Shown here in pieces: positions 1 to 8,961 of a stretch of 8,961 nt of DNA. Where the stretch lies: IMG/VR virus record IMGVR_UViG_2534682331_000006. The stretch is one strand, 5' to 3'. Origin of the DNA: a virus. Lineage: Duplodnaviria; Heunggongvirae; Uroviricota; Caudoviricetes. Below the pieces are notes generated by a model, which was given only the letters and a program-made list of their open reading frames with translations, had not been told where the DNA came from and searched no databases. The position numbers were made by a program, and so were the translations under genes. Numbering within the stretch: the first letter of the stretch is position 1; each line of letters begins with the position of its first letter.

Positions 1-323
1 AACTGGCGAAAGCGTTCGCATACGCCCTGAACCAGTGGCCGGCGCTGACGTACTATGCAGATGATGGCTGGGCTGAGGCGGACAATAACATCGCTGAAAA
101 TGCGTTGCGGATGGTCAGTCTGGGCCGCAAAAACTACCTGTTCTTCGGTTCGGATCATGGAGGAGAGCGGGGAGCGCTGCTGTACAGCCTGATCGGGACG
201 TGCAAACTGAACGGAGTGGAGCCAGAAAGCTACCTCCGCTATGTCCTTGACGTCATAGCCGACTGGCCGATAAACCGGGTCGGCGAACTGCTCCCCTGGC
301 GCGTAGCACTGCCGACTGAATAA
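1..323 (+). CDS. IS66-family transposase (TnpC-like), C-terminal fragment; 5' end lies outside the window
   Basis: Reading frame is open from position 3 to the TAA at 321..323. Translation (...LAKAFAYALNQWPALTYYADDGWAEADNNIAENALRMVSLGRKNYLFFGSDHGGERGALLYSLIGTCKLNGVEPESYLRYVLDVIADWPINRVGELLPWRVALPTE) matches my recollection of the conserved C-terminus of IS66-family TnpC. An identical protein is encoded on the - strand at the other end of the window. Confidence 0.85.
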   Translation, partial: LAKAFAYALNQWPALTYYADDGWAEADNNIAENALRMVSLGRKNYLFFGSDHGGERGALLYSLIGTCKLNGVEPESYLRYVLDVIADWPINRVGELLPWRVALPTE

Positions 324-360
324 CACATCCCCGTCAATACGGTTCTTGCTGCACGCTTAC
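1..360 (+). mobile_element. IS66-family insertion sequence, terminal fragment (element continues left of window); transposase-distal end faces the phage genes
   Basis: Carries the C-terminal end of an IS66-type TnpC transposase (1..323) and ends ...GCACGCTTAC at 360, the complement of the GTAAGCG terminus typical of the IS66 family. Positions 1..360 are the reverse complement of 8571..8930 (checked by hand on 1..60 and 241..360; the two ORF translations are identical). Identity stops exactly at 360/361. Confidence 0.85.
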
Positions 361-2213
361 ATATCACCCACATTAATCTCCATATCAATTCACCGGGTGG
401 CGATGTCTTTGAAGGCATCGCCATTTTTAATGCGCTGAAAACACATGGTGCGTCCATTACCGTTTATGTCGACGGTGTGGCGGCATCAATGGCGTCGGTC
501 ATTGCGATGGTGGGAAACCCGGTCATTATGCCGGAAAACACCTTCATGATGATTCATAAACCATTTGGCTTTACGGGCGGTGATGCGGAGGACATGCGCA
601 CCTATGCCGACCTGCTCGATAAAGTTGAGGCGGTTCTGTTACCCGCTTATGCACAGAAAACCGGGAAAACCACCGATGAAATTGCTGCCATGCTGGCGGA
701 TGAGACCTGGATGTCCGGTGCCGAATGTCTGGCACATGGATTTGCTGATCAGGTGACGCCAGCCGTTAAGGCAATGGCATGTATTCAGTCAAAACGTACA
801 GAGGAATTTAAAAAGATGCCGGAATCCATTCGAAACATGATTACTCCGCCACGCAACAGTGCTCCACGCGTACAGGATAATGAACCTGCAGCTTCCCGGA
901 CGCCAGTGCAGGCAGCAGCACCCGTGGTGGATGAAAACAGTATCCGTGCGCAGGTACTGGCAGAGCAAAAAGCGCGTGTAAACGGTATTAATGATCTGTT
1001 TGCCATGTTTGGCGGGCGTTATCAGACGCTGCAGGCTCAGTGTCTTGCCGATCCTGAATGTTCGCTGGAGCAGGCCCGCGAAAAGCTGTTGAACGAGATG
1101 GGGCGCGAGTCCACGCCATCCAATAAAAATACCCCGGCTCATATTTATGCCGGTAACGGTAATTTTGTGGGGGACGGGATCCGCCAGGCGCTGATGGCGC
1201 GTGCCGGATTTGAAAAAACCGAACGTGATAATGTCTACAACGGGATGACCCTGCGTGAATATGCCCGTATGTCACTGACTGAACGGGGTATTGGGGTTTC
1301 CAGTTATAACCCGATGCAGATGGTCGGTGCGGCGTTCACACACAGTACGTCTGACTTCGGTAATATTCTGCTGGATGTTGCGAACAAAGCCATTCTGCAG
1401 GGCTGGGAAGATGCCCCTGAAACCTATGAACAGTGGACGCGGAAAGGTCAGTTGTCTGATTTTAAAATTGCCCATCGTGTGGGTATGGGGGGCTTCAGTG
1501 CTCTGCGTCAGGTGCGTGAAGGGGCGGAATATAAATACGTCACCACCGGAGATAAACAGGCCACTATTGCACTGGCGACCTATGGCGAGCTGTTCAGTAT
1601 CACCCGTCAGGCCATTATCAATGATGATCTGAATATGCTGACCGATGTCCCGATGAAACTGGGCCGTGCGGCGAAATCCACTATTGCCGATCTGGTTTAT
1701 GCCATTCTGACGTCTAACCCGAAAATCTCCACAGATAATGTAAGTCTGTTCGATAAAGCGAAACATGCAAACGTACTGGAGAGCGCTGCAATGGACGTGG
1801 AATCGCTGGATAAAGCCCGCCAGTTGATGCGCGTTCAGAAAGAGGGGGAGCGTCATCTGAATATTCGTCCTGCGTTCGTACTGGTACCGACGGCGATGGA
1901 GTCTGTTGCTAACCAGGTCATTCGCTCCTCAAGTGTCAAGGGGGCTGACATTAACGCCGGTATTATTAACCCGGTGAAAGATTTTGCGACCGTTATTGCA
2001 GAGCCTCGTCTTGATGATAACAGCCTGACCACCTTCTACCTGGCTGCGTCAAAAGGCTCCGATACGATTGAAGTGGCTTATCTCAACGGTGTGGATACGC
2101 CATATATTGATCAGATGGAGGGCTTCAGTGTGGATGGCGTGACAACGAAAGTGCGTATTGACGCCGGTGTCGCGCCAGTTGATCACCGCGGTCTGGTGAA
2201 ATGTACGGCGTAA
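361..2213 (+). CDS. ClpP-like prohead protease / major capsid protein fusion, 5'-truncated by the IS66 insertion (probable pseudogene; first in-frame start codons are GTG 477 and ATG 486)
   Basis: Frame is open from the IS junction to the stop at 2211..2213. Its N-terminal part reads ...INSPGGDVFEGIAIFNALKTHGASITVYVDGVAASMASVIAMVG...MIHKP, which resembles ClpP (INSPGG; catalytic Ser in a GxAASM-like motif; His in MIHxP), but the roughly 60 residues that precede INSPGG in ClpP are missing and no start codon lies upstream of 477. The roughly 370 C-terminal residues look like an HK97-fold major capsid domain, joined by an Ala/Pro/Gln-rich linker. The architecture matches prophage proteins annotated as ClpP-like prohead protease/major capsid fusion. 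Subfamily assignment needs an HMM search. Confidence 0.8.
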
Positions 2214-2236
2214 ACGTCGCAGACAACAACTCTGAT

Positions 2237-2256
2237 GGCCCGTAAGGGCTTTTTTT
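2237..2256 (+). terminator. Putative intrinsic terminator downstream of the major capsid gene
   Basis: Short GC stem gccc/gggc (2238..2241 with 2246..2249) closed by a GNRA-type tetraloop GTAA (2242..2245), followed by a T run (2250..2256), 24 nt after the capsid stop codon. The stem is short, so termination is probably partial. Confidence 0.5.
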
Positions 2257-2299
2257 GTACCTGAAATCAGCCCCTGAACGGGGCTGTGCGGAGACAGTT

Positions 2300-2623
2300 A
2301 TGGCAAAGAATTTTGTAGAAGAAGGAAAAACGGTGGCGATTGTTGCCAGTGCAGCCATCAGCAGTGGAGATCTGGTGCAGGTGGGGGATGTTTTTGCGGT
2401 AGCGCTGACCGATATTCCACAGGGTGAAACAGGCGACGGCCTGACCGAAGGTGTGTTTATGCTGCCTAAGCTGAAAACGGATGACATGAAAACGGGTAAG
2501 AAGGTTTATCTGAAGTCCGGAAAAGTTCAGTTGACTAACAGCGGCTCTGATCCGCTGGTCGGGGTTGTCTGGGCAGATGCCGGAACCAGTGCAGAAGAAG
2601 TGCCGGTAAAACTCAATGTCTGA
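2300..2623 (+). CDS. Small head protein, DUF2190-like (possible capsid decoration/cement protein)
   Basis: 107-aa ORF directly downstream of the major capsid gene; ATG at 2300 preceded by GGAGAC (2289..2294). Gly/Val-rich, predicted beta-rich sequence (MAKNFVEEGKTVAIVASAAISSGDLVQVGDVFAVAL...) of the kind found next to HK97-type capsid genes. The longer ORF-track start at 2255 lacks an RBS and overlaps the terminator hairpins. Confidence 0.5.
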   Translation: MAKNFVEEGKTVAIVASAAISSGDLVQVGDVFAVALTDIPQGETGDGLTEGVFMLPKLKTDDMKTGKKVYLKSGKVQLTNSGSDPLVGVVWADAGTSAEEVPVKLNV

Positions 2624-2891
2624 TCCCTTTTCCCGGCTGGCAGCGCGTATGGATGCGATCACGGTCAGAAAGATGGGAAAGACAGCCTCGATTAATGATG
2701 TCGATATGACTGTGATCCCGGGAGAAACACTGGCAGAGCTGAATGCTCTGTCCGGACCTGCGGTCTCTCTGGTGGTGTTTTCTTCGGGATACCGCCCACG
2801 GCGCGGGGATCGCGTTGTTTATGACGGACAACAATGGACGGTCACACGGCATGAACGCTTTAACGGTAAGCCAATGATCTTTATTGAGTAA
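2616..2891 (+). CDS. Head-tail joining protein, lambda FII-like
   Basis: 91-aa ORF whose ATG overlaps the upstream stop (ATGTCTGA), suggesting translational coupling. Position between the head genes and Z, and the C-terminal motif RRGDRVVYDGQQWTV, resemble my recollection of lambda FII (RRGD...). Homology not verified by search. Confidence 0.6.
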   Translation: MSDPFSRLAARMDAITVRKMGKTASINDVDMTVIPGETLAELNALSGPAVSLVVFSSGYRPRRGDRVVYDGQQWTVTRHERFNGKPMIFIE

Positions 2892-2902
2892 AGAGGTGTG
2901 GG

Positions 2903-3493
2903 ATGAAGGGGCTTGAGAATGCTATCCGCAATCTGAACAGCCTTGATACCCGTATGGTGCCACAGGCCAGCGCATGGGCGATAAACCGTGTGGCACAGAA
3001 AGCGGTCTCGGTTGCCACCCGGCAGGTTGCCGGGAATACCGTTGCGGGAGATAACCAGGTGAAAGGGATCCCCCTGAAACTGGTACGTCAGCGTGTCCGG
3101 GTGTTTAAAGCCAGTCCGTCAGGAAAAATGACGGCCAGGATCCGCGTTAACCGGGGCAATCTGCCCACCATCAAGCTGAACACAACACGGCGGCGTGCTG
3201 GTGAAGGATTGAGAGTGGGAAAATACTTTTTCCGGGGGGCATTTATTCAGCAACTGGCGAATGGCCGCTGGCATGTTCTGAGGCGTCTTCCTGAAGCGCG
3301 TTTTGCAACAGGGCATGACCATCAGGGCAGGCCAAGAAAAAATCGTCTTCCTGTGGAGGTAGTGAAAATCCCGCTGTCCGGACCGCTGACACAGGCATTT
3401 GAAGATGCCCGCGACCGCATCATTGCTGCGGAAATGCCGAAACAGCTGGGGTATGCACTGAAACAACAACTGAGGTTATGGCTGACCCGATGA
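2903..3493 (+). CDS. Z: Minor tail protein Z (lambda gpZ family)
   Basis: 196 aa (lambda Z is about 192 aa); RBS AGAGG at 2892..2896, 6 nt before the ATG. N-terminus MKGLENAIRNLNSL..., internal GAFIQQLANGRWHV and C-terminus ...VVKIPLSGPLTQAF...LGYALKQQLRLW match my recollection of lambda Z. Synteny is Z-U-V-G-T-H. Confidence 0.85.
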   Translation: MKGLENAIRNLNSLDTRMVPQASAWAINRVAQKAVSVATRQVAGNTVAGDNQVKGIPLKLVRQRVRVFKASPSGKMTARIRVNRGNLPTIKLNTTRRRAGEGLRVGKYFFRGAFIQQLANGRWHVLRRLPEARFATGHDHQGRPRKNRLPVEVVKIPLSGPLTQAFEDARDRIIAAEMPKQLGYALKQQLRLWLTR

Positions 3494-3891
3494 ACCGACA
3501 TACACAAATCCGCCAGGTCGTACTAGCACGCCTTCGGAAACAGTGTGGAGACAGCGCCACGTTTTTTGACGGGCTTCCGGCATTTGTTGATGCGCAGGAA
3601 CTGCCTGCCGTGGCGGTGTGGCTGAGTGATGCTCAGTACACCGGAAAAATGACGGATGAAGATGACTGGCAGGCTGTTCTGCATATTGCTGTCTTCATCC
3701 GGGCACAGGCACCGGATTCAGAGCTGGATATGTGGATGGAGAGCACCATTTTCCCGGCCCTGAATGATATACCGGCACTTTCCGGACTCATCGACACCCT
3801 GATCCCACTCGGTTTTAACTATCAACGTGATAATGAGATGGCCACCTGGGCGATGGCGGAAATCACGTACCAGATCACGTACACGAATTAA
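3490..3891 (+). CDS. U: Tail terminator protein U (lambda gpU family)
   Basis: 133 aa from ATG 3490, which overlaps the Z stop (ATGA). Motifs ATFFDG, LPAVAVWL, AQYTG, PDSELDMWMES and DIPALS match lambda U as I recall it. The ORF track offers an alternative start at 3478 (4 codons longer); 3490 aligns better with lambda U. Confidence 0.85.
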   Translation: MNRHTQIRQVVLARLRKQCGDSATFFDGLPAFVDAQELPAVAVWLSDAQYTGKMTDEDDWQAVLHIAVFIRAQAPDSELDMWMESTIFPALNDIPALSGLIDTLIPLGFNYQRDNEMATWAMAEITYQITYTN

Positions 3892-3901
3892 GGAGGTGGT
3901 A

Positions 3902-4645
3902 ATGACCACACCAAATCCACTGGCAAAAACGAAAGGTGCGGGAACGACGTTCTGGATGTATACCGGCAACGGCGATGCGTTTGCGAACCCTTTGTCGGAC
4001 ACTGACTGGTTGCGTCTTGCGATGGTGAAGGATCTGCAACCTGGCGAAATGACCGCTGATGCAGAAGATGACACTTATCTCGATGATGAAGATGCAGACT
4101 GGAAAACGACAACCCAGGGGCAGAAATCCGTCGGTGATACTTCGGCGACGCTGGCCTGGCGTCCGGGGGACAGCGGGCAGAAAAAACTGGTTCAGTTGTT
4201 CGACTCCGGTGAAGTCTGCGCGTTTCGTATCAAATATCCCAACGGTACTGTTGATGTTTTCCGTGGCTGGCTGAGTTCACTGGGTAAAACCATTGCCTCA
4301 AAAGACGTGATGACCCGCACCGTGAAAATCAGCGGTGTGGGGCGTCCGTATCTGGCAGAGGAAGGCACTGAAACCGTGGGCGTTACCGGGCTGACGGTGG
4401 CACCGGCATCTGCCAGTGTAAAAGTGGGAGCAACCACCACGCTGACCTTTACAGTAAAACCTGACGGAGCCAGTGACAAAGCGATCAGTGTGCATTCGAC
4501 AGATCCACAGACTGCCACGGTGACCCTGAACGGGCTTGTGGCCACGGTGAAAGGCGTGAAGCAGGGCAGTGTCAGCATTGTGGGCATGACTTCTGACGGC
4601 GATTTTGTGGCAGTGGCTACGGTGGCTGTCAGCGCCGCAGGTTAA
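3902..4645 (+). CDS. V: Major tail protein V (lambda gpV family) with C-terminal Ig-like domain
   Basis: 247 aa (lambda V is about 246 aa); strong RBS AAGGAGGTGG at 3890..3899 before ATG 3902. MTTPNPLAKTKGAGTTFWMY..., YLDDEDADW and FPNGTVDVFRGW match lambda V closely. The C-terminal part (GVTGLTVAPASASVKVGATTTLTFTVKPDGASDK...) is Big_2/Ig-like, as in lambda V. The ORF-track start at 3827 is an in-frame extension overlapping U with no RBS. Confidence 0.92.
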   Translation: MTTPNPLAKTKGAGTTFWMYTGNGDAFANPLSDTDWLRLAMVKDLQPGEMTADAEDDTYLDDEDADWKTTTQGQKSVGDTSATLAWRPGDSGQKKLVQLFDSGEVCAFRIKYPNGTVDVFRGWLSSLGKTIASKDVMTRTVKISGVGRPYLAEEGTETVGVTGLTVAPASASVKVGATTTLTFTVKPDGASDKAISVHSTDPQTATVTLNGLVATVKGVKQGSVSIVGMTSDGDFVAVATVAVSAAG

Positions 4646-4665
4646 CAGGACGATACTCATCATTT

Positions 4666-4689
4666 GCCCCGGTTATCCGGGGCTTTTTT
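4666..4689 (+). terminator. Rho-independent terminator downstream of V
   Basis: Perfect 7-bp GC-rich stem GCCCCGG (4666..4672) / CCGGGGC (4677..4683) with loop TTAT, immediately followed by TTTTTT (4684..4689). Lies between the V stop (4645) and the G RBS. Confidence 0.8.
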
Positions 4690-4702
4690 GCAGGTGGAGA
4701 AC

Positions 4703-5092
4703 ATGATGTTTCTGAAACAGGGCACGTTTAATTATGAAAAACAGTCCGTGGTGCTCAGTGAGCTGTCCGGGCTGCAGAGAATTGAATATCTGGCGTTTGT
4801 TCAGCAGCGAACGGCAAAGTTTGATGCCGGGGAGGGAGAACTGCCGGAGGCTGAACGACAGATTGCTTTTCTGCGGATGGGGATGGATATCAATGCCTGG
4901 CTGGTTTCCCGCTCACTGTGGAATGCGGATCAGTCTAAGGATGTAGAGACGCTTTGCGCATCCGTTATTACAACATGGTCGTATGATGCCCTGGGTGCGG
5001 GGGCGGAGATGGTTCTGTCGCTGAGCGGTATGGGGGCCATTGATAATGCCGGGGATGATGAGCATGAGGCGCTGACGCCGGAAAAGTCCTGA
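4703..5092 (+). CDS. G: Tail assembly chaperone G (lambda gpG family)
   Basis: 129 aa from ATG 4703, with a second ATG at 4706; RBS GGTGGAGA at 4693..4700. MMFLKQGTFNYEKQSVVLSELSGLQRIEYLAF resembles lambda G (MFLK...VTLSELSALQRIEHLA). The ORF-track start at 4664 would lie inside the upstream terminator. Confidence 0.85.
   Translation: MMFLKQGTFNYEKQSVVLSELSGLQRIEYLAFVQQRTAKFDAGEGELPEAERQIAFLRMGMDINAWLVSRSLWNADQSKDVETLCASVITTWSYDALGAGAEMVLSLSGMGAIDNAGDDEHEALTPEKS
5080..5086 (+). other. Candidate -1 programmed ribosomal frameshift site joining G to T (GGAAAAG)
   Basis: The T reading frame is -1 relative to G and is open only from 5068, so any shift must occur within 5068..5089. The only slippery-looking sequence there is G GAA AAG (G frame). 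Lambda uses G GGA AAG at the same place. A -1 slip on AAG to AAA would give ...ALTPEK-VLTREMQFVMRLAREF... Confidence 0.55.
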
Positions 5093-5100
5093 CGCGGGAA

Positions 5101-5430
5101 ATGCAGTTTGTCATGCGGCTTGCCCGGGAGTTCCGGCGGGCAGACTGGCGGCGGATGCTGTCGGAAATGTCGGCCACTGAGCTTGGTGAGTGGGGCGATT
5201 ATTTCCGGATGCAGAGCTTCAGTGATGTGTGGATGGATGCGCAGTTTGCCTCGCTGAAGGCATTGATCGTGAGAATGGTGTCCGGCAGCAGTGATGCTGC
5301 GGTGGCTGATTTCAGCCTTTTACCGGAAGAGAACGGGATACCGGAGCGAACGGACGAAGAACTGATGCATCTTGGAGAAGGTATTTCCGGAGGTGTGCGT
5401 TATGGACCAGATAGCCAACCTGGTCATTGA
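5101..5430 (+). CDS. T: Tail assembly chaperone T-domain ORF (lambda gpT family), expected to be made only as a G-T fusion by -1 frameshifting
   Basis: -1 frame ORF overlapping the 3' end of G; MRLAREFRRADWRRML... resembles the start of lambda T. No RBS precedes ATG 5101 and the frame is open upstream to 5068, consistent with frameshift expression. Coordinates are those of the ORF-track segment. Confidence 0.75.
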   Translation: MQFVMRLAREFRRADWRRMLSEMSATELGEWGDYFRMQSFSDVWMDAQFASLKALIVRMVSGSSDAAVADFSLLPEENGIPERTDEELMHLGEGISGGVRYGPDSQPGH

Positions 5431-8400
5431 TTTGGGGATTGATGCGGCAGAGTTTAAAAATGAAATTCCCCGTATCAAAAACCTTCTGAATGGTGCCGCC
5501 AGCGATGCAGAACGGTCTTCTGCCCGTATGCAGCGTTTTATGGAGCGTCAGACTCAGGCCGCCCGGCAGACAACGCAGGCGGCTTCTTCGGCTGCAACAG
5601 CCGCCTCCGTCCATGCGCAGACGGTGGAGAAGAACGCACAGGCTCATGAACGCATGGCCCGCGAGGTGGAGAAAACCCGCCAGCGCATGGAGGCGCTGAG
5701 CCAGAAAATGCGCGATGAACAGGCGCAGGCCATGGCTCTGGCGGAGGCTCAGGATAAAGCGGCTGCTGCGTTTTATCGTCAGATTGACAGTGTGAAACAG
5801 GCCAGTGCGGGGCTGCAGGAATTACAGCGTATTCAGCAGCAGATCCGACAGGCCAGAAACAGTGGCGGGATTGGTCAGCAGGATTATCTGGCGCTGATTT
5901 CTGAGGTTACGGCGAAAACCCGTGTTCTTACACAGGCTGAGGAAGAGGCTACCCGACAGAAAGTGGCGTTTATCCGTCAGCTTAAAGAGCAGGCAACCCG
6001 CCAGAATCTTTCTTCTTCTGAGTTGCTTCGTGCTAAGGCTGCCCAGCTGGGGGTAAGCAGTGCTGCAGAAGTGTATATCCGCAAAATGGAGCAGGCAGGA
6101 AAAGCCACGCATTCGCTGGGTCTGAAAAGTGCAGCGGCCCGCCAGGAGATAGGCGTTCTGATAGGTGAACTGGCTCGCGGCAATTTAGGTGCGCTGAGGG
6201 GATCCGGGATAACGCTGGCTAACCGTGCCGGATGGATAGACACACTGATGTCACCGAAAGGCATGATGCTGGGCGGGGTTATTGGCGGTATTGCCGCGGC
6301 CGTCTATGGTCTGGGTAAAGCCTGGTATGACGGTCAGAAGGAGGGGGAAGAATTTAACCGCCAGTTGTCGCTGACGGGGCATTATGCCGGAGTCACTGCC
6401 GGGCAGCTGTGGACGCTCAGTCGTGCTATTTCCGGGAATGGTATCACGCAACATGCTGCAGCCGGTGCGCTGGCTCAGGTGGTGGGGAGTGGTGCATTTC
6501 GTGGAAACGATATCGGTATGGTGGCGAGAGCTGCCGCACAGATGGAGCGATCGGTTGGCCAGTCGGTCAGCGATACCATAAGTCAGTTTAAGCGGCTGAA
6601 GGATGATCCTGTAAATGCCGCGAAGGCTCTGGACAATGAGCTGCATTTTCTTACTGCCACTCAGCTTGAGCAGATACGCGTCCTTGGGGAACAGGGGCGG
6701 TCCAGTGATGCGGCACGGATAGCCATGTCTGCACTGGCAGAGGAAACCGGTCGGCGTACTGCGGATATTGATAATAACCTCAATGCGCTGGGCAGTACGC
6801 TGAAGTATCTGTCTGATTTATGGAGTCGTTTCTGGGATGCGGCCATGAATATTGGTCGTGAAGACTCGCTGGATGAACAGATTTCCGCTTTACAGGAGAA
6901 AGTGTCGCGGGCGAAAAGACTCCCCTGGACGGCATCATCTTCTCAGGTTGAGTACGATCAGCAGCGTCTTAACGAGCTTCAGGAGAAAAAACGCCAGAAG
7001 GATTTGCAGGATGCAAAAGAGCAGGCAGAGCGGAATTATCAGGAGCAACAGAAACGCCGTAATGCTGAAAATGCTGCACTGAACCGGATGAATGAAACGG
7101 AAGCAGCACGACATCAGCGTGAAATTGCGCGTATTAATGCCATGCAGTACGCCGATCAGGCTGTCAGGGATGCGGCGATACAACGTGAAAATGAACGTTA
7201 CGAGAAAGCCCTGGCATCCGGTAAGAAAAAAACACGCGAAACCCGTAATGATGAGGCCACCCGGTTATTGCTGCAGTACAGTCAGCAACAGGCACAGGTG
7301 GAAGGACAGATTGCTGCTGCAAGACAGTCAGCAGGCATTGCCACTGACAGGATGACAGAAGCGCATAAACAGCTTCTGGCTCTGCAGCAGCGCATCAGCG
7401 ATCTGGACGGGAAAAAACTGACGGCAGATGAAAAGAGTGTGCTGGCCCGTAAAGATGAACTGATTCAGGCACTGACGCTGCTGGATGTAAAACAGCAGGA
7501 GCTTCAGAAACAGACGGCACTCAACGATCTGAAGAAAAAAACAATTCAGCTGACCAGTCAACTGGCTGAAGAAGAGCGCGCTCAGCGCCAGCAACATGAC
7601 CTGGATATCGCCACGGTGGGTATGGGTGATCAGCAGCGGCAGCGATATCAGGTACAACTGAGTCTTCGCCAGAAATACCAGCAACAGCTGGAGCAGTTGA
7701 GGCGGGATAGTGAGCAGAAAGGAACATATAACACGGATGACTACAGAAAGGCCGAGCAGGCGCTGACGGAGAGCCTGAACCGACAACTGAATGAGAATCG
7801 CCGTTATTGGCAACAGCTTGAAATTGCTCAGGGTGACTGGAAAAACGGAGTCCTGCGTGCACTCCAGAATGTCACTGAGAAAGCGGATAACACAGCCGGG
7901 ACAGTGGAACAGTTGTTCACGTCTGCGTTCAGTAGCATGAGTGACTGGCTGGCGACATTCTGTACTACAGGCAAACTCAATTTCAAATCCTTCACCTCTT
8001 CTGTGCTGTCAGATATGTCCAGAATCATGGCTCAGATAGCTTTAATGAAAGCGGTAAAAGGTATTGCTTCCGCGCTGCCTTTTGATTTTGTAGCCAATGC
8101 TGATGGCGGTGTTTATCAGTCGGCTGATTTGAGTCGCTACAGTGGCACGGTGGTTAACCGTCCGACGTTTTTTGCTTTTGCAAAAGGCGCGGGTGTGATG
8201 GGGGAAGCTGGACCTGAAGCCATTCTGCCACTGCGTCGTGGTGCTGACGGTAAGCTGGGGGTTGTGGCGGATATTGGTGGTTCAGGTATGGCGATGTTTG
8301 CCCCGCAGTACAACATCGAGATCAATAACGATGGCACGAACGGGCAGATAGGTCCGGCTGCCCTGAAGGTGGTTTATGACCTTGGGAAAAAAGCGGCAGC

Positions 8401-8458
8401 GGACTTTATGCAACAGCAGGCCCGTGATGGTGGTCGGTTAAGTGGAGCATATCGGTAA
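5402..8458 (+). CDS. H: Tail tape measure protein H (lambda gpH family)
   Basis: 1018 aa from ATG 5402; RBS GGAGG at 5389..5393. N-terminus MDQIANLVIDLGIDAAEF resembles lambda H (...GDLVVDLSLDAARF...), and the C-terminus ...INNDGTNGQIGPAALKVVYDLGKKAAADFMQQQARDGG matches the lambda H C-terminus. Long Ala/Gln/Glu/Arg-rich predicted coiled-coil regions in between. The ORF track's TTG start at 5372 is less likely. Confidence 0.92.
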   Translation: MDQIANLVIDLGIDAAEFKNEIPRIKNLLNGAASDAERSSARMQRFMERQTQAARQTTQAASSAATAASVHAQTVEKNAQAHERMAREVEKTRQRMEALSQKMRDEQAQAMALAEAQDKAAAAFYRQIDSVKQASAGLQELQRIQQQIRQARNSGGIGQQDYLALISEVTAKTRVLTQAEEEATRQKVAFIRQLKEQATRQNLSSSELLRAKAAQLGVSSAAEVYIRKMEQAGKATHSLGLKSAAARQEIGVLIGELARGNLGALRGSGITLANRAGWIDTLMSPKGMMLGGVIGGIAAAVYGLGKAWYDGQKEGEEFNRQLSLTGHYAGVTAGQLWTLSRAISGNGITQHAAAGALAQVVGSGAFRGNDIGMVARAAAQMERSVGQSVSDTISQFKRLKDDPVNAAKALDNELHFLTATQLEQIRVLGEQGRSSDAARIAMSALAEETGRRTADIDNNLNALGSTLKYLSDLWSRFWDAAMNIGREDSLDEQISALQEKVSRAKRLPWTASSSQVEYDQQRLNELQEKKRQKDLQDAKEQAERNYQEQQKRRNAENAALNRMNETEAARHQREIARINAMQYADQAVRDAAIQRENERYEKALASGKKKTRETRNDEATRLLLQYSQQQAQVEGQIAAARQSAGIATDRMTEAHKQLLALQQRISDLDGKKLTADEKSVLARKDELIQALTLLDVKQQELQKQTALNDLKKKTIQLTSQLAEEERAQRQQHDLDIATVGMGDQQRQRYQVQLSLRQKYQQQLEQLRRDSEQKGTYNTDDYRKAEQALTESLNRQLNENRRYWQQLEIAQGDWKNGVLRALQNVTEKADNTAGTVEQLFTSAFSSMSDWLATFCTTGKLNFKSFTSSVLSDMSRIMAQIALMKAVKGIASALPFDFVANADGGVYQSADLSRYSGTVVNRPTFFAFAKGAGVMGEAGPEAILPLRRGADGKLGVVADIGGSGMAMFAPQYNIEINNDGTNGQIGPAALKVVYDLGKKAAADFMQQQARDGGRLSGAYR

Positions 8459-8574
8459 TGGAGACGTTTCACTGGAAAGTGCGCCCGGATATGAATGTGG
8501 TATCAGAGCCGAAAGTGGTGACAGTGAAGCTGGGCGATGGTTATGAACAGCGTCGTGCGGCGGGACTGAAGTAA
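8458..8574 (+). pseudogene. M: Minor tail protein M (lambda gpM family), truncated after codon 37 by the IS66 insertion
   Basis: ATG at 8458 overlaps the H stop (TAATG). Translation METFHWKVRPDMNVVSEPKVVTVKLGDGYEQRRAAGL matches the lambda M N-terminus (MKTFRWKVKPGMDVASVP...GDGYSQRAPAGL...). The frame then runs into the IS terminus GTAAGCG at 8571, which supplies the last codon and a TAA stop. Lambda M is about 109 aa. Confidence 0.85.
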
Positions 8575-8961
8575 GCGTGCAGCAAGAACCGTATTGACGG
8601 GGATGTGTTATTCAGTCGGCAGTGCTACGCGCCAGGGGAGCAGTTCGCCGACCCGGTTTATCGGCCAGTCGGCTATGACGTCAAGGACATAGCGGAGGTA
8701 GCTTTCTGGCTCCACTCCGTTCAGTTTGCACGTCCCGATCAGGCTGTACAGCAGCGCTCCCCGCTCTCCTCCATGATCCGAACCGAAGAACAGGTAGTTT
8801 TTGCGGCCCAGACTGACCATCCGCAACGCATTTTCAGCGATGTTATTGTCCGCCTCAGCCCAGCCATCATCTGCATAGTACGTCAGCGCCGGCCACTGGT
8901 TCAGGGCGTATGCGAACGCTTTCGCCAGTTCTGAGTGTCGCGACAGGGTTTTCATCTTTTC
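8571..8961 (-). mobile_element. IS66-family insertion sequence, terminal fragment (element continues right of window); inverted relative to the left copy
   Basis: Begins GTAAGCGTGCAGCAAGAACCGTATTGACGGGGATGTG at 8571; 8571..8930 is the reverse complement of 1..360. Encodes the same TnpC C-terminus on the - strand. Flanking bases differ from those at the left copy (GGACTGAA at 8563..8570 versus ATATCACC at 361..368), so these are two separate junctions. Confidence 0.85.
8608..8961 (-). CDS. IS66-family transposase (TnpC-like), C-terminal fragment; 5' end lies outside the window
   Basis: - strand frame open from the window edge to the stop at 8608..8610. The translation contains the same 72-aa C-terminus as the left copy plus 43 further upstream residues (MKTLSRHSELAKAFAYALNQWPALTYYADDGWAEADNNIAENAL...). 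Confidence 0.85.
   Translation of the reverse strand, partial: EKMKTLSRHSELAKAFAYALNQWPALTYYADDGWAEADNNIAENALRMVSLGRKNYLFFGSDHGGERGALLYSLIGTCKLNGVEPESYLRYVLDVIADWPINRVGELLPWRVALPTE

Follow-up and report, generated by a model that had tools for sequence, protein, structure and literature searches.

Two sequential ISEc22 insertions probably bound an 8.2-kb lambda-like prophage segment in an ETEC draft genome

Why should a block of lambda-like head and tail genes begin and end in the same insertion sequence (IS), with the two IS ends in inverted orientation? The question is raised by the window analysed here, a stretch of 8,961 bp in which 8.2 kb of lambda-like prophage lies between two ISEc22 ends, one on the side of the capsid gene and one on the side of tail gene M. 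The window is the entire contig APYH01000055.1, which belongs to the draft genome of a diarrhoeal E. coli of the ETEC isolate series P0299438. The original prediction described a head-tail module stripped of its neighbours on both sides and considered two independent insertions, an IS-mediated deletion or inversion, or a composite segment able to move as a unit. Most probably, in our assessment, the window is a repeat-bounded draft contig from a prophage that was hit by two sequential ISEc22 insertions.

Inverted ISEc22 ends

A repeat search of the window recovered the two arms that had been noted, 1-360 and 8571-8930, which are 100% complementary over 360 nt and have 8,210 nt between them; a perfect inverted repeat of this length cannot have originated by chance. 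The left arm (copy A, 1-360, + strand) carries the last 106 codons of tnpC, the stop codon TAA (321-323), and the terminus CGCTTAC (354-360). The right-hand IS sequence (copy B, 8571-8961, - strand) is inverted relative to copy A, starts with the terminus GTAAGCG (8571-8577), and holds the last 117 tnpC codons before the contig end cuts it off. A C-terminal transposase segment of the IS66 family is encoded in the arms (Pfam DDE_Tnp_IS66, 2e-18; DDE_Tnp_IS66_C, 1.3e-17), and on both sides the transposase is read toward the phage DNA. The left edge (360/361) reads GCTGCACGCTTAC followed directly by ATATCACC, and the right edge (8570/8571) reads GGACTGAA followed by GTAAGCGTGCAGC.

On the right, all IS bases (391/391) agree with the final 391 nt of the complete 2,454-bp ISEc22 copy in strain CDF6, and the left arm matches this right end at 100% over its 360 nt, the reference being a RefSeq copy annotated 'ISEc22 family' and not the ISfinder entry itself. 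Since the ends of the CDF6 element are fixed by an 8-bp target duplication, the point at which the identity breaks is the exact IS terminus. Both arms are thus right (IRR) ends, and it was correctly predicted that identity stops at the terminus GTAAGCG and that the transposase 3' end faces the phage DNA on either side. Two IRR ends require at least two IS copies.

ISEc22 is listed as an IS66-family element of 2,454 bp (PMC5001619). Its terminal inverted repeats, 5'-GTAAGCG, are present as IRR at 354-360 (reverse complement) and 8571-8577, and as IRL (GTAAGCGTCGTC) on two sibling contigs (L012 and L013), whose IRL ends are identical to ISEc22 at 507/509 and 430/431 nt. The copies at this locus are assembled in part only, with the C-terminal 106-117 codons of tnpC in the window and tnpA on L012; the full tnpA-tnpB-tnpC organisation is seen in complete-genome copies with identical ends. 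The description of two identical copies therefore holds for the terminal 360-nt stretch and does not extend past the 360-391 nt known of each copy, as both are cut by contig ends, the left arm stopping at base 1 because the contig stops there.

Phage genes between the IS ends

The enclosed gene content is as originally described, with lambda-type tail genes Z-U-V-G-T-H-M in syntenic order after a head module, Pfam hits for every gene, and all genes on the + strand. The 3' part of a fusion gene for a ClpP-like prohead protease and major capsid protein (361-2213) is followed by a head cement/decoration-like protein (2300-2623; DUF2190, Phage_cement_2 in Pfam), a Gifsy-2-family small head-tail protein (2616-2891), minor tail protein Z (2903-3493; Minor_tail_Z, 5e-57), and tail terminator U (3490-3891; Phage_tail_U, 8.5e-61). 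Next come the major tail tube protein V with a C-terminal Big_2 domain (3902-4645), the tail assembly chaperones G and T (4706-5430; G at 4706-5092, T at 5101-5430 in the -1 frame relative to G), an intact tape measure protein H of 1,018 aa (5402-8458), and M, cut after codon 37.

The proposed comparison with intact relatives placed both insertion sites. The phage core is identical at 8,208/8,210 positions to the prophage of E. coli 602354, which is uninterrupted and collinear and shows the sites to lie in the protease-capsid gene and in M. The two differences, at 1801 and 2386, look like consensus errors; scattered errors of this kind are present in the P0299438 assemblies, and the sibling contigs match at all compared sites. 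The ETEC clone came from a Bangladeshi patient, and its intact-prophage counterpart is another Bangladeshi isolate.

Assembly and recurrence of the junctions

The P0299438 genomes were sequenced on the HiSeq platform from short-insert (300-bp) Illumina libraries and assembled with Celera. Of 5,426 complete E. coli genomes, 3,424 carry ISEc22-like ends, at up to 12 places per genome. Given a short-insert assembly and a multicopy IS, the window ends are contig breaks within ISEc22 and not ends of the DNA.

A short-read draft contig that ends in a repeat, from assemblies with scattered consensus errors, could in principle have gained its arms by mis-joining or repeat collapse, with one IS or none at the locus. 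Such an artefact is very improbable and is effectively refuted by the recurrence of the structure, by the two IRR arms, which a single copy cannot supply, and by a matching outer junction with an 8-bp duplication, described below. Both inner junctions are present in APYB, APYC, APYE, APYF, and APYH and on one further NCBI contig (probably from APYG), so that five other named P0299438 assemblies share the IS-bounded contig and, together with the window, probably all six majority isolates carry it. The six Celera assemblies recovered both junctions independently and with varying arm lengths, k-mer assemblies (Logan contigs) from at least eight SRA runs contain both, and one of the junctions also appears in an unrelated assembly project (L003). 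The repeats are therefore real, and their edges, at the exact ISEc22 terminus, are genuine transposition junctions, as the original prediction had argued. Neither inner junction was found in any of the 5,426 complete E. coli genomes with 120-nt junction queries, of which only the halves match. An IS match in strain EC13 that seemingly ran into 'ClpP' belongs to an unrelated P22-like prophage and has the opposite orientation.

Insertion in the protease-capsid gene

Copy A separates the first 58 codons and 1 nt of the protease-capsid gene, which encodes 675 aa in the intact prophage, from the part in the window. The first in-frame start of the split gene is a GTG at 477; the 578-aa open reading frame beginning there had no exact match on record in an exact look-up, and the annotators' start is the ATG at 1167. 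The window also has a private E/A difference at 1801.

The far side of copy A is found at the end of a sibling contig of about 96 kb. This contig runs from Q and the lysis genes through terminase and portal to protease codons 1-61, with ATATCACC followed directly by the IS left end GTAAGCGTCGTC and tnpA. The 8 bp at 361-368, ATATCACC, thus recur on the sibling contigs APYG01000059.1 and APYC01000018.1, where they precede the left end of the IS, and the target-site duplication and the missing half of the gene that were to be sought for this copy both exist. In addition, the far-left fusion protein that was predicted (...NALGDIT + VSVVSAPSGRS) has an exact counterpart, P0019, at the end of the 96-kb contigs. 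Copy A is a simple insertion flanked by an 8-bp duplication of its target. The original claim that terminase, portal, and everything else upstream had been lost is not correct: the window is a complete draft contig ending in a repeat, and the upstream genes are on another contig.

Insertion in M

On the right, the truncated gene M' (8458-8574, + strand) comprises 37 phage codons, a Lys codon, and a TAA stop read across the IS-terminus junction, and encodes 38 aa. Judging from the junction and from reference duplications, copy B is predicted to have duplicated the 8 bp GGACTGAA at 8563-8570. On the far side of this copy, the IS left end would adjoin GGACTGAA-TAACCAGTTG (the rest of M), giving a predicted junction of GACGACGCTTAC followed by GGACTGAATAACCAGTTG that would run on into L, K, I, and J; the passage from the ISEc22 left end to the rest of M would be marked by GACGACGCTTACGGACTGAATAACCAGTTG.

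When viral, GTDB-representative, and JGI metagenome contigs were scanned for exact DNA patterns, no second copy of GGACTGAA from the far side of copy B was returned. These scans are uninformative either way, because the control inner right junction was likewise absent from the viral contigs, the sole collection where it was tried, and the collections seem not to hold these draft assemblies. A homologue search for the M remainder yielded only full-length or frameshifted M proteins. Exact look-ups located M remainders of 73, 69, and 64 aa in other strains, the 69-aa call being from the related strain 2726800. No P0299438 accession appears under any of these three predicted calls, which hints mildly at a remainder that is uncalled or absent. 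M, L, K, I, J, and Lom of the reference prophage are all common in exact look-ups, in which the listed names do not tell whether P0299438 carries them.

These results bear on the possibility that the ISEc22 in M caused a deletion next to it or underwent recombination with a distant copy, so that the rest of M and L-K-I-J no longer follow; "lost" would then be the correct word for the right-hand side. Consistent with such a rearrangement, neither the predicted far-right junction nor the M-remainder products were found for the P0299438 assemblies, and the 69-aa remainder of strain 2726800 was called by the same annotation centre. However, the scanned collections seem to lack these drafts, with the control junction missing as well, and a 69-aa reading frame that starts with TTG and lacks a ribosome-binding site may go uncalled. 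Copy A, moreover, is a clean simple insertion, and the remaining prophage shows no decay at all, which suggests that the events were very recent and minimal. We regard a deletion or recombination on this side as unlikely.

Order of the insertions and orientation of the segment

On contig JAAPMH010000050.1, the M junction is identical, but the 675-aa protease-capsid gene is uninterrupted and is accompanied by portal and terminase; the insertion in M is thus older than that in the capsid gene. This supports two independent insertions, the first of the explanations originally offered, as sequential events. The account we favour is that a lambda-like prophage in an ETEC lineage would have been struck by ISEc22, an IS66-family element making 8-bp target duplications, first after codon 37 of M and then after codon 58 of the protease-capsid gene. 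By happenstance, the copies would have come to lie inverted, with their transposase-distal (IRR) ends facing the intervening 8.2 kb, which would have kept its native orientation. As ISEc22 is multicopy and the inserts are 300 bp, the assembler would have been unable to cross either copy and would have stopped at both, giving the 8.2 kb as a contig of its own that extends 360 and 391 nt into the IS.

The inverted arrangement also accords with an origin of the second copy from the M copy itself, through replicative transposition within the molecule, or with later recombination between the two copies; in either case the 8.2-kb segment would be inverted or flipping. The M copy is the older one and its IRR end faces the second target, so that a replicative inversion would necessarily give the observed arrangement with both IRR ends inward, the near-end-inward orientation expected of such an event; a random independent insertion gives it one time in four. 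All four junction sequences should be the same as for a simple insertion, and the far-left junction fits both histories. Inverted repeats of 2.45 kb are, in addition, good substrates for homologous recombination. IS66-family elements are not known to transpose by way of cointegrate-type replicative intermediates, which speaks against this origin, although the mechanism of the family has been described as insufficiently characterised (PMC12898284), leaving some room for it. The orientation argument amounts to a likelihood ratio of only 4:1, other ISEc22 donors were probably available, given the frequency of ISEc22-like ends among complete genomes, and with 300-bp inserts set against a 2.45-kb IS, the short-read contigs are silent on how inner and outer junctions connect and on the orientation of the segment. 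An inverted or flipping segment is accordingly a doubtful reading in our view, and we think it quite unlikely that the inward-facing pair is specifically the replicative footprint of the older M copy in the protease-capsid gene, with the head-tail block inverted or switching. A fixed or switching inversion would provide small evidence on how IS66-family elements move, and a replicative origin would be natural evidence that such an element can use a cointegrate-type pathway.

Implications of two sequential insertions

With both the protease-capsid gene and the essential tail-tip gene M interrupted, the prophage is defective and recently inactivated, and it is not truncated upstream; as was foreseen, the locus alone cannot form virions. 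A prophage knocked out by insertion sequences is ordinary, already-known biology. The locus is nevertheless a clean, dated example, base for base like its intact Bangladeshi counterpart but for two sequential ISEc22 insertions in essential morphogenesis genes. In practical terms, when a short-read draft contains a short contig bounded by inverted IS ends, this should be taken for a repeat-bounded assembly fragment and not for a truncated or composite element, and prophage-completeness calls on such drafts will misreport the phage of the window. The lineage-specific junctions may also serve as clone markers.

Comparison with related prophages and IS systems

Over its full length, window segment 361-8570 shares 98-99% DNA identity with the lambda-like phages HannyBb, PhiR55_1, cdtI, and mEp460, and the prophage of E. 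coli 602354 / 120899 has the same gene order of protease-capsid, cement, Z, U, V, G, T, H, and M. Unlike in all of these, the protease-capsid gene and M are split by IS in the window prophage. The ISEc22 element itself is no different from known copies; only the two insertion sites are particular to the ETEC lineage.

Lambdoid prophages inactivated by IS are known from IS629 in the head region of VT1-Sakai and, among relatives of the window prophage, from ISEc22 in H or K and ISCro1 in the terminase. In these, as here, prophages that are otherwise intact have morphogenesis genes disrupted by IS insertions with target duplications, and 8-bp duplications flank three further IS66-family insertions in the same prophage family (ATATATCC, CGGTGGTT, and AAAGCCAG). 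Whereas each of those examples has a single IS insertion, the window lineage has two in one prophage, in inverted orientation.

Two inverted IS copies bracketing a segment formally resemble composite transposons of the Tn5 / Tn10 type. The proposal that the window segment moved as such a unit fails, since copy A has its own duplication at its native site, the cargo is collinear with an intact prophage, and the junctions occur in 0 of 5,426 complete E. coli genomes. In contrast to Tn5 and Tn10, the structure bears no sign of movement as a unit, and its outer ends would both be IRL, the use of which by an IS66 transposase is putative.

An ISEc22-bounded phage segment in an ETEC draft genome

An exact look-up of the 38-aa stump of tail gene M showed the window to be the whole of contig APYH01000055.1 (GCA_000357265.2, 8,961 bp), and protein names identified its source as the "E. 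coli P0299438.x" series. These isolates are ETEC colonies from a single patient in Dhaka, for which HiSeq 2000 sequencing used 300-bp inserts and Celera Assembler built the drafts (PMC4462620). A repeat finder returned inverted arms at 1-360 and 8571-8930, 100% complementary over 360 nt and spaced by 8,210 nt, and no further repeats longer than about 33 nt within the window. The phage DNA begins at 360/361 (...TTGCTGCACGCTTAC/ATATCACCCAC) and ends at 8570/8571 (...GCGGGACTGAA/GTAAGCGTGCAGCAA), and both arms code for the last 106-117 residues of a DDE transposase of the IS66 type, whose reading direction is towards the phage DNA, bearing out the original prediction of identical, inverted IS66-family arms. 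At the right end, all 391 bases of IS sequence agree with the final 391 nt of an element in E. coli CDF6 that is 2,454 bp long and annotated in RefSeq as ISEc22 family (tnpA, tnpB, tnpC). This element begins GTAAGCGTCG, finishes CGCTTAC, and has the 8-bp duplication ATATATCC on either side. Its length and family agree with the ISEc22 table entry (PMC5001619).

Since this is a draft contig from 300-bp inserts, both window ends are contig breaks within the repeat. The same contig is found in the sibling assemblies APYB, APYC, APYE, and APYF (arms of 268-316 nt left and 280-339 nt right), in one further similar contig with the same arm ranges (by elimination probably APYG), and, with arms of 28-29 nt, among the Logan k-mer contigs of at least eight runs. 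Such recurrence with varying arms is what a real structure produces when short inserts fail to span it, and a mis-join was rejected on the same grounds.

The enclosed phage DNA

The segment opens with the 3' part of a ClpP-protease/major-capsid fusion gene and further encodes a cement protein, a Gifsy-2-family protein, Z, U, V (with a Big_2 domain), G, T, a tape measure protein (1,018 aa), and the M stump. The terminal codon and stop of the stump arise where the phage DNA joins the IS terminus (CTG AA/G TAA GCG, 8568-8574), and GenBank labels it "phage minor tail family protein". At the left end (105-477), the transposase of the IS copy is in frame with the capsid gene and stops at TAA 321-323, after which no ATG, GTG, or TTG occurs in this frame before GTG 477; in the depositors' annotation, the capsid gene begins at ATG 1167 and covers only the capsid domain (348 aa). 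Relative to G, T (5101-5430) is in the -1 frame, which is open from about 5077 past the G stop (5090-5092). Within 5078-5103, CCG GAA AAG (5078-5086) occupies the position of lambda's G GGA AAG slippery site. The arrangement appears consistent with the conserved G/GT frameshift, with a non-canonical heptamer.

Positions 361-8570 are collinear with the uninterrupted prophages of E. coli 602354 (stool, Bangladesh) and 120899, and show 98-99% identity to phages HannyBb, PhiR55_1, cdtI, and mEp460. Direct comparison with 602354 gave 8,208/8,210 identities; of the two mismatches, one is 1801 (A for C), which turns a capsid-gene Ala into Glu, and the other 2386 (G for T). Both are private to the window and absent from the siblings, Logan, 602354, 120899, and L003, a one-junction contig from an unrelated assembly project. 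Three siblings (L005, L006, and L008) each have their own private T-to-G changes, all directly after GG. Rather than real SNPs, all these differences probably reflect motif-specific Illumina errors in the consensus of the Celera drafts. Because three independent contigs (L003, L007, and L009) match 602354 at every private site, the lineage's true core sequence is most likely identical to the intact prophage, and both insertions would be very recent.

Insertion into the protease-capsid gene

Comparison with related intact prophages, proposed in the original prediction as a way to locate the insertion sites, did so for both. The left target (...GCACTGGGCG/ATATCACC/CACATT) lies 1 nt past codon 58 of the protease-capsid gene. 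Simple insertion duplicating 8 bp would place protease codons 1-61 ahead of the IS left end, coding ...NALGDIT-VSVVSAPSGRS, and a homologue search found exactly this fusion (P0019, 49 aa, from an internal ATG, "E. coli P0299438.5"). Its gene is located at the end of six ~96-kb contigs. The two examined (APYG01000059.1 and APYC01000018.1) carry RusA, Q, a DNA methylase, holins, an endolysin, the small and large terminase, and the portal, followed by ...GCACTGGGCGATATCACC/GTAAGCGTCGTC... and then tnpA, with 0-1 mismatches to 602354 over the 9 kb upstream of the insertion. With the predicted fusion and the far-side junction both present, the left copy is, as judged by its junctions, a genuine simple insertion. 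The 8-bp duplication and the missing protease half that the original prediction had suggested looking for are thus on sibling upstream contigs, and the supposed loss of terminase and portal was an artefact of reading a single contig, as both genes are on the ~96-kb sibling contigs ending in the IS. In the intact reference prophage L001, a tRNA-Ile/tRNA-Arg/tRNA-Arg cluster (1460-1709) has a DNA methyltransferase gene on one side and the lysis genes on the other; this region is also found on the sibling upstream contigs L012 and L013.

Insertion into tail gene M

The right target (...GCGGCG/GGACTGAA/TAACCAG) covers codons 35-37 of M, and the 38-aa stump was used as a unique marker to find all assemblies that have this junction. 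JAAPMH010000050.1 (GCA_049980385.1) combines an identical M/IRR junction (IRR being the transposase-distal end of ISEc22) with an intact protease-capsid gene (675 aa), portal, and terminase; thus, the M insertion came first, and the capsid gene was hit later, in the P0299438 lineage. A set of 5,426 complete E. coli genomes contained neither inner junction. An identical tape measure protein was found in about 150 index blocks, with M intact at every place among the matches listed, so the uninterrupted prophage is widespread.

On the far side of the right copy, ...GACGACGCTTAC/GGACTGAA/TAACCAGTTG and an M remainder of 73, 69, or 64 aa are predicted. In the protein collection, none of these remainders occurs under P0299438 accessions, and all three occur under others (2726800, RBV..., and one contaminant). 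The predicted junction had no match in three DNA collections (viral, GTDB-representative, and JGI metagenome contigs); a control junction, sought only among the viral contigs, was not present there either. Overall, the rest of M, L, K, I, and J quite probably follows the right copy. In other strains, annotated M remainders of 73 aa begin at codon 36 and those of 69 aa at codon 41, among them P0085 (EMX79987.1, E. coli 2726800, 329-kb contig) and P0084 (RBV72337.1 and others), which suggests that M is broken at or near this position there as well. Strain 2726800 shares a colonisation-factor cluster with the P0299438 majority isolates (PMC4462620), so the far side of this insertion may be present in it.

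Orientation of the segment and consequences for the prophage

The 300-bp-insert data are compatible with a native or an inverted 8.2-kb segment alike. By transposition geometry, intramolecular replicative transposition from the M copy would give exactly this IRR-inward pair, with the same four junction sequences as simple insertion and the inverted segment as the sole difference, and recombination between the 2.45-kb inverted copies would interconvert both isomers. However, the IRR-inward orientation contributes a likelihood ratio of only 4:1, ISEc22-like ends are multicopy in most E. coli, and no replicative pathway is documented for the IS66 family, whose mechanism has been termed insufficiently characterised (PMC12898284). 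A replicative-inversion origin or a switching inversion is improbable; if true, it would be of modest interest for the IS66 mechanism.

In lambda, M is essential for the tail tip. With its major capsid/protease gene split and M cut short at codon 37, the prophage is defective, in line with the expectation that this locus alone cannot form virions.

Comparison with known systems

Relatives of this prophage in many complete genomes have independent IS66-family insertions in other morphogenesis genes, with clean 8-bp duplications like that of the left copy: ISEc22 in H (CGGTGGTT, in many isolates from poultry and humans) and in K (ATATATCC), and ISCro1 in the gene for the large terminase (AAAGCCAG), at loci listed jointly as L018 9294-11747, L010 12259-14712, and L002 about 3183-5868. 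The head-tail module seems to be repeatedly hit by IS66-family elements, and no target consensus is evident among the five insertion sites. An IS66-family element next to a truncated ClpP-like protease gene in EC13 (L011 3600-6600) belongs to a P22-like prophage unrelated to the window insertion; there, BLAST carried the IS match 11 nt into the gene through chance similarity.

The IS at this locus has the sequence of ISEc22 (identical over the 391 nt at the right end), its canonical termini, and, for the left copy, its 8-bp duplication. IS inactivation of prophage morphogenesis genes is known from IS629 in the VT1-Sakai head region, and the insertions in H, K, and terminase represent the same process in this prophage family. 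A composite transposon moved as a unit was rejected, the likeness to the Tn5/Tn10 type being one of outline only. All parts are of known kinds, namely a known IS, a known lambdoid phage family, and a well-known process, and the locus is ordinary.

Follow-up and report, generated by a model that had tools for sequence, protein, structure and literature searches.

ISEc22 and a head-gene remnant at the left end of the window

The window (the whole 8,961-nt stretch of DNA analysed here) makes up all of contig APYH01000055.1 (draft assembly GCA_000357265.2), and both of its ends are assembly breaks within an insertion sequence (IS) repeat. Inside the left end, an IS terminus abuts the 3′ part of a prophage head gene, and at the right end a tail gene runs into a second, inverted copy of the same terminus, as follows:

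1..323, + strand: 3′ end of the ISEc22 (IS66 family) tnpC gene, its last 106 codons and the TAA stop at 321-323 (Pfam and identity to the copy in L002)
324..360, + strand: non-coding; the ISEc22 right terminus (IRR), whose last bases ...GCACGCTTAC are the reverse complement of GTAAGCGTGC (identity and comparison of IRL with IRR)
361..368, + strand: right-hand copy of the 8-bp target-site duplication ATATCACC (empty site in L001 against the L019/L020 junctions)
361..2213, + strand: 3′ remnant (pseudogene) of a ClpP-like prohead protease/major capsid fusion gene, from the second base of codon 59 to codon 675 and the stop
384..401, + strand: INSPGG motif, residues 67-72 of the intact protein (translation, aligned to the INSPGG of solved ClpP chains)
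477..479, + strand: GTG, internal Val98 of the intact protein and the first canonical in-frame start-type codon
486..488, + strand: Ser101 codon in AASMAS, aligned with the ClpP catalytic serine motif AASM (phmmer)
555..557, + strand: His124 codon in the motif MIHKP (phmmer against the PDB ClpP chains 1y7o and 6hwm)
8458..8570, + strand: 5′ remnant of a gpM-like minor tail gene with 37 native codons left (109 aa where intact, in L003-L012)
8571..8961, - strand: second ISEc22 right end, inverted, with 8571..8930 matching the reverse complement of 1..360 at 100% identity (self-BLAST and L002)

The frame at 3-320 matched the Pfam families DDE_Tnp_IS66 (PF03050; 2e-18) and DDE_Tnp_IS66_C (PF13817; 1.3e-17), and by BLAST positions 1..360 were 100% identical to the right end of ISEc22 in E. 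coli GPEC464 (NZ_CM142811.1; L002), a copy named by PGAP 'IS66-like element ISEc22 family transposase'. That copy is full length at 2454 bp, its genes are annotated in the order tnpA-tnpB-tnpC and its tnpC comprises 1539 nt (512 aa); the tnpA start, which lies outside the window itself, adjoins the left terminus (IRL) in two sibling contigs (L019, L020). Both the GPEC464 copy and the inverted one at 8571..8930 cease to match immediately after position 360, which places the boundary between IS and host DNA at 360/361. The initial annotation had correctly recognised an insertion here but had set its boundary at the transposase stop codon, whereas the TAA is followed by another 37 nt of IS; codons 324-359, twelve in all, and the opening base of codon 360-362 therefore belong to the IS and not to the capsid gene. 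The IRL begins GTAAGCGTCG... and the reverse complement of the IRR GTAAGCGTGC..., the two having GTAAGCGT in common, so that they form imperfect inverted repeats beginning GTAAGCG, a terminus typical of the IS66 family. The transposase domains, the 100% identity, the GTAAGCGT termini and the 8-bp duplications at two independent sites all agree with ISEc22 and the IS66 family, and no difference was found in the last 360 bp held at this end of the window (391 bp in the second copy), the contig breaking inside the repeat. In the literature ISEc22 met only with incidental mentions, and a search on target duplication by IS66 elements found nothing usable.

Beyond the boundary, window 361..5200 shared 99.94% DNA identity (BLAST) with a lambdoid prophage of strain 120899 (L001), which carries the head gene intact. 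The intact CDS has 2028 nt and its nt 176 falls at position 361, so that 58 codons and 1 nt are missing on this side, close to the roughly 60 residues that had been estimated from the window. The remnant protein differs from the intact allele at two residues only, the hybrid codon 59 (Asp59 to His) and A539E. The frame at 324-2213 matched CLP_protease (2.2e-35) and Phage_capsid_4 (PF25209; 3.2e-54) and reads ...HINLHINSPGGDVFEG...VDGVAASMAS..., followed by the capsid domain. Of the 182 positions of the CLP_protease profile, 40-179 are kept in the window, as against 16-179 in the intact allele. The N-terminal ClpP-fold protease domain is thus incomplete in the window, with the Ser101 and His124 motifs present and residues 1-58 lying across the IS, and the C-terminal HK97-type capsid domain is retained. 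In alignment to solved ClpP chains, residue 58/59 of the fusion protein falls near ClpP residue 55. GTG 477 is indeed the first start-type codon, as had been proposed, but it was said to stand two codons before AASMAS, whereas Val98 abuts this motif and Ser101 follows three codons after. The D of GFAD was considered as the catalytic acid and dropped, the alignment placing the ClpP Asp position at D172/E173.

The intact gene, its displaced 5′ half and an independent insertion

In strain 120899 the gene is a single 675-aa CDS directly after the portal gene, annotated as 'ClpP-like prohead protease/major capsid protein fusion protein'. Fusions of a ClpP-like prohead protease with the major capsid protein are a known system, described in 2010 work as cited in PMC12315714 and PMC8538268. 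The intact allele resembles the Gifsy-2-type fusion in its layout, a single 675-aa ORF that follows the portal gene and joins a ClpP-like domain at the N-terminus to a Phage_capsid_4 domain at the C-terminus, whereas the window gene is split by the IS after codon 58-61 and keeps only the 3′ 617 codons; genes downstream match Pfam Phage_cement_2 and Gifsy-2 families. A single uninterrupted ORF of ~675 aa with its own start after the portal gene is absent in the window and was seen in L001 and L003-L013. All ten loci sharing an identical tape-measure protein (L003-L012) possess the 675-aa gene, and gpM is likewise intact in each of them. Of the 5426 complete E. coli genomes, 2048 matched without a break a 475-nt probe reaching from the start codon across the insertion site, and the fused gene was present over at least 80% of its length in 80 phage records, the closest being Escherichia phage Tritos (99.4% protein identity). 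Remote phage proteases of the stand-alone ClpP type begin to align at query residues 10-45 and solved ClpP chains at residue 54, and the Pfam CLP_protease match covers residues 31-191 of the intact protein.

The 5′ part of the gene was found in sibling E. coli P0299438 assemblies, on another contig, where it abuts the left end (IRL) of the IS. The three relevant junctions are (a slash marks the IS/host boundary):

Left junction (L019, L020): ...CTGGGCGATATCACC / GTAAGCGTCG... (IRL)
Window junction: ...GCACGCTTAC / ATATCACCCACATT...
Empty site (L001): ...CTGGGCG ATATCACC CACATT...

The octamer ATATCACC therefore stands on both sides of the head-gene insertion, at 361-368 in the window and in the sibling contigs L019 and L020, as an 8-bp duplication. 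A simple insertion predicts a stub protein ending in the native ...LNALGDIT, followed by VSVVSAPSGRS from the left end of the IS, and a homology search matched this exactly in a 49-aa protein of E. coli P0299438.5 (P0049), which starts at Met24; by exact look-up, the 72-aa version from the annotated GTG start was absent from the protein records. Contigs of 96 kb carry the stub at one end, between the portal gene, which it follows directly, and the IS tnpA, and in one assembly both halves of the gene were recovered (L016 and L020). Removal of the N-terminus, as first proposed, thus holds for the window side, but not for the genome: going by these contigs, the N-terminus is displaced across the 2454-bp IS, not deleted.

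The gene has been interrupted elsewhere by the same element. In five chicken isolates (GPEC464 and its relatives; L002) ISEc22 interrupts this gene too, in unchanged orientation but at a site 101 bp further downstream, with a different 8-bp duplication (GTTTATGT) and in another phase, such that the capsid frame is out of frame with tnpC; PGAP marks the two gene halves there as pseudogenes, 'incomplete; missing C-terminus' and 'missing N-terminus'. The different site, target duplication and phase identify this as an independent event.

A second ISEc22 copy and the distribution of the junctions

At the right end of the window, the gpM-like remnant runs into the inverted ISEc22 copy as a hybrid ORF of 38 aa (8458..8574). 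The same gpM junction occurs in contig JAAPMH010000050.1 (L013), in which the head gene is intact at 675 aa, so the head-gene and gpM insertions were separate events and the head-gene insertion was probably the later of the two. With two structural genes broken, the head fusion and the gpM-like gene, the prophage is defective and should be scored as such.

At least five other assemblies (four as L015-L018, plus one) contain near-identical contigs of 8.8-8.96 kb with the same head-gene junction, the proteins of these contigs being named as those of E. coli P0299438.x isolates. Both junctions were absent from all 5426 complete E. coli genomes. The exact 32-nt junction pattern had no match in the contigs of species-representative genomes or of metagenomes, which is expected of a genome set made up of species representatives.

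Origin of the split gene

We consider that a simple insertion of ISEc22 split a prophage head gene, that the remnant is a pseudogene and that its frame match with tnpC is accidental, and we place the probability of this reading at about 0.93. Directly observed are the point where the IS meets host DNA, the duplicated target, intact alleles and an independent insertion that is out of frame, and the matching ATATCACC copies on both sides point to one clean transposition. The course of events would have been a single conservative transposition of the 2454-bp ISEc22 into codon 59-61 of the fused prohead-protease/scaffold/major-capsid gene of a Gifsy-2-type lambdoid prophage, carried by Escherichia coli P0299438 isolates. 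This insertion would have duplicated the 8-bp target and divided the gene into a 5′ stub, whose 61 native codons run into the left end of the IS, and the piece at 361..2213, any product of which would miss between 58 and 97 residues at the N-terminus of the ClpP fold. A second break would be that made in the gpM-like tail gene by the inverted ISEc22 copy, and a prophage of this structure would be unable to build virions.

A variant of this scheme adds a later step, in which the 8.2-kb segment enclosed by the two ISEc22 copies was inverted through homologous recombination after the insertion, so that the remnant would now lie beside the flank distal to gpM and no longer beside its own 5′ stub. 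Two 100%-identical inverted IS copies do bracket the segment, and short-read contigs cannot fix its orientation; positive evidence for such an inversion was not found and we regard it as unlikely. It leaves the junctions and the main conclusion unchanged.

Two independent ISEc22 insertions 101 bp apart, in the same orientation and both in the head gene, together with near-identical prophages whose terminase gene carries other IS66-family insertions, could also be read to mean that Gifsy-2-type head genes are a preferred target of IS66-family elements, and that read-out from tnpC yields, at a low level, an N-truncated capsid-domain protein (from ATG 594, for instance) which hinders the assembly of superinfecting relatives. 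We hold this to be very doubtful.

The shared reading frame and expression of the remnant

The transposase and the capsid remnant lie in one reading frame, separated by the TAA at 321..323, and this frame stays open from 324 to the stop at 2211-2213, with no in-frame ATG, GTG or TTG between 324 and GTG 477; in all these respects translation agreed with the initial annotation, which had raised stop-codon readthrough or transcription out of the IS as conceivable and had thought coincidence the likelier cause. The 51-codon run free of start codons was examined as an unusual feature and rejected, as it is native to the intact gene (no ATG, GTG or TTG between codons 24 and 98) and not significant, a run as long arising in 17% of codon shuffles. 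The final 37 nt of the IS (324-360) contain no stop in any of the three frames, the last ones upstream being at 304, 317 and 321. Every insertion in this orientation therefore produces an ORF that reads back into the IS, and a match between the tnpC and capsid frames is a 1-in-3 event.

Were the frame in use, read-out from tnpC with readthrough of the TAA, or with reinitiation after it, would produce a TnpC-protease-capsid chimera or an N-truncated functional capsid protein. A single stop does separate the two same-frame ORFs. In a scan of 1..900 no terminator was detected on the + strand, so that none separates tnpC from the remnant, and it is plausible that read-out transcripts from tnpC cover the latter. 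An internal ATG at 594, located after Ser101 and His124, is preceded by an SD-like GGAGG (-9.5 kcal/mol), and some N-truncated polypeptide might be translated from it.

Against this stands, besides the prior of one in three, the independent GPEC464 insertion, which is out of frame, so that nothing of the arrangement is conserved. A recoded stop should show a downstream ORF kept in frame across independent occurrences and a leaky stop codon; here the GPEC464 ORF is out of frame and the stop is TAA. In E. coli no stop is tighter than UAA, an efficient terminator, and a recoding signal is not known for the tnpC of IS66 elements. GTG 477 lacks an SD, its anti-SD pairing of -1.5 kcal/mol being weaker than the background mean (-3.3) and than that of real gene starts in the window (-3.0 to -13.4), and a product begun there would miss 97 residues, INSPGG included. 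A crude consensus scan for sigma-70-like promoters on either strand of 1..900 gave 0 sites, with 0.8 expected. The remnant products starting from GTG 477 (578 aa, whether read as V or M) and from ATG 489 (574 aa) are absent from the called genes on record, and the prophage is also without an intact gpM. Taken together, use of the shared frame appears highly improbable. The match between tnpC and capsid frames is a chance of insertion phase, the earlier suspicion of coincidence being upheld by the prior of 1/3 and by the out-of-frame GPEC464 insertion. We infer that the remnant is not expressed and that its protease domain does not fold.

The junction might instead be an assembly artefact, a chimeric contig joining IS and prophage reads, for which the window, a short draft contig with both ends within a repeat, would be a natural candidate. 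The same junction is, however, repeated in at least five further assemblies, the complementary junction stands on another contig with exactly the 8-bp duplication expected of IS66-family transposition, and the break falls exactly at the GTAAGCG terminus of the IS, leaving this explanation extremely improbable.

That the gene is intact with a natural start around 477 and the IS intergenic is scarcely credible, as the DNA at 361-476 matches coding sequence from inside the 675-aa gene with 100% identity, the uninterrupted gene occurs in 2048 genomes, and phage proteases, ClpP chains and the Pfam profile all align further upstream; homologues beginning at the equivalent of 477..486, which had been named as the finding that would overturn the insertion, were looked for, and none starting near 477 or the Val98 equivalent occurred among the genomes, loci and phage records compared, the homologues being 675 aa long with starts 97 codons upstream.

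Annotation of the remnant

Simple insertion of ISEc22 makes this an ordinary IS-split prophage pseudogene of an already known kind, PGAP having annotated the analogous ISEc22-split copy in GPEC464, and its significance beyond annotation is small. As a worked example, it demonstrates that an ORF running back into an IS is no evidence of a fusion, given that a third of the ISEc22 insertions made this way round will appear 'in frame' with tnpC. The source record calls a gene in the remnant at 1167..2213 only (348 aa, capsid domain only), under the name 'mu-like prophage major head subunit gpT family protein', which is not appropriate; 361..2213 is better annotated as the 3′ half of a pseudogene.

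Order and arrangement of the ISEc22 insertions

The gpM-like minor tail gene is cut by a second copy of the IS66-family insertion sequence ISEc22, which leaves 37 native codons before the break, and the junction gives rise to a short hybrid reading frame:

8458..8574, 38 aa hybrid ORF, product of the gpM-like gene/ISEc22 junction
8571..8961, second ISEc22 right end, inverted, 100% identical

As this copy is inverted, an 8.2 kb head-tail segment is flanked by inverted IS copies, with the IRR ends of both pointing inward. The same gpM/ISEc22 junction is found in the comparison locus JAAPMH010000050.1 (1729..10190), yet there the 675-aa protease/capsid gene is intact, so the head-gene and gpM insertions were separate events, and the head-gene insertion was probably the later of the two. 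The window is the full draft-assembly contig APYH01000055.1 (GCA_000357265.2), both ends of which are assembly breaks within the IS repeat. In the prophage the 8.2 kb segment may lie either way round, and it could flip via recombination between the inverted copies.

Recurrent disruption of the prophage lineage

NZ_CM142811.1 (3623..8112) and four related GPEC chicken isolates also carry ISEc22 in the protease/capsid gene, in the orientation seen in the window but as an independent insertion. It lies 101 bp downstream of the insertion in the window, at the equivalent of window 462-469, with a target-site duplication of GTTTATGT, and at that site the capsid and tnpC frames do not match. With two insertions so close together, one may ask whether ISEc22 favours this locality as a target.

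A different IS66-family element (tnpA 215-225 aa) lies inside the large terminase gene of near-identical prophages of ETEC-type strains (120899, 504237, LR883006 and others), in either orientation (L003, L007 and L008 at 1..1933, L009 at 365..3120; all fetched comparison loci). IS66-family elements are repeated invaders of this prophage lineage. Two protein records are N-terminal fragments of the fusion gene: in P0064 (E. coli p0305293.7, 97 aa) the reading frame is lost immediately beyond VDGVAA, where the catalytic-Ser motif lies, and in P0031 (83 aa) it is lost beyond DITHI. These could be additional independent disruptions or sequencing errors.

Annotation and further reading frames

The sole call at 1167..2213 in the source record is a 348-aa, GTG-started ORF labelled 'mu-like prophage major head subunit gpT family protein', which masks its true nature as the tail of the split 675-aa protease/capsid gene. 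Three further reading frames were noted:

239..457, minus strand, ATG-started 72 aa ORF spanning the IS/host junction
4706..5092, gpG-like tail assembly chaperone gene
5101..5430, gpT-like tail assembly chaperone gene

The first is most likely spurious. The gpG-like and gpT-like genes are neighbours (4706..5430) in the same arrangement as in lambda, where G-T is produced through a -1 frameshift.

What the first reader, a model, noticed from the sequence alone, without database searches (positions are those of the whole stretch)
5068..5092. G/T -1 frameshift window with a non-canonical slippery sequence (G GAA AAG instead of lambda's G GGA AAG)
The G and T homologues are arranged as in lambda: T is in the -1 frame, has no RBS, and its frame opens only 25 nt before the G stop. 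That forces any recoding event into 5068..5089, where the only A-rich slippery candidate is GGAAAAG. It is not a classical X XXY YYZ heptamer. A slip here would need either single-tRNA slippage of tRNA-Lys from AAG to AAA, or P-site re-pairing of tRNA-Glu on GGA through a G:U mismatch. Efficiency may therefore differ from lambda's roughly 4 percent, which would change the G to GT ratio that controls tail assembly.
Basis: partly seen in the sequence, partly recalled or inferred. Interest (0 to 1): 0.5.

Follow-up and report, generated by a model that had tools for sequence, protein, structure and literature searches.

The report
Phage tail-chaperone G/GT frameshift site GGAAAAG
This is the programmed -1 ribosomal slip site that lets a lambda-like E. 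coli prophage make a small amount of a fused G-T tail-assembly chaperone; its slightly irregular slippery sequence GGAAAAG is conserved, and public records of phages N15 and LLS already mark the same heptamer as the slip site, so the finding is real but ordinary.

Summary
G (4703..5092) ends at TGA 5090-5092. The T frame is -1 and opens at 5068, after TGA 5065-5067. The only in-register slippery element in the 25-nt overlap is G GAA AAG (5080-5086).

The window is a mEp460/cdtI-type lambdoid prophage (99.8% identity). Its G/T junction occurs in 1844 of 5426 complete E. coli genomes.

The heptamer lies at the position homologous to lambda's G GGA AAG. It is not a recent mutation. GGAAAAG is kept in Gifsy-1, Gifsy-2, Fels-1, Citrobacter, Proteus and Providencia prophages, and in N15, phi80, HK225, mEp043 and LLS. 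The GenBank records of N15 and LLS annotate exactly this heptamer as the -1 slippery sequence.

Across about 30 lineages the site follows X-X-N-A-A-A-R. Stop codons in one frame or the other pin the shift to these 7 nt. ATG 5101, the annotated T start, is specific to this lineage and has no usable RBS.

The most likely mechanism is tRNA-Lys AAG-to-AAA re-pairing, with tRNA-Glu re-pairing on GGA through a central G.U pair. The product would be a 242-aa G-T fusion. Efficiency is unknown. In vitro, G GAA AAG is much less slippery than G GGA AAG.

A weak upstream SD-like GAGG is a possible stimulator. No downstream structure was found. Verdict: already known, low to moderate interest.

The parts
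4703..5092 (+). Gene G: tail assembly chaperone, 129 aa, zero frame. Stop TGA at 5090-5092.
   Evidence: Translation. Pfam PF06894 Phage_TAC_2, E = 1.8e-39. Annotated as minor tail protein G / gpG in mEp460, Tritos and RefSeq E. coli.
5080..5086 (+). Slippery heptamer G GAA AAG, the inferred site of the -1 shift. tRNA-Glu would move GAA to GGA and tRNA-Lys AAG to AAA.
   Evidence: Sequence. Homologous position to lambda G GGA AAG. Invariant in 32 junction variants of this phage group. The same heptamer at the same position is annotated as the slippery sequence in N15 and LLS. The family consensus is X-X-N-A-A-A-R.
5065..5067 (+). TGA stop in the T (-1) frame. It is the 5' limit of the recoding window.
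5090..5092 (+). TGA stop of G, one sense codon (TCC) after the heptamer. It is the 3' limit of the recoding window.
   Evidence: In 32 of 117 unique junctions the 0-frame stop (TAG wherever it was read) follows the heptamer directly, and in 42 it follows after one codon.
5086..5430 (+). T segment, read in the -1 frame after the shift: 114 aa, VLTREMQF...QPGH, stop at 5428-5430. With G residues 1-128 it gives a predicted 242-aa G-T fusion.
   Evidence: Pfam PF06223 Phage_tail_T, E = 5e-15. T-frame codon periodicity and an invariant Glu codon (GA at +18/+19 in 20 of 20 lineages) lie upstream of ATG 5101.
5101..5103 (+). ATG used as the start of a separate 'T' CDS in public annotation. Probably not a functional start.
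   Evidence: Annotated as the start in mEp460, Tritos and PGAP. Only this lineage has a start codon at this position, and 11 of 20 lineages have no ATG/GTG/TTG in the first 60 nt of the T frame. GGGAA abuts the ATG with no spacer.
5066..5069 (+). SD-like GAGG, 10 nt upstream of the heptamer. Candidate weak stimulator, not established.
   Evidence: AGG sits at offset -13 in 9 of 18 non-canonical lineages, against at most 3 at any other offset from -120 to -3. The mean anti-SD duplex energy is -5.07 kcal/mol there, against -1.65 +/- 0.95 overall. In the window itself the -5.6 kcal/mol value is matched by 31% of positions in its own G ORF. N15/phi80-type GGAAAAG sites lack the element.
3902..4645 (+). 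Major tail (tube) protein V homologue with a C-terminal Big_2 domain. It is the partner of the T domain. Context.
   Evidence: Pfam Phage_TTP_12 (1.2e-66) and Big_2. Annotation.
5402..8458 (+). Tape measure protein H homologue, the partner of the G domain. Its start overlaps the end of T. Context.
   Evidence: Pfam TMP_2, TMP_4 and Tape_meas_lam_C. Annotation.

Best explanation
5080-5086 is the programmed -1 ribosomal frameshift site of the tail assembly chaperone pair of a mEp460/cdtI-type lambdoid prophage.

Most ribosomes read G to its stop at 5090-5092 and release a 129-aa gpG. A minority slip back one nucleotide on G GAA AAG. tRNA-Lys (mnm5s2UUU), which pairs poorly with AAG, re-pairs on AAA. 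tRNA-Glu re-pairs from GAA onto GGA, keeping the first and third positions and forming a central G.U pair. Translation then continues in the T frame (GUC CUG ACG...) to 5430. The product is a 242-aa G-T fusion with the junction ...TPEK-VLTRE.

By analogy with lambda, the G part binds the tape measure protein and the T part recruits the major tail protein. The low GT:G ratio is set by the slip frequency.

Shown here: gene identities, frames, the limits of the recoding window, positional homology to lambda's site, deep conservation of the heptamer, and the absence of a conserved T start.

Inferred: that the shift occurs, its frequency, and whether one or both tRNAs slip.
For: 1. G, T, V and H are identified by Pfam and occur in lambda order.
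2. T is in the -1 frame and open only from 5068. A_AAG is the only in-register slippery tetramer in the overlap.
3. The gapless alignment of post-shift peptides with lambda puts the heptamer at the homologous position.
4. GGAAAAG is kept while flanks diverge: in Gifsy-1, Gifsy-2 and Fels-1 at 68-70% nt identity, in Citrobacter, Proteus and Providencia at 44-66% T identity, and in N15, phi80, HK225, mEp043 and LLS.
5. In 117 unique junctions, plus 10 further phage records, the site is always X-X-N-A-A-A-R. The T-frame Lys codon is always AAA. The base before the P-site codon always equals that codon's first base, although the codon carrying it encodes P, L, A, V, K, M, S or D.
6. A T-frame stop lies directly 5' of the heptamer in L268, and a 0-frame stop (TAG) lies directly 3' of it in 32 junctions. 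Together they pin the event to these 7 nt.
7. There is no conserved start codon for T, and T-frame coding conservation extends upstream of ATG 5101.
8. The N15 and LLS records annotate this heptamer as the -1 site, and the Gifsy-1 and Gifsy-2 records call T part of a frameshift hybrid.
9. The lambda precedent, with a G:GT ratio of about 30:1 that is needed for tail assembly, is summarised in PMC5009743.
Against: There is no experimental evidence for this phage; all support is comparative.

In a reconstituted E. coli translation system, AUG GAA AAG gave mainly 0-frame product and was used as the 'less slippery' control against G GGA AAG (PMC6924986).

Z_ZZN tetramers without a stimulator are barely above background in vivo, 0.147% against 0.112% (PMC4066793).

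No significant downstream RNA structure is present: z = -0.17 for 5087-5170. There is no Rfam match. How a useful level of shifting is reached is therefore unexplained.

Public annotation, including PGAP, treats T as an independent gene.
Confidence: 0.85

Rival explanations
1. Hexanucleotide (single-tRNA) mechanism. Only tRNA-Lys slips from AAG to AAA, either in the A site or in the P site after translocation. tRNA-Glu does not re-pair and merely releases the third base of GAA. The product is identical, so this is a rival sub-mechanism rather than a rival identity.
For: NNA_AAG hexamers and A_AAG tetramers are documented -1 sites in bacteria, for example B. subtilis cdd A_CGA_AAG and IS1222 G_CGA_AAG. 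Their efficiency depends on the wobble properties of the tRNA that reads the 5' codon (PMC5009743). Heptamer position 3 takes all four bases in this family, GNA = Glu, Gly, Ala or Val. For GCA and GUA this leaves a true central mismatch after a tandem slip. In many lineages a stop codon directly follows the heptamer, which fits P-site slippage with a slowly decoded A site.
Against: Position 1 always equals position 2 (GG, AA or CC) in about 30 lineages, although it is the wobble base of codons for eight different amino acids. That is expected only if the P-site tRNA re-pairs its first anticodon-codon position. [quoted passage not shown]
Confidence: 0.35
2. The weak heptamer is boosted by an internal Shine-Dalgarno-like GAGG (5066-5069), 10 nt upstream, which pairs with 16S rRNA in the elongating ribosome as in dnaX. 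The nearby G stop codon may also contribute.
For: There is a position-specific island. AGG sits at offset -13 in 9 of 18 non-canonical lineages, against at most 3 at any other offset. The mean anti-SD duplex energy is -5.07 kcal/mol, against -1.65 +/- 0.95 elsewhere. Strong GGAGG elements occur at the same spacing in the Pantoea and L302 lineages. The lambda and Providencia rustigianii (L021) lineages, which have canonical heptamers, lack it. Upstream SD stimulators of bacterial -1 shifting are established (refs 32-34 in PMC4066793; dnaX description). The dnaX spacing of about 10 nt is from my own knowledge of Larsen et al. 1994.
Against: N15, HK225, phi80, LLS and mEp043 use the same GGAAAAG with no AGG at that spacing and with the stop five codons away. 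In the window itself GAGG gives only -5.6 kcal/mol, and 31% of positions in its own G ORF match or beat that. The GA of GAGG is a Glu codon conserved across the whole family (EPVT... in lambda and N15), and G's C-terminal tail is acidic, so GAG-G arises easily. The association follows clades, so it may reflect only one or two evolutionary events.
Confidence: 0.3
3. T is made on its own from ATG 5101, as GenBank and PGAP annotate it, by independent initiation or by re-initiation after termination at UGA 5090-5092. No frameshift is used.
For: An ATG in the T frame lies 9 nt after the G stop. All close public records annotate a separate 109-aa CDS.
Against: This ATG is CTG, CTT, CAT, CGN or ATT in every other lineage. 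Eleven of 20 lineages have no ATG/GTG/TTG in the first 60 nt of the T frame. There is no SD at a usable spacing. T-frame conservation, including an invariant Glu codon, starts upstream of the ATG. In lambda, T sequence is made only as the GT fusion (my own knowledge of Levin et al. 1993; the review text seen names only gpG and gpGT as products).
Confidence: 0.05
4. The frame change happens at the RNA level. RNA polymerase would slip on the A run of GGAAAAG and delete one A in a fraction of transcripts.
For: The site contains a short homopolymer, A4 (A5 in the GGAAAAA lineages).
Against: Known transcriptional slippage sites need longer runs, typically 7 or more (my own knowledge; general coverage in PMC5009743). 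Lambda's homologous site has only A3. The conserved register, X1 = X2 and AAA-R in codon phase, is what tRNA re-pairing predicts, not polymerase slippage.
Confidence: 0.02

Closest known systems
Phage lambda gpG/gpGT programmed -1 frameshift at G GGA AAG (Levin, Hendrix & Casjens 1993; Xu, Hendrix & Duda 2004, 2013, 2014)
   Same: The gene order V-G-T-H is the same, and so are the Pfam families (Phage_TAC_2, Phage_tail_T). T is in the -1 frame and has no start of its own. The slip site is at the homologous position, and the same distance separates the heptamer from the conserved LARE..DW motif.
   Different: Heptamer position 3 is A rather than G, so the P-site tRNA is tRNA-Glu with a central G.U pair after the slip, instead of tRNA-Gly with full re-pairing. 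The G stop is 1 codon after the heptamer here and 5 codons after it in lambda. An SD-like GAGG lies 10 nt upstream here, where lambda has GAGC.
Phage N15 genes 14/15, with phi80, HK225, mEp043 and LLS: G/T homologues whose records annotate GGAAAAG as the -1 slippery sequence
   Same: The heptamer GGAAAAG is identical and sits at the identical aligned position in the same gene pair. N15 and LLS carry explicit misc_features for it, and LLS has a joined CDS.
   Different: T identity to the window is only 42-46%. In these phages the G stop is 5 codons downstream, as in lambda, and there is no AGG at the -13 offset.
Salmonella prophages Gifsy-1, Gifsy-2 and Fels-1
   Same: These are the closest diverged relatives, at 68-70% nt identity. 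The core CCGGAAAAG(T/C)CCTGA is identical, with one codon and then the stop. The Gifsy-1 and Gifsy-2 records describe T as part of a G frameshift hybrid.
   Different: The flanks differ, the T-frame ATG is absent, and the SD-like element is AGGA or GAGGA at a spacing of 10-13 nt.
Near-canonical -1 sites: NNA_AAG hexamers and A_AAG tetramers in bacteria (cdd A_CGA_AAG, IS1222 G_CGA_AAG), G_GA-type heptamers in RNA viruses, and the PRFect 'twofour' and 'twoonefour' motifs in tail-chaperone genes
   Same: The slip is driven by tRNA-Lys on A_AAG, with imperfect or no re-pairing of the upstream tRNA. GGAAAA fits 'twofour', and the GGCAAAA of sister lineages fits 'twoonefour'.
   Different: Those bacterial cases usually have a demonstrated stimulator, either a pseudoknot or an SD. 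Here no downstream structure is detectable and the SD-like element is weak.
E. coli dnaX A AAA AAG frameshift signal
   Same: Both are -1 shifts on a Lys AAG A-site codon with an SD-like sequence about 10 nt upstream.
   Different: dnaX has a perfect heptamer, a strong downstream stem-loop and very high efficiency. Here the P-site codon is imperfect, there is no stem-loop, and a low level is presumably all that is required.

Membership tests
Lambda-type G/GT tail assembly chaperone with programmed -1 frameshift | An upstream ORF homologous to gpG lies between the major tail protein gene and the tape measure gene. | tested here: met
   PF06894 Phage_TAC_2 at 1.8e-39. It is flanked by Phage_TTP_12/Big_2 on one side and TMP_2/Tape_meas_lam_C on the other.
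Lambda-type G/GT tail assembly chaperone with programmed -1 frameshift | A downstream ORF homologous to T lies in the -1 frame and overlaps the 3' end of G. | tested here: met
   PF06223 Phage_tail_T at 5e-15. The frame opens at 5068, 25 nt before the end of the G stop.
Lambda-type G/GT tail assembly chaperone with programmed -1 frameshift | T has no conserved translational start of its own. | tested here: met
   ATG 5101 occurs only in this lineage. Eleven of 20 lineages have no start codon in the first 60 nt of the T frame. No SD is at a usable spacing.
Lambda-type G/GT tail assembly chaperone with programmed -1 frameshift | A slippery sequence lies in the overlap and is conserved at the position homologous to lambda's. 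| tested here: met
   GGAAAAG at 5080-5086 aligns with lambda GGGAAAG. The motif X-X-N-A-A-A-R is invariant in 117 junctions and 10 further records.
Lambda-type G/GT tail assembly chaperone with programmed -1 frameshift | A G-T fusion protein is made at a few percent of G and is required for tail assembly. | not testable with these tools
   This needs a reporter assay, mass spectrometry or genetics. The lambda data are cited from PMC5009743.
Canonical X_XXY_YYZ tandem-slippage heptamer | Both tRNAs keep their two non-wobble pairs after the -1 shift (XXX and YYY). | tested here: not met
   In G GAA AAG the P-site tRNA-Glu on GGA has a central G.U pair. Peng et al. describe this as a second-position mismatch.
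A_AAG tetranucleotide / NNA_AAG hexanucleotide -1 sites | AAG is the 0-frame codon and is preceded by A, so tRNA-Lys can re-pair on AAA. | tested here: met
   The register GAA AAG is in the G frame. This class is described in PMC5009743 and PMC4066793.
dnaX/IS911-type stimulated -1 frameshift signal | An SD-like sequence lies about 10-14 nt 5' of the shift site. | tested here: inconclusive
   GAGG lies at 5066-5069 with a 10-nt spacer. It is enriched at that position across lineages, but it is weak in the window and absent from N15-type GGAAAAG sites.
dnaX/IS911-type stimulated -1 frameshift signal | A stable stem-loop or pseudoknot lies 5-9 nt 3' of the shift site. | tested here: not met
   Region 5087-5170 folds no better than shuffled sequence (z = -0.17), and 5040-5200 gives z = -0.90. 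There is no Rfam match.

The most novel reading that the evidence does not exclude
The lambda-type tail-chaperone family as a whole obeys a relaxed rule, X-X-N-A-A-A-R. Only the first base of the P-site codon would need to be re-pairable, while the middle base may be Watson-Crick (G), wobble (A) or mismatched (C, U). Different clades would then tune the G:GT ratio with different helpers. The mEp460/Gifsy/Proteus/Kluyvera clade would use an SD-like AGG about 10 nt upstream and a stop codon 0-1 codons downstream. The N15 and lambda clade would use neither. If this is true, natural phages rely on a heptamer that biochemists use as a non-slippery control. The family would then offer a graded natural series for dissecting P-site requirements of bacterial -1 frameshifting.
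Probability: 0.3. Interest if true: 0.45.

Novelty: already known. Interest (0 to 1): 0.25.

Why it matters
The practical point concerns annotation. This module is present in about a third of complete E. coli genomes. PGAP and most phage records annotate T as an independent 109-aa gene starting at a non-conserved ATG. The real product is almost certainly a 242-aa G-T fusion made by a -1 shift at GGAAAAG.

There is also a small mechanistic tension. The heptamer is near-canonical, performs poorly in a purified translation system, and has no detectable RNA structure to help it. Even so, it is the most widespread variant in this chaperone family. Measuring its in vivo efficiency, together with that of its natural GGC, GGT and GGG variants, would show how much P-site re-pairing bacterial ribosomes really need and how low a GT:G ratio tail assembly tolerates.

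None of this changes the known biology of G/GT.

Tried and rejected
1. Downstream stimulatory structure. Regions 5087-5170 and 5040-5200 fold no better than shuffled sequence (z = -0.17 and -0.90). A 4-bp hairpin GGCG-CUGA-CGCC (5068-5079) just 5' of the heptamer, and a GCCGGAA/TTCCGGC inverted repeat (5077-5083 with 5131-5137), were seen by eye. The flanks that would form them differ in Gifsy-1 and Fels-1, so I treat them as chance.

2. Rfam search of the whole window found no family at gathering score.

3. SD-like compensation for the weak heptamer looked attractive after the first 20 lineages. I downgraded it when N15, phi80, HK225, LLS and mEp043 turned out to have GGAAAAG without the element. 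The GA of GAGG also proved to be a family-wide Glu codon.

4. Independent initiation at ATG 5101 is rejected on conservation grounds.

5. Transcriptional slippage is rejected because the A run is too short.

6. A recent mutation from GGGAAAG is rejected by the T tree.

7. Literature. Xu et al. 2004 (Mol Cell) and Licznar et al. 2003 (EMBO J) are not held in the library. I therefore could not check whether they list GGAAAAG or give an efficiency for GAA_AAG. A full-text search for 'GGAAAAG' plus 'frameshift' returned 27 papers; the 20 listed were unrelated.

8. Some IMG/VR contigs were fetched more than once under different locus ids. Locus counts are therefore inflated, and I report unique junction sequences instead.
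Full report
**What is in the window**

- G runs from ATG 4703 to TGA 5090-5092 and ends ...GCG CTG ACG CCG GAA AAG TCC TGA.
- The -1 frame is closed by TGA at 5065-5067 and then stays open to 5430.
- The two frames therefore overlap only in 5068..5092.
- Within that overlap the only 0-frame-registered slippery element is A_AAG, inside G GAA AAG at 5080-5086. There is no X_XXY_YYZ heptamer.

A -1 slip there gives ...TPEK-VLTREMQF... and a 242-aa fusion: 128 aa from G and 114 aa from the T frame.

Pfam identifies all four genes.
- G is Phage_TAC_2 (1.8e-39).
- The -1 ORF is Phage_tail_T (5e-15).
- The upstream gene is a lambda-type tail tube protein with a Big_2 domain.
- The downstream gene is a tape measure protein.

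**Origin of the window**

The region is 99.3-99.8% identical to E. coli phages mEp460, Tritos, cdtI and relatives. A 201-nt stretch around the junction occurs in 1844 of 5426 complete E. coli genomes. In mEp460, Tritos and the PGAP-annotated genome I opened, T is annotated as a separate CDS starting at ATG 5101.

**Homology of the slip site to lambda's**

In lambda the sequence is GCG GGA AAG TGT TCG ACG GTG AGC TGA. After the shift lambda reads GKVFDGELSFALKLAREMGRPDW, and the window reads GKVLTREMQFVMRLAREFRRADW. The two align without a gap. The two heptamers therefore occupy the same position and differ by one base: GGG to GGA in the T frame, and Gly GGA to Glu GAA in the G frame.

**Conserved, not a recent mutation**

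Gifsy-1, Gifsy-2 and Fels-1 are 68-70% identical at the nucleotide level. All keep CCGGAAAAG(T/C)CCTGA while their flanks diverge.

I collected loci from one genome-collection scan and five IMG/VR scans, seeded with T proteins of the window, lambda, Proteus, Pantoea and Kluyvera. I anchored them on the DW[RK]xML motif of T. This gave 117 unique 180-nt junctions in 20 lineages.

The heptamers at the aligned position are listed below.

| Heptamer | Unique junctions | Position of the 0-frame stop |
|---|---|---|
| GGAAAAG | 57 | one sense codon later in 42; directly after in 15 (Proteus, Providencia heimbachae) |
| GGGAAAG | 35 | five codons later (lambda types) |
| GGCAAAA | 13 | directly after |
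| GGTAAAG | 8 | five codons later |
| GGAAAAA | 3 | directly after |
| GGGAAAA | 1 | directly after |

Where the stop follows the heptamer directly it reads TAG.

Ten further phage records add more variants.
- N15, HK225, phi80, LLS and mEp043 have GGAAAAG.
- Two Stx phages have AAAAAAG.
- Stx2a_JNE090861 and the lambda-like phage ev207 have GGGAAAG.
- A Vibrio phage has C CCA AAA, displaced by one codon.

On a neighbour-joining tree of T, GGAAAAG occurs in both major clades. Lambda's GGGAAAG is nested within the lambda+Stx subclade. GGAAAAG is therefore at least as likely to be ancestral as GGGAAAG.

**What the comparison says about mechanism**

Across all lineages the site is X-X-N-A-A-A-R. 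Four features bear on the mechanism.
- The T-frame Lys codon is always AAA and never AAG. Protein coding does not require that, but an A_AAR slip of tRNA-Lys does.
- Position 3 takes all four bases. The 0-frame P-site codon is GAA, GGA, GCA or GUA.
- Position 1 always equals position 2. Yet position 1 is the wobble base of codons for P, L, A, V, K, M, S or D. This points to an RNA-level constraint: the P-site tRNA keeps its first anticodon-codon pair after the slip.
- One Pantoea-type locus (L268) has a T-frame TAA directly 5' of the heptamer, and 32 junctions have a 0-frame stop (TAG) directly 3' of it. Taken across the family, the shift is confined to exactly these seven bases.

For the window this means tRNA-Lys moves AAG to AAA.

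A pure Lys-only slip (the NNA_AAG hexamer model; PMC5009743) gives the same protein and cannot be excluded. The X1 = X2 rule argues against it.

**T is not made on its own**

The codon at the position of ATG 5101 is CTG, CTT, CAT, CGN or ATT in every other lineage. Eleven of 20 lineages have no ATG/GTG/TTG in the first 60 nt of the T frame. The only purine-rich stretch before ATG 5101 (GGGAA, 5096-5100) abuts it. Codon periodicity in the T frame, and an invariant Glu codon at +18 to +20, lie upstream of that ATG.

**Stimulators**

No downstream structure stands out: z = -0.17 for 5087-5170 and z = -0.90 for 5040-5200. There is no Rfam hit.

Upstream, GAGG at 5066-5069 lies 10 nt before the heptamer.
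- Among 18 non-canonical lineages, AGG sits at offset -13 in nine, against at most three at any other offset from -120 to -3.
- The mean anti-SD duplex energy dips to -5.07 kcal/mol there, against -1.65 +/- 0.95 overall.
- The two canonical lineages in that set, lambda and L021, lack it.

This resembles the dnaX arrangement, but the case is weak.
- The window's own GAGG (-5.6 kcal/mol) is matched by 31% of positions in its own G ORF.
- The GA belongs to a Glu codon conserved across the whole family.
- N15, HK225, phi80, LLS and mEp043 use GGAAAAG without any AGG at that spacing and with the stop five codons away.

I keep it as a hypothesis at about 0.3.

**Comparison with what is known**

The lambda G/GT frameshift is textbook. 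Its roughly 30:1 ratio is needed for tail assembly, and it is widely conserved in long-tailed phages (PMC5009743).

The specific heptamer is not new either.
- GenBank N15 (NC_001901) carries a misc_feature 'slippery sequence for -1 translational frameshift' at 10027..10033, which reads GGAAAAG.
- Phage LLS carries 'minus-one programmed translational frameshift site GGAAAAG' with a joined CDS.
- The Gifsy-1 and Gifsy-2 records describe T as part of a frameshift hybrid.

Departures from XXX in the P-site half are catalogued in the Atkins et al. review. They include G_GA-type sites in several RNA viruses, as well as NNA_AAG and A_AAG sites in bacteria. PRFect lists 'twofour' and 'twoonefour' motifs in tail-chaperone frameshifts and raises G:U pairing.

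**What remains open**

The open question is efficiency.
- In a reconstituted E. coli system, G GAA AAG gave mainly 0-frame product and served as the less slippery control for G GGA AAG (PMC6924986).
- Tetramers alone are at background in vivo, and A_AAG reaches 5.6% only with a strong pseudoknot (PMC4066793).

How this widespread site reaches a useful level, or how little GT is actually needed, has not been measured as far as I could find.

**Verdict**

The site is a long-annotated variant of a well-known system. Its main practical consequence is that T is mis-annotated as an independent gene in most records. Interest is low to moderate.

Noticed in passing
window 4666-4692 (+): There is a strong intrinsic-terminator-like hairpin, GCCCCGG-TTAT-CCGGGGC, followed by TTTTTT. 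It lies in the 57-nt gap between the major tail protein gene (ends 4645) and G (starts 4703). mEp460 annotates it as a rho-independent terminator. N15 and HK225 annotate a stem-loop or terminator at the same V/G boundary. It could set the V to G/GT/H expression ratio by partial termination.
   Followed up: partly
related loci L015, L016, L211, L277, L289, L292 (GGCAAAA-TAG); L276, L291, L294 (GGAAAAA-TAG); L021 (GGGAAAA-TAG): Every heptamer that ends in A is followed directly by the 0-frame stop TAG. Heptamers that end in G are followed by TAG or by a sense codon. This suggests that the weaker A_AAA slip depends on a stop codon in the A site.
   Followed up: partly
related loci L022-L025, L267-L273 (Pantoea-type): The heptamer is G GUA AAG, which leaves a true central mismatch after a P-site slip. 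It has a full GGAGG exactly 10 nt upstream (-11 kcal/mol anti-SD duplex) and a G stop five codons downstream. This is the best candidate in the family for an SD-stimulated variant.
   Followed up: partly
window 5087 and the aligned column +7 in the lineages examined: The base directly 3' of the heptamer is a pyrimidine in all 20 lineage representatives (T in 15, C in 5) and in the further lambda/N15-type records. It could be a 3'-context effect on shifting, or it could simply reflect the Val/Ala/Ile codon of the T frame.
   Followed up: no
window 5402-5430: The tape measure gene starts at ATG 5402, 29 nt before the T-frame stop at 5428-5430. The end of the GT fusion therefore overlaps the start of H. 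The same overlap is annotated in mEp460, Gifsy-1, Fels-1 and N15.
   Followed up: no
window 2519-2525 (+), 2627-2633 (-), 6098-6104 (+): Three more copies of GGAAAAG occur in the window, 4 in all against 1.25 expected. The two on the + strand are in the register GGA AAA G within their ORFs. They are not in the G GAA AAG slip register and have no obvious -1 ORF to feed.
   Followed up: partly
locus L008 (JAEWTL010000010.1) and L013 (JAGTSE010000010.1): Metagenome-assembled genomes labelled 'Bacillota bacterium' and 'Proteobacteria bacterium' (soil) carry this E. coli prophage module at 98-100% T identity. The likely explanation is binning contamination by an Enterobacteriaceae contig.
   Followed up: no

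Follow-up and report, generated by a model that had tools for sequence, protein, structure and literature searches.

The locus described here raises the question of whether a lambda-like ETEC prophage has lost the tail genes M, L, K, I and J, or whether M alone has been broken by an insertion sequence and the genes that follow it lie elsewhere in the genome. An earlier reading of the DNA, made from its letters without database searches (the sequence-only reading), had taken M to be interrupted at an IS66 terminus and held that no functional tail tip could be made from the locus without these five genes.

The DNA analysed, referred to throughout as the window, is 8,961 nucleotides in length. 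An exact-sequence lookup using the 38-amino-acid product of the interrupted gene showed that it is contig APYH01000055.1 in full, from the assembly (GCA_000357265.2) of E. coli P0299438, an ETEC strain, and the NCBI sources of this protein are E. coli P0299438.5 and P0299438.11. The P0299438 isolates are ETEC colonies from a single patient, and six of the ten isolates of that subject belong to phylogroup B1 (mBio 2015, PMC4462620). The features of the window are as follows.

1..360, plus strand: tnpC end of a second ISEc22 copy, a perfect inverted copy of 8571-8930 (360 nt, 100% complementary); the window starts inside it.
361..368, no strand: ATATCACC, inner copy of the 8-bp duplication of the left ISEc22, with its outer counterpart on APYH01000061.1.
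361..2213, plus strand: ClpP-protease/major-capsid fusion gene, 3' part only, separated from the first 61 codons by the left ISEc22.
5402..8458, plus strand: intact tail tape-measure gene of 1018 codons, a lambda H homologue (PF06791, PF24622, PF09718), directly upstream of M.
8456..8460, plus strand: TAATG overlap of the tape-measure stop and the M start, read from the sequence.
8458..8574, plus strand: M', the truncated tail gene of 38 codons, 37 of them native, followed by Lys and an IS-supplied TAA stop.
8563..8570, no strand: proximal 8-bp target-site duplication GGACTGAA, M codons 36-38, from alignment with intact relatives.
8571..8961, minus strand: tnpC end of ISEc22 (IS66 family), 391 bases, identical at 391/391 to ISEc22 of GPEC464.
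8571..8596, minus strand: right (tnpC-proximal) terminal inverted repeat of ISEc22, ~26 bp, which starts GTAAGCGT and matches the left repeat imperfectly.
8608-8961, minus strand: C-terminus of the transposase (IS66 TnpC; PF03050, E 6e-21; PF13817, E 1.5e-17); the window ends inside the element.

The two ends of the window are the same tnpC end of ISEc22, facing inwards in inverted orientation, and similarity to phage sequences was confined to the stretch between them. Sequences similar to the IS end of the window were present in 4474 of 5426 complete E. coli genomes, the median being three places in a genome. A multi-copy repeat halted the assembler, which is why the window breaks off within the element; its ends are assembly breaks at that repeat and not the ends of the prophage locus. 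The absence of L to J from the window is therefore uninformative about the genome, and illustrates that what lies beyond a repeat cannot be read from a contig that ends in it. Two positions distinguished the window from all sibling and related contigs, namely 1801, where A replaces C (Glu instead of Ala in the capsid part of the fusion), and 2386, where G replaces T, a synonymous change. These differences are either private changes or consensus errors of the APYH assembly.

Truncation of tail gene M at an ISEc22 terminus

The ATG-initiated ORF at 8458-8574 encodes 38 amino acids, METFHWKVRPDMNVVSEPKVVTVKLGDGYEQRRAAGLK, and its start codon shares one base with the TAA stop of the tape-measure gene. 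The sequence-only reading had recognised an M homologue here from this TAATG overlap and an alignment with lambda M, and the assignment held under comparison with known proteins. The peptide matched PF05939 (Phage_min_tail) with 41.9 bits (E 1.4e-10) over profile positions 1-36 of 108, the curated gathering cut-off being 39 bits. The suggested comparison with lambda M gave an ungapped alignment to residues 1-37, with 22 of the 37 identical (~59%; E 3e-15). PF05939 spans the whole of the 108-109-residue M as a single domain, and the intact M homologue scored 135.7 bits against it. The full-length homologue from a nearly identical prophage matched the lambda Tail tip protein M (PDB 8iyk) over residues 1-108 with an E value of 1.1e-36, as did the rebuilt 109-amino-acid protein described below (8iyk and four entries). 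Structures of M in the lambda tail tip comprise 30 chains in five PDB entries, with six M chains per entry.

The position of the gene is also that of M, as the tape-measure gene ends at 8458 and is followed by M, with L located after the distal piece of M. This is the gene position seen in lambda, with the same H-M-L order and the same overlap of stop and start codons after the tape-measure gene. A complete M of about 109 residues was not found, the ORF in the genome being 38 codons long; in contrast to lambda M, that of P0299438 is split after codon 37 by an IS of 2454 bp. The P0299438 M is a disrupted member of the PF05939/gpM family and is better annotated as an IS-split pseudogene.

The break point was located by alignment of the window with phage HannyBb and with the prophage of E. 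coli 120899, both of which are uninterrupted. Both agree with the window at every base through GGACTGAA (8563-8570), after which the intact relatives read TAACCAG and the window reads GTAAGCGTGCAG. Four copies of ISEc22 in unrelated flanks were compared, those of the window, the ETEC6 chromosome, the F8704-2 chromosome and a plasmid of strain 99-3165. Their common sequence starts at GTAAGCG with nothing shared upstream, and ISEc22 therefore begins, unambiguously, at 8571. The alignments thus bear out an interruption of M after codon 37 at the IS66 terminus at 8571, which had been proposed as mappable to the base. Codon 38 is broken after its second base, AA being derived from the phage and G plus TAA from the IS, and M' therefore ends in a terminal lysine and an immediate stop. 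The ends of BLAST matches (phage to 8574, IS from 8561-8563, an overlap of 12 bases) were rejected as extension artefacts on direct alignment. The phage match was extended by four bases since both sequences read TAA next once a one-base gap is allowed, and the IS match gained extra bases because of chance similarity in the flanks.

The same 38-amino-acid ORF and junction were present in sibling assemblies of isolates from the same patient. JAAPMH010000050.1, an NCBI assembly that is unrelated, also has the M/IS junction, as do Logan assemblies from eight or more read sets; the junction was not found in 5,426 complete E. coli genomes.

The annotated ISEc22 of GPEC464, 2454 bp in length, served as the reference for positions 8571-8961. 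The tnpA-side end of the element reads GTAAGCGTCGTC and the tnpC-side end GTAAGCGTGCAG, the two forming an imperfect inverted repeat of ~26 bp. The ISEc22 termini begin GTAAGCG, as do those of other IS66 members (PMC12888890). The TnpC C-terminus lies in the window and tnpA (PF01527) on the partner contigs; complete ISEc22 copies with identical ends carry tnpA-tnpB-tnpC, and no contig spans tnpB of the window's copy. Duplications of 8 bp flank three other complete copies of ISEc22 (GTTTATGT, GATGAAAG and GGATAAAT), alongside those found here for the right copy (GGACTGAA) and the left copy (ATATCACC). In its 391/391 identity, GTAAGCG termini, 8-bp duplication and tnpA-tnpB-tnpC layout the element is like known ISEc22, and the sole difference is the insertion site, which is absent from the 5,426 complete E. 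coli genomes.

Between the IS copies, window positions 361-8574 exhibited 98-99% nucleotide identity to HannyBb, PhiR55_1, cdtI and mEp460, and positions 7600-8574 were 99.9% identical to ETEC prophages (strain 120899). The order of the head and tail genes is the same in these four phages and the 120899 prophage; in all of them, unlike in the window, the protease-capsid and M genes are uninterrupted. Lambdoid prophages of pathogenic E. coli can also carry an IS inside a morphogenesis gene, as in VT1-Sakai, whose record lists IS629 under the matched head-gene region; there the IS belongs to another family and the target is another gene. One E. coli M protein was a mosaic, in which the first 38 residues are lambda-type and the last 71 are identical to the type of the P0299438 phage, with the joint at the same codon as the ISEc22 site. 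Many assemblies hold contig-edge fragments of M of 28-40 amino acids. The mosaic protein and the edge fragments suggest a homology boundary between co-resident prophages at the position of the IS site.

The distal part of M and the tail genes beyond it

The sequence-only reading had proposed a search for the distal portion of M next to another IS66 end with a matching 8-bp duplication. Such a junction was found on APYH01000021.1 (3748 bp), a contig of the same assembly, where the left end of ISEc22 is followed by GGACTGAA and then by the rest of M. At the junction GACGACGCTTAC, the left end that terminates in CGCTTAC, is joined to GGACTGAATAACCAG; in the wider DNA CTGCCAGACGGTGCTGAGACGACGCTTAC is joined to GGACTGAATAACCAGTTGTCG, with tnpA on the minus strand. 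The anticipated 8-bp duplication is therefore real and consists of GGACTGAA, with one copy at 8563-8570 and the other beside the left end of ISEc22. After the duplicated 8 bp the contig holds M codons 38-109, the remaining 72 codons of the gene. Removal of the IS and one duplicate in silico, joining window positions 8458-8570 to the sequence after the second GGACTGAA, yielded an M ORF of 109 codons. The distal fragment corresponds to a 52-amino-acid call of the VV-to-GG allele (see below), which was traced through its protein cluster and is annotated in P0299438.5 and P0299438.11.

Downstream of the distal part of M, APYH01000021.1 carries full-length L (232 amino acids), which retains its own GGAGG ribosome-binding site, K (247 amino acids) and I (215 amino acids). 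The first 342 codons of J are present, to the contig end, and on the sibling contig APYB01000107.1 J is visible for 672 codons up to the contig end. The same distal junction was found on the equivalent contigs of three sibling assemblies.

APYH01000021.1 differed from the intact 120899 prophage at 3 of 3011 bases, and the differences were clustered. They are three T-to-G changes at 582, 585 and 586, present at the same sites in three sibling contigs, that convert AGGGTGGTTTGT to AGGGGGGGGTGT in the distal part of M, replace residues VV with GG and create a run of eight G. The cluster could be post-inactivation decay, or a homopolymer sequencing artefact common to the four sibling assemblies.

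Several other searches for the distal sequence gave negative results. The 69- and 64-amino-acid forms of the distal M ORF, in five alleles, were absent from the protein collection of the P0299438 strains. The 69-amino-acid candidate was rejected as it exists only in E. coli 2726800 (AQFE01000020.1, 890-1220), where M is annotated as ORFs of 29 and 69 amino acids with no IS between them. A frameshift or a sequencing error accounts for the split in 2726800, which has nothing to do with the IS event. The K protein of 120899, used as a query, matched only long contigs of other strains. A synthetic distal junction had no match in the 5,426 complete E. coli genomes; twelve full-coverage matches to it were discarded, as in these ISEc22 lies 0.4-0.8 kb upstream, at another site, in the tape-measure gene. 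Neither the species-representative genomes nor the JGI metagenome contigs contained the exact pattern of the distal junction, and the same was true of the proximal control. Those collections are therefore without this lineage and the distal negative is uninformative.

At the M junction only M is broken, and there has been no loss of the tail-tip module. The earlier claim concerning the tail tip must consequently be divided. M is split and a working tip is unlikely, but M to J are not missing, since L, K and I are full length on APYH01000021.1 and the start of J follows them. The arrangement which the sequence-only reading had set against its own claim, a simple IS insertion breaking M alone with L, K, I and J just beyond, is the one present on this contig, where J is represented by its start.

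A second insertion in the head gene and the order of events

The left ISEc22 breaks the ClpP-protease/major-capsid fusion gene at 360/361, after about codon 61. At this junction in the window CACGCTTAC abuts ATATCACC, and at the reciprocal junction, on APYH01000061.1 at 6100-6125, GGCGATATCACC is followed by GTAAGCGTCGTC. The predicted reciprocal product, in which the N-terminus of the protease is read into the left end of the IS, is an annotated protein of 49 amino acids in the same strains. The 96-kb contig APYH01000061.1 ends with it, the lysis, terminase and portal genes coming before. ATATCACC is present on both sides of the left ISEc22, and this copy therefore has an 8-bp duplication of its own.

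The M junction was present in JAAPMH010000050.1 together with a protease-capsid gene that is uninterrupted at the site and has its full length of 675 amino acids. In one Logan assembly with the M junction, the protease-capsid gene is an open frame of 626 amino acids that continues past the site to the contig edge. Each of these two assemblies differs from the window at 2 of 8203 bases. As the M junction occurs in genomes without the left insertion, the M insertion is therefore older and shared, and the head-gene insertion later, in the P0299438 lineage. Comparison of these sequences points to a single ancestral insertion in M, followed by the second insertion.

The best explanation, in which we have high confidence, is a simple insertion of ISEc22 in M with an 8-bp duplication, followed by the later insertion in the head gene, the frames of L, K and I remaining intact. 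One ISEc22 (2454 bp, tnpA-tnpB-tnpC) transposed into M of a lambda-like (mEp460/cdtI/HannyBb-type) ETEC prophage, where the 8-bp staggered cut usual for it at GGACTGAA (M codons 36-38) led to duplication of those bases. The element lies antisense to the tail operon, with its tnpC-side terminus abutting the 5' part of M, giving the immediate stop and the 38-residue M'. Its tnpA-side terminus abuts the remaining 72 codons of M, left without a start codon, with L, K, I and J unchanged thereafter. A later, second ISEc22 in the opposite orientation broke the head protease-capsid gene in the P0299438 lineage, the outcome being 8.2 kb of phage DNA between two inverted copies of the IS. In this reconstruction the three contigs are joined only through the matching duplications and the restored reading frames, no read or contig spanning either IS.

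Loss of the remainder of M and of L, K, I and J through an IS-associated deletion or rearrangement would account for the lack of anything beyond the IS end in the window. It would also agree with the failure of the first guesses at the distal part of M (69 and 64 amino acids) and with the absence of both junctions from complete E. coli genomes. This explanation is already refuted by APYH01000021.1, where the distal part of M lies against the left end of ISEc22 with the GGACTGAA duplicate and is followed by L, K, I and J; very little probability can be assigned to it. The M/IS junction might instead be a chimeric join made at the repeat during assembly, given the multi-copy repeat at either end of the window and a draft assembly dating from 2013. 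An identical junction was nevertheless recovered from separately sequenced siblings, from an unrelated NCBI assembly and from at least eight Logan read sets, and the reciprocal junction carries a perfect 8-bp duplication, so that an artefact of this kind is scarcely conceivable.

Two identical inverted IS copies flanking a block are also compatible with a composite transposon, in which both copies of ISEc22 moved in together with the 8.2-kb head-tail block. Against this, a separate 8-bp duplication lies across each IS (ATATCACC for the left copy, GGACTGAA for the right). Outside the two copies the same prophage carries on in its correct gene order, with portal and the 5' part of the protease before the left copy, and the 3' part of M followed by L, K, I and J after the right copy. 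Movement of a composite transposon as a unit is therefore excluded, and genomes with the right-hand insertion only exist. A different proposal adds to the simple insertion in M rather than replacing it. Following the same two insertions, the 8.2-kb segment may since have been flipped by recombination between the inverted copies of ISEc22, which match at 100% over 360 bp or more. Because the two copies share one sequence and face in opposite directions, the segment could lie in either orientation; both isomers yield the same four junction sequences and are indistinguishable from the contigs. Nothing stands directly against such an inversion, which we regard as possible but rather unlikely. If the segment were flipped, the head-tail genes from the 3' part of the protease to M' would run opposite in direction to the remainder of the late operon.

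ISEc22 in lambdoid prophages and expected consequences for the P0299438 prophage

Independent insertions of ISEc22 were observed in other E. coli, one in the protease-capsid gene ~100 bp downstream of the left site of the window and one in the small terminase gene. The stretches examined with ISEc22 in a lambdoid morphogenesis module were GPEC464 9900-12370 and F8704-2 3000-5470. Twelve complete genomes carry ISEc22 in the 3' end of the tape-measure gene, with five or more spacings among the ten matches listed. The 8 bp adjoining the terminus on the tnpC side show a tendency towards GG or GA as first bases (GGACTGAA, GGTGATAT, GATGAAAG, GGATAAAT and GGACGGAT, with ACATAAAC against) and towards A/T richness at the far end, the sites numbering only six. 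From these six sites, ISEc22 may have a weak target-sequence preference. It is improbable that ISEc22 prefers lambdoid head-tail genes and that the inverted pair makes the 8.2-kb block an invertible or mobilisable cassette. The sample of ISEc22 targets is small and biased, given that the queries contained phage sequence, and it includes no background rate of tolerated insertions in prophages.

For the simple insertion in M several consequences would follow. Lambda tail assembly needs M for completion of the tail initiator, a step that precedes polymerisation of the tube. A 37-residue piece of the 109-residue, single-domain M would be unable to fill the position of gpM in the tail tip, and a tail defect is expected of the prophage if no co-resident lambdoid prophage provides M. 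A head defect is expected as well in P0299438. Expression of L to J would now require transcription through 2.45 kb of antisense IS.

The insertion is textbook IS transposition and represents a well-known type of prophage decay, with nothing novel, and its significance beyond annotation is small. For annotation, the two copies of ISEc22 give the scaffold order APYH01000061, APYH01000055, APYH01000021. The locus is that of an ETEC prophage crippled by two insertions of ISEc22, in a head gene and a tail gene respectively, rather than by the disappearance of its tail-tip module.
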